Assembly: GCA_039545335.1 (NCBI GenBank)
Contig: BCIN01000002.1
Coordinates: 2,758,678-2,822,677, forward strand
Origin: Kondoa subrosea
Lineage: Eukaryota
Reading direction: 5' to 3'
Length of the DNA: 64,000 nt
Part shown: one piece after another, positions 1 through 64,000 of the stretch
Layout of the letters: each line of letters starts with the position of its first letter
Numbering within the stretch: the stretch's first letter is position 1
Position numbers and translations under genes: made by a program
Notes under the pieces: generated by a model
Database searches by the model: none
The model's input: only the letters and a program-made list of their open reading frames with translations
What the model was told of the DNA's origin: nothing

Positions 1-794
1 ACCATTTCAGAGAGGCCCTTTCTAGCCCATTCACCCCAATTCCAAGCGTGAGTTTGTTGAAGAGCTGCATGCAAGGTTCTGTTCTGAGGGCCCAAATTCC
101 AGTGATCATGGACAATACAAGATTGAGCATCAGGACCCGGGTGGTCGACGGACATAGCGTGAAGCAGATCAGACTTGGTCCAACTGCCCAGGATTTGTTG
201 AGGTGTCGTTGCCTCTACTCGCTGATGATAAGGATTTTCTTCAAGGACGTCCCGATTTAACTCACCTGGTTTTGCTGAGTAGACTATAATCAGATCATCC
301 CTCATCAAACTTCCACAACCGATAGTACCGAACAAAGTGGCGGTGTGAAAATTGACCAATAAACCAGATGGCCTGAGCAGCTGATGATGAGCCAATCCAA
401 ACTGTTGCCAAAGTCCGCTCGGCACTCGCATGGGTGGGCGATCTTTCGGTGAGCTGCTTAGGCTTCTGACGTCTTGCATAATGTGATGCGCCAGTCCTAG
501 AGCTTTGGGGCGTTCAAGGTGACGCAGCCAGACTTGTAGAATAGCACCAAAGCAGTTGAAACCACCTTGTTTGGGGTCGGCTTGTTCACCATTTATGACT
601 TCCTGCGCCATCCGACGCAGATCTTTGGTGTATGTACCAGAAGAGTATGTTATGCCATCTCCGTTGGTAGGGTGAGAAAAAAAATTATGGACAGGCGTTG
701 CATGAGCTGCAGGCGTTGAAACGAAAATACCGCAAATACCGCAATGAATGCAGGGAATGATATTTGATCCAGCATTGATGAGTGCATTCAACAT
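1..794 (-). CDS. Hypothetical protein, intronless ORF running off the left edge (partial, >=264 codons)
   Basis: Manual translation from ATG 794 to position 1 has no stop (MLNALINAGSNIIPCIHCGICGIF...WNWGEWARKGLSEM). Absent from the ORF track because no stop lies in the window. No family recognised. Confidence 0.55.
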   Translation of the reverse strand, partial: MLNALINAGSNIIPCIHCGICGIFVSTPAAHATPVHNFFSHPTNGDGITYSSGTYTKDLRRMAQEVINGEQADPKQGGFNCFGAILQVWLRHLERPKALGLAHHIMQDVRSLSSSPKDRPPMRVPSGLWQQFGLAHHQLLRPSGLLVNFHTATLFGTIGCGSLMRDDLIIVYSAKPGELNRDVLEENPYHQRVEATTPQQILGSWTKSDLLHAMSVDHPGPDAQSCIVHDHWNLGPQNRTLHAALQQTHAWNWGEWARKGLSEM

Positions 795-1058
795 ATTGAG
801 CGATGATTTGAATTGAGTTTATCGGAGGTTGATAATGAAGGAAAAGAAAGAACAAGAAAAGCAGACTTCAAATAGCTTTCTCAAAATACGCCGCGGTCCA
901 CGGAGCGGAGCATAAGAAGAGCATTTTCAAAGAAGAAATCGGAGTACGCGTCATTCCGTGGCACTCAGTACCGCGGAACAGAAGAGGATTGACACAGCTC
1001 GTTCTAGTCCCATTACCTCTACGTAACACTCCCCTACAGGAAAACAAAAGCCAGCTTT

Positions 1059-2200
1059 TCATTCTTCTTCTTCTTGTGCTGTTTGTTGCACTGATTCGGC
1101 TGGTCCATCCAGCTCTTCGTAATGACGGTAAACGCCCTAGAGAATGTCATGATCAGTTCAAGCATGACACATGAGATCAGAGAACCAACATCACCACTGT
1201 CAGAGGGATTTAAGTTGGATCAATTTAACACCGATATGAATCAATTTCACGACTGACTATTTCTCTCTCCTGCCACTCTTCAAATATTTCTTGACTCCTT
1301 CAACCTCTTTCACACGTTCGTATAATTCCAAAACATTCTTCATCTTATCGGCATAGCTGTCCATGAATACAGGGAAAGCGAATTTCAGACCATCCACAAT
1401 TTGGAACAAAGTCAAATCCGCATAAGTGAGTTTAGAGCCGACTAGGTATCCTGATGGATTCTTTTCGACCAATGAATCCAAGTAAGAGAAGAACTTGGGC
1501 TGTTCAGATAATGTGTAAATAGAGGAGGAGAAAGGTGAGAAGGGGAAGAACGAACAAGACGAGTTTTGCGGAAATCTTGAGAGCGACGAATTGATTCGGT
1601 CTTTTGATCCTCGTAGTATAAGCCAGAAGCGATCGGATGATGCTATTAAGGAGTTTCTGAGATTTGATGAATGGAAAAGGAATAGCAACACTTACAGAAT
1701 CATGTGCTTCGTTGTTGAGATCCAGCAGAGTTAAAGTGATTTGGTTGACGGTGTACATATCCAAGGGAGACTCGCCAGCCAACCCCAACTTTGATCGAAC
1801 ATTGTCAGATTACGTAATCACTCTGTGCGAATAGAAGAGCACCTCTTGACCTAAGTACAGCAAGATGTTAGGAGTCTGAGAGATAATAGTTCCATTCTGT
1901 TCTTCCAATCTCAACAAAGGCGGAGCGAAATGTTGATGATCAGGTCCAACGAAGCTGAATAGTTCCTTGACGTCTTTGGGATCATTATAAGGAGTCTGCG
2001 TAGCTTCTAGAGCGACTGTTACAGGGGCGAACAGTGAGCAAAGGTTTGGATGTTGGCCAGCTTAATGACACACGTCGAATGAATTCGCCTCGACCTGGGA
2101 TGGTGGGAAAATAGAGAAGAGTATCTGCAAATGGTCGAAGTCCTGTTAGTCATCCACTGCTGCGTGAATCTGACCACTTACATTTGGGTTTGGGAGCCAT
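1059..2200 (-). CDS. Glutathione S-transferase (multi-exon)
   Basis: Spliced N-terminus MAPKPKYTLLYFPTIPGRGEFIR, ISQTPNILLYLG, C-domain YLVGSKLTYADLTLFQIVDGLKFAFP, end YGDGVYRHYEELDG...EEEE*. Confidence 0.9.
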
Positions 2201-2399
2201 TTGCTTGTATAGGACCAAGCAAGAAATCTAGCGCATAGATGAGCAACTTGCTTAGCCACAAGTGTCTGGGCATACGACAGCTACTAAGACAGCTACTGCG
2301 AAGCGTTTAGGCTGATGGACGTATTGACGGTTCATATGCAAGCCTTGCTTTATGAATATCTCTGAGCTCAATCCAGTACCAGGACTCACAGCTTCGAGT

Positions 2400-5300
2400 A
2401 TGGCTAAGCCAATCAGCATGCAGACTGTGGATACCTACGTCTCTGATACTTTTGGCTTCGCTCTGAGGCCTGTACAAAGGTCCATTATCGAGAAATTAGT
2501 GGTAGAGTCTGTCTGATTGTCCTGTCTCGTCGGTCTTCTGTCTTATATATCTGTGGCTCTCCTGCAGCGGCCAGTCAGCTTGCTGCATTCTGTCTGTCTT
2601 GCACTTCTACCCAATGTTTACTCTGTTCTAATGTGACGCGATAGTCCAACTGGAGGTGACTCTTCGCCTTTCCTATTCATGCGTCAGACTGATCTCGGTC
2701 TGCTGTACTCAGGCGGCAAGAGTCTTTGCTACCAAGTACGCGGGCAAGACTACCTTGCGGACTCGCTCATTGTGTGATCTTTAGGTTCCGGCTCTACTCC
2801 TACCTCATCTTACCATTGTCGTCTCGCCATTGAGTAAGACTCTCCGCTCGGAATGAGTATGAAGCTGAAACTCCTCTCTAGTCGCGCTGATGAAAGGTAG
2901 CACCCTGTCTCCGTAAGACGCACTGTCTGCTCACTGTACTGTTCAGACCAAGTGGACGTCCTTCGAGCTAGAGGTCTACCAGCAGCAGCCTTAGATTCGT
3001 CTATTTCTATCGAGGAATCAAGGTTGATCAAAGCAGGTATGCTCTTGATTCTCCCTCTGCAATTGCGCAGTTGTAGAATAGAAATCATACAGGTATCAAG
3101 GATGGAACTCTGAAAATCTTATATGTCGCTCCTGAACGATTGGATAACGAAGGGTAAATTGCCTTCAAGCCGATTGTGCATGCAACTAATGCTCAGGTGA
3201 AAGGTTCATCAAGTCTCTGATCAATATCAAGATCTCCTTGTTGGCTGTTGATGAAGCTCATTGGTCAGTACTAACCGTGCACTACCTTCTGACAACTACT
3301 TATAGAAGGGACAGCGTTTCTACTTGGGGTCATTCTTTCAGGTATTCGCCAAGGTGCGGTATGCCAACAGAGCTAATGCTTGTCCTAGACCAACGTACTT
3401 GAAAGTTGCTGTAAGTGAGATGGCTTTTCGAGCGACTTCTCGAGTGACGTCTCGCCGCAGCGATTTGCGAAAGAATGCGGTGCCGAAAGAGTGCTCTGCC
3501 TCAGTATGTCAAACAATTTCTTGACTAGCAGCATCTTATGTTCGCGATAGCTGCTACCGCAACGAAACAAGTAGCGATTGATATCTGTCAGACGTTCGAT
3601 ATTCCAACCGATGGATTGTTCACCACGCCATCTTATCGTTCCAACCTCTTGATTCAACTCAAATCCTGTATTACACTTGAAGATAAGTACCAAGCTATGA
3701 TCCCTCGCTTGAAGAAGAGTACGGGACCCAGCATTGTCTATGTTACTACTCAAGCACAAGCGGAAGAAGTGTGCAAGCATGTCCGGAAGAAGAATGTTCA
3801 GGTAAGTCAAGAACACCAAGCACAACCTGATATGTCATGTTTAGTAGAGCTGCTACAGGCCGTAGAGTACTATCATGCTGGAATGCCCGCTGAAGAGCGG
3901 AAGCGAGTTCAAGATTACTTTATGAACCCTGACAACAAATCACCGACTATCGTAGCTACAATTGCCTTTGTGAGTGTTCTGGTCGCTTAGTTCAAATACA
4001 ATGCAACTGATGTTATCGCTTGCAGGGAATGGGAATAGACAAGTAAAAGACCTTCACTTCATGTTTGCCTACGACTGATCGCCTTATGTGAGCAGATCAA
4101 ACATTCGAACAATCATTCACTTTTGCCCACCAAAATCAGTTGAGTCATACACTCAAGAAATCGGTCGAGCTGGTCGAGATGGACTAGACTCCGACTGTAT
4201 ACTATTACTATGCGCCAGTGATTTGCCAATCTTGGAAGGATTCGCTCGCGGTGATACACCTTCACTTGACAGTGTTTCTAGTTGGTTGGACGCTGTTATT
4301 GATGCGCCAAAAGAAGAGAATGGGAAGAACATCTACGTATCCAATTACGAGCAGGAGAGAGCGTGAGTTTTCCTGGTTTGCTTGCTTGACAAATTGACTT
4401 ACCTAGCACGATAGATTCGATATAAGAGTCAGTGGGATTGTATTGGCGGCTACTTGTAGCTGATAATGATATGGTCGAGTGACAGAGTACAACACTTGGC
4501 TTGCTATACGCTCAGCTTGAGCTAACATACGGTCATCTTCGAGCTTTGTAAGTCAATCCAGCCCTATCTTCGATAGCTGCTTACTATGAACGTCGCAAGA
4601 ACGGCTTTTTTCCAAGTCTACGAGCTCCGACCTGTTAGCTTGGCCGATGTCGCTTTCCTCAAATCAGACCCAGCACCCGAAGCTGTTGCTCTTCGGCGAT
4701 CATGGAAAGAAGGCAAGACAATGGACAAAGTTGGACCGTTAGTTGAGACATCTCGCTTCCTCGAAGTGACTGATCATGATTACAGTAAAGTCAAATTTAC
4801 AGTGGATGTAATCGAAGCTGCTGAACAGAATGGAATGACACGAGATATGCTTGCGATGCAAATCTCGAAATGGGAAACCGCAAATCGAATCATTTCCAAG
4901 CCCAGTCAAGTCAGAAGCCGGTATGCTTTGGTCAAACCTTTTCCTACATCGAGAAAAGACAAAAAGGCGTTATCTGAAGCTTTATATGAGTATATGGTAC
5001 GTTGTGTCTAATCGAACAGAAGCACAAACTAAAGCAAGAGCTAGCTTGAGAAAGAGAAGTCTGAAGTCCAGCGCCTTCAAGATCTGAGCGAGATCGTGAC
5101 GAAAACCCAATGCATCCCTTACTCTCTTGGTCAATACTTCGGTGATGCGGATCAGTCAATCATTGGCAACAAGTGCAAGAAGTGTACCTTCTGTATGCAT
5201 TGTTTGGTCACTTGTATTGTTCTAGCTCAAGAAGTGCTTCCAGGTCGATCAATGTCAGCTACTCAATTTGGCGGGACAAAAGACGCAGAACCAGTTAAAG

Positions 5301-5696
5301 AAGAAGCTATAACGAAGATTTTAGACTTGATGCAGATTCGTGATGATGCTCGCGTCTTGACTAGATTCGGTAAGTTTGCACTTCTTCTACATAATCAGCA
5401 CTCGCTAATTTCGTTGCATATAGCATATGGTAGGTTTGACTTTCTGCCTTCAATGCCTCAGCTAAAGCCTTGTATAAGGCGTTACATCTCCTCGACTTAC
5501 TCAGCTGAAGCTATCGAAACATCCACTATTCGGCTCAATGTCTGCATGCAACTATGAAGTCCTGCTGAACAGAATGGAAGAAGCATGCGAAGCTTGCGCT
5601 TATCAAAACTTACCTACTCCTATGAAAGCAGTCGCTCCTGCTAAGCGTTCAGCGCCTAGCAAAGGAGGTTCCTTAGCCAAGAAGAAGAAGATGTGA
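2400..5696 (+). CDS. RecQ-family ATP-dependent DNA helicase
   Basis: Motifs across exons: PTGGGKSLCYQ, YVAPERL, VDEAHC..WGHSFRP, YYHAGM, VATIAFGMGIDK, QEIGRAGRDG, and a Cys-rich RQC-like segment (C...CKKCTFC). Confidence 0.93.
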
Positions 5697-5852
5697 TTTG
5701 CTCATGGCAAGGAGAATGAGATCTGCCGTATATCGCGTTCCTGGTTCATTCTCTGTATATCTGCGAAGTGCTAGAAGAGTAAAACGACAAGCATTGTAAA
5801 TATCCTGCATTTATAGGTTGCATCATTTCATTGTTTTCATGATACCGCGAGA

Positions 5853-8410
5853 ATGGCGTCCAACACAAGCGCGCTGAATCTTCAGCCGCAAGCCTCGACG
5901 TCTGCGCAGCTTATCAATCGACCTCCCTCGCCAGCCAACAGCGCAAACAGCGAAGGTTCAGGTCGACGCAACTTGAGACGCTTAAGCCTTGATTTTAATG
6001 AAAGGGCACCTTTACTGGCAGCCAGCAACAGCAACCTGGACTTACTAAGTATTCATGTCGATAGACCGTCTACACCCAGCATAGCTCAGAAGAGCTGGCT
6101 ATCGCATCCCATCACAAGTTCAGAGCAAGATTACTCTGAGCAATTGCCTCTGACACCTGGAGGCTCTACTTCTTTCTTCTCGCAACCTCGAGGACCAGTC
6201 CCTCGAGCTACTCTGATCTCTCGAATACGTCTCTTCTTCCTACAACTCTACACCAATGCCTTGTCAACAGTTTTTCTTGTTCTTATCGTAATATGGGCTT
6301 TGTCAAGTCGTTCTCTTGAAGCCTTATTAGACTGGAAACGCTGGAAACAATCAGCTAAACGGGATTGGGATCAACCAGATAAATGGAAGAACGAAGAGCT
6401 GACCAAAGATCTCAATTACTACGCCGAAGCAGCAGGCTATCGAATCGTTGATCAAACAATCGAAACGGAAGATGGATATCTGTTGAAAGTGCATAAAGTT
6501 GTGGTACCTGGGAAAGAGAATCAGGTTAAGAGCGATGGAAGAGGAGGTTGGCCGGTTATTATTCAGCATGGCTTGTTTCAGACTTCTGGAAGCTTTGTGA
6601 CTAGTGAAGAGAGAAGTATGGCTTTCTGGTTGGCAGAACATGGGTGAGCTGGCTGGTTACTTCCAGACAAGTTATTGAGCTACCAGGCGATTACAGGGGC
6701 TATCAAGTTGTGCGTAGCTTTCATTTCTGCCTGAAATTCATCGTTGATCATGCCATACAGTACCTGAGCAATAGTCGAGCGGTCTTTGACATGGGTCACC
6801 GGACGCTCAGCAGATCAGATCCGCGGTTCTGGGGTCAGCACCGTTCTGCGATTTGAAGCACTAAATGTACTCACACCTTTAAACAGATTACAACATCAGG
6901 GAACTTGCTCTCTACGATCTTCCAGCTGTTATAGCACACGTCAAGCGAGAAACCTCTTACGACAAAGTTGCTTTCATTGGTCATTCTCAAGGCAACGCGA
7001 CCATGTTCTGCACTCTAGCAAGAGGCATGTTCCCTTCTGTTGGAGAAAGCCTTTCCGTTTTCGTCGCTTTAGCCCCAGCTGTTTTTGCTGGTCCTCTGAC
7101 GACTGGCTTTCCATTCGGTCTGCTAAAGAGTATGGAATGGAAAACCTGGAAGAGGGTTTTTGGCGTGAGCACTGCGTTTTCCAGTATCTATCTCATTTCC
7201 TAAATCCATAAGACAGGTACTGGATTTTATACCGATGATGCGATATGCATAGTATGCCTTATATCAGTCGAAAAGGATAGCTTAGGGCTTATTTGTCCTG
7301 AAAGCAATCTCACGCCTGCCCGACCATATGGACTCCTTGGGTTTCAGATGTTTGCATTTCTTTTCCAGTCCGTCTAACCTTTGCTACACGTCGACTACTG
7401 ACTGATTCGCATTGCAGGGTAAGGCATCCGTCGATCTAGTTCGGCCCGAGTACTCACAACCATCCAGTGGACTGATAGGAATTGGTAGGCTTTTTGAGCG
7501 GTTCGTCTTTGAAATGCTGATGAACTATTCTTCAGGGTATGCCGCTTTACACTGCAAAATCAGACAGCTAATTGAATCACCCAAGTTGAAAAGGCGAAAG
7601 ATGAAGATGTTCAGGTGGGTCAAACCAAGCTTTACCCGCATCAGCTCTGATAGTTCAATTTAGATTTACTCCTAGCCCAGTCTCCTCTGCAGGTATTTTC
7701 TGGTGGACTGGTAAGAATGGTTTCTCCAGTAGAGGCTGTGTTCTTGATCAATCCGTACGCTTGCAAGCCGAAGATAGCGCCCAATTGACATTCGCATAGG
7801 TACCGCAATGGTTTGATAAGTCCTTTCCACCGCTTGCGTTATATCAGTGAGTCTTTTCTGACGATTACGAGTTGGCCTAATTTCTCTTTAAGCGGTGGTA
7901 AAGACTATCTGGGTGCGTTCTGATCAATGTGGGCTTATAAAAAGCTGGATCTCGACGCGATGTAGTATTGATTGAACCTCTGCTGGCGCGCTTGCAAGAC
8001 CACGAGAAAGCGGTCAAAGTCATGCAAGTCTCATCCTGCTCGGACATGCCGTAGAGGGCTTATAATGCACTTTACAGTCGCGTGGATCGCTTAGAAACAG
8101 GTGCGATCGTGTCTCTCCCACTCTTATGCACTTTCGCTGATTACATTCGGAACAGGCGAACAGTAAGCTTATCTTACTTGCTCCAGTTCGCGCTCATGGA
8201 CCTAACATAGCTGTGATACTTTCTGGCACATCGATGCTGTGGAGCTTACGTAAGACTTCTGGCTTGAACTACAATGCTTTGCCTGACGTTCGCAAACAGC
8301 TATCAATCAATTTTGCGTAAGTCACATCAGACAGGAAATTGACTTATAGGCTGACTTTTGGTATAGATGACGTGGAGAGCACGAGAGATCGCTATCCAGA
8401 GGAACTCTAG
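5853..8410 (+). CDS. Membrane-anchored AB-hydrolase lipase/sterol esterase (Tgl1/Yeh-like)
   Basis: TM segment, IETEDGYLLKVH, QHGLFQTSGSF, nucleophile GHSQG, GGKDYLV acid and GEHCD His. Many micro-exons, including two 1-nt exons. Confidence 0.9.
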
Positions 8411-8635
8411 AATGAAATTCTCGGCAGGTCCGCATTAGAGTTTTTGCTTTCTTCATGCAACCGGCCCAATTTCTCCATAACGCGGTCGCGCAAAATATCC
8501 AGACGCGCGCTGTCGGAGCATGAGCATGATTGCAAGGTGCCGCCCTAAACCGCATTTTCACTTTCCCATTTCCTTTTTTTACGTTTTCCTTCCCGCTGTT
8601 TCCTCTCTATCTGCCTGTCTCGGTCGGCAATCAAC

Positions 8636-10220
8636 ATGCAGCTGGTAGACCCACCGTCACATGTTAGCTCTCTCTTGACTGAGTGTCCTGAACGGTGCTG
8701 ACTCTTATTCAACAGCATTCCTATTCCTTAAAACCTCTGATCAGGGTCATCAGCCGGATCTCAAGTAGCTCAACGAACACTCAGCAAGATACCGTTACTA
8801 AAGTTCGGATGGTCCGAAGCTTTAGAGCCTTGCCGTTGTCGGAAATTTCCTTGAGAGATGTGTTAGAGTAAGCCTTGTGCAAGGTCTCGAGAGCTGCGCA
8901 CTGAAATCTTATGAAATCAGAAATAAGCAGTCAGTAGCTCTCAAAGAATTTGTGTACACCTGCTAACGCGTTTCTTGTCCCCAGCGTCACGCCATACACG
9001 GCTAGAGAATTCGAAGACTATATCTGCTTCTCTGAGCATAGTTCAGAAAACCTGTTTGTGGCATCTCCCCTGTGTTGAACATTAGCTGAACCAATCGCCC
9101 ATTAGCTACTTCGCGACTTTCTTTCACAATTACAAGAAGCTCTTCGACGAGCGATTTCCAGCCAACACAGCGAACGTCTCACCATCTGAACTCGATCCAG
9201 ATCTCTCTCGGGCTTTCAATTATGCCCTTGACCTCTTTATAAAACAACAGTCCGATCTTGAACTCAATCTAACCGCCAGCTCTCGTGATCGTATTCTTCT
9301 CGATGCCAAGGTGTCCGCGAATCCTTCTATCTTTCAATCAGCCAGACATACCGCAGAAGAAGCTCTACAGGCCAGTCTCCAACGCTTCATAGCTGCAAAC
9401 CTTGGCAACTCGGGTTACAAGCGAGGCTTGTTTGCACGTGAGTAATGCCCCAATATGTCGTACATGCTTGACTTAGATGACAGTCTCTTTGGGTATTTCG
9501 CTCTTTTCGATAGGAATTGCGATTGTTGTCGCCGCTTGCCTGCTAAACTGGCATCGAGGCTACAGAGTTCTATCCCTACCATGCTTTTTCTTAGGGGTAA
9601 ATATCCGATAAATCGGAATGATGAAGCTCTGCTGACGATTTGGCAGATCTTGATCGGTTTCGGAGGCTATAGAAACGTAAGTGAATCCCCTTTGCCCGTT
9701 GTTTGTTCCGACATCTGCTCGAATCAAGACATGCCTTGTGATATGGCTGCTCGGTGGAGAAGTAAGACAACTGCGTAGCTGGGAAGTAGAGCGAAAAGTG
9801 TCCAACAGTACAAAAAGCCCTCACCGCCTCCAATTTCTCCGTAAGAGCTCAACGTTGTCCAGTAGCTCTCAAGATAGCGAAGTCAAGTCTCTTGGTGGTT
9901 CACAGAATATCAGTTTAGCTTCACCTGCCCTTTCATCATCAGCGACATCATCTTCATCCCCTATATGTCCCTGGCTTGACGATAAAGGCAGCTCTCCTCA
10001 TTCTCTCGCTTTCTTTCCTGCTACGCCAAGTACAGGCACAAGTTTCCTTAAACGGAATCTGCCTTCGTCTGTCAAGGTATGGACTGGTCTGACTGCAGTG
10101 GAACATCCTGTTGTTATCGAATCGCATCGGAGGAATATCGTAACTGCAGGCATTTATGGGTTTCTGGGCATGTTGCTGCTAGGCTCCGTTAGCCTGGCTG
10201 TTCCGGCTCAGGCTTTGTAA
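8636..10220 (+). CDS. RGS-domain membrane protein (Rax1-like)
   Basis: Spliced exons give LRDVLENKHVTPYTAREFEDYICFSEHSSENL and ELNL, typical of fungal RGS domains. C-terminal hydrophobic helices follow. Confidence 0.7.
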
Positions 10221-10330
10221 TATTCTATTGCCGTTGAGGTTCTTATTTTTGGGGTCAAAGCAATCACAAATCAGCGCATTGTAGCAGTAGTACATGCAAT
10301 ATATTTACAACGAAAGGGAACACAAGGCCG

Positions 10331-12495
10331 TCAATTATCTGCGCTCAAATAGCTGGATAAAGAACCGCTTGACAAGAATCGACCGCTAACAGCAATCGGG
10401 GATCAGCTTGCGAACTGCACAGAGAGCAGTTGAAAACACCGACCCAGAAGGAGTGAAGGATATCAACTCTTCCTTTTCCTCCTTTTCCTCCTTATCGTCC
10501 TCAATCAAGGCAGCAGGTGCTTCTCCCTTTGTACCCTCAGGGAAATGAACTTTGCCAGACTTGGGCGTGCCAATCGATCTGCACCTTGTGGTAGCGGTAT
10601 AAAGCCAATCCAAGGATTCTCCAACTACTGTAGTCTGCAATCCATTGTCTGCTGAATTGATATGAGCCAAACCGGGATACATAACGAGCGTTTTTTCTCC
10701 AGTGCCAAACTTGTCATACAAAGAAGCGACAGTGCTTGCAGCGGTGTAAGGGTCCTGAAGAGGATTGATAGTTAGGATTAAGGGGCCGAAATGTATCAAA
10801 CTCGACTTGCCTTGGTTCCGTGCAACATTAAGATCGGGATGCGAACATTGAGAGCACTATCGTGCAACATCTTGATATCGTTGATCGAGCTTCGAGCGGG
10901 AGGAAGAGCTACAATAGGTCCAAGATGTGATTGAACACCTGTCAGGAGCACATATAATCAGCAATCCCAACAGCTGGAGTAACAAGTGGTAAACCTACGA
11001 GATTGACGATTTCTATTCTGGAGCATATTTGGCGTGAGACCAACGGTAGCACTCATCAATATCAATCCTCTGACTTCCGGGAAGGGTGCAACGCCAATGG
11101 AAGCCACAGACCGATGACCACTCATTCTCCTTACGTTTGGCTTAGCTGGAACATACAGAGATAGCTGATCGACGAGAGACGAGACGGAAAACCGATTGTT
11201 TGAGGCTGGAGGTGATCCGAAGTTGAAAGGATTGCTCTTGATCGCATAGTGTAAGCCGACCAATCCGCCCAAACCAATACCGACGATAAAGACTGGCCGA
11301 TATGTGCATGGACGAGGGATAAGAGAAGGTCGAGTTCCTTTGCCATAGGTGAAAGAAGCTCTTCTTTGTTCAGCAGTGCTGACATGTTGCTTGGTGATTG
11401 AAGAAACGCTATCGATAGTCTGTCTTCGAGGTGGTGGAGCAGGACCAAGAACAAAACCTTCCATACGTGGAGAAGAAGATGGTGTAGTATTACGACTGTT
11501 GTAGCCACTATCACATGGTCGTTTGTAAGCTGGTTCACAATCCCTTCGTCTGACATCCTTGACAATTTCGCCAATACAGGAAACCATTCGACTAATTGAG
11601 ACTTCTTTATCGACACGAGGAATTGAATTGAAGTCTGGCACAATGACCCGATATCCTTCTTGAACATAAGGTCTTGCAAGAAAGGGAAGTTGACCAGAAG
11701 TTGAAGAATCGGGAAGGAAGACAATATCGACAGGTAAATCGCCTTTGGGCAAGACTGGTCTCCACATCTGAACATCGATGATTGGTTAATGATCTCTCTG
11801 GGGGGAGACTAGGCAATCAGACTTACACTATATTCTACGGTGGCTTCTTTCTCGTCTGTTAGACTAGCACTGGCACGCTGTACTTCCATTGACCTGTCCG
11901 AGCTGACAACAAATTCTGGATCCAAAATCGGCACTCTGATGCGCGAAGGGTGAATACTGCGTGGTCGAGGTTTGTTAGCATGAAAGAGCGGAAGATCTTT
12001 ATATGTTGCTTTGGTCGCTCGAGATATCCGACATAGCCTTGCTTTGACGGTTTTACCAATAGTTAGGAGACAAAGATGAAGAGCGCTGAGAAGAGCTATG
12101 ATACCGGCCGCTACTGTACGAAAGAGGGTGCGAAGCGGTGACAACAATCTGTATGACTTTGAGGGAACTGGTCGTGCTTGTCCAGCTTCCTCATCCAGTT
12201 GCCAGACTTCTTTGTTCAGTTTCTCTTCGAATTTCGGAGAAGGAGAAGGTATAGGAGAAGATTGAGGCCTTGCTTCTTTAGGTTGATGATGGAGCATTGC
12301 GTTGACAAGACCTTTCATTGCTGGCATAGATAAGGCAGAGCTGAAGGAATTCCCAGACTCGGATCGTGATCGCATTGATTGGCAATCGGTGTAATAACTT
12401 GAGCCTCGAGATCCAGGTCTGTGAGGTAACGGTTTCTCGAGCGATGCTGCGCTGGTGCAGGCATCTTTAATGACTTCTCTTTCGTCTTGCGACAT
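10331..12495 (-). CDS. Alpha/beta-hydrolase-fold protein (monoglyceride lipase/lysophospholipase-like), probably catalytically inactive
   Basis: GYRVIVPDF, FIVGIGLGGLVGLHYA (Gly at the nucleophile position), VRGLILMSA, IPILMLHGTKDPYT, KTLVMYPGLAHI, plus an N-terminal TM segment. Confidence 0.72.
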
Positions 12496-12903
12496 GTTAT
12501 GAATAACAAGACAGTGACAGAGAACCAAGCGTCGTTCCACAGGGTGCACAATGCTCTTTTGGAAAACAAGCTTCCAAGTAAATAGCCCATTTCGCAACAG
12601 GCAGGAATGAAAGATAACAAAAACAGACGTGCATGCATATCTGAACACAGTGACACAAAAAAGCGAATGCAGCAGACTGAGCAGCGAGCATCATAGATGA
12701 AGACTTCAACCAAATCCGCCAGACATGACTCGGATCTTGTTCATGCGACCTTCAAGTCGAAAGGCTAGACTTGTAGACAGTAGAAGTCCAGAGGAAATCA
12801 GGATGTATTAGAGGTTCATTGCAGCTGCCTTGCTCTGCTACAACGCGGCTGTTCATGTTCAACACTGCTTTGAAATTTAGAAGTTGTGTCTTCTTCTCTT
12901 GCT

Positions 12904-14039
12904 ATGACTTTCCGCGCTCCGCAGGCTCTGGGATGCATTCCGAGCATCGTCAACAGTCGGATGCTGTTGGCCGGTCGCGCGCTCTCAACCTCCAGCTCGC
13001 GACAGAGTTCCACTGCTATTGATTTATGTGAGTCATACATTACTAGTGCCTTGCCTTCTGTGTGCGTCTGACTCTGCAATCTTCATAGCAAAGCTCAAGA
13101 TGAAGAAAAGGCGCAAGCGAACAGTGGGTCATCCTGCCTCATCCTTTGGTATACCTATACTTGCTGAAGCTCCTGCATGTGATCTCTTTTTCTTAGTTAT
13201 TGGAATTGAACAGACTCTACGCTGCCAAGACTCCAATAACAATGCTTACAGCTTACGACTATCTATCTGGTAGTTTGGTAGAGAAAGCAGATGTAGACAT
13301 TTGTCTGCTTGGTGATTCTTTAGCAATGGTTGCTTGCGGCTATGAGAACACGAATCAACTCACGTTGGATGAAATGCTGTATCATTGTCGTTCGGTCGCA
13401 AGAGCAGCAAAGACTCCTTTGTTGGTAGCAGATATGCCTTATGGTACTTACCAACTTTCTGTTGATAATGCGGTTGCGAATGCAATGAGATTGGTACAAG
13501 AAGGTGGAATGGAAGCAGTTAAAATGGAAGGAGGCTTAGAAATAACGGAAAAGATTGCAAGATTGACTTCGGTCGGCGTGCCAGTTATGGCACATATCGG
13601 ATTACGGCCTCAGCATCATGTCGCTCTCTCCGGATTTCGTGTTCAAGGCAAAACAGCATCTTCAGCAGTTCGAGTTTACAAAGATGCCTTGGCAATGCAA
13701 GAAGCTGGAGCTTTCTCTATTCTCATTGAAGCTGTACCTTCTCGTCTGGCTGACTACATTACCAAAAAATTATCGATACCTACAATAGGCATAGGAGCAG
13801 GGTCTAAATGCTCGGGTCAAGTTTTGGTCACATTGGATATGCTTGGAGGTTTCGACCGTTTCCTACCTCGGTTTGCTAAGCAATACATGAATCTCAATGA
13901 ATCTGCACTTGAAGCTATTGGTAAGTATGCCGAGGAAGTCAAGAGTCGCACCTTCCCGGATGAAGAGTTGCACACATATCCGATGGCAGGCGAAGAGGAG
14001 TGGGATAAGTTCCTGATCGAGGCTGAAAAGATCAAGTGA
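12904..14039 (+). CDS. ECM31: 3-methyl-2-oxobutanoate (ketopantoate) hydroxymethyltransferase, mitochondrial
   Basis: PITMLTAYD, LLGDSLAMV, VADMPYGTY, AVKMEGG, PVMAHIGLRPQ, IPTIGIGAG. The Arg/Ser-rich first exon resembles a mitochondrial presequence. Confidence 0.95.
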
Positions 14040-14142
14040 AGTAGTGCTGTCAGAGGACAAGTCGGCAGTTCTACGTTGAAAGTGAATGCGAGGCGAATAT
14101 AATGATGAAGGTAATTACACAGTATCAATGGTACAAAATATG

Positions 14143-16952
14143 CTAATGCCGCTGCAAATCAGGTCTCCTCTTCATAGACCTCTCTATATCTCCAATATTG
14201 CCGATATTGAACTCGCTAGCCATACCAGCTCTTGCCGGCTTCAATCCTCTACCTTCGAGAGCTCGACCAGTTCTTGGCTGAACTACTCTCTTGTTCCCTT
14301 CATTTGCGGCAGTCGCCGCAAGCTCTTCCAAATCGAGATCACTTTGGCCCTCTTCAGAATCGCTTGCACCTGCAATCTTTCGGGCGCGTTTGATTCCACC
14401 AGCAGCCTTCTCGGCAGCTTTCTCTTTTGCTGAAACAGCCTTCTTTCCTCCAACGACTCGACCCATGCCTTTTGGCGCTTCACGAAGACCGAAGGCTTTA
14501 GCAAGATGTCCAAGATGAAGGTTTTTGACGTGGAAAAAGGCTTTCTCTTCTGAGGGATGGGTAGCATAAGCACGAGTATGGGAAGCGAAAGCAGATCGAG
14601 CTAGATTAGCATTCTGATTAGACAAAGCATTAGAGCAAATTAAGCAATAGATGGACAAGAGTCACTGACAGCTGTTTGATCTTCAACCCAGCGCTCGAAA
14701 GCCATTTGTACATCTGTAGCTCTTGTTTCATAATCTTTTGCCGCTCCTCCTAGTCCATTAGACAGGACTTCATCCACTGACACCTCTTGTAATCTAGTTA
14801 CAGCACCTTCTTCAACAGCAGCCATCTTTCTTTCCGCCCATTCTACCCAACCAATTTCCGAGGGTAGAACAAACGCCCAAGATTCGCCTGCTGTTCCTGC
14901 ACGAGCTGTCCTACCCACCCGATGAATGTATTCGGTCGCTCCACCTTCAGTTGGTAAATCGCATTGAACGACACATCGAACATAGGGTACATCAATACCT
15001 CTTGCTGCCAAACTCGTGCAGAAGAGAATAGCAGGACCAGGTGCATCGGTGAAAGCTTTGAGGGAAGCCATTCGAGTAGGTAGATCCAAAGAACCATGTA
15101 AGCGATAAATGGGAGTTTTAGGCATGAGTTGAGAATATTGAGCTAAGGCTAAACCGTCTTCATCTGTTGGTGTAGCTTTCTTGGCCATTTCTGCGTCCGA
15201 TGCTCGACCCATCGCTAAACCTCCTACAGCTGACCAATGTAGGTCTACTGAGTCGGTACATGACATGAAAACGAGAACTTTGCGCCCGGCTGATTTAGGG
15301 GCTTTCAAGGTAGCTGGAGAAGGTGTCATGACTTGACGTAGCAGAGCAAGAAGAGCGACAAAACGTAATTTGGGAGGTACGACAATGTAAGATTGTTGTA
15401 ATTGACTCGGAGGCGCGTGTCGAGTATCAGCTGAACCTTCTGGTCCACTTTGACTTAGACTTGGATCTCTGAGCACTTCACCAGCAAAGTTCTTGACGTT
15501 GCCTTGCATAGTAGCAGAGCATAGGACAGCTCTTCTTCTGGGTCTGGATGAAGTGGGAGGTCTGGCTCGTCTTTCAAGGTTTTGCAGTATATCCTTTATT
15601 TGAGGCTCGAAGCCCATGTCCATCAACCGATCAGCCTCATCCAAGACCAACCAGCGTAAACCAAGCCTTGGATCTGGTTGAGCTGGTCTAGGCGTATAAT
15701 TCGGTATGCGAGGCTTATATGAGCGAGAAGTAGGTTTAGAGAAATCATCGTCGTCTGATTCATCTTCCGCTGTTTGGCCTGTTCCATCAAAAGTCTGATC
15801 TTCGTAGGCGAACTCGTCGTCTTCCGATATCTTCGGCTTCTTTTTCGGTCGCAAACTTGGGTCAGGGGTAGCTTTGATGGTTTCACCAGCTAGACGAAAG
15901 CTGGTGGTAGTTTGCAAATGATCCAAAAGACGACCGGGCTGTCAAAAAGGGATCGCACTCAGCAGCCAACAAGCTGAAAAGCGCGTGTCTCCACTGACCG
16001 TTGCTATCAAAAGTGGTACACCTTTCCTCAACCTCGCTTTCTCGTGCTGTCTCGACATTCCTCCGGAAAGTAGACCAGGTGTAAGCCAGCGATGAGAATA
16101 CTGTCCCTCTTCTTCTTTTTTCTCGCCCTCTTCATCTTTCCTAGCACTTGAGAAAGACAAGAGGTTCTGGGCGACTTGATAGATCTGATTGGCCAATTCT
16201 CTCGTAGGTACAGTAACGATTGCCAAAGTGCCAACAGATCGATCAAGAGGTTTGCCTTCTTTTGCGAATTGGATAGAAAGGGAAAGCAGATCTTGTACTA
16301 TTGGTAATAGGTAAGAGAGAGTCTTGCCTGAACCTGTTTGAGCTTGGATGATGTGATCTCGCTCCAACTGAGGTATTAGTAAAGCAGGAATAGATTGTTT
16401 CTGAATAGCTGTCGGTCGAACTAGATTGAATTTACTTGACTTCAGCGTTTCGCTAAGTTGATGAGTGAGACCAAGTGAAGCGAAAGAGCTCCCTACAGCC
16501 GGAGCATTACTAGGTTCTTGCACAACTTGTGGTATAGTCTGAGGTTTTACGACTGGCAGAGTAGGCAAAGAAGAAAAGAGAGAAGAGATGACTTTCTGCT
16601 TTGTGCCATCTGACCTGTTGCTTTGCTGTGGTCGCGAAGTAGCTTCAGCAAGAAATTCTGGCACAGCATCATTGTCTTGAGTTGCACTAAGGTCATTTGT
16701 TGCTGGAACAGCAGACGTTTGCACTGGAGCGCCAGCAGTAGATCTCTTTGGAGCGATCTTGGTCTTCTTAGCTGGCGCAGAAGCAGTCTGATCCTTTACT
16801 AATTTTTGCACTCCAGTTTTCCGAGCAATAGTTTGACTTCGCTTGACTCTGTCCGTCCATCTCTGACTTGTAGCTTTTGATCTGCCCGCGCTGACTTTCT
16901 TGACTGGCCCAGAAGCGACTGGCTCAAAGTTGAAACTTAAGCCTTCGTCCAT
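14143..16952 (-). CDS. DBP7: DEAD-box RNA helicase Dbp7 (60S biogenesis)
   Basis: [69 protein letters not shown], and the C-terminal [12 protein letters not shown]...[16 protein letters not shown] typical of Dbp7. Confidence 0.92.
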
Positions 16953-17103
16953 TGCGGTAAAAAGTGATTAATAATACAAATTGCTTCAATAAGGCATGAC
17001 AACAAGACTGCATCCCAAAACGACTCCTTTTCATTGGTACATTGATAGTATTACAAAAAGCAAGTTGCTAAACCCAAAACAAACGAATACAATGTACTAT
17101 GCA

Positions 17104-21621
<4,518 letters not shown>

Positions 21622-22037
21622 GAAAATCGGTCACTTTGGATCAACAGGCGCGAGATAATTCTGTCTCAAAACGCGACGATGAGCTGCTGCTACTCGCCTT
21701 TGGCATCTGGACTGTATATATATAACTCGACTCTACGATACCATACAACCGCAATGCCAAAAAGTTAGGCTGGCTACACCAATTCCAGGCCATCGAATGA
21801 AGCTCTATATCGATTATTGAACATCATCAGTCTGTGATAGAGCAATCTCTCCTCGCTGACCATATGCTCCGCTTCACCTCTTTGCCGCCATTGGCATCCT
21901 GAAGTGGATCTCGAACTTGAAGGCATCTTTCATCGGCATGTTCATTATGTGCCGCGCGGCTTGCGTTCGATATTCTTCTTCTTCTCTCTTCTGCTCAACC
22001 ATAGCTTCTCTCTTCGTCACTCCTTTCCATTGACAGA

Positions 22038-22857
22038 ATGACTACCTGTAAGCTTTCATCTAATCTTTGACTAGATGCATGTCCTGATAGCTGTACTTTC
22101 ACCTTCAGCTATCGCAAAAGCCCTTGCTGCCGATTCGCACCACAAATTCACTTTCCTCGTTTTCGGCGGTACTGGAGGCACGGGTGCTCCTTTTGTAGCG
22201 AAAGCTTTGGAGAACCAGCACAAGGTTCGCGTTGTTGTCAGAAACCCAGCTGTACGTGTTGCATTCAGGCATTGCTCCCTAGTGTGCTTGACTGATAGTT
22301 ACATCGTACAGAAACTACCTACTTCTGTTTCCGCTTCACCTAATCTTGAAGTCATTCAAGGTTCTATCACAGACGATCTCGACACGGACAAACTCTGCAA
22401 AGATGTCGACATCGTAGTCTGTATGGTTGGAGATCAAGCAATTCAGCAGCAACGTAAGATCTGTTTACCTCTTATCGAAAAATTGGTACCTTCTATGCGT
22501 AAAACCAACACTCGTCGCTTACTCTATCAAGCTGGCGGGTTTTCAAAACCCTACGGCAAAGAACTAGGCTTCATCGTTTGGGCATTGAGGAAAACGATTG
22601 CTACTAGTTTCGAAGGTCAACATCAGGACAATGATGCGGTTATGGAATACTTGGCTACGAAAGCTATGGATATAGAATGGATCAATCATCGAGCTGGCAT
22701 CAACCCTAACGCTCAAGGAAGTAAAGGGACTTTGCACAGGGCTCCGAATGGTGGAAGACCTTCTATTGGCACTCATACGGATTGCGCGGTTTATAGCTAT
22801 AGGGTAGTCCTGGATGACACTGCGGTGCACACTAGTGATTTCAGTCAGTATGCATGA
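22038..22857 (+). CDS. NAD(P)-binding Rossmann protein (flavin reductase/biliverdin reductase B-like)
   Basis: FLVFGGTGGTG dinucleotide-binding motif, VRVVVRNP, LEVIQGSITD. Short first exon ATG ACT ACC T|gtaag. Confidence 0.8.
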
Positions 22858-23207
22858 GTGAGAATCATTGTCTCAGAGGGAGAGTCATGTGTTACAACTT
22901 TGTACACAAGACTGTACACAAGACTCGGTCACATGGCCTTTAGCTGATGCTGAAATGAATACGTGTGCATCATGTAAAGGCCCGTATCGACGTCTGTCCT
23001 TCTTGTCAAGTTTCGGCCATTTGCATAAGTTCATCGCGGACCTGGATACATGGCTCCTGCTCCTGCTCTACGGCTGTACTCGCTGCCCTCCTATATTAGG
23101 ACCCGCCCACGCCGGGGACTAAACTGACGAAAGAGCCTTCTGAAGTTGATTTGATCTCCGCATCTGTTTTTCTTTTCTCTCTTCTGCTCTTCATCTCTAC
23201 TACCAAT

Positions 23208-24255
23208 ATGCCAGTGTTTCTTGCGCTTCTAAGTCTAGCTTGTCGGTTTCGATCTTCCGCTGCACGAACGTTGACTGATGCATTCGAGTGTCTAGCGATC
23301 GCAATCGCCTCACCGCTCCTTCAGCAGCGACAGACCACAGCAGAGTGTACTAGTCTACTTGCACCTCCTGCGCAATTCACGTACCTAGGCGATTTCTATG
23401 CGCAAGTCTCCTCAGCTACAAACGATGCAGCTATAGCTCCTTGTCTTGTGCAATGTATCGCTTTGGATGATGTTGTTCAGGCATGTGTCCGCTGAATGTA
23501 TGACATCAAGTATTGACGAAAGTTACAGGCCGCACCTTGTTTAGACGGAACAGGAAGTATAACAATAGCTGGAAATGGTAGCGCTTTCATCTCTGAATGT
23601 GATGCAGGTCTGTTGTTTTCTCGGTTCACTGCTTCGAGGACTCATGGTGTACTTGAGCAGTCATCAATTATGGCCCGCTGCAAAACGTTTCAACAACCGA
23701 TTGTGCTCAATGTCTGGTCAACGCAGCTTTGCAGGACTCTTTGGAGGAGAATGCAGTAGCTTCAGCGAAGATATGGAACGGTTTGTTCTTGTGCAGAATG
23801 CTACTTGTTTGTTTCTGATCTCGTTCTTAGACTTCATCTCCACTTGCAGCACTTTGTATGTAAATACTGCACAGATTTATCAAGCTTTCACCCTGGTCTG
23901 CGATTCAAATCTAGCCAAACGAGCAATTCTTCCTGGTCTTTCAATTATCAAACCTCGAATTCCCCCTGTCGGAAACACTGCATCTACTTCTCCTCCGCTA
24001 TCTCGTCTAGACCTGACAGAGAAGATCCTACATGACGGTGTAGACACAATGGATTATTCCTTTGACAAAGATCCAGCCAAGTCATCGTCGGCACTCAGTT
24101 GTCGTTCAAAATGGATTCCAGCTCAGCGTCTGACGGTTCAACAGCAATCTGGCTGTCTCTGTACTCGGATTTGTATTGACACAGCTGGCCTGGAAACCAG
24201 TACATTTGCTATCGCTGCTGTTTGCGGAAGGGATCTAAGCACAGTATCATGCTAA
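23208..24255 (+). CDS. Secreted cysteine-containing hypothetical protein (3' end uncertain)
   Basis: Signal-like MPVFLALLSLASIAIA, then SPLLQQRQTTAEC...PCLVQC...PCLD...ECDA...DCAQCLV...IWNDFISTC across four short introns, one of them GC-AG. Confidence 0.6.
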
Positions 24256-24608
24256 GATGGTCTGAGTATGAACAAATTTGCTGTGATATCAATGTATGCC
24301 TATCGCTACGCTGGATACCTTCGTTATAGGCATACACCCAGTCATTATAGGCGGCTTACTAAGCTTAGTAAGCGGTTTATATGCGGTTGCTGAGAGTTGC
24401 TCTTTTCCGCAGCTAGTCAGTTCTGATACTGTCCACAGCGCAAATCCTGCCTCGTCTAACGGCATTTCACATCACTGTGGCCAAGCAGACTCGGAGCAGG
24501 CTGCCACGTCGCTCTCTGCTTTCTACCAGCAAGCTCTTCTGCTCTTGATACACTCTGTTATTATTAGAAGTCACCAAGCTCTGCTAGCAGTCTTCGTCCT
24601 TTCGCTTG

Positions 24609-25587
24609 ATGTTTCAGTTTCTGGATCTCTTCGGACTCGTCGATAAAGACGCTGGATGGTTCGGTGCTCTGCAGTACTATCCTTTACCTATAGCAGAAGT
24701 AGCGCAATTGCTACCTCCCAACACCTGGGCCGTCCATCGTCTCCCAAATGGCAAAGTTCTGTCTACTTCGAATGAGAGCTTGAACAGCTCTATTATCTTT
24801 GATCAGGTAGAGGGTGAGCTCAGATTCTCTTGAATCTCTCGACCTGTCACTAATTCGCGTACTACAGGCTCACATTTCCAGCTCTGTGCACCTACCGCTG
24901 TATCGCTTCCTCAACTGGAAGTCAAATTAGACGAAACTGTTTACTGGCTTCAATCGGATGCTGTTTTCCAAAGAAGCTGGGTGGGGGAGGAAGGTTTCCT
25001 TTGCTTTGCAGATTTCACAAAAGTAGAAATGGGCAAACATACTATTTCGATTGAACAGAAGTCTGCAGGTCAAATACAGGTGGGAACGCTCTTGTAAGAC
25101 GCTAGCCTCACTACTGGATCATCGATCTGAACTTTTGAGCCAGAGTTGAAAGACCTGTGGACATATGGACAGGCGAAATCATCTTTGGCAGCTTCTTTTA
25201 CATCCTCGGCACAATAATCGCTTGGCTTTTCTTGCTCTCTTTCATCGGTGGCACCTGTTTCGGGATACATTACATCACGAGATACTTAATGGGCTTGCTG
25301 GGTTTGGCGAAACGAAAGCCGTTCATCAAGAGACAAAAGCGCTTCGGTGAGAGGCTGGAGAGGTTGGACCGGGAAGGGATGATAGCACTGGAGGGTACGT
25401 CCCATCAGGCATTCGCGATTTCGGGCTGAATCATCAGCAGAATCGACACCTCAAGCTATAGAAACATCATCGAAAGCCACTGAAGCAGGTCTCACTGAGG
25501 AAGAAGGTGAGTTGAGTGACTCTAGCGATTGGACAAATACTGATGATCCCAAATCTAGCTACACTCTTACCGCGATATCAACAATGA
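24609..25587 (+). CDS. Hypothetical membrane protein, tandem paralog 1 (C-terminal LPxY motif)
   Basis: Five exons. Shares GWFG, PIAEVAQxLP, SSIIFDQxEG, HFQLC, LPQLEV, CFADFTK, ISIEQxSxGQIQ, a TM segment and terminal LLPRYQQ* with the next gene. Confidence 0.7.
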
Positions 25588-25993
25588 AAGCTGTCCGACG
25601 CCTATGTTGCACAATGCCCACTCGATCAGCCCATCAGCCTGAGGTATCCATTGTCTCCTGATCTCAAGTTATTGGTACCTGCCCGTGAACATTATGCACA
25701 GCAGCCGAAGGAGGAAAGGTTGCTATAGTCTTGGTCGCGTTTTAGCGCTTCACCGATACGCAGCCTACACAGCTTAGCAAGCACCCTCTCGACCGGTGTT
25801 CTGGTTCCATATTGGATCTTAGTCAGTTGGTATCATGGCTGTGCACCAGGCACATTTCACTTTCTGCTTTGTTCTGATCAATGTTAGACCCAAAGGTCAA
25901 CTTCTGCTTCTTTTGATCTCTCTTTCACCACACACTCTCTTCTTCCCTCCATCACCCAAATCCTTTACGAACAGCCATATTGTCTAGAAGAAG

Positions 25994-26962
25994 ATGCTTC
26001 AATCCCTCGATATATTCAGTGAAATTGACCCTGCGGCGGGTTGGTTTGGGAAAATGGAAAAATTCGCCATACCAATAGCCGAAGTAGCGCAAATGTTGCC
26101 TCAGGACACCTGGTCTATTCGTAGATCACCGGATGGCCATGTATTGGCTTTTTCCAACGGGACTGTGTACTCGTCGATCATATTTGACCAAATTGAAGGT
26201 AGATTTTTTTGTCATCTAAGTCTTACGATTGAGCTTATATTGATAGCAGGTCGACATTTCCAGCTATGCAGCCCAGTTGCAGTCCCGTAGCTTCCACAGC
26301 TAGAAGTCAATATAGACGGTGTACCCTACTCGCTCGATGCAAACCCCTCTTTCACGAATGTCACTGCGGCAGGAGAAAACTTTCAATGTTTCGCCGACTT
26401 CACAAAGATCGGCATGGGACTTCACAATATCTCGATTGAGCAGCAAAGTCCCGGGCAGATACAGATTGGATATTTATTGTCAGTAGCTAGTTATATTTTT
26501 CTGGACGCGAGCTGATCTATACTTTAGATGCGAAAGACCCGTCATAGCTCTCACTTTTGGCAATGTATTTTACATTATCGGCACCATCCTCGTTGAATTG
26601 CCCATATTTATCTTCACCCTCTGTCTCTCTTTCGCCCTCTGTTCCGCATGCTATCGTTGTATATATGGTGACCCACAGGCAGAAGAGCAAGTAGACGCGC
26701 GTGCGCAGGAGGTGGTGGAGCAAGAGTCTACTATAGGTCTTGAGAGTATGTGCCTTCTCAGGAAACCGTCCGACCTGGCTAATGTCGACTTAGCTCTGAC
26801 CCCACAAGTATCGATATTAGAAAGGTCCGAGAAGATGGAAGAAGCAGGTCTTGTAGAGAAAGACAACGTAATAGAGGAAGAAGGTGGACTGCTTCGTGCC
26901 TTCTCCAAAGTTTTCGCTCATATTACATATCAGCTGCTCTGCTCCCGAAATATCAGCAATGA
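25994..26962 (+). pseudogene. Tandem paralog 2 of the hypothetical membrane protein, with one in-frame TAG (26288-26290)
   Basis: Same exon structure and motifs as 24609-25587, ending LLPKYQQ*, but the frame reads HFQLCSPVAVP*LPQLEV. Confidence 0.65.
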
Positions 26963-27238
26963 AAGGCGCCAGCTCTCGGCAGTACACCGTTGGCACAGTA
27001 TATGGCTCATTATTGACGGCGACGCGCTCTCTCGTAATGAAGCGGACGTTCAGTCTTGCTTTATATCGTAATCACCTAGTATAACAATTGCACATATCGC
27101 ACGCATACACTTGCTGTTGAATTTCATACGAACCTTACTCGAGCTCTGCGGAAACTCGCACTTGACTGTTGCTTGCAACCTCGACCTTCCAAGCTCTTGC
27201 TTTCTCTCTCCTTCTGATCGCACAGCATCTCTTGCATC

Positions 27239-28588
27239 ATGTCCGATTATCTTACCACTCTCTTTGGCCTGCAAGGTCGCCTAGCAGTCGTGACGCAAGT
27301 TTAGTGACATGGGACTCCACAAAATGCTGAAATAATTTTTACAGGGGAGCTACAAGGGGACTCGGACAATCCATGGCTCTCGCTCTTGCAGTACGCTTGA
27401 TCATATAGTGCCAGATTGGGGCTGATGGCGCTGCATAGAAAGCTGGAGCTGATATGGTCTTGCTTCAAGTATGCAGCATGCTCTCGGCAGTCACCCTGTC
27501 TAATGTCAGAACAGAGAGATATGAAGAATATGGAGACTGCTGATAAGATTAAAGGCTTAGGGAGGAAAGTTCATGGTGTGTTTAATTCCAGCGCGGAACT
27601 TCGTCGAACTCATTCCTGCCCTACAGTAATCGAATGCGATCTAGCCAAACGAGATCAAGTCGTTCGTCTCTTTTATTTACTGTGCTACGCCACGGTGACG
27701 TCCTTGAGCAGAAAAGCGTCGCAGCCAAGATCACATCGGAGATGGGTCTAACAGGTTCGGTTCTCCATTTCTGTGTTCAACTTGCCGGCGGTTCATAATC
27801 GTATCTCTGATAGTCGACATCCTCCTCAGTACGTTCTCATCGCTTCATCCTGTCGTCTGCTTACTTTCTGTTAGATTGCGGTGGTATTCAAAGACGTTGT
27901 GCGGCCGAAACGTTCAGCGAACAAGATTGGGATGATGTTATCGAAGTACAGTTGAACGCAGGATGGATCTTATCCCAATCGATCGGAAAACATATGCTAG
28001 AAACGAGATCAGAAGGCAAACCAAGAGGAAAGATTATCAATATTGCTAGCGTGCTCAGTTTTCAAGGTGGATATCAGACACCGGCTTATACTGCTGCGTG
28101 AGTGATCGACTCAGAGTATAAAGGTTTATGCTAATACCAACTACGAAAGGAAACATGCTGCTGTTGGCATGACCAAAGCTTTGTCAAATGAATGGGCCGG
28201 CAAAGGAATCAATGTCAATGCTTTGGCGCCTGGCTACGTTATGACCGATATGATTGAAGCTTTGGTGCATGACGAAACTCGATCAAGGCAGAGTGAGTAG
28301 ATTAGCCGAGCACCTGGACTACAGCTGATCGATTTTGTTAGTCATGGAACGAGTTCGTGAGTTGCAGAATATGTGAACAGAAGACCACAATATGCTAAGA
28401 CAGAATCATAGCTGCAAATAGATGGGGATCGCCGAACGATTTCGAAGGCGCAATCATTTATCTAGCTTCTTCTGCATCGGATTTTGTCTCAGGAGAGACT
28501 TTGGTCGTAGACGGGTATGCTTTCGTGTTCCAGAGTGAAATTTTGCAGTGCTGACTGGGAAATTTATAGCGGATGGATGGGAAGATAA
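27239..28588 (+). CDS. Short-chain dehydrogenase, 2-deoxy-D-gluconate 3-dehydrogenase (KduD)-like
   Basis: [39 protein letters not shown] (YxxxK), [25 protein letters not shown]. Confidence 0.88.
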
Positions 28589-28885
28589 AAGAATGAAATG
28601 ATAGTGAAGAACAAAGTGTATTTGCAATGCCAGTCATCATCAATGGCTTCACTAAGTTGATGCATACTTCCGGTCTACCTACCATTTCGCATCGGCTGGA
28701 TTAGGTTCATTCGAGTGACAATGCGTCTTTGACTTACAGGCACGTGAACAATTGTGTTCTGCATATCGATCCGGCTACTACTAGTACAAGTCCAAGCGTC
28801 TATTGAGGTATCCAATGCATGCATATATGACAAAGTGAAAAGGTGGGGAGTTTAGCAAGCTTGTTCTAATTGTTGATTACGAGGA

Positions 28886-29534
28886 TTACGAGGACGGTGT
28901 CGTAGCTTCTGCTTCTGCTGCTTCTGCTTTGATCGGCCTGTGCGTTGTACACTTAGTTCTCAGATGACCAGGCAGCTTGGAGTTCTTCGCAACACACCTT
29001 CCTATTTCTGCCTCTATCCTCTGTTTCGCCCTATACACTTTGGATTGTAGATATATCGACGAGCCTTTCGCGGGATCATTGACTTTGAAAAGATGATCAT
29101 AGTTCTGCCACATATAGATCAGCTCGATAGTATCTTATAGTCGGTCGAAAATCGCTACCTTGAGCAACTGTTGTAAAGCTGTCTCTGGCAGTTCTCCCTT
29201 TTCAGCAGCTGTCACATTTAGGATATTGCAAGCTTCATCGAAGGCCATGCGATGCTGCCGAGTAAGTGCATTTGCAGATGAAGAGACTGATGAAGAGCCT
29301 GCTGCTGCTGGTTCGGCTGCTTGAGCATCTGTGCGATTATTGAAGACACTTCAGCACATTATCGTGCCAACAAGTCGTCCTACGCACTTCTTATTGCTTG
29401 CCTAGATGCTTGCACAAAAGCTTTGCCTAACACTTGCGCGCCAACAACAGCGAGTTGGGCGACGATTCCTGCTCATGAATGATCCTGAGCTACATCTAGC
29501 TGTTCAAACGCTGCGACGAACTAGGTATACTCAT
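28886..29534 (-). CDS. PAM16: Mitochondrial import motor subunit Pam16/Tim16
   Basis: [72 protein letters not shown]. Confidence 0.92.
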
Positions 29535-29812
29535 GTTGCGAGGTGGACGTTCGATAATGACAAAATTCATTCGAAACTGAGAAGATGATCAAGTGTGGCT
29601 ACGAGTCCTGAAATGATGTCGTAGGTGCTCAGCAAGTGTCTCGCACATTGTGCGCTTGCTTCTTCCGCAAAACAACGAAATGAGATATTGAGACACACTT
29701 GAGACTAATAATTTAGACTACATACTACTACATAGGATAACCTTCGTGTATAAGCTGATTACCTATTAATACAAATACGCACAATATACTATACCTCAAT
29801 CCAGAATTTCGA

Positions 29813-32210
29813 TCACTTTCCACCAAGTTTCGCCTTCAGTCGATCCCTCAATCTTACAGGACTCTTCTGCTCCGTCGTTGTCGCTTGATGTCTAGTAGCA
29901 TGTTCTTCAGCTAACTGATTGATCCTTAATCCAAGTGCTAGCAGTGTATCATAATGATCCAAATTAGTAGATTTCCTTCTTGCTAAAGTTTTCTTCGCAT
30001 CATGTGTCGCAACAGCAATAGAAGCCAAGTGCCTCAAAGTGGAAAGCATGTTGCCTATTTCGGACATCTTGACTGGTAGGACCAAATGATCGGGCATGGC
30101 TACATCGGAAGGTGGGTTCTTTGAAGTTGAGGTAGTAGCTAGCGTTACTGGTTGAGTGAGACGTCCTTCTCGAGTCTTGCAAGGTGGTAAAAGTCGAATG
30201 ATCAACCGAACAACGGATTCGCCCGATCCGCTAGAAGATTTCACAAAGCGGGCAGCTGTGCATACAGACACCCCTTCTATTAGTTTGACACTAAAAGAAG
30301 ATCGTCCAACGCACCTATTTCAGTCTCTCCATGACCTATTTTCTCATTCTGTATATCCCTAGGGTGCGCTTCTATCCTAGTATCACCATGTCTTTTCACC
30401 TCGATCATCAGCATTACTTTCCATTTTACTACAATTCAAATTCACTCACAAGTTCAAGAACCTCAGCAAACTAGCCCAAGTAGGCGCTTCCATAGCAAAA
30501 GTATGCCATTCCACTTTCCCATCTTCCGTATCAGGCGTATTACTCAATTGAATCACATCAGGAAAAGAATCCGTATCTCTTGAATATGGTAATCCAGGAT
30601 TACTTTCCGTACTGAATCCATACCGGATTGCACGAGGGTAGAAAACTTCTTCCTCGTCTATTGGAACAGGTGCAAGTTCTGGTTCATGTTCAGCGGAGGA
30701 AGAGATTGGTCGAGTACGAGCACCTGGTGGGAGTGTGGAAGAAGAAGATATCGTAGAGGGCCAAGTAACTTCTCTTGGTCGAGGTGGAACTGCGTTCTTG
30801 TGATTGACTTGAGAATCGTGTTCTTGTCCATAAGTAGCAAAAGGTGCCGGCGATTCTGCCCGCTCTTCAGTAGGTGAGGACACGTATTGCTCAGTGGCAG
30901 GAGGATTTTGATGATCGGGTAAATAGGGTTGTTGAACTTGAGCTGGGGATGAGACACCATGCTGTTCATGCGAAGTAGCAGCTGAAACGGAAAAGTTTGA
31001 ATGACCTTGAGAAGAGGAAGTAGCTGAATTGGTAGGTCCGGAAGGTATGTCAACAGAATCATGAGAGAAAGCTGAATGGCCTTGTGACGGTTCAGAAAGA
31101 TGTGAAGCAGGAGTGAAATAGCTGTCTCTTTCTAATTCTTCTTCAGTAGGACTTCGTACCGTCCTAATTGATTCCGAATCGTTCTCAGATTCGACATGAC
31201 TAGGCGCAAAATTGCTATCGAAAGAAACACTAGCTTGACTATTAGGATGAACGGCAGGTCTTGCAGGCAAAGCAGGAGCAGCCCTTCCAGGAATCGGTGG
31301 TAAAGGTCTCTTGCCTGGCTTAGGTGCGTCTGGAGCATTTGCTAGCATGGAAGACAGAGGTGGAAGAACTGCCATGCGCTCCTTTTCATCCATATAAGGC
31401 TTGGCATCTTGGGTTCGCCAAAGATTGAAGTAGGAAGGAGGTTCTTCCCTGGGTATAAGGGGAGTGTATCCAGGATCTCCGACCCTTGCCGGCTCGCGAT
31501 TCACAGGTGTCAATTCTTCGTTTTCGACAGCAGGAGTATTGACCTCAGTACGCTCAGAGATGATTGAGAGAGATGATGCATCATCTGTGAGTATAATATC
31601 ATCATCAGCTACGTATAGCGAAATGACAGCACGACTCACTTGCATCAAACATTGAAGCTCTTGCTAAATTGAATCGCTCCAACTCCCTTCTTTGACTTTC
31701 CTCATCGTACTCATCCTCGTCAACAGGAAATTGAGCTTGATCGGCCGAAGCAGACATAGCCATAGCCAATTGTACCTCTTCATCGTCCGGAGTCGCTGAA
31801 CGCTGAGCCCGACCTTTGCCTTTATCCGCCTGAGATGCTCTGATAGCTTGCTGCAACTGTTCTTCTTCCCTTTTACGTTCCTCTGCAGCTTCCAACTCGC
31901 TTATCCTCAATGCTTCTGCGAGTTCAGCTTCAGAAGGTCTTTCTTCGAGATTGGGTCTATCAGTCTTTTCATTCGCAAAGGCCTGTGGTGGTACTGGAGG
32001 CAATCGACTCCCTGTACTGGCAGTAACATTGGGCTCTTCCCTCGCTTTGCCTTTGAGGATTTGAGAACCGGATTTCAGTAAACTTGCTCGAATGCCAGTC
32101 GGCGGATAAGGGCTACTCCAGTTTAAGAATTGATGGCCGTATGATGGATCTGGTTGGACAGTCGGAGATGCCAAAGGAGGACCCATATTTGCTCGTTCGG
32201 GAGCAAGCAT
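29813..32210 (-). CDS. Hypothetical protein with tandem ubiquitin-interacting-motif-like helices and a Pro/Ser-rich region
   Basis: EAELAEALRISELEA, EEQLQQAIRASQAD and EEVQLAMAMSASAD fit the UIM pattern. Three long ORFs are joined by short introns. Confidence 0.72.
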
Positions 32211-32435
32211 GACTTCACGTTTCTTTGCTGACGTCGACCAATTTTAGTTTCCCGAGATTCATAGATACCGTGTCTGTGTCACTGTCTCTCGAGAGCCGTC
32301 CAGCATTTTCCCTTCAGGCTTGTTGCCTCGTCTGTCATCGTTGCGAACTCCAAGCTTCAGTGTGAAACCCATCGCTTGAACTTGACGTCTTGGACTTTCC
32401 TTGAAGGTGTTTGCGAGTACTCAAGTGTACATCTA

Positions 32436-33554
32436 ATGGCTCAGCCAGACAGCTCTCGAATCTGCCTGCTACCTCTAGAGCTTAAGCAGCACATTATCTC
32501 TTACCTTCATGATCAGAATTGGTTGGTTGATATACGGCACATGGCTCAAACGAGCAAGAGCTGGTATGATGCGGTAGTGAAAGATGAAGTGATGTGGAAG
32601 AAGAAAGCGAGAGAGCTAGGCAGTCGTTCAAAGAACAAGCAGGGATGGATGAAACTGTATATGTCATGTTTGAGTCAGGTTTGCTTTAGATGGTAAGTAC
32701 ATATAAGTGAAGGTCTCAATGAATCTGAATCTTCTTTCAGTCATGAAAAGGCTCCTGCTTCGATGCACTATGGTATCGTATCTTGGCTACCGAAGCACAT
32801 TCGAGTTTGTGACAAGTGCCGACATCGAAAAGGACCACTCAAATGTATCACTCACGCCGACGCACTCAAACTGGATAGGCATCTCAACTAACATGATCTG
32901 GACAGTCTGCTCGGTATTGACCCAGGGCGAATAAGCTCACATCCCAAAATAGAGAAGAGAATTTATCTGAAGCAATCTGTTGAACGATACATAAGAAAAC
33001 GAATGGACAAGGAACATTGAGCAAGAGCAGATGCGTTAGACGTTTATATCAAGCTGAAAGAGGATACACTTCGAGAGCTCTATCACACTGTTCCTCCTTC
33101 TCTGGAAGCTGCCTTATCACTTGCAAGGAAGTACCGTCAAGAAGACAAACATTCAATACTTCAAAAGAAGCATATTTATATGTTGGGAATGCAATGCTGC
33201 GAAATATACGACGGTACATATCACGGCACATCTGAACAGCCAATTTGCTCTTCACTTATTCCATCCTTCTTGAAACACTATCATCTTCTTGCCAACGTGG
33301 AAGCGCAAATTATTGAGCAATACAGTCAATAATCTTCGCATCATCTACTGGATACAGCTATGGATTTATTGTCATCCGAAACCCTCATCCGCTCTAACAA
33401 GGGGAAGAAAGACGAAAAGGTTGAATCGCTACCTATGCAAGAATGTTTAGCACTGGAAAAGGTCGATTGGCATCGCTTCGAAGCCAGAGTCTTGAAGCGA
33501 TACGCACCAGAAGAGGGAAGCCCTAGCAGCGAGAAGTCATCAGATTCAGACTGA
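32436..33554 (+). pseudogene. F-box protein with Cys-rich (XPA-like) region, disrupted by three in-frame stops
   Basis: F-box LLPLELKQHIISYL...MAQTSKSWYDAV, then CFRC...RVCDKC. Exon 2 has TAA 32889, TGA 33018 and TAA 33330 in one otherwise protein-like frame ending at TGA 33554. Confidence 0.7.
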
Positions 33555-33832
33555 GCGAATGACAAGAAAGAAATGCTGAAGAATCGGCCGGAATGAACAC
33601 GGAGACAGAGTATACAAACTTGCACCTCTAGACATCCTAGTAGTGGAAGAAGAGGCGTTAGGTTAGTTAACTAGGCATAGCTAAGCTGCAACTTTGTGTG
33701 TAAGATTGTTTGAATTGTACAAGGAGAGAGCGAGATTTACATATCAGCAGCCGTCATTGTAACAGCTTTCAAAACAGACTTTCAATCTTGCTCTACAACC
33801 ACGATCAATGTATCAATCAAACTTCCTCATTC

Positions 33833-34531
33833 ATGGCTCCACCGATTGACAGAAAGAACATAGGCGAATACAGCCTCTATATCGATAGCAGCTGGAAGCC
33901 CACAATCTGGCGCGTACCCCAGGTTAAACCATATACAACCATCAAGATAAACGGTGACTTGCAAGCATTCATAGAGGACGTTTGGCGCAGAACATGGCCA
34001 AAAGGGCTGCGGCTGCCCGAGAAAGCGAATGCGGAATAAATCAATTTGTGCTCGAAGATATGCAAGATGAACTCAAGGTCATCTGTACATCGGATGCAGC
34101 TGCAGCATATGCTTGCTTACAAAGGAGTTATTCAAGATCCTACCTGTAGTTTGATCTCCTGAAGAATTTGCTGGATAGTGAGTGCCGTACTCTCGCTTTT
34201 GGCATTCCTCTTTTACTGATTGCCAAGTGTAGAAGCTACTTTAACAATATCAAAGCAATACGGTACGTATCCACAATACGTTTTCCATCCATCGCAAGAG
34301 TCTTATTGAGCCTATCTAGATACTGTCAATGCTCTTTTGCGCAAACTTGAATCAGCTGAAACAGCAACTGCAATCAGGAGTAGACAAGACACAAGTACCT
34401 CCAATAGCTCAAATGATACAGAAGAAGCAGTTACTCCGCCTGAAACTTCGATCGAGATGTTTTCGAATTTCTATGATATTTCTTCTTTTACACACAAAGC
34501 TGTTGTTCAGGACGAAAGTGATAGGTTGTGA
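33833..34531 (+). pseudogene. Degenerate hypothetical gene (frameshift plus stop)
   Basis: MAPPIDRK...KANAE continues in another frame (GINQFVLEDMQDELKVIC...SYL*FDLLKNLLD). Two canonical short introns and a terminal exon follow. Confidence 0.35.
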
Positions 34532-35396
34532 TGAATCGTCTTGTCTATCATCTGAACCTGTTTATAGTGAATGGGTAGACTTGTGATTCATTTTTATGTT
34601 TATGGCTTTCGTTTTTCAGCATGTAATGCTTCGCATGTGAGCTGTATTTTGTAATACTTTTGTGTAATGGCGCTATGTATACACACAGACTCGGAAAAAG
34701 AAAAAAGACATTTTTGCCATCAATGTCCTATACCTCTGCCGTTGTTGGTAAAGCTGGAATGGATGGACACGTTTCACTCGAGGTTGAAGGCAGCCTGCGC
34801 AGTCTGACAGGTATCGTGTTCCAGACTGGTAGTGATGAAGCAGCTGATCTAAGCGGGAGAGTGCTATTAAAGATAGGCCGAGGCAAAAAAAACGTTTGCG
34901 CAATGAGGTATCAGAGATCGCGACCGAGGATAGTATCACAAGGAAAACAGATAGAGTTCGACAAAATCCAAGACGAGCTTTGACTGAGAAAGTTGAAAAG
35001 AAGTTAAAACAACTTATGCATCGCCTAGCACATTCATGCACATTCGCATCGCAAATTTTGGCAACCGTGCTCGCGATTTGCAAATGAGGCAATGATAGAC
35101 ACTAGAAAGCTGTGTATCGAAGGACGTCTGCCATGATCAAAGGCATCGACTGACTGGGCAGACTCTGGCGCCTGAGATGAATAAAATCGGCTCCAAACGC
35201 TGAAAGCAAAGGACAAAAGCAAAGGAAGACAGAAGGAGAAGAAGAAAGTGAGGAGCAAGCCAGCAGATGTGGACGACGACAGTACAGATACAGCAACAGT
35301 GGACAGAAAGCCTGAGTTACTCATGAGTAATGTCAAACAAAGGAATTACCTAGATGACGTACATATACAGCCTACGTTTTGAATATACATGTCGCC

Positions 35397-37088
35397 TTAT
35401 ATCCCACCGACAGCCAACCAGATACCGAAAACGAACAACCCAATAAGCCCAACTTGAGATCTGCTAGCAGACGAACCAAGTACGATCGAATAATTTCCTT
35501 CGTCTGTTGCATCTACTTGTTTTGTTCTTGTGTCAGACACAGCGATCGAAGTAGGTTTGCCAGCTAGAGGAACCGCTGCATTGCCTTGAGGAGAGCCTCT
35601 TCCTCGACCACTGCCTCTGTCGGATTGCTGTGATGAGACAGCTTGGTAGTGATCCGAATCGTCGCTAACTATCTGAGCTTGTTCTTGAGCTTGAGGAACA
35701 GGAGTAGCTTTGACAGGTGAAGCAGAAGGTTTCGTGACAGAGGCTTGAGTTTGCTGCGGACCGGCTGCACTGTAAGATCGACCTGCTCCCTTTGCGTTCT
35801 TGAGCTCATCGTCCAATTGAACCACATCATGAAGTTTAGGAGAGAAATTCTTTTCCGGTAAAGCTCGAACTGCTTTGACTGTTCCACCTTTTGTATTGGT
35901 GACATCGTACTGAAAGCAGGTGAGATAGCTACTTCGTTGTCAGTTTCAGGTTGCCATGAAGTGATCAAACGTACTTGATATGAGGCCCTGTCAACTGACC
36001 GGCGCTGTAATCATTCTGAGCCCAAACATCTCCACCCATTCTATAGAGATGATCGATCAGTCGCAGTTGTCTGCGCGGAGACGCGAGCTTACCGACCATC
36101 TTGAGTCAATTGAGTTGAATAATTCATTTTCTGTCAGAGGCATCAGAAATCAAGCAGATCCAGGCTAGACAATGTCATCGTACCCAGCCCCAGACCAAAG
36201 TATGAAGGCTAGTCTCCCAATCTTGCGGTATAGTAAATGTCCCTGAACACATGTACTCGCCGAAAGATCTAAGAAAGATCAGTCCGCTGTACGTATACGT
36301 AGGTAGAGTGCTCACAAAGATCCAAGAAGATCGATACTACAACTGATCTCAGCAAAGATTCTACTTTCGAGGGATTGCACTGACTTGTCTGTATTCTTGA
36401 AGCAATTTCCCCAGTAGAATTCAAGCATAGGAGTAGTAGAGAATAAGTCCTGTTTAGTGAAGAAATCAGCGCCCTCTCAATCCAGGTATAGTATCGAGCG
36501 CACATCATTTGGTTCATTGCTGTTTGCATGCCACAAGAAAGCTTCGACATTCTGTAGCACCAATCAGTCTTCCAACCGTTAGCAAGGCTTGACGCTCACA
36601 TTCACACCAGGTTTACCGGGCGAATCTATCATCAATGATCAGAATCTTCATTCGATACCCAAAATCTACCAAAAGAGCTTACTGATCAGAGCGTGATTAT
36701 TTGCGGGCCAAATTAGAGTCATGTTATCGCCTGCATTCACTTTCAAGGCTGATTTGCCTGCTTGAGCCGTACTGAGACCCTTATTCGTTCCAACCTGATT
36801 CTCAAGCCTTTAGCTAATCATTCAGCATTACCTTGATAGCTTGCGACATACAGTACATAGAGGTCCCTGCTGTTCATGATAATACGAAAAGGTAGTTGAC
36901 AAATCTTCCTGGAGTCAAGAATTAGTAACTGCTTCTACTGAAACACGCGAAGGATATATGAGACTGACATGGAAAGGTTTTGCTTCATCAGCGCATGGAC
37001 CAGATCCATCCCAGTTGACGCAAAGTAAAAGAGAATGAGCATGAGCGTATTGCGATAAAGCAAACACAGCCAGCAAGAAGGACAGCAT
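35397..37088 (-). CDS. Secreted, probably GPI-anchored histidine-brace (LPMO-like) copper protein candidate
   Basis: 11 exons joined by canonical GT-AG introns. Signal peptide ends AHA, mature N-terminal His (HSLLLC), WPANNH, CSGTFTIP...TLVWGW, YLTCFQYDV, then an S/T/Q/P linker and a hydrophobic tail. Confidence 0.75.
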
Positions 37089-37498
37089 CGTCAAGTTTGA
37101 AAGAAGCAGAGAAGACTGGCGAGATGTGGAATGGAGAGACAAGAGCAGGCGGAAATAGAACCAGCTGGTTTAGCGAGTCAGATTTCCGAAGTTTGAGTCT
37201 GTGATTGAACAAGAAGAACCAGAACAAAGGAAAATGGAAATCAATCTCATAGAGTCCCTAGCAGTAGCGAGACAGGAGTTGTATACAACGAGTCAAGGGA
37301 ACAGAGGTCAAAGAGAGTTAGAGAGGGAACGCAACACCCGGGGTTGCAAACGTCTCGGAAGCGTTCAGCGAGGAAGGAGTGAAGCTTATACATATATGGC
37401 TCTATTGGCGCAGGGAATCGAAGAGAGAATAGATCTCGGTGACCGCACTTGGGCAAGCTCTGATTCTTTGGGTGCAGTGAAGTTGATCCATTGCCACG

Positions 37499-38622
37499 AT
37501 GTTCTCCAATTTAGCCCTACTGGCACTCGCAGCCTACACAGCAACAGCAGCACAACAGTCTCCTCTGCTTGGCCTGGCTTCTACGTGCGTCCATTCGCGA
37601 GCTAATGCAGCATTTCTCAATCTCACAATATTTCGCACAGTTCTGGCTCCTGTATCAGCAAGACCCTCTACATCACTCTACCTGGTCTCACTCCTTCAGA
37701 TTTCTCCCTTTTCCCTTCTTCCTCAAGCTTGAAATCACGCTTTGACGCTTCAGAGTCGAGTTCAAGGCTTTGGACTCCTTATGCCTCGACAGATGCGGAT
37801 CAAGAGTTGCAGCAATTTAGGCCTTGTACGGAAATGGAAGAGGAGAGTGTATCATTAGCCGCTCTGAAAGGAAACAGGCAGCAGAGGAAAGAGAATATCA
37901 AAGCGTTAGGTCAGTCTCTGCTGTCTATAGTCGCATGAGTACCGTGCTTATCGGTCAGTACAGATTTAGAAGTCGAACAACTTATCAATGCGCTGCCGGA
38001 AGATTACCTCGTTGTCATTTCTGCTCACCCAAATCTTTCGCGTCGATCATTAAGCAAGAGACAAGAACCGATCTCCGAGACTGAAATTGATGAATTGGAA
38101 GCTATTGAAGCAGCAGAAGAAGCCGAAATCCCTTCCACTTCCGATGTAGAATCACAAGAGGAAGATAACTCAGAAGAATACGTTGCTCAACCTATCGAAG
38201 CTGAAGATATTCTTGACCCAGAACATGAAGAAGTCGATATCAGCGTCACTGCTCCCGATGAATTCACTACAGAAGAAGATCCATTCGATAATCCTTTCCC
38301 TCATGTCCCTGTTGATGAATTTCAACAAGACGACGATCCTCAACCTTCTACTAATGCCACAACCATCGACAAGAACGCAGCTTACATTGCAAGATACTCA
38401 ATTGTCTCTCCAGCTCTCATTTTCGCTTCTCTACTCTTCCTGCTCGTCCTTTTCCCAGCTGTGTTTTTGAGTGTTTCAGCTTTAGGTGCAATGTAAGTTG
38501 GCATGGGCGAGTTTTCAGTCTATATACTGATTCTAGTTCTTGTACAAACTTACAGTGAAGCACCAATGGGTCTCAACTCTAAGATGACAGGTGGTCTTTC
38601 GATGGATAAGAAGGATCAGTAG
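37499..38622 (+). CDS. ER type-I membrane protein, V-ATPase assembly factor Voa1/Ac45(BIG1)-like
   Basis: Signal peptide, acidic lumenal region, ARYSIVSPALIFASLLFLLVLFPAVFLSVSALGAI TM segment, C-terminal KKDQ* (KKxx ER retrieval). Confidence 0.68.
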
Positions 38623-38774
38623 ATGTAGAGCGCTTAGTCACTTGAGAAGGTCACAATGCAATGCTATCATTTGTCCATATTGATATAGTGATCAAAATCC
38701 CAATGCGCCGCATCCGTGCTCATATGCTATTATCCTGATGAGAATGTACCCAAGATAGCGAAGGAATATTGTTG

Positions 38775-40257
38775 CTAGTGTGTTCGATTTGTTGCTAAAC
38801 CGAAAGCCACATGTCGTTTTGACACTACAAGTGATGTCAGCTCGGTGCCTTCCCGTAGACCATGAACAGCACATACCATTCGTTGCCTTGAGTTGTTTGA
38901 AAATAGCTTCCGACCAAAGTTTATGAGCTTGACTAGAAGGATGTCTGTCATCTCCCCAAATATCTGTGCACGCTCTCATCTGTCACTACCACCACAGCGG
39001 AGGACAGAAGCATTTTACGCACATGATGATCTAGGATGACCACATTTCTTATCCACACTCTTATCGATCGTACATTCTCCAGAAACGTATGCTGAGCAAT
39101 ACGTATCAGGACTGATGAAACCATTAGATTTGTAGTCTTTCATGAGGGTATTGAAGAATTTGTCTGCGTCAATTCTAGTCAGTCAATACTTTATAAAAGA
39201 AAGGTTGAAAGCGGACTGGTACTGAACCGAATACATTTGACGCCTGATTTCTTGCAAAAGATGGATTGTTTGCTATAGATGAGGGAATTGAGCTGTTTGA
39301 CTGCCGACTGACCTAACTCATCAGCAACGATACAGATGTAAGCCAATTTTGAGCTGACTGCTAGATTACGCTTGTTTGTAGAAGGAAGCTTCGTCGCCAT
39401 AGGAGCTTTGTCCAAAGGCACAACATCGTTGAACAGGAAAGTCCTTGCACCGGCATTATAGAGCTGTTCGCAAGAGTTCATATATGAAGTAGCCATAGCG
39501 GGATATAAAGTTCTATTTGCTGCTGAAGTATATGTTTGCGTTATCACATTCACTGTACGTCTATCATCAGAGTTGTTCAGGGGAAGAGCGAAAGATGGAA
39601 CGAACCGCCGAAAAGAACAGAAAACAAAGAATTCTTAGATGTCCAAGGCAACTTCTTGGATGGTGTTGCACCGATAAACTTATTGAAAGCTGCTGCTTGA
39701 CCGACAAAGTCGATTTTCTTCGGCATGCCAATGATCTTGTTATCAATGCGAGCTCCATTCTGTCAGATATAATGAGAGACGACTCTGTAAGAGGAATTGT
39801 ATCGTACCTTTGCGAACTATAATATCACAGATTCAGATCAAGTAGGATATATAGAGCTCAGAACTTGCATCAATGACCCGCGGTTGTTTGGGTGACATTT
39901 GCGGGGCGAGCTGCTGAATAAAGTTTGGTCCACCTCCGGTATGAGCTTCGCATGTATAAGGGACCGTCAAGGGAGATTTAACGCCTGTATAAATCCAAGT
40001 CAGGTTCCAAAGCTATACATAGCCAAACAGAACGTATTGCCATCCGTCTTGGGAATAGCTGCAGGAGTGTCAGATGTGCATGTCTGAGGCATTATTGTGC
40101 ATGCACCTATCGCCACTACGAGCAAAGCAGCCAAAGGGTCAGAAATATGTAAATCGACACTTTGAACCCGAACGAACAAAACGAAGAGGTAATCATAAGC
40201 GAGTGACTGTTGATAAAGGAGTGTGGTCAAGAAAAGGAAAGACAGAAAACCAAACAT
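38775..40257 (-). CDS. Secreted GDSL/SGNH esterase (carbohydrate esterase family 16-like)
   Basis: Signal peptide, LFVFGDSYS across a 9-nt exon, LYNAGARTFLFNDVVPLDKAP, WGDDRHPSSQAHKLWSEAI (DxxH). Confidence 0.82.
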
Positions 40258-40540
40258 ATTACTACTGAGGAGGAAAGAGAAAGGACAGGGTCAGAGGTGA
40301 AGGTCAATGCGCAAGGCGATATCTAGCTCTCTATTTGGATAGATCTTGGAGCCGCGCCATACTTGCAAGGCGAACTCAACGAAGGCAAGAGGTTCAGGAC
40401 AAGAAAGCTGTTTCGGTCTAGTTTCTGGTACCCAGGCAAGTATCGACCAAGTATCGAGGTGTCTCTCCCAAACTCTTCTCTTCTGTCTACCATCCTCTCC
40501 TCTCCTCTCATTCTCCATCTCGCGTATCCGGACTTGTGCG

Positions 40541-41630
40541 ATGACGATGTCTGCATTTGCAATGGAAGACGATAAGGCCCCCATGAGGGACATTCCTCCA
40601 TTCTTAGAAGGGCTGGAAAAGCAGAACGGTACAGTAGTCAAGCAGCTGGACCCATACTACACTACTCTTGTCGATATTGCAGTGGACGCTTGTCTAGAAC
40701 GCACTGGTGACGCTGGATTTGGCTCAAGCACTAACGCTGGACCAGTACAGCACGGACTCAAATATCTGAAAACGAACACAGCTAGCAAAGATGCGTTGCA
40801 AGCAATGGAGACGCTGTACGCTCAGAAATTACTCCTCGTAAGGGGCAAAGAAATGATGGACGAATTAACCCAACTACAACAATCCGGTGCAAACGATATG
40901 CGTACTCGGCTCTTAATCGTCTCTCTGCTACTCGACCTATGGCCTGATATACTTCGCAATCAAGATGAAAGATATGCAAATACCTTTTTGTTGCAGCTAC
41001 TCGAGGTCGAATTGCCATGCATCATCTCCGAAGGATTCCTTCCGGAACGCGCGAATGATGCAACAATAGTCCTATTGATGCACTTGCTCGTTAAGCTGCC
41101 CTCGGCTGTATTGGTGATCAATTCAACACTGCAGAGCAAGCAGAGAAGGCTAGGTCCTAATGGAACAGTTTTGAAGATCAGCTACCTGGAGCTCTTGCAC
41201 GTGCTCGCTGGGAGGAGATTCAAAGCAATCTCAAACTTGTCCACATCGACGAACCCGTACTACTATCTCTTGCTTCTGCTTGGCCAAAAGCATGAGTCTA
41301 TGTCAATTCCTCATGCAGAGATATGCAGTGCAGCTTTGTCTGTTCGCCGTTCTTTTCTTGCTCTTCAGCTTAAAAAGACTGTTCATCGATGGCGGATCTG
41401 CTTGCAATGCGGCAAGTGCAGGAAAGTCGGCCATGAAGTGGAAGGAGAAGTGAAATTGGTCTTCAAACGATGTATGGGATCTGGATGCGCAGCGATGTAC
41501 TGCAGCGTTGCTTGCAGGAAACTTCGTATGAACTTGCACTTATACCACTTGGCAGTACCGCTGAATGCAATCTGCAGATTGGCCTGAACATCGAGAACAA
41601 TGCTTATCGAAACGGGCAGCACCAAAATGA
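40541..41630 (+). CDS. MYND-type zinc-finger protein
   Basis: CGKC...KRCMGSGCAAMYCSVACRKL|HWPEHREQC after removing a 52-nt intron (41526-41577). Start codon uncertain. Confidence 0.75.
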
Positions 41631-42320
41631 AGCCAGTTCAATCATGCTTGCACCGGCTCGGACAAGTTTATGAATAGCTGCTTGTCTTCACAAGCTGAGA
41701 CAAAATAAACCCAATATCAAGTAGCTACCAGTCATCCCACCGACAGGACACCTGAGCTCAAGAGAATCTTACTATGACCGGGGTACACGAGTAAGGCTGA
41801 GCCAGTCAGTCGGCGAGCAGGATACACGCTGACGATTTGCTTTCAGTATTCAATATGGAATAAATGCTTTGCATCCCGCTACAACATAAATGTATGTCGA
41901 GGGCCCGCAAGTGAAGAATGAAGCAGAGGAGAAATGAAATCACTGATGCGCGTGCAATTGGATTTGGACATTTGAACTTTTCATGCATGATTTGATATAT
42001 CACCTTGAACTGATTTACAACATTGTACTTCTCCACCCACTGCACTCCTGCGAGCTCTAATAGACCCAAAGGCTGCATAAATGTAGATATAGAAAATTTG
42101 ATCTAGGAGGTCTTCAACCCTGAACAGGCTGAGACCAGTCTTTCTGCCAACTCTAGCACTGCAGTATCACTTGGACAACAGTAACAGCGACTCTTATTGA
42201 GCGGTCCAGTAAGAAAGCAATTTGACATGGGAAGAAGAGCACAATTTCGAATATTCGCAAAAGACTATGCTTGGTCCGGCCCAAGATACCTGAGCTTCCG
42301 CGTATGGCTTATATCCAGAC

Positions 42321-44066
42321 ATGTCGAATTCCACTTGGTTGACGTTGATATCAAATGCTCTGTGCTTGCTGGTTGTGCTGTTCTTCTACACGTCAAAACG
42401 CTCGCGTCATGTCAAACCCAAGACCGTGTCTATCGTAGTATTAGGAGATGTAGGAAGGAGTCCACGTATGATGTATCATGCAGAGAGCTTCTTGCAGCAC
42501 GAGTGGAAGATTCGCCTTGTTGGCTATGGCAGTAAGCTGAACTTGTGATATTAAGCGACGAGGCCTGAAGGCTGTCAGACAGTCCTATCCTGCAAACTCT
42601 TCAATCTTCTTCTGTAATACTCTCTCATCTTTCAGCTTTACCTTCTTTCCTCTCAAAATTGCCTAGTGCACTGTTTCTCCTTCTTGCACCTCTTAAGCTA
42701 GTCTGGCAAGCGTTGGCATTGTGCTATGCTATACTCTCCGTGGATGCGACAGAATATACCTTGATCCAGGTAGCTTGTATTCTGCTGTATCAATGATTCT
42801 TACCGACTAATCTGAGATTAGAATCCACCGTCACTTCCCACCTTACCAGTTATCCAATTCTGCTGTCTCCTAAATGGCTCAAAGCTCATTATAGATTGGC
42901 ATAATACTGGAGCATCAATTCTGGCTATGCGGCTCGGCAGCTCACATCCTTTAGTCAAGCTAGCTTCTTGGTTTGTCCCGCTATACCTCATTCGGAGGTC
43001 TCAGTTGATAAGCTAGATAGGCTAGAAGGTCTCTTTGGTCAGCGAGCTTATGCTCATCTTTTCGTCACGGCGGACATGAAAGACTATCTTTCGTTCAAGT
43101 GGAACTTACAGTACGTCTTGAGTCGGCATTGGCAGTGGTCGTGTATCTATATGCAACTGACAGAGGACATAAGCAAGTCTTTTACGATCGACCACCCAGT
43201 AATTTCCGGCGATTGCAAGAAACAGAACGTCAAGCAGTAAGCTCCTATCTTTCTCTTCGCACGATTCCCATCTGAAGAATAATTGAAAGCTCTTCGCACG
43301 TCTGCCTCACCTGAAAGCTCCATTGGGTTGGAAAATCGCAGTCTCTTCTACTTCCTGGACAGCGGATGAAGACTTCTTTCTCCTCTTGGACGCTTTATCC
43401 CTCCTAAATCAGACCATAAAGAGTGAGACCGGTTTATTGGTTATTATTACTGGCAAAGGTCCTATGAAAGCTGAGTTCGAGCAAGAAGTGAGTCGGAAAG
43501 CAAGAGAGAAGAAATGGGAGAAGATAATGGTCAAAACTGCTTGGTTAGAAATGTCAGATTATCCATTGCTGTTAGGTCAGTCCATGTGAAGCGTTAGACA
43601 ACCTTGTCTGCGTTGTTCATTGAAATTGACAGGCTCAGCGGACATTGGGATATCGTTACATTCCAGTTCATCAGGTTTCGACCTTCCGATGAAAGTGGTC
43701 GATATGTTTGGTTGTGGTTTACCAGTTCTGGCACTTCATTTTGCAGCGTTTGTCTCTGTACCAAAAACTTTCAGGATTTCATCTTATGCTCATAATAGCT
43801 TGCCTGAACTGGTCAAAGATGGAATTAATGGATATACATTTAGTGATGCTACAACGCTCGCCAAGCATCTATCTGTCAGTCTATCTACATGCTGTCTATA
43901 TTGTCCACTAATCTCGCTGTTGCAGAATTTGACTTCTTCCCAGACCAATCCTGAAATTGAGAAGCTTCGTCGGGGTATAATTGAAGCCAAGTATGGTCCA
44001 GGTGCGGCGTCTTGGTCAGATTGGAGAACCGAATGGGATCGAGTAATTCTCCCGCTGGTGCAATGA
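42321..44066 (+). CDS. ALG1: Chitobiosyldiphosphodolichol beta-1,4-mannosyltransferase
   Basis: VLGDVGRSPRMMYHA, IQNPPSLPTL, IIDWHN, SSTSWTADEDF, ITGKGP, HSSSSGFDLPMKVVDMFGCGLPV. Confidence 0.95.
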
Positions 44067-44076
44067 TGTAACCAGA

Positions 44077-45006
44077 TCAAATCATTTCATCCCCTTGAAT
44101 AGCAGTAGAAAAAGCCAGCGTTTCAATTCTGGCTGCTTTCCCTCCTTTATTACCAGAAGATTCCGCTTGCAGCATTTCATTGAGTACTTTGAATTGACCC
44201 GGGTCGATTAAAGCAATAAGTTCCCATTCATCTGAAGTTGTTTCATCTTCTTCTACTTTTGTGCACAGCGGAAGAATAGTTGGTTTTAGTTTCTTGGCTA
44301 GAGAAGGAGACATGGTTATTCGAATTCGCATGGATGCTCGAGCTAAAGGTATCGTTTTACTGTCTGTAAGGGTTTTGATCAATTCGAGAGCCTGCACAAG
44401 TCAGAATAGTTCAACAAGTGACTCAAAGGTAGACCCACTTGCGATTTGGCACTCTTGTTTGTATTTGTAGCAAAATGAATTTGGTTCATAGCTTTTTCAA
44501 TCATAGTAACCGTATGAGGTCTTTGAGTTTCCGGATCCACACATTTCTCTGCGACCAAAGTAGCTATCTCTCTTCTCAATTGATCCAATTCATGACCTCT
44601 TTCCTTTTCGCCAACTTGCAATTCCCCCTTCTTTAAGATCTCCAAGACGACTTCATCTGTTGTTTTGTCTCCAAAAGCTTTCTTCAATTCATCAGAAGAA
44701 CAGGTCTGGCCTTTGGATACATTGGTGAAGACGTTTGAAATTTGCAAGACTTCAGACAAATCCGTTTCGATGCCTGCTCGGTATTCTTTCACTTTGTTCT
44801 TGTAGCAAGCAATCTCGAATCGTTTGCCGCCTTTCTTCAGCCTCACCTGACATCAGATAGAGGCATGAGGTGGGTCATTACAGAAACAACAACGAAACGA
44901 ACGACAGACACATTGGTGAGTCTGCAGTACAGCGGATCAGCCAGGGACAGAAGGAGATGGATGGAAGCAAGTACTTCAGAATATTTGAAGGTTGATTGAT
45001 AGGCAT
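44077..45006 (-). CDS. SDO1: Ribosome maturation factor Sdo1/SBDS
   Basis: [64 protein letters not shown]. Confidence 0.96.
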
Positions 45007-45118
45007 ATTTGTCACAAGGCAAAGTCGCTGTTCGAAACAGAGCATCATCGATTTCAAGACTTCGATACTCTGCAAAAAATTACGTAATGCATATATATGG
45101 GAGGCTACATATGACAGA

Positions 45119-47660
45119 TCAGTAATCTTCTTCCGGCTCTCTAGCATCATGCTTGGCTCGGGCAGCTTCATAGTTGGGTTCTATACATTGTAAGGACATC
45201 AGCAAGTGCGTTCCTGCTCCTTTCGCGAGCGACTTACCCATGTCAAACTCCTCGATAGGTCGAGTGATTGGGTTCTATACGGACATCTTCAGTTTCGTGG
45301 ACGCAAAATTAGGTCGACAAGCTTACGATTCCAAGATGATGTTTATCAAGATCCGCTAATCTGGCAGCGACACCGGGAACAGTACGATTGACACTATAGA
45401 CCGCCTGTAAAGTAGAATTAGGCCATTAGCAATTAGTAGCCTACTAAATGCTATAAGCCAAACTTACGATTCGATGAGCTGAAGAAGTGACGTGCAGACT
45501 GAAGTTCAAGTCATAGTTAGCAGAGGGCTAAGAAGCAGAGTTATCAGAGCGCTGACTCCCAATTCCAAGCGCTTCTAACTTCAGTTGGTTGTGTGTTGTT
45601 GGCAGAAGACCAGCAACTGCCGGGAAGTATAAGTCCAAAGACACACGCCCTGTGTCGCATCAAGCGTACCGGACTACAAGCTCAATCCACCCTTGTGCAT
45701 GGATTGGCACATCCATCGACCACAATCTCCACTGAATGAAAGCATTTAGTTTCTGCGAAAGCCGAATCGGAAAGAGCGAACAGTCCAGTATCCCTGTTTC
45801 ACATATCAAGATGCCATTATAACTAAAAGACGCGGACAGCTAACCGTTTTCGTAACATTTTCTCTGGGTACTTCGAACCAGGTGACTGTAACACAAATAT
45901 CAGCGCAAACCTGTTGAGAAGTTGAGAAGACATGCTTACAGCCACCATCAGGAGAGACTTCCACAGAGCGAACCCAATGTCCACCTTAGGGTCACTTAGT
46001 TTACGTTCAGCTATCAAAAGAATGAAATTCACCACCGGAATATGCCCAACCTAAAGAATTGGTATTTAACACAGATCACTGTATATTTCATCTGACTTAC
46101 CTGCGCAGTGAATCTTACCATCGTGAACAATGACTTGACGCTTGACCGGTTCCATGAAAGCCGACGAAACAGGCATATCTTGAATACTGAATCCTTCAGA
46201 TGGCAAAACATCATGTTTACCCTTTTGATGGTTGTAGTACAGATATTCTCTTCGATTCACAGGAGACATCGTTTCTTCCGCCAACACGTTGACTCGGGTT
46301 AACCATTTGCAACTTCGAGCGCCAATATAGCCTGGCACAAGAACTCGCAAAGGGTATCCATGGATTTTGGGTAAAGGTACGCCGTTCATTGACCAAACCA
46401 GAAAGACTTCGTCCAGTTTGACTTTACGGTAAGGCACTCCTGCGCTGTAATTGAACATAGCATTTCCCTTGAAGCTATGAAGCGCTATTAGACACCTGAC
46501 TCAAGGGAGATTCCGAACTTACTAGGTATCAGCGGAGATGAACTCGACATGCTTCGCGCCAGATTTCGGACCTCCGCAATGTTGTATAACCGACAAAAGT
46601 GAGACACCTTCATACAGGGCATTGCCAATTGCGCCTTCACCCCAAGGCGCATTGATCACTAGTCATGTAAGCTGAAGCGTTTATATGTAAGGGCTTGAAG
46701 CTTACTTTCGTCTCCATCGCCAGGATACAGCTCGACTAGTGAAGAGCATCAGACACTATGTCTTTCCTTTGATGATGAGTCTGCTCACTTTGTTCAATTC
46801 TACGTGTACCAGAGCATTGAAGGGTTACATGTCTCTTGACTCGAGGGAAAAGTGATTCACTCTTCAATTGCTCTAGGGTTAACTTCCTCGGTGTAGTGAC
46901 CAAACCACCAATCTCAACAAAGTAGGCATCCACATCAATGTCTGGAATACCACCATGGTTGCGCACATCTGTCGATGGATGAGAGAAGTTCGAGGTTACG
47001 AGACAAGCTTACAGTGATACTCATTTGGTGTCTGTACACTGTTTGTAAGCCACCGTACCTCCTCGCTAGGAGACTACTGACGATAACATTCTGAAGAAGC
47101 TTTTTCTTTTGGCGGTTCTCCGCTATAAACGCATTCTTGAGCTGCGCTTGGGGTGATAACAAAGCTATATCTCACTTGTAAGGGAATTTTAACAAATGTA
47201 TCATGTCTTCTGCTTTCTCGGCCTTTACAACTTCCCAAGAAAGCTCAGGGAATTGGCCAACATGATCACCAAGAGCTTTATGCCATGCTACCCATCTTTC
47301 ACCTCTGTTATGACAAATAAATAGTTCAGGTCTTTTTTTCAAGACAAGAAGAATACTGACAGAAGGACTGGGTCTCTATCAGGTAAAGGCGCCATTTGGA
47401 ATTCAGGCGGAGCATCAAACTCTTGAGATGTAAGGATCTCTCTTGCTGCTTTTCGTTTGTCTGGGTAACGATCCCATTCAACGTAACCTCTACTCAAAGA
47501 CAAACTAATTCGAGAGCCTGCAGTGAGACAGCAATGTACTTACTTCCATCCAGGCAATTCGTCCTTGAACTCAGGTCGTTCACCGGAACCCTTGTTTCCG
47601 GGGGTCGACTACTGCTGCTTGCATCTTATCTACCAGCTTGTTCATAGTTGCCTTCGTCAT
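45119..47660 (-). CDS. Sulfite oxidase-family molybdopterin oxidoreductase
   Basis: YVRNHGGIPDID, TLQCSGTRRIEQ (Mo-ligating Cys), APWGEGAIGNA, MNGVPLPKIHGYPLRVLVPGYIGARSCKWL, WNWDLHVTSS. No N-terminal heme domain seen. Confidence 0.92.
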
Positions 47661-48004
47661 AATACGAGAGTTTAGGAAGAGAAGCGATCATGAATATTTA
47701 GAATGCTTAGCAAAGCGAACGCTTTGTACTCCAACGCATCATTGATGATTGCATCAGCACGCGGGTAGGGTAAAGATCTGTAGGAATTTAGTCGCAGGGA
47801 CAGGTCCTGGTGCTATTATGAGGTAGCATTGCAGACCAGCTGCAGGCAGACATCGCTGTACAGGAAGAAACAATTTGCAGACAACTTCGCAGAGAGCGTC
47901 TGCTGAGGTAAGCAGTAATGGTTCGAGGCAGGACACAGTGCTTGAAAGCAACTACACAATTGCTACGATCCTTAGCATAAGTGTACTTCTCCAATACATT
48001 TCCG

Positions 48005-48960
48005 TCAAATTAATGTCCCGACCAATATCCCAGCCAATCGTTCTAGATGGGCATCTCGATAAAATTTCCAAGAGTCTCCTTCGTCAAACCCTTGTCCAAA
48101 GCAATCTGCCACATCCGGCTCGCTCCTAACTACAGCATTTCCGTCTTCCATACTACGCTCGATGACCATGAATTTTTGATCAGTTCGAGTAACCATTGCG
48201 AGTGAGATTTGACCATTGTTAATGAACAGGCCAAATTTACCGATATCTACCATGCGCGCTTAGGCCGTTACGTAAGATTTGGTGTTGAACTCCATAGACA
48301 GATCTTGAGAAGTTTTGGAAGTGACTATTGCATCTCCAAAGTTGAGAAAGTCTTGTACAACCAATGCTTCCACCTGATCCTTGTAATCATCGTCGGTAAG
48401 TTGCAAACGGGCAGCCTCTGTAAGAGGTAGATTCTCAATCTGCCCCGAATGACGAAGAGCCTCTTCTCCTTCGGTGACGATATTATGACCGATGCGAACA
48501 AATTGCAATGACGGGAAAATGGTCGAGTCCGTCAAAGATCGATAAGAGAGGAAGAGCAAATAGGCCGGTGCTTGATCTCCATTACCATAGTCACCGAGAT
48601 AAGAGTGGTTGCCATAGTCAGAATTGATGGAAATCTTCTGAAGGCTTTCCTTCATGTCAATTTGGGTCAAGTATTGAATGCAATGATCAATTCGAAAACG
48701 CCGACCAATTTGAAGTACGAAAACTTGGAGATTGGGCAACATTTCCAACCACGATAGATTGTCTTCTCCACGTGAATTCAGACCAAAGACCTGCAGACGT
48801 CTCATCTTTGGCATCGGCGTTGGGAAAAACAACGTCAAACAAGAGGTGTCGAAAAGTCTGAACATGCTTGCTGTGATACTTAGATCTTCTAAACAATGCG
48901 AGTAGCTGGCCAAGATGAGCTACAATCGATAGCTATCCGATTGTTGTGGGTGGCTAGTGC
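48005..48960 (-). pseudogene. Truncated, disrupted paralog of the adjacent F-box/LRR-like gene
   Basis: HCLEDLSI...PMPKMRRLQV...GEDNLSWLEMLPNLQ aligns by eye with HCLEALEI...PMMRLRFLDV...GQDNFDWLRQLPKLQ. In-frame TAA at 48260-48262, no F-box half, broken frame at the 5' end. Confidence 0.6.
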
Positions 48961-49148
48961 TGCGCAACGATATGTTGGTTGGTGAGAGAAAAGAAACTCA
49001 GCAATTCGAGATCCGCTAGTCTGTGTATCCTCCGGCTGACTCGACGATGAATGCAAGATTACACGTTAGAAAGCATCCATTCATGCGAGAGATCAAGCCG
49101 ATCATATATAGTAGGCGCCCCAAATGCTTGAAACTCATCATCCACCTG

Positions 49149-50795
49149 TCAACGAGGCACAAGCTCCGAATACCGATATCCATCCCCTATATCAGATACC
49201 AAGGTGTCAATACCAACAGCAGCGATGAAATTTTTGTAGCCAAGCGGAGCTTTCAGCTCAAACCTAGCGCCGGACGTAGCGGATTTCATTAAGCGATGAA
49301 ACGACCAATAAAGTAGACGCTGCATGCGAGCCGCCTTGTCCTCTTGATCGATGCTTGTATCTTCACTGACAGCAAGATCAGCTTCACGCAGACCGTCTTC
49401 CAATGCTTGAAACGTTTCCTGCTCTTCATTGAATTGTAAAGGCATGCGGACCAAAGTGAGGGATGGGAACGATTCCGATAAATCAGTGGAACATATGCCT
49501 CGAGAGGTGTGAATGGTCGTGCATGGCGCGAAAAAACACTGTCCGCAAGTATGTAGATGTGTTGAATGCTGCGAGACATATCGCAATCAGCCAGACCTTG
49601 AATGAAGTTGTCCAAATTTAACCTCTTATCCACTTTGAGCTTTAGATATTGAAGTTTGGGTAGCTGTCGTAGCCAATCGAAGTTATCTTGACCGCTTGCA
49701 TGGAGCGAAGAGACGTCCAGAAAGCGCAGACGCATCATGGGGACGGCGAAGACAGAGTTCATTGCCGAAACGCTGCAGGCGCCTTCGTAGTCGGAACCAT
49801 GGATCTCCAATGCTTCCAAGCAGTGTGCCAAACTTGCAAGTGAATGCCCAAAAGCAGGTCTTAGAGGGTTCTTTTCCATCAGGCTGTAACTAATTCTGCG
49901 TAAATTCGAAGTCGAATTACCGCACAGACGACCATCAAAGTCGTGCATATCGAGATTGAAGCAGGTCATTTCCTTTAATTTGGCTATAGCCGAAATGAAA
50001 TCGCCAATTGGGCCCAATTCGAGAGGTAATCTGGAAGCTTCAATGGAGAGGAAGAGTTGCTCGATAGAGTCCAGGAAAGGTAGAGCCAAAAGTTCTGCAG
50101 TAGTCGGAATGGGTGCATCAAATGTATAATCATCCGGACATCCGTCGCTGGAATACATATGACCATGCCTCCGGTAGCGATGGAAAATATCTTCTCGAAC
50201 TTCGTCCCGATACCAACTGACGACGGCTGACAAATTGAGTTCCCTGATGTTCGGACAATGTTTAAGATTGGCGAGCACAATCAGGCGATTTTGGTGGGAT
50301 TCGGCGACAGCAGAAATACGATCCAATTCAATCAGATGTGCAGAGTCTTCCTCTCCGTGTACTTTGATATATTCTTCAGCTACACTACAGGTTTTGAATG
50401 TCAAACCCATGAACCAATCTGCTTGTCGAACATATTTGCCATATTTCTTTGCCTGAAAGCACGGATTGGACAAAAGCGACATCTCAGCGTTACGATAAAG
50501 TCCAGGTCCAGCCAAAGCAGCAAAGGTACCTAGCGATTCTCACTCTTAGCATTCGCCATGTTGGATCAATTAGCACTAACTCACTTGACACCTGCATTAG
50601 GGCTGCCAAATCCTTTGGTTCAGTGATATCTGCAACTACCATTGACCAAAGTTCTACAGCAAGCTGAACATTCCCAGTTTCGACTTTGGTAACTCCTAAG
50701 TAGAAAATGTTATTGTTGTCGCTCAAGCGTGGCAGATCAAGAGCGGCGAGGTGCGCATCCATGTGTTTGAGACTGCTGGAAGCTTGATTGCCCAT
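49149..50795 (-). CDS. F-box/LRR-like protein, apparent frameshift near the 3' end (possible pseudogene)
   Basis: LAVELWSMVVADITEPKDLAALMQVS|STFAALAGPGLYR (F-box-like) and LRR-like repeats. Similarity to the paralog (FPSLxxVR) switches frame near 49470-49495. Confidence 0.6.
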
Positions 50796-51304
50796 TGTTC
50801 TAGGTGTCAGTAGCAAGATTCGAGCGAGTTTGAGCAGCTTGTGGCCTCTTGAGCCAACAATTCAGTATTTGTTGCTTGTATATAAGCCTTTGACAGGCTC
50901 GCTCTGAATGTAGCTGTGAATCGTTCAAGCTCAGACTTGCTTGAGCAAACTTCGCGGTTTGAAAACGAGTCCAGGAGAGGTTCATAGGACGAAGAGAGCT
51001 TCGCATGCGCAGCGGCACAAAACACTTTCACGACTCGAGACTCTGCGTAGATATGGACGACGCTCTAAAGATGAGTCGCTGTTTGCGTTCGACCTTGTCA
51101 TCTTCAAATTCGCCAGGTCTTGTCCACAGCGATCACTCAGCAAGCTTCAGTACTGCTCTGCCCGTGTCCACTCTGCCTTCACAGCTTTAACATCTGTATA
51201 CTTCTTGTTTCTCGTTTCCGCTTCGCGTAAATTGTCTAGCCAATTGACCATTTCCCTTTCTTTCGCTCCTCTCTTTATCTCTTCCTCATTTCCATTCTTA
51301 AACA

Positions 51305-51927
51305 ATGCCTTCGAATCTGCCTCCTTTTAGACGCGTAGTCCTTTCTCATTCATCAGAAGCCAAAGCCCTCGTCTCAATAGATGAACACATCAAACCTATA
51401 CGTCTAGGTCCACCAGGGGATGATGATGTATCACTAGGCTATGTGAATTGGGGTTCTGGAAGCGTACCTGTGGATTTGAGTGATTTGACAAAAGATGGAG
51501 CGGAGGGGATCAAATTGATGCCTGTAGTTAACAGAGGTGGAAGTAAATCTCATACGTGCGTTTTTGGAGAACGAATGAGTTTCATGACGAAGCTGATTTT
51601 GAACTCCACGCACAGAATTGATATGCCTCCTGGTTCAAGTTCACCAATGCATCGAACTGAATCTCTGGACTACGTAATTTGTCTGGCAGGAGAAATACAG
51701 ATGGATATTCCCGATCAGCCAACTGTGATACTGAAGGCGGGAGATTTCTTAGTGCAACAAGCTACAAGTCATGCATGGCAGAATAGGTCGAAAGAATGGG
51801 CTAGGTCAGGTCTTATGAAGGATTCACTTGCAGAACTGATACGTCATGCAGAGTTCTGTTCGTAGTGCTGGATGCGAAACCGCTGCTCATCAATGGGAAG
51901 AGTCCAGAAGGGTTAACTCTAGATTGA
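51305..51927 (+). CDS. Cupin-domain protein
   Basis: RRVVLSH, IDMPPGSSSPMHRTESLDYVICLAGEI, LKAGDFLVQQATSHAWQN..WARVLFVVLDA. Confidence 0.85.
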
Positions 51928-52052
51928 AAGGAAGCATGTAAATGTTGCATTTGTTCGTATTGGCCCGCTATACATGCTTTTTCTACCCTTTTTTCTACCT
52001 GCTTCTGTTCCTTGTCTGCCACATTTGCAATACCAGCTTGCCTCTATGAGAT

Positions 52053-53133
52053 TTATGAGGGCAGCTCGAACTTTTGACCCTTCATAACTCTGCAGAGCGT
52101 ATCAGCAGTGTGTCTCTGGATAGTTCAGCCATGAGAAACTCACTTTGTGTAGTAGACGTAGAAGAAGTCGGAATATAGCGCAGTCCTGTATCGCGAAAGA
52201 GGTCCCAATCAAAGATAAATCGATTTAGCTCTCAATTGCCTTACTGTACTATTCCAGCAACAATTGCAATAGCCTGCAAAATATATCGACTCTTGTTGTA
52301 TCCAGATATAAGACGTTTACTTACATCAAGCGTTTCCTCAGTGAAATAGCGATAGATCCAATTTGGGATGTACAAAGCTCTGTATGCGCCCAAAGCGAAA
52401 AGATAATGCGTCGTAATGGTCTCCGCTTCTCCTGTTCTTTGCAGCATGAAGAGTTGAGGTAAGATGGCGACTGATTCTAGGTAGATTGAGAAAGCCCAAA
52501 GAATTTCAAGAACCTCGCTGCAGATCTGGTCAGGTTACATTTAAGTGAAATGAGTTGAGAGACGCACAAGCGATAATTGAAGATCAATGCTAGGACAGCG
52601 CAAGGTCCAATCAGGTATTCCAGCCGAAGAGTATCAATTGCTGGATCTTGCGTCGGTCTGTCCGTGGGACCGAGCATAAGCAGAATACACTGCAACCTAG
52701 GTGCTAGCCTGACCTAAACTTGAACTGCATGAGGTAAATGATGTAGAAACTGCTACCGATAAAGAAGATCTGTTCATCCGGCGCTTGGAAATCAGCTGGA
52801 CGCTGAAAGCCAAACTTTGGACGAACCTTCATTGCTGCATTGTACAAACTGTACCATGTCCCAAAGAGATCCAAGTAGCGGGTGATGAAAACGACAGCAT
52901 AAAGGATTTGTGTTTTGAGCGATATGCCTCTACAACTACGCGACTTCTGGATCTGTTCGCACCAAAGTCGTACTCAAGCTCTTTGGGCAGAAGCCAAGCA
53001 GCACGAACCTTGTGTATAAGAATGAGGATTGAAGCCAAATGAGAAAGATCCCCGAAACTGTGGAATCAATCCAGACGAATGAGCTCAGGCGTCTGCTACT
53101 CGCGCTACTTGCTCACAGTCTAAAGATATTCAT
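52053..53133 (-). CDS. ERD2: ER lumen protein retaining (HDEL/KDEL) receptor
   Basis: [85 protein letters not shown]. Confidence 0.96.
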
Positions 53134-53378
53134 GCTGCTGCTGTTGCTGCCTTATGAGCATACAAGGTCTGAGAAAAGGTCGAAGTGTCGTGTCAAGGTC
53201 GTTTGCGAGGCGCGCGACTGCTCTGCCTGACTGCTCTCTCGTAAGGTTGGGTGAGTGGATATCAAGCAGCAGCGTCCGGCTGAAGGTAGTTTCGTGACAA
53301 GTGCTCGAAAAGTTATACGTGGACTCGTGACTGCGGACGATTTCATATCTCAATGCTATGCTGTACAATGACCTAAAC

Positions 53379-56134
53379 TTAATCCCTGTTGACCACCTGA
53401 AGAAGAAACAAGATCAGCAATGTACGGCGTTCGAGCGAAAGCAACTTACAGACCATGCGTATAATGCTATTGCGACGACTCCGATAGCTCCAGCTGTTGT
53501 GATAGCCGTCTGATAGAGACCAATGAGCACAAATCATTCAAAAAGCAAGCCTTGATTCACCTGATTCATGCCCGATTGGGTGTCAGACTCTCGACTCCAA
53601 CGATCTTTGACTAGCTGTTCAGCAGCTTCTTTGCCTTTCAGAAGTCCAGCTCCTGTTGCGTCCAGACTTTCTTGGACAGATGTAGGAGCGCTCTTGACAG
53701 TAACTTCGCTAGCTTCCGGTACCTCATCCACTTCTGCACTGTCATCTTTATCGCTAGAAGTAGATGCCGAATCTCGAGTTGCAGGTTTGAGAGTATGTCG
53801 TTTTCTTCTTCTCCTTTTACTCTTCTTGCTGTTTTCAGATTTCGAATCGCTTTCCAACGCAGCAGCAAGAGCAGCAGCTGTTCGTGCTCTTTCTTCCGCT
53901 TCCACTATGGATTCTTTCGACTTTCGTTCCTTCTCAGCTTCCCATTCCATTACGGCTTTCCTCATTTTCTCCCTTTCCTCTTGCCATACTTCTCGATCTC
54001 TAGCCCAAGATTCTTCAAAAGCTTTCTTCCATCCATCCCATTGTCCTTTAGATTCTTTCACACTAGTTTGAACGGCTTTTTCTAAACTGATCAACCTTTC
54101 TTCTAGCGCACGCATAGATTCACTCGTTTGAGCATGTTGGACTTGTAAAGTAACACCTAATTGATTAGCTTGTTCCAATTCAGCGCTAAGAACTTGAATC
54201 CGATTGGCTAATTCCGTATTTTGTTCTTTTAGGAATTGTTGCGTTGCTCGAGATTCTTCTTCCTCTTCATGTAAAGGAGTAGGTAAGATTCCATTAGCTT
54301 GAGCAAATCGAATTCCGTTTGCTTGTCGAGTAGCTAAATCGTGATCTTCTTCTTCTTCATCATCGAAAGGTCGAGCTGTATCGTTTGAGGCTATAGATCG
54401 ATCATCTTCATCCTCATCATCATCGTCGTCTTCTTCAGGATCAACAGGTAAATCTCTCTCGGCAGAAGAGGATCTAGTTTGATTTGATGAAGCAGAAGAA
54501 GATAACAAAGCACTCATTTCAATTTGTGCTGCTTGCATTTGTTGTCGCAGATGATCTACTTGCGATTTGATCTCTTCATGTTGACCTAAGAGATCTTCCA
54601 AATTCCGGATCTTTTCAACATGATTGGCAAGATTGGATTGAGTATCGTTCAATTGAGCTTGTAATCCTTGAATAGCTTGCTGTGATGCAGCAGCAGAAGC
54701 ATTTGTGCTTTCCATTCTTTGAGCTGCAGATGCCAAAGGTGGAATGCGAGGATAGGTAGGAAGCAGAGGTGGTGGAACATGGCCACCAAGAGTAGCGTGG
54801 ATATCTGACATTGTGTTATGCAGCGAACCAAGATCTGAACCTGTTTCTCTTGATTTCTGTAGCTCGCTCTGCAGGTACCGGCCAATCACGAATCAGCTTA
54901 AGCTGAATGTGCGATTGCTAGACCTGCCTGTAACCTTGAGAGCACATGATCAAAGCTCATACCAGACGAGCTAACGCCCGCTCTGCTCATTCTTCTGAGT
55001 CCAGCTTCACTGACAGCAGCTCTATGAAAGCTGGGCAAATTCTTGGCCAAGGTCTGAGCTTCTTCAGCAGTTAACGCTAAATGAACTTTGGTTGCAACTT
55101 TATGATGCATAATCGTCTTGTTATCTTCTGATGCAATATCAATACCAAATTCCACTATATCTTCCGAATGCAATTGAACTGCTTCAGATCGTTGGGATTC
55201 AAGTGATAATCGTTCCCCATTAATGAATGTTCCGTTTGAAGAACCAACATCTTTGATCCAAACTGCAGGGTTAGATGATCCAGAACTTCCTCCATTAGCT
55301 TGAGGAGCATGATCGTCAAACCAAACTTCCGCATGAGTTCGAGATAAGACTTTTGAATCAAAGTAACCATTATTTGGTGCAGGAACAGTTTTCGCATTCG
55401 TTTGTCTACCAATCTTGATATGTGCACCAAGAGGTAAAAGAGAGATCTGTTTGGGAATAAAAGTATCGTTGAGAGGAAGAAGATGCAAAGCTGGATAATT
55501 CAAGGCAGTCTGCTGTTGCGGATTCGTAGATTGGGCTGAATTGCTTTGAGGCGGTGGTGCAGCTATAGGCTCTCTGGTGCCATAGCTGGAGGGAGGAGGA
55601 TCTCGAGCTGGCAGATTACTATCTGGCACACGAGTAAGGGGATTGAGCGCCGCGCTTGAAGGGAGACCATTTGCTGGCGGTAATGGTGTAGAAGCCAGAG
55701 GTGCTAAAGGTGCATTGGAAAAGAAGTTGGGCAGAGGCAGAGAAGTGCCGCTGGGAGTAGAATGGGAATTGAGGAGAGCTGAACTTGAAGATGGGAGGCC
55801 TGGTTCGTTAGATGTAGAAGTCGTTGCGCTGGCATAAGAGGTGACAGGTAATAGTCTGTTTGTAGTACGCTTGTTGATTGTAGCAGAACCTATTCGCTTC
55901 CGTCAGTTTGGGCTTCCATGAGAATGCCATTCCTGAGAGCTGACCTTTGTGATTTATCGTTCCATTCGTGTCTAGGTTATTGAAGTGAACTTCTGGAGAT
56001 GAGACTCTATCAGGTGTTGAAGGACTGAGAGCAGCATTTGTTGAAAGTGCTGTCAAATGCGAAGTTGCTGAATTCGACAGCGGGGCAGCTTGTTGCCCTA
56101 CAGGTGCAGGTGACTCGGCGTCTTTCTCACTCAT
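53379..56134 (-). CDS. FHA-domain, coiled-coil, tail-anchored protein (Vps64/Far9-Far10/SLMAP-like)
   Basis: FHA: IKIGRQTNAKTVP..NGYFDSKVLSRTHAEVW...IKDVGSSNGTFINGERLS. Long coiled coil and C-terminal TM AITTAGAIGVVAIALYAW. Confidence 0.88.
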
Positions 56135-56539
56135 CAAGGTATCGTGCGAAGCAAGGGTATGATATTGAGGTCGACGTGACAGTTGCGAAAGAAACTCAGG
56201 CTTCCGCAATGATTCCTCAGATCTTGTCGAGTACCACGCGAGTGCTGTTCGAGCAGTCCGCAAGCTTTCGAAACATGAAACGACAGAACAGATACAATGA
56301 ATTATGTGCAATGCTTATATGCAATGCTGAAGACTAGGTTCAAACGAATAATGCAAGATAAACAGACTGCGAACCCGGGAATGTCAGCTTTGTTGTCCAT
56401 AGAAGGTGTTAATGATTGGCTTACATGAAGGGAAAATGGAAATTAACAGAATTGGCCAGCTTGCTCGTGTTTTGAGGCAATCGTGTTCGAGTCTTATCGT
56501 TCTTGTCATTCAGCACTTATAGCAATTCGCGCATAGATT

Positions 56540-57165
56540 ACTCACTGTGAGAGAGCATCCCATAAGATGCTGATACGCCAGCTTCCATGACTTTCAGATC
56601 TATTTCTTCCGTATTTCAACAATCTCGTAAGGTTCATCTTGTGATATCTCGATTTCAGCTTCAGCCCTGAAAATTGACCAAACAGCCTTATGCCATCTAC
56701 TAGAGCTGATAGGAATGATGTAGACCACGAAAGCGTAAATAAGAGCCAAGTAGCCCGGTCCCATGAAGTTTAAGGAAGGCAGAAGGAGATATGCACATCT
56801 AAAGTGTACGGACGCGCAAAGAAGATTGCTGTCAGAACAATTGACGAGCTAAGAAGTGACAGAGCCCATGCAAAGAGGAAACCGGTCAAGATTGAGCTAT
56901 GCAGGAATGTCGGCATTGCAATTTGCAGGCAATCGCTGATGTAGTCTGAGAATGAATTCGACATAATTATGCTTGTCGCGAAGAAGGATAGGATTTGAAA
57001 GATATGGCAGACAATTGAAGCTGGATCCGTCGAATCAATCATCTTCTCGTTCAGAGCGATGAATCTGGTTAAGAACCAGATAAAGGAAGATATGACCGAA
57101 GCGGCGCAGACATAGAAGGGGGCCAGTATGAGAAAGGTCTTGACTGGCATCTTGAGACGTAGCAT
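56540..57165 (-). pseudogene. Multi-pass membrane protein, apparently frameshifted
   Basis: The hydrophobic ORF 56770-57165 continues in another frame (YLLLPSLNFMGPGYLALIYAFVVYIIP) with no usable intron. 3' end uncertain. Confidence 0.35.
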
Positions 57166-57609
57166 TTTGTGAAGAGATGGCCCTAAGCGAGAAATTGTCA
57201 GAAATGTAAGATGTTAGAGCAAAGCCTGCTCACTTGGTTGGATCACCGACTTGCCTTTGACACTCTTTGAGGACTACCAGCGCAACGAAATGAAACACAC
57301 AGGAATGTAGGAGATTCTGTTGAAGCTCGAGCTGCGGTCCTCGTCGCCTGCCACTGGCGCGCTGATCCTCCTACGTTGCGCATAACCTCTACTACGCTGT
57401 CCTTTGCTCTGAGTTGATCTTGTTTCTGGGGTCTAAGGTGGTTTCAAGGAGACCTTGTGTCTCGATATTTTGAGCCTGTACTTGCCTGCCACCACTCTGT
57501 CACTGTTCACGCTGCAAGCAGGGTAGGTACAGCACTCAGTATGCTTCGACTGGATTGACCTAATTTGGTCTTACTGAAGAAGTAACAAACTGGCTTCTCC
57601 GCGCTTTCT

Positions 57610-58874
57610 ATGAGCTTGCAGGGATTGGGTCGCCCTCCATTTCAGGTCTCATTCAATTCTCATGACTCACCACCACCGGATGAGGCTTCCAACAGCGATT
57701 CTGGCCAGTGGAAGATCAAGACGGACAGTGAAGCTTTGATTGACAAGCTAGGTGAGCATTCCTTCAACTCTGCTTTGCGACTGCTCAAAGTACCTCCAGA
57801 ACGACGACTTACTAGACTTCGCAGCAAGAATGGTCAGCTTGAAGGACAGTCGAAGCGTTCGTCCGCTTCAGCAACAAGCGAATCTGACCAAACGGAACAG
57901 CAAGAGGTTGACGAAGGTCTAAACCTGCTACATAACGCTGCTCCTCCAGCTTGTACTCCAGCGTTCGCCCCAACGCTGACAGCTCGACGTTCTTCTTCTG
58001 GCTCGAGAATCATTCAATTAAGTATGGAGAGTTCTTCAGATGAATCTGCAGCAGAAGAAGAGGAACAAGAGGTAGAAGAAGAAGAAGAAAGGGAAGAAGA
58101 AGAACTTGAGGTAGATTCAGATCATTCTTTGCCAAAACGACGTCCTTCAAATAGTCGACCTGTGAATCCTAGAAAACCTAGTATCCAGTAATTGCTTCCT
58201 TCTTCTTTGCTTATGATCAGAGCTAAACATTCCTTCTTGATAGATTCAAGGATATTGTACGAATACATGGAGGCATTCGACGACCCTCTTCTCGCATGCT
58301 ACGAAAATCATCTTCCATTCGCAGACTCTCACCACATTCTTCGCCTGTAAACTTAACACCAGGTTCACCTCCTCCAACTCAATCTTGCGCTTCTTCTTTC
58401 AACAAGTCCCTCTTTTCTTCTCGCGCTTCATCACCAGCCAGTTCAATTTATGCTCCTCTAACACCTGCAAACCCTTATGCTCCTTCCCCCTCTAGAACAT
58501 TGAGTTATTTCAATAATCGATCAGCTGCTGTTTCTAATCGACCTTCTTCTTCTAACAAACATGAAAGTTACAAGCAACTCATTCAGCAACAGCAGGAAGA
58601 ACATAATGCTAGGAAAAGCAGCGATCTACCTCAGCATCACGACAGCAAGGGAAGTAGCTGGTGGTGGTCTTCTTTCTTCCGTAGGAATGGTAGTATTGGA
58701 GAAAGGGAAACTCTCTTACCTGTTCATAAGAAAACGAAAAGCAAGAGTGAAGCGGATGTGAGGTTTGGAGTCAAACCAAAACGGTGGTTCTCGGTCAAGT
58801 ATTGGGGATGGAAATTCAGTCGAGTATACTTGCTATGTTGTGGACCGCATGATGAGGAGGAGGAAGAGGTATAA
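57610..58874 (+). CDS. Low-complexity Ser/Glu-rich hypothetical protein
   Basis: Two long ORFs joined by a short intron (gtaatt...atag). Poly-Glu tract and a Trp-rich C-terminal segment (RFGVKPKRWFSVKYWGW). Confidence 0.6.
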
Positions 58875-58970
58875 AGGAGATTGGGTTCGGAAGATACACG
58901 TTTAACCCGGGTTGGGTGTACTTGTGCTATATATTTGACATTGTGATTTGTATGCATTGCTATCCCACAT

Positions 58971-60649
58971 TTATGACGATGACGAAGTAAGAACATTTCT
59001 TGGCAGCATGGGTGCAAATAAAACGAAGTAGCGGATTATTCTCCAGTTCGAAGTTGGTGGAAGACCCTGCAATAGCCCTCGTTCGATCCTATAAGATATG
59101 AGCGCGATTTAGGTATAGTCGAGAGATGTGACTTACCATGCAGTCACTTGAACAGTACTGCTGCCGAATAACCACGCAAAGCCCCATAGCCTTCCGAGCC
59201 AACCATTGACCTGATAGCCTGTCACGGCCGTATATGTCTGCTCTAGGAAGATGCCGACGGCTGAAGATCGCATTGAGCATGCATGGAATAGAGTTGGTCT
59301 AGATTCACCTTGCAAGACAAAAAAGCGGGTTGTTGTAAACTCTTTATCATAGCCTATCCCCAGATGTTGTTCCGCTGCATAGAAGCCCCATTCATGCATC
59401 AAACCGGAAACGACACTGTTACGGATTTGTAGTCTTAAGTGAAATGCAGTAAGACAACGGGCAGAGAGCAGACATACAATGCAGCCAGCATACCCAAAGC
59501 CAATGATGGTTTCTGTCCTGTCCATCTGAACACGGCTCGACCAGGCTTCAGACCAAGAGCGATGAATTGACGCTGCGCGACTAATGACTTAGTCTGAATC
59601 AGATATGTAGTACAGTCTGACATACAAAGAACAGGCTATGCCACCGTCTCGACCACAAATCTTGTAAAGAGGTAAGCTTGTATGGGTCATTGAATAAGAC
59701 TGGCCAGCGAGATGCGTCGAAAGGAGAGATAAGCCTAAGCTTGTTCCCGATGGTCTGTACGATGAAGACTATAAGCGTGAGACTGATATTGCCATACTCC
59801 ATTCCCGAGAAGCTGCAAAAAACTATGAGTATACAGACATCTTCGGGATTGCGTCTTCAATCACACTGCTTGACCTAAACAGCAGGCCTGAAAGAACTCT
59901 CCAAATTGCTTGAAACCTCGAAACTCTGAAACTCCAAAGCTTCTTAAATAGTCTTGTATTGTTCCATTTCCGTAATTTTGCATGTTCAGCAGCGGTGTAA
60001 GGGATGCGATCGTAATTACATGCCAAAAAATCAAAGTCTTAAGTGCCATGAAGAGAAAAGACCAAGGCTCTTGCGGTAAACATTTAGGTAGCCGATCTTT
60101 CGGTACACCCCAAGACCTGAATTTCACAATAAGAAGAGATCTTCCCGGCTTCTTGCGTCATGTAAAACGCACCAATCCAAGCCTCGAAGGGTAGTGGCCA
60201 ATTCCCAAGGAAATTGAAGCTGATTCGTGAATGGCTTGCCCTGCCATTGATACTCCCTTCGCGGTCGAAAACTCCATTCTATCGCCTTCATTATAGCGTA
60301 AGAAGAGGACATTCCAAGGCTAACACATACATACACATGAATGTCTAGCAATGTGAGTACTTGAGAGGAAAGAGCATACAAGATGAAATTGAGGAGAGTA
60401 GAACCAAAGTTGTACCGCAGCGCAAAACGAACAGATAATGCAATAGCGACGGGACTGAGAGCAGTCCTCAATATTCGCGTGCCCTTGAACTGTAGCAGAT
60501 ATGCCTGAGCAAGCAGAGGCGGAACAAACGCGAGCCTGCTCAACAATCATAAGTCCGACACTTCGGATTCCTTATGACGAAACAGACGCGGTACAGAGCT
60601 CTGGAAAACTGTCATAGGGTAATAACGCTGTATCAAGTGGATCTCTCAT
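58971..60649 (-). CDS. MBOAT-family O-acyltransferase (wax synthase/TRI7-like), copy A
   Basis: LRGLDW, WPVLFNDPYKLTSLQDLWSRRWHSLF, VSGLMHEWG (catalytic His), FFVLQG. Confidence 0.85.
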
Positions 60650-60965
60650 GTTGAGGATATCTTAGTCTAGGGTATCGCTTGGACGTTTGTGGAAGGAACG
60701 GGCAAAGGTGATTTGTAATCATGCCAAGCAAGTCCGCTTCACTGAATGATGATCTAATTGTAATATGAGTGTAGGCCCGTTTCCCTAATTGCAGCACGCT
60801 ACTCCGCTTAAGAATTCTGCACCGTGTAGCAATCGAGAACATCGCTGAAAGGGCATCTCCTAAACACCGTCTATCAGCCATGGTGCTGATGATAATTATA
60901 TGTATATGTAGCTTACGGGAAGCATTAGATTCAATTGAGCCTAGCCCGTTCAGATCCATTGTCAT

Positions 60966-62738
60966 TCAATAAGACAAGAATTGCTTGGGCAGAAAAGAAG
61001 CTTGTGGGACCAGATATCGACTCCAATACCATCTATTCGTAGGCGGTATATTGTTCAATAGTCCACGATCAATCCTGTATATATATATGTTCTATCAACC
61101 TCTGGCTTCGCGCGAGAAAAATTAACAAACCATATCTGAAGCTGAAGAGCTCCTGTTACAAGGAAGAAACCTAACGCCCAGATTCTTCCTCCCCAGCCTC
61201 TCACTCGACATCCAGTAATTGCTGAATAGATCTGCTCTAATATGATTCCAAAGCCTATTCACCCTCTGAATGAAGTACTTTGATTTGGCAAAGGTTGACT
61301 GACCTTGTAGTACGAAGAAGCGAGTAGTACTGAACGTCCAGTCAATTCCCAAACCAAGATGTTGTTGGGCAGCATAAAAGGCCTGAATCCGATTTACTTA
61401 GCTCTGCTGCATGAGGGGAAGAATCTCAGAGACGTACAAATTCGTGTAGAAGACCTGAAACCAAGCTAAATCAAAGAATTAGAACACTTCGAAGAACTAC
61501 AGATCATAAGAACTCACAAAGCGCAAAGCAAACCGATCGCATATGATGTTTGTCTTCCGGTCCACCGGAATAAAGCTCTACCAGGTTGCAAGCCGACAGA
61601 AGTGAATTGCCGCTGTTCTCAGTATCAACTTTATTCTAGTGCAGAATTAGAAACATGGCACACATAGAATACCGCATGCCTGTGATTAAAAACTAAACCT
61701 CGTCAATTGTATGTATGCGTTGATGAACAGCAGTACAGCTGACCATCTCCTGGCCCAAAGATCATTCAGAGAATCAGATTTCCAAGGATTGCGAAACATT
61801 CGAGGCCAAAGTTTGGCATTGAAAGGTTCCGTGTAACCAAAGCGATGTAACACCGTCTGAGCGAAATAGGCAGCCAATGTTCCTGAACTGCAACCACATT
61901 CTAACGCTGCGAAACTATATGCCAGATAAGAGCAACCATGTTGATTCAGGGCTCGTAAGCATACCATGATTGACCTAGAAGAGCAGCTTGAATTAATTGA
62001 CCTAGCATCTCGATGCCTTGGAAGCTCGGTACACCCCATGCGACGAGATAATCAGACATCTGTCCACTGCCGTAGAGCTGCTTATTAAGAAGTGGGGTCA
62101 TTGCAAGCAGAACAACTGCATTCCAGAAGAGAATATGTTTCGTTATTGCAAAGAGGAAAGCACGAGGTTCAGAAAGGAAAGTTGGCGGTAGTCTGTCTGG
62201 TCGAACGCCCCAGGACCTAGTCTTTTGATCAGCTGAAGCATGCGCAGGTTGATAACCCAGGCAGACCATCCAATACCTCTATATATAAATGATCAGCCGC
62301 TAACAGTAGACAGCACAAATGAAGTGCTCACCTCATACTAGTCATCATCTCATATGTCCAGCGAAATCTCGGAAGCGGTTTTCCTAGCCAAACATACTCC
62401 TCTTCGCTTCTAAAGGCCATTTCTACGGAGCGCATGATTCCATAGGCACCTGGAACTCCAAACATGATAGTGTCTAGCAGAGTGGCTCCATAGAAGGAGT
62501 ATCGAAAGGAATATCGAATACAGAGGAAGATGATTGGAGGCAGGAGCGCTATTCGATACAGTCTAGTGTTCTTGTATTGCAACAGGTGGACTTGAAGAAT
62601 GAAGAGAGGAGCTACTGAGTAGCTAGCAATGTGTTGGCTTCCATTGCATATAGGAAAGTGAAATTATCAAGCCTACGCTGTTGCCAATTCAGCTACGGAA
62701 TCTACAGGAAGCAGTCTATCGTAATTTGAAGGTAGCAT
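60966..62738 (-). CDS. MBOAT-family O-acyltransferase (wax synthase/TRI7-like), copy B
   Basis: MRGIGWSWG, WPRMFRNPWKSDSLNDLWARRWHAVF, VSGLLHEF, TTRFFVLQG. First-exon motif shared with copy A (LLPxDSxxELxTA). Confidence 0.85.
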
Positions 62739-62862
62739 GGTATCTAAATCAGCATGTAAGCATGGGTATGTCTTGGTTGGCTCTTAGCAGTCAAGCGTGC
62801 TGAATTCTGGGCATGGAGAACATTGCTTCCCATAATCTCATACCGGTCAATTCACTCTAGCA

Positions 62863-63959
62863 TCAGACAGGTGTATTGTACAATCTGCATCTCACCATGA
62901 ACAACAGAACGTGAAAAGATAAGCAGCAACATACCGATCACCAACCTATAAAGCTTTTGTCAATGGAGACTCTAGCAAAGGTCAGGAATCTACTCACATC
63001 GCCAGCTCCAGGTACGACATAACCCTTACTATTTAACTCCTCATCTGTTTCAAAGCCATTAGAGACATTAATATCCATCACATCCCTCGCGACTTACCAA
63101 GTCCAGCAATAACGATCTGTAATCCAGGACATTGTTGAATGACATTCTGTATACCAGGCATACTGCCCAGAATGCAAAGAAGCTTGATTTGCTTCATTTC
63201 AACTCCCCATTCTTGCAACTGTAATACGTCTATATTAATACTGTAACAAACAGCGGAAGAGAATCATTGACCATATGTACAGCTGCAATAGCAGTACCAC
63301 CTGTACAAATTCGACCGGTCAGCCGTGTTGAACAATCTTGCAAGCTAGAAACTAACCTGTTGCGATCATCGGATCTACCAGATAGACGGTATCTACACCA
63401 CCTCTTGAAGCAGGTAGGCGACTGTAATACTCTGTTGGCTGATCGGGCAAAAATCAGTCTCCATCCTCATTGAAAACGCGGACATTTACTTGAAGCGAGA
63501 CCTATTAACGAGGATAAGCTTTATCGCATTGCAGTAATAGTTCGGCCGCACCTTATCTCTATATAAACCCAAATGATAGACTGGAGCAGAAGGGAAGAGC
63601 TCCAACAGGGAATCAAGCATAGCGTTTCCAGCTCGCATGATAGGTACAATAGCTAAAGAGTTCTTGATCTTGAAGCCTGTGAAAGTTGTGATAGGTGATT
63701 CCTGTTCTCCATTACTCAGTATCTGTCTCTTAGAATGAGTGCGAATAGACTCAGGACATACTTCTTGGATTTCCTCAAGCTCAAGATCTTTGGACGCTTC
63801 TATAGCTACAAGCAGACTGAGCTCTTTGCTCAGTCGACGGAACTCTGCAGGTTGAGTCTTTTTGCTTCTCAATAAGGTGAGCTTGTGCTTGCAGAGCGGA
63901 CTCTCCAATAAAGTAAGCATATCGAGCCCTTCAAGCGATTGTGTTCTGGCCATGTCCAT
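62863..63959 (-). CDS. FUR1: Uracil phosphoribosyltransferase
   Basis: HKLTLLRSKKTQPAEFRRL, IVPIMRAGNAM, YHLGLYRDK, DPMIATGGTAIAA, GYVVPGAGDVGDRLYNT. Confidence 0.92.
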
Positions 63960-64000
63960 GCTTGCGCGTTGTCTTGCAATTGATGAGTGGTTAAAGGAAG

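Follow-up and report, generated by a model that had tools for sequence, protein, structure and literature searches.

Two probable single-nucleotide exons in a sterol esterase/acid lipase gene of a Pucciniomycotina-like basidiomycete

The window (the whole 64-kb stretch of DNA that was analysed) carries on its forward strand an intact gene of the sterol-esterase/acid-lipase type at 5853-8410, with 19 exons, 18 introns and 548 codons followed by TAG. The full gene model was assembled by hand and verified by script. The ATG lies at 5853 and the stop codon at 8408-8410, and all the introns are short (45-55 nt), 17 of them being of the GT-AG type and one, intron 14 (8024-8077, donor GCAAGT), of the GC-AG type. 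Small exons are also present, such as exon 2 (6697-6709, 13 nt) and exon 16 (8156-8162, 7 nt), the latter within the G-E-H motif with the conserved His. These three features were supported by the model, by the alignment with homologs and by a spliced aligner.

The product is a predicted enzyme of the acid lipase/sterol esterase family, for which both diagnostic parts were found, namely the N-terminal region and the GHSQG motif together with the C-terminal His. Exon 1 matched PF04083, the N-terminal partial AB-hydrolase lipase region, with an E value of 5e-15 and 55.2 bits against a cutoff of 27. The nucleophile elbow GHSQG is located in exon 4, and the E-H-C-D motif that contains the conserved C-terminal His aligned with that of all the full-length homologs; exon 4 alone reached 16.7 bits with PF00561, under the cutoff of 25.8. 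Of 4052 candidates in the search with exon 1, 27 were longer homologs with an E value of at most 0.001. Those with a name comprise proteins of Mixia osmundae, Microbotryomycetes, Ustilaginomycotina, Tremellomycetes and Agaricomycetes, among others, labelled in their sources as sterol esterase or lysosomal acid lipase. Compared with these 27 homologs, the 548-aa model showed no indels anywhere between the N-terminal region of the lipase and the shared C-terminal ...YPEEL, GHSQG and G-E-H included, and the gene is therefore intact. The protein of the window itself was not found in a collection of 5.8 billion proteins, in which the best identity was 52% among longer proteins and 77% among those of similar length. 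In a quick maximum-likelihood tree (IQ-TREE), the gene grouped with Mixia and an intronless contig; this Pucciniomycotina clade had an SH-aLRT support of 99 and lay apart from that of the Microbotryomycetes. The source of the gene, as judged from the sequence, is a Pucciniomycotina-like basidiomycete.

The region between exon 6 and intron 10 is the subject of this work. Exon 6 (7305-7367, 63 nt) ends with CA, the first two bases of a Gln codon, and is followed by intron 6 (7368-7417, 50 nt, GTCCGT..GCAG, phase 2, branch site CTGAC/CTGAT). The third base of that codon, which precedes an invariant Trp, would be the lone G at 7418, a first candidate exon of 1 nt. Immediately after it begins intron 7 (7419-7467, 49 nt, GTAAGG..TCCAG, phase 0, branch site CTCAC), which leads to exon 8 (7468-7484, 17 nt), encoding W-T-D-R-N and the TG of a second Trp codon. 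Intron 8 (7485-7535, 51 nt, GTAGGC..TTCAG, phase 2, branch site CTGAT) interrupts this codon as TG/G, where the slash marks the intron position, and the lone G at 7536 would be the second exon of 1 nt, the third base of the invariant Trp codon of the N-W-L motif. It is followed at the position TGG/ by intron 9 (7537-7585, 49 nt, GTATGC..CCAAG, phase 0, branch site CTAAT), with a weak AAG acceptor, and by exon 10 (7586-7614, 29 nt), which starts with TTGAAA and encodes L-K-R-R-K-M-K-M-F and part of an Arg codon. Intron 10 (7615-7663, 49 nt) is the fifth intron within a 296-nt stretch. All these features are on the forward strand. Exon 6 was placed from the sequence and the model, exon 8 from the sequence and the homologs, and exon 10 from the model and the homologs; introns 6, 7 and 10 came from the model and a search for GT-AG introns, and introns 8 and 9 from these two and the aligner. 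G7418 was assigned by the need of the frame, and G7536 by the GT-AG search and the aligner.

This anatomy is read directly from the DNA. At both places, 7416-7420 and 7534-7538, the sequence is AG-G-GT, with one base directly between the AG of a 3' splice site and the GT of a 5' splice site, and the layout of four introns and two lone Gs claimed in an earlier note on this DNA is seen at 7366-7585. Each of the flanking introns is complete, with a donor, a branch site, an acceptor and a length that are typical; the acceptors of introns 7 to 9 scored low by position weight matrix (PWM). Their lengths of 49-51 nt, which the same note had called the typical size, agree with the other 14 introns of the gene (mean 50.9, sd 3.0). 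The branch-like motifs that it had listed for all four introns are present, with the branch A located 12, 11, 15 and 14 nt from the 3' end in introns 6, 7, 8 and 9, respectively. A distance of 11-15 nt from branch A to AG is found in all four of these introns and in nine of the other 14, and in each of the four the terminal AG is the first one downstream of the branch A. The donor has G at position +5 in the 18 introns of the gene. With PWMs trained on the other 14 introns, a small set that scores itself, the donors of introns 6-9 had values of 4.7-6.1 (4.8 for intron 6) in a training range of 3.6-10.2, and the acceptors had values of 5.6, 2.3, 1.7 and -3.7 for introns 6, 7, 8 and 9 in a training range of 4.9-8.9. 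It should be noted that the low-scoring acceptors at 7467 and 7585 are required under every alternative considered here too.

The frequency of such pairs by chance was evaluated over the 64 kb, on both strands, with strict intron criteria: a GTNNG donor, a length of 43-60 nt, and CT[ACG]A[CT] located 9-17 nt from the AG. Under these criteria there were two pairs of intron candidates separated by one base in the whole window, and both correspond to the sites of G7418 and G7536; 100 random Markov-1 sequences had a mean of 0.02 such pairs and a maximum of 1. No pairs with gaps of 0, 2 or 3 bases were found on either strand of the window with the same criteria. The pairing of introns at a distance of one base exceeds chance. 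Furthermore, the excess of intron-like candidates in the window over random sequence was confined to 45-59 nt with GTNNG donors; neither candidates of 90-104 nt nor those whose donor has no G at +5 were more frequent than in random sequence.

The need for both bases comes from the protein. Conservation in the family is highest between M-F-A-F-L-F and P-V-S-S, where the spacing was identical in the 24 homologs, of the 27, that cover this stretch; both G7418 and G7536 would therefore have to be in the mRNA. The first one completes a variable codon ahead of an invariant Trp, and the second one completes an invariant Trp itself. All GT-AG introns of 35-260 nt were searched exhaustively under the spacing of the homologs (no indel), and exactly one solution was found, consisting of introns 6-9 and the intron at 7615-7663, that is, five introns. 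There was no GT-AG solution with four or fewer introns under the same spacing and length range. These results bear out two claims of the earlier note, that keeping both Gs gives the frame of the conserved lipase and that skipping breaks it, since omission of a G produces a frameshift or an immediate stop. The note did not see a canonical intron of 96 nt at the first site, which keeps the frame at the price of an indel. As far as canonical introns are concerned, the frame would thus fully require G7536, and it would require G7418 only if indels are disallowed.

The 96-nt intron appeared when the locus was compared with the proteins of Mixia, Microbotryum and Kwoniella by means of a purpose-written protein-to-DNA spliced aligner, in which an intron cost 14 and a codon gap cost 9. 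Despite the intron cost, introns 7485-7535 and 7537-7585 were recovered in the three runs. The run with the Mixia protein reproduced exactly 16 of the 18 introns of the model, the ones missed being the pair at the first site, and the runs with the Microbotryum and Kwoniella proteins additionally treated the last two introns as a single one. At the first site, the three runs chose a single intron (7372-7467) and one inserted Ser, because a codon gap is cheaper than a second intron. According to this alternative, which concerns the first site only, there would be a GT-AG intron with donor GTCTAA in phase 0, and an extra Ser would lie between the Gln and the invariant Trp. It has canonical ends, keeps the frame, and was the choice with all three query proteins under the default penalties; but its donor has A at +5, against G in the 18 introns of the gene, and scores -2.3, below the 14 training donors and at or below 90 of the 128 GT sites in the gene span. 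Its length is about 15 sd away from the intron lengths of the gene, and it would belong to a class, by size and by donor, for which the window shows no excess of candidates. In addition, no insertion was found at that spot in 24 homologous proteins or in the related loci, and the internal branch site, AG, G and good donor would have to be a mere coincidence. We consider this single intron an unlikely explanation for the first site.

To obtain a comparative map of intron positions, metagenome contigs were scanned and 80 loci encoding relatives were found, of which 69 span the site. The introns of these relatives were placed on the model by a motif-guided search and the spliced aligner. It should be noted that many of these loci are near-duplicates that come from different samples, and that the counts that follow represent a far smaller number of independent lineages. 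A single intron at TG/G (model position 423, phase 2) was observed in 35 Agaricomycotina-like loci and a single intron at TGG/ (model position 424, phase 0) in 10 Microbotryomycetes-like loci, 20 loci had no intron within residues 415-427, and the remaining four, three distant paralogs and one further locus (L066), had a nearby intron elsewhere. None of the 69 loci has the TG/G and TGG/ introns together. The window carries both, and G7536 would thereby be an exon. The 10 TGG/ loci are all closest to Microbotryomycetes proteins, and the six of them placed in the tree are in the Microbotryomycetes clade; the TG/G loci are Tremellomycetes- or Agaricomycetes-like, and in the tree those included belong to the Agaricomycotina clade. 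Since each of the two positions is used singly in other clades, both flanks of G7536 are genuine intron sites. At G7418, an intron at either flank was seen in none of the 69 loci, and the first site therefore lacks the comparative support that the second one has.

Other intron positions of the window are also used by the relatives: 263.2 and 479.2 are shared with Microbotryomycetes-like loci, 534.1 with Agaricomycotina-like loci, and 292.1 with both. These shared positions suggest that the gene keeps old introns that other lineages lost. On the other hand, intron 10 (7615-7663) was missing from all the relatives examined, and introns 6, 7 and 10, together with several others, appear to be specific to the lineage of the window.

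In the locus L066 an intervening sequence of 33 nt occurs at the same Trp codon, and it is one base short under GT-AG rules; the copy may be damaged or the contig wrong. The case may be counted in favour of another alternative, in which each pair would be a single intron, roughly 100 nt long, whose ends are non-canonical (for the first pair TC..AG or GT..CA, and for the second TA..AG or GT..AA). Such an intron would be indistinguishable in the mature mRNA, which would be the same, the retained G being possibly a neighbouring one. However, this would demand, twice over, pairs of splice sites outside the known classes, at about double the length of the narrow 45-59 nt intron class, and it would disregard complete internal splice signals expected by chance at only 0.02 per window. 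At the second site, moreover, both internal junctions are intron positions used in other fungi. We regard this option as very improbable.

Equally remote is the idea of a pseudogene, or of assembly errors at the junctions, under which the lone Gs would be meaningless. The fact that the protein was not found in the collection, mentioned before, could be taken in its favour, but the other 14 introns and all the exons give an uninterrupted protein of 548 aa with GHSQG, G-E-H and the C-terminus of the family, and two independent one-base errors would be needed exactly at the junctions of double-length introns that have internal signals. Frameshifting or editing was set aside as unnecessary.

Taking all this together, we think it likely that G7418 and G7536 are both constitutive single-nucleotide exons. 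Considered separately, G7536 is a one-base exon with high confidence, and the confidence for G7418 is high too, just below that for G7536. From the conservation of the protein we infer that the mRNA would be spliced so as to keep both bases. In the mechanism that we propose, each G would be flanked by two complete and ordinary U2-type GT-AG introns of about 50 nt, and the four introns, each with its own donor, branch site and acceptor, would be recognised by intron definition. At AG-G-GT, the upstream acceptor would overlap the U1-binding region of the downstream donor, so that the introns of a pair would be removed consecutively and not simultaneously. This removal would resemble a recursive splice site, with one base left behind. 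The upstream intron may be the first to go. An ordered splicing of this kind had been anticipated in the earlier note, and it is a reasonable proposal to which the donor scores lend slight support: after upstream-first removal, the score of the downstream donor rises, from 4.7 to 4.9 in the first pair and from 5.9 to 7.2 in the second. An upstream-first order agrees with the order of transcription. Either order would give the same mRNA, with the G completing the Gln codon at the first site and the invariant Trp codon at the second.

A stwintron reading was rejected: a base is retained, no splice signal is interrupted, and the signals of each intron are intact while its partner is still in place. 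It was also proposed in the earlier note that skipping could act as an on/off switch. In that case the one-base exons would be real and regulatory, and skipping a G would cause a frameshift that turns the enzyme off. The consequence of skipping either G, as read from the sequence, agrees with this, and plant VPS55 has isoforms that include its 1-nt exon and others that lack it (PMC8831610). Nevertheless, nothing in the sequence points to regulation, and the skipped forms would not encode a useful protein; a regulatory switch seems improbable to us, and constitutive inclusion of both bases is the reading that we keep. With four complete introns and two one-base exons in 218 nt, the region would push intron definition to an extreme, and it would lend itself to studying how overlapping 3' and 5' splice sites are used in turn. 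On the practical side, gene finders and read aligners will break the gene at both sites.

Another aspect to mention is the origin of the arrangement. The simplest account would be that a new intron was gained one base from an intron or junction already present. An introner-like or duplication origin was rejected, as the introns showed no similarity to each other or to the rest of the window: the 18 introns had no significant match elsewhere (at best, 9-14 identical consecutive nt with E 0.008 or worse), they were no more alike among themselves than shuffled pairs (their highest score was 8, and shuffled pairs reached 11), and the two intron-G-intron units were unrelated to each other (score -7). 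About a dozen introns of the lipase gene were gained by the lineage of the window, and two further introns are shifted by 2 nt from widespread positions (385.0 versus 384.1, and 515.2 versus 515.0). Intron gain beside existing splice junctions may be a habit of this lineage.

As G7536 lies between positions that are used singly by other basidiomycete subphyla, it makes the question of a one-base intron 'slide' directly testable. Tentatively, and at a little under an even chance, G7536 could mark an intermediate stage, still preserved, in the shift of an intron by one nucleotide, in which the TG/G intron would be ancestral in Basidiomycota, the TGG/ intron would have been gained one base downstream of it in Pucciniomycotina, giving rise to the 1-nt exon, and the older one would have been lost in Microbotryomycetes. 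If this is true, 'intron sliding' would have gone through a stage of tandem introns with a one-base exon instead of a stwintron. A limited literature search found no paper proposing a one-base exon as an intermediate of intron shift.

One-base exons have been described before. The earlier note was right that they are rare and assumed a higher novelty than the literature allows, since two articles already report them in fungi (PMC12230235, PMC12940212), and they are published in plants as well. The closest case is that of the CYP621A P450 genes of Fusarium, with a 1-nt exon at AG-G-GT (Nelson and Syed 2026, PMC12940212). It is likewise a fungal nuclear gene in which the lone G is needed for a conserved motif and for the frame, and the exon was recognised in the same way, from the spacing of homologs and an intron of about twice the usual length (PMC12940212). 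Each of those genes has a single such exon; the fungus is an ascomycete, the G sits in the middle of a Gly codon, and SRA reads confirm the exon (PMC12940212). In contrast, the two 1-nt exons of the lipase gene, 118 nt apart, in a basidiomycete and at third codon bases, are predicted from the DNA sequence.

The long-read annotation of Coprinopsis cinerea lists 13 exons of 1 nt (PMC12230235). This fungus is also a basidiomycete with short introns and microexons, and there the one-base exons belong to normal gene models and their omission breaks the frame; the list is a genome-wide tally across 13 different genes, and the available text does not state two in one gene (PMC12230235). In plants, an exon consisting of a single A was published for Arabidopsis APC11 (PMC4674806), and one-base exons in APC11 and VPS55 extend across land plants (PMC8831610). 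The plant exons are, like those proposed here, constitutive, placed between two spliceosomal introns and usually unannotated; unlike those of the lipase gene, they are conserved in land plants and were validated by RT-PCR and reporter assays (PMC4674806, PMC8831610).

A one-nucleotide intron shift has been explained by means of an alternatively spliced [D1,2]/[A2,3] stwintron (Fekete et al. 2017, PMC5587772). The likeness is that two short fungal introns abut at a G-rich junction and are removed consecutively, and that the orthologs of other species have single canonical introns one nucleotide apart (PMC5587772), which is expected if either partner is lost. A stwintron differs in that its internal intron splits one of the splice signals of the external intron, and not a single base is kept (PMC5587772). 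In the lipase pairs the signals are uninterrupted and an exonic G would be kept. In the ratchet sites of long Drosophila and vertebrate introns, a 3' splice site abuts a 5' splice site and removal of the upstream part regenerates a donor; these sites keep no nucleotides and subdivide very long introns. The lipase sites have the same adjoining 3' and 5' splice sites, with introns of 50 nt and one base that would be kept. One-base exons are therefore already known and the lipase pair adds to them, its most interesting feature being the co-occurrence, around G7536, of two intron positions that are used singly elsewhere.

Starting at position 7165, approximately 0.5 kb of coding sequence of the sterol-esterase/acid-lipase-like gene is split by 15 introns. 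The gene also presents a 13-nt exon (6697-6709) and a 7-nt exon (8156-8162), the latter lying within the G-E-H motif that bears the conserved His. Another aspect to mention is the GC-AG intron located at 8024-8077 (donor GCAAGT), which is the only one of the 18 introns of the gene with a non-GT donor, and whose removal is required both for the reading frame and for the alignment of the V-K-V-I-R-V stretch. The neighboring genes keep long uninterrupted reading frames: 280 aa in the ketopantoate hydroxymethyltransferase gene (13197-14036), 433 and 341 aa in the DEAD/Helicase_C gene (14643-16967), and 229 and 299 aa in the SMC gene (17332-19487). Therefore, the extreme fragmentation is a trait of the lipase gene and not of the whole region.

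Among the metagenome loci encoding relatives, the spliced aligner showed that in three contigs of 2.6-2.9 kb (L001, L003 and L006) the entire conserved part of the enzyme is encoded without any intron. These loci are probably transcript-derived and, consequently, uninformative on intron positions. In the tree, L001 clusters with the window sequence and Mixia. In a distant metagenome relative, L066 (1760-1900), an intervening sequence of just 33 nt was observed at the Trp codon matching the G7536 site; under GT-AG rules, the frame is kept only with one more base. Damage to this gene copy, an error in the contig or a non-canonical intron might each account for it.

The comparison with related loci showed that two further introns of the lipase gene, 7165-7216 and 8163-8210, are each located 2 nt away from a widespread position. 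The first one follows a Gly codon (385 phase 0), whereas in 19 related loci the intron lies within that codon (384 phase 1). The second one is found at 515 phase 2, compared to 515 phase 0 in 31 loci, although three of these 31 calls are doubtful 37-nt GC introns. Both may be further products of the gain of an intron beside an existing junction, followed by loss.

Follow-up and report, generated by a model that had tools for sequence, protein, structure and literature searches.

A predicted 11-exon fungal gene encodes a candidate surface-tethered, LPMO-like copper protein

An 11-exon gene on the minus strand

The locus described here lies in fungal-type, intron-rich DNA of ~45 % GC, within a 64-kb window (the whole stretch of DNA that was analysed). 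We rebuilt the spliced model from the sequence on the minus strand, running from 37088 to 35397, and obtained 11 exons and ten introns with a coding sequence of 1170 nt that specifies 389 amino acids and contains no internal stop codon. The start codon (Met1, 37088-37086) is the first ATG of the exon 1 ORF and the stop codon is located at 35399-35397. All ten introns begin with GT and end with AG, and they range in length from 46 to 60 nt. The features of the gene are as follows:

36969..37088, minus strand: exon 1, codons 1-40; start codon, predicted signal peptide (residues 1-17), His18, Cys23 and Cys32
37035..37037, minus strand: His18 codon; predicted N-terminal residue once the signal peptide is cut off behind A-H-A, according to the (-3,-1) rule
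36852..36908, minus strand: exon 2, codons 41-59; Cys58; coding score +0.21 per codon
36683..36794, minus strand: exon 3, codons 60-96 plus 1 nt; WPANNH motif with His93 at 36693-36695
36600..36625, minus strand: exon 4, 26 nt; needed for restoration of the frame
36504..36551, minus strand: exon 5, codons 106-121; Trp112-His113, with His113 the alternative candidate for the second copper-binding His
36385..36449, minus strand: exon 6, codons 122-142 plus 2 nt; Cys137
36316..36336, minus strand: exon 7, 21 nt
36184..36268, minus strand: exon 8, codons 151-178; Cys157 and TLVWGW motif
36093..36130, minus strand: exon 9, codons 179-190 plus 2 nt
35975..36040, minus strand: exon 10, codons 192-212 plus 2 nt; His211
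35397..35928, minus strand: exon 11, codons 214-389 and stop codon; Tyr214 (35925-35927), Cys217, end of the globular domain, stalk and GPI-type signal

A sequence-only reading of this DNA had proposed a hidden gene assembled from 11 exons through ten GT-AG introns, and the proposal holds, as the 1170-nt frame closes and both the splice signals and the coding potential agree with it. The positions which that reading gave for its two key His residues (37037-37035, here His18, and 36695-36693, here His93) and for the late Tyr (35927-35925, here Tyr214) were likewise exact, and its six Cys are present, at residues 23, 32, 58, 137, 157 and 217. We found no annotated product for the gene. Its small exons hide it from ORF finders.

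Splice signals and codon usage

Closure of the reading frame is by itself weak evidence for such a model because ~1e17 open paths lead from this ATG to this stop codon if any GT-AG intron of 40-130 nt is allowed. The splice signals are far more specific. Position +5 of the intron is a G in 10 of 10 cases, against a background of 0.227 for all GT dinucleotides in the window, and a pyrimidine occupies position -3 of every acceptor (YAG in 10/10; background 0.431). Eight of the ten introns, all but 2 and 6, carry a CTRAY branch motif whose branch A lies 10-16 nt before the 3′ end, while among random window stretches of the same lengths a fraction of 0.099 holds one 8-35 nt from the end. Within the gene, 11 intron candidates on the minus strand, with 8 different acceptors between them, combine all three signals, whereas the plus strand has none; this density of 6.5 per kb compares with an average of 0.96 per kb per strand across the window.

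Coding potential was scored using a codon log-odds table derived from 9112 codons in 38 other ORFs, each 150 amino acids or longer. Read in frame the whole gene scores +78.4 bits, against -91.5 and -189.2 bits for the other two frames, and the part encoding the domain alone scores +37.6, its five other frames falling between -67 and -122. Scores are positive for ten of the 11 exons, exon 8 standing at -0.01 per codon, and for only 4 of the 30 intron frames. On the basis of these splice signals and this coding potential the locus is very probably a genuine 11-exon fungal gene.

Alternative junctions

Requiring strict splice signals and introns of 40-70 nt leaves 252 open paths. Introns 1, 2, 3, 4, 5 and 7 are obligatory, occurring in all 252, and every one of these paths uses the exon 1 donor GTCAGT. 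Alternatives exist at four junctions, those of introns 6, 8, 9 and 10. Intron 6 may be removed in a 42-nt form, removed in a 48-nt form or not removed at all; the 48-nt form is free of stop codons, and either its retention or the skipping of exon 7 keeps the frame. An alternative donor at 36096 (exon 9) requires further unlikely introns, and the remaining options depend on introns of 40-42 nt that lack a branch motif or on weaker donors. The alternative of consequence is the donor at 36195 within exon 8, use of which removes the last four codons of that exon (V-W-G-W) and with them the W-x-W motif.

Neighbouring gene and upstream region

A neighbouring gene on the minus strand at ~38.7-40.3 kb had been read as a secreted CE16-like esterase. 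This assignment gained no support: the neighbour has no Pfam match and its PDB matches are limited to insignificant ones with cellulose-binding GDSL lipases (E 0.26), and it adds nothing to the reading of the gene. We also looked for copper regulation using the motif that we take to be the Mac1-type copper-response element. None is present in the upstream region (37089-37500), and the window as a whole holds 13 matches against 13.3 expected; copper regulation is thus without support at this locus, given the absence of the element upstream.

Architecture of the predicted protein

Features of the protein were read from the spliced sequence by inspection and standard rules, with hydrophobicity given as Kyte-Doolittle means. 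Residues 2-11 form a hydrophobic core (mean 2.78) and the best cleavage site under the (-3,-1) rule is A-H-A at residues 15-17, so that His18 is predicted to become the new N-terminus. The rule therefore places a His first in the mature protein, the position expected of LPMO and LPMO-like proteins. Cleavage after Ala15 is disfavoured by the Gln at -3; it would also leave an N-terminal His, in this case opening an H-A-H sequence that we take to be an ATCUN-type copper motif.

A domain of ~208 amino acids extends from residue 18 to about residue 225; all but one of the nine Trp lie in it, together with six Cys and two sequons for N-glycosylation. It is followed by a low-complexity stalk of ~135 amino acids (approximately residues 226-360) rich in Ala (13 %), Ser (12 %) and Gln (10 %). 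The protein ends in a hydrophobic tail of 16 residues (374-389, encoded by 35400-35447; mean 2.39), upstream of which lie a group of small residues at 364-368 (G-S-S-A-S, with Gly364-Ser366) and a short polar spacer at 369-373. By inspection the sequence thus combines a signal peptide with the small omega-site region, spacer and terminal hydrophobic stretch of a GPI-anchored protein. The layout put forward from the sequence alone, namely a signal peptide with His directly after A-x-A, six Cys, a low-complexity stalk and a GPI-type tail, was recovered in full. The 389-amino acid product is most likely a secreted cell-surface glycoprotein, predicted from these signals and likely to be membrane-tethered.

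Searches for relatives and known families

Database queries consisted of single exon pieces of 21-45 amino acids, with the exception of the last exon (176 amino acids), and at that length they are weak tests. Six exon pieces matched 0 Pfam families at E up to 10, the families covered including DUF7492 (PF24320) and Egh16-like; at this step the HMMER filters discard most matches weaker than ~E 0.1. Structures of the named LPMO families are present in the PDB. Five exon pieces searched against PDB sequences identified no LPMO, and their only matches were to copper nitrite reductases (E 0.34-1) and to one unrelated protein (E 1.2).

Word-based searches covering proteins longer than the query gave similar results. 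Of 1517 candidates for the last exon, none reached E 0.001, and neither the 8 candidates for the exon 3 ORF nor the 2 for exon 1 reached E 10. When 1.84 billion representatives were searched exhaustively by phmmer with a 32-amino acid stretch that contains exon 8, there were 3 matches at E up to 0.001, all of which are translations of tandem repeats and were rejected. No protein of roughly 55 % identity or more to exon 8 is present among these representatives, a result that says little on distant relatives.

Metagenome scans with the last exon produced 279 pattern matches, none of which was confirmed. For the exon 8 ORF there were at least 596 pattern matches and one confirmed locus; we rejected this locus as a relative because its match is mainly to the intron-derived part of the query, and a tblastn search with the spliced protein gave a best E of 0.067 with no colinear exons. 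There are no paralogues within the 64-kb window, where the best other tblastn match has an E of 0.85. Searches of the literature for the term DUF7492 found nothing, and those for six-letter peptide motifs of the protein returned chance word matches only. Among newer systems, AA18 is a CAZy LPMO family, and the metagenome-derived cellulose oxidase CelOCE is described in a review that also lists AA18; the available excerpts of the literature on AA18 and CelOCE contain no pointer to the 389-amino acid protein.

The sequence-only reading had been unable to assign the protein to a named family. This fits the blank results of the searches (six pieces against Pfam, five against the PDB and four protein searches), but with queries this short the protein may still belong to an existing family.

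Similarity to LPMO-like proteins

We compared exon 3 (37 amino acids) and exon 8 (32 amino acids) separately with a protein language-model atlas of 7.7 million clusters, in which scores below 0.9 are leads only and one third of shuffled proteins also reach 0.8. On that scale the nearest named clusters for exon 3 were PF03067 LPMO_10 at 0.81 and, at rank 8, a Basidiomycota cluster of AA14 (PF22810) at 0.78, and its best ten family-bearing matches all fall in one family or clan. For exon 8, which carries TLVWGW, the nearest clusters when named ones alone are considered were again PF03067 LPMO_10, with scores of 0.85 and 0.76. The number of shared features was 118-153 of 256, compared with a typical 170 for true family matches, and the matched PF03067 clusters are animal or bacterial fragments. 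PF24320 (DUF7492) was not named by the atlas for either exon.

The two exons, which do not overlap, point to the same small clan, and it is the clan that had been proposed earlier from motifs. Such agreement would be improbable for an unrelated protein because LPMO clusters should make up a tiny share of the 7.7 million. The order of those motifs, with His1 followed by a strand bearing W-x4-His, a W-x-W and a Y-x-x-C about ten residues before the end of the domain, is one that we take to be the order found in AA10, AA11, AA13 and AA15. Within the sequence the candidate for the second copper His is ambiguous between His93 and His113, and the candidate axial residue is Tyr214. The earlier LPMO-like reading thus gains two independent weak atlas leads (0.76-0.85), but the Pfam and PDB searches with exon pieces contain no LPMO match to go with them. 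The interpretation is plausible from the sequence, and modestly strengthened by the two leads.

Interpretation and rival explanations

Our preferred explanation, with a probability of about one half, is that the gene encodes a surface-tethered, LPMO-like copper protein with a candidate brace of His18 and His93 (or His113) and an axial Tyr214. Signal peptidase would cut after Ala17 (A-H-A), freeing His18 as the N-terminus of a ~208-amino acid, six-Cys domain that may adopt an LPMO-like beta-sandwich. One copper ion could then be held in a histidine brace by the amino group and side chain of His18 together with His93 of WPANNH, or else His113, while Tyr214 of Y-x-x-C, near the end of the domain, would take the axial position. 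The Ala/Ser/Gln-rich stalk of ~135 amino acids would carry the domain, and the C-terminal signal would be exchanged for a GPI anchor. At the surface of the fungus the protein might capture copper and hand it over, as proposed for X325/Bim1, or it might remodel the fungus's own wall oxidatively. We consider such a role at the surface of the fungus itself slightly more likely than the breakdown of plant polymers because a stalk and anchor are present and a carbohydrate-binding module is absent.

Three other explanations merit consideration. Orphan GPI proteins with Ser/Ala-rich stalks are common in fungi, and the protein could be a lineage-specific GPI-anchored wall or adhesion glycoprotein with another fold or a plain beta-sandwich, its N-terminal His being incidental and no copper site existing. 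The link to copper consists of the order of motifs and two sub-threshold atlas leads, and searches with exon pieces revealed no family, PDB or database relative, all of which suits such a protein. We nevertheless consider it rather unlikely, given that two independent exons fall next to LPMO clusters, which would be surprising if the protein were unrelated, that the best A-x-A cleavage site is followed immediately by a His, and that the domain includes a W-x-W strand rich in aromatic residues and, close to its end, a Y-x-x-C. An error in the model, or a pseudogene that is not expressed, would turn some of these protein features into artefacts of intron choice. The failure of exon-wise protein searches to find a homologue is compatible with this, as are the 252 strict open paths with their alternatives at introns 6, 8, 9 and 10, the need for exons of 21 and 26 nt, the missing CTRAY in introns 2 and 6 and the neutral codon score of exon 8. 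It is a very improbable explanation even so, since six introns are obligatory in 252 of 252 paths, splice signals and coding potential alike are strong on this strand only, the alternatives need 40-42-nt introns without a branch motif or weaker donors, and the frame is intact across 389 codons.

The remaining explanation competes with the novelty of the protein and leaves its copper binding untouched. The gene may encode a divergent member of a known family that escaped assignment only through the shortness of the exon queries, candidates being PF03067-type AA10/AA15, AA14, AA16, X325/DUF6595, Egh16-like and DUF7492. PF03067 and AA14 are the names that the atlas leads supply, and the loss of most matches weaker than ~E 0.1 in the HMMER filters would help to conceal such a member. 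Set against this are the phmmer search of exon 8 across 1.84 billion representatives, with its 3 repeat artefacts only, the blank word-based searches of longer proteins with exons 1, 3 and 11, and the lack of any PDB match between exon pieces and the named LPMO families; we regard membership of a known family as possible but fairly unlikely. The most far-reaching version of the preferred copper-protein reading, that this is the founding member of an undescribed His-brace (LPMO-like) family, is doubtful. Such a family would be limited to a basidiomycete lineage, invisible in databases by virtue of its tiny exons, marked by a His-Ser-x3-Cys signature and displayed at the surface on a GPI-anchored stalk; the signature would put a disulfide Cys beside the copper site.

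Implications

The His-brace families AA14-AA17 and X325/Bim1, and recently Egh16-like proteins, have each widened the known roles of copper proteins. A surface His-brace member without detectable sequence relatives would, if the reading is true, add one more family and open a way to study how a poorly known fungus takes up copper or remodels its wall. Should the copper site not exist, the product would be an ordinary orphan GPI-anchored protein. In either case the locus illustrates that fungal genes rich in micro-exons (here exons of 21 and 26 nt among introns of 46-60 nt) can conceal entire secreted proteins from ORF-based annotation. Automated annotation probably misses such genes as well, and relatives may sit in sequenced genomes yet be missing from protein databases because micro-exons defeat annotation.

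Comparison with known systems

Among fungal secreted proteins, the Egh16-like TrsA is a distant LPMO relative with a modelled beta-sandwich and a putative His brace, reported as a copper-dependent oxidase (PMC12377627). The exon pieces of the present gene have no match to its Pfam family, and the available excerpts of the same report do not mention a GPI anchor for TrsA. AA14 (PF22810) provides the Basidiomycota cluster found at rank 8 for exon 3 (score 0.78, a lead only), and some of its members are described as carrying a GPI anchor or a long C-terminal region (PMC8615602, excerpts), although exon pieces gave no match to AA14 at the sequence level.

PF03067-type LPMOs (AA10/AA15) supply the named atlas clusters that lie nearest to exons 3 and 8, as leads only (0.76-0.85). 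We take them to show the same succession of motifs as the present protein: His1, W-x(4-5)-His, W-x-W and, towards the end of the domain, an aromatic residue with a Cys after it. They differ in that no Pfam or PDB match links them to the exon pieces and in that the matched clusters are animal or bacterial whereas the present gene is fungal. Some AA15 members are GPI-anchored according to the excerpted text of PMC8615602, as is predicted here. More broadly, a linker and GPI anchor are attributed in that source to some AA9, AA14, AA15 and AA16 LPMOs and to all X325 proteins.

X325/Bim1 (Pfam DUF6595) resembles the present protein in layout, although exon pieces match it in neither PDB nor Pfam searches at the sequence level. 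The N-terminal H-S-x3-C also appears to be unlike the X325 motif. Asp is the fourth ligand in X325 as described in PMC10952591 (excerpts), and this residue has no counterpart that we can name in the present protein. The X325/Bim1 family is fungal, yeasts included, and a role in copper handling has been proposed for it (PMC10952591, PMC8615602). Excerpts of the first of these sources describe Bim1 as a GPI-anchored His-brace copper protein and implicate X325/Bim1 in copper transport, while redox activity is, in the excerpted text of PMC13353379, not convincingly shown. The predicted product is organized in the same way as X325/Bim1 throughout, from the signal peptide and N-terminal His through a single globular domain to the linker and GPI anchor, and like X325/Bim1 it lacks a carbohydrate-binding module.

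Genomic neighbourhood

Three features lie in the region surrounding the minus-strand 11-exon gene:

32265-32693, plus strand: ORF piece matching the F-box-like domain PF12937 at E 2.2e-08
37487-38496, plus strand: neighbouring gene, divergently oriented from the gene under study
38692-40290, minus strand: gene called a CE16-like esterase in the sequence-only reading

The divergent neighbour begins with a signal-peptide-like stretch, followed by a very acidic middle and a hydrophobic segment at the C-terminal end, and no Pfam family was found in the two ORF pieces scanned. Four ORF pieces of the gene labelled as a CE16-like esterase were likewise without a Pfam match, and its sole PDB match, to cellulose-binding GDSL lipases, was insignificant (E 0.26).

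Repeat-derived matches

The phmmer matches P0002 and P0003, obtained with the 32-residue stretch holding exon 8 (TLVWGW), are translated tandem DNA repeats entered as 'proteins' in the representative protein library, one example of such entries being a short W-rich unit repeated 11-fold. Against such entries short W-rich queries give misleadingly strong multi-stretch E-values.

Reading frame across introns 1, 2 and 6

In window 36795-36968 (minus strand), which covers introns 1 and 2, the lengths of intron 1 (60 nt) and intron 2 (57 nt) are divisible by three and exons 1-3 therefore share one frame, with one in-frame stop in intron 1 and three in intron 2. Intron 6 (48 nt, minus strand) is in frame and free of stop codons, so that a single ORF takes in the intron together with its flanking exons 6 and 7 (window 36312-36476, minus strand). 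Retention of intron 6 would add 16 residues with the frame intact, as it would likewise be on skipping of exon 7 (21 nt).

N-terminal histidine pair

Ala17 sits between His16 (window 37041-37043) and His18 (37035-37037), the predicted mature N-terminus. Signal cleavage two residues earlier would yield a mature protein beginning H-A-H, an ATCUN-type copper motif, and either cleavage position would therefore leave an N-terminus with copper-binding potential.
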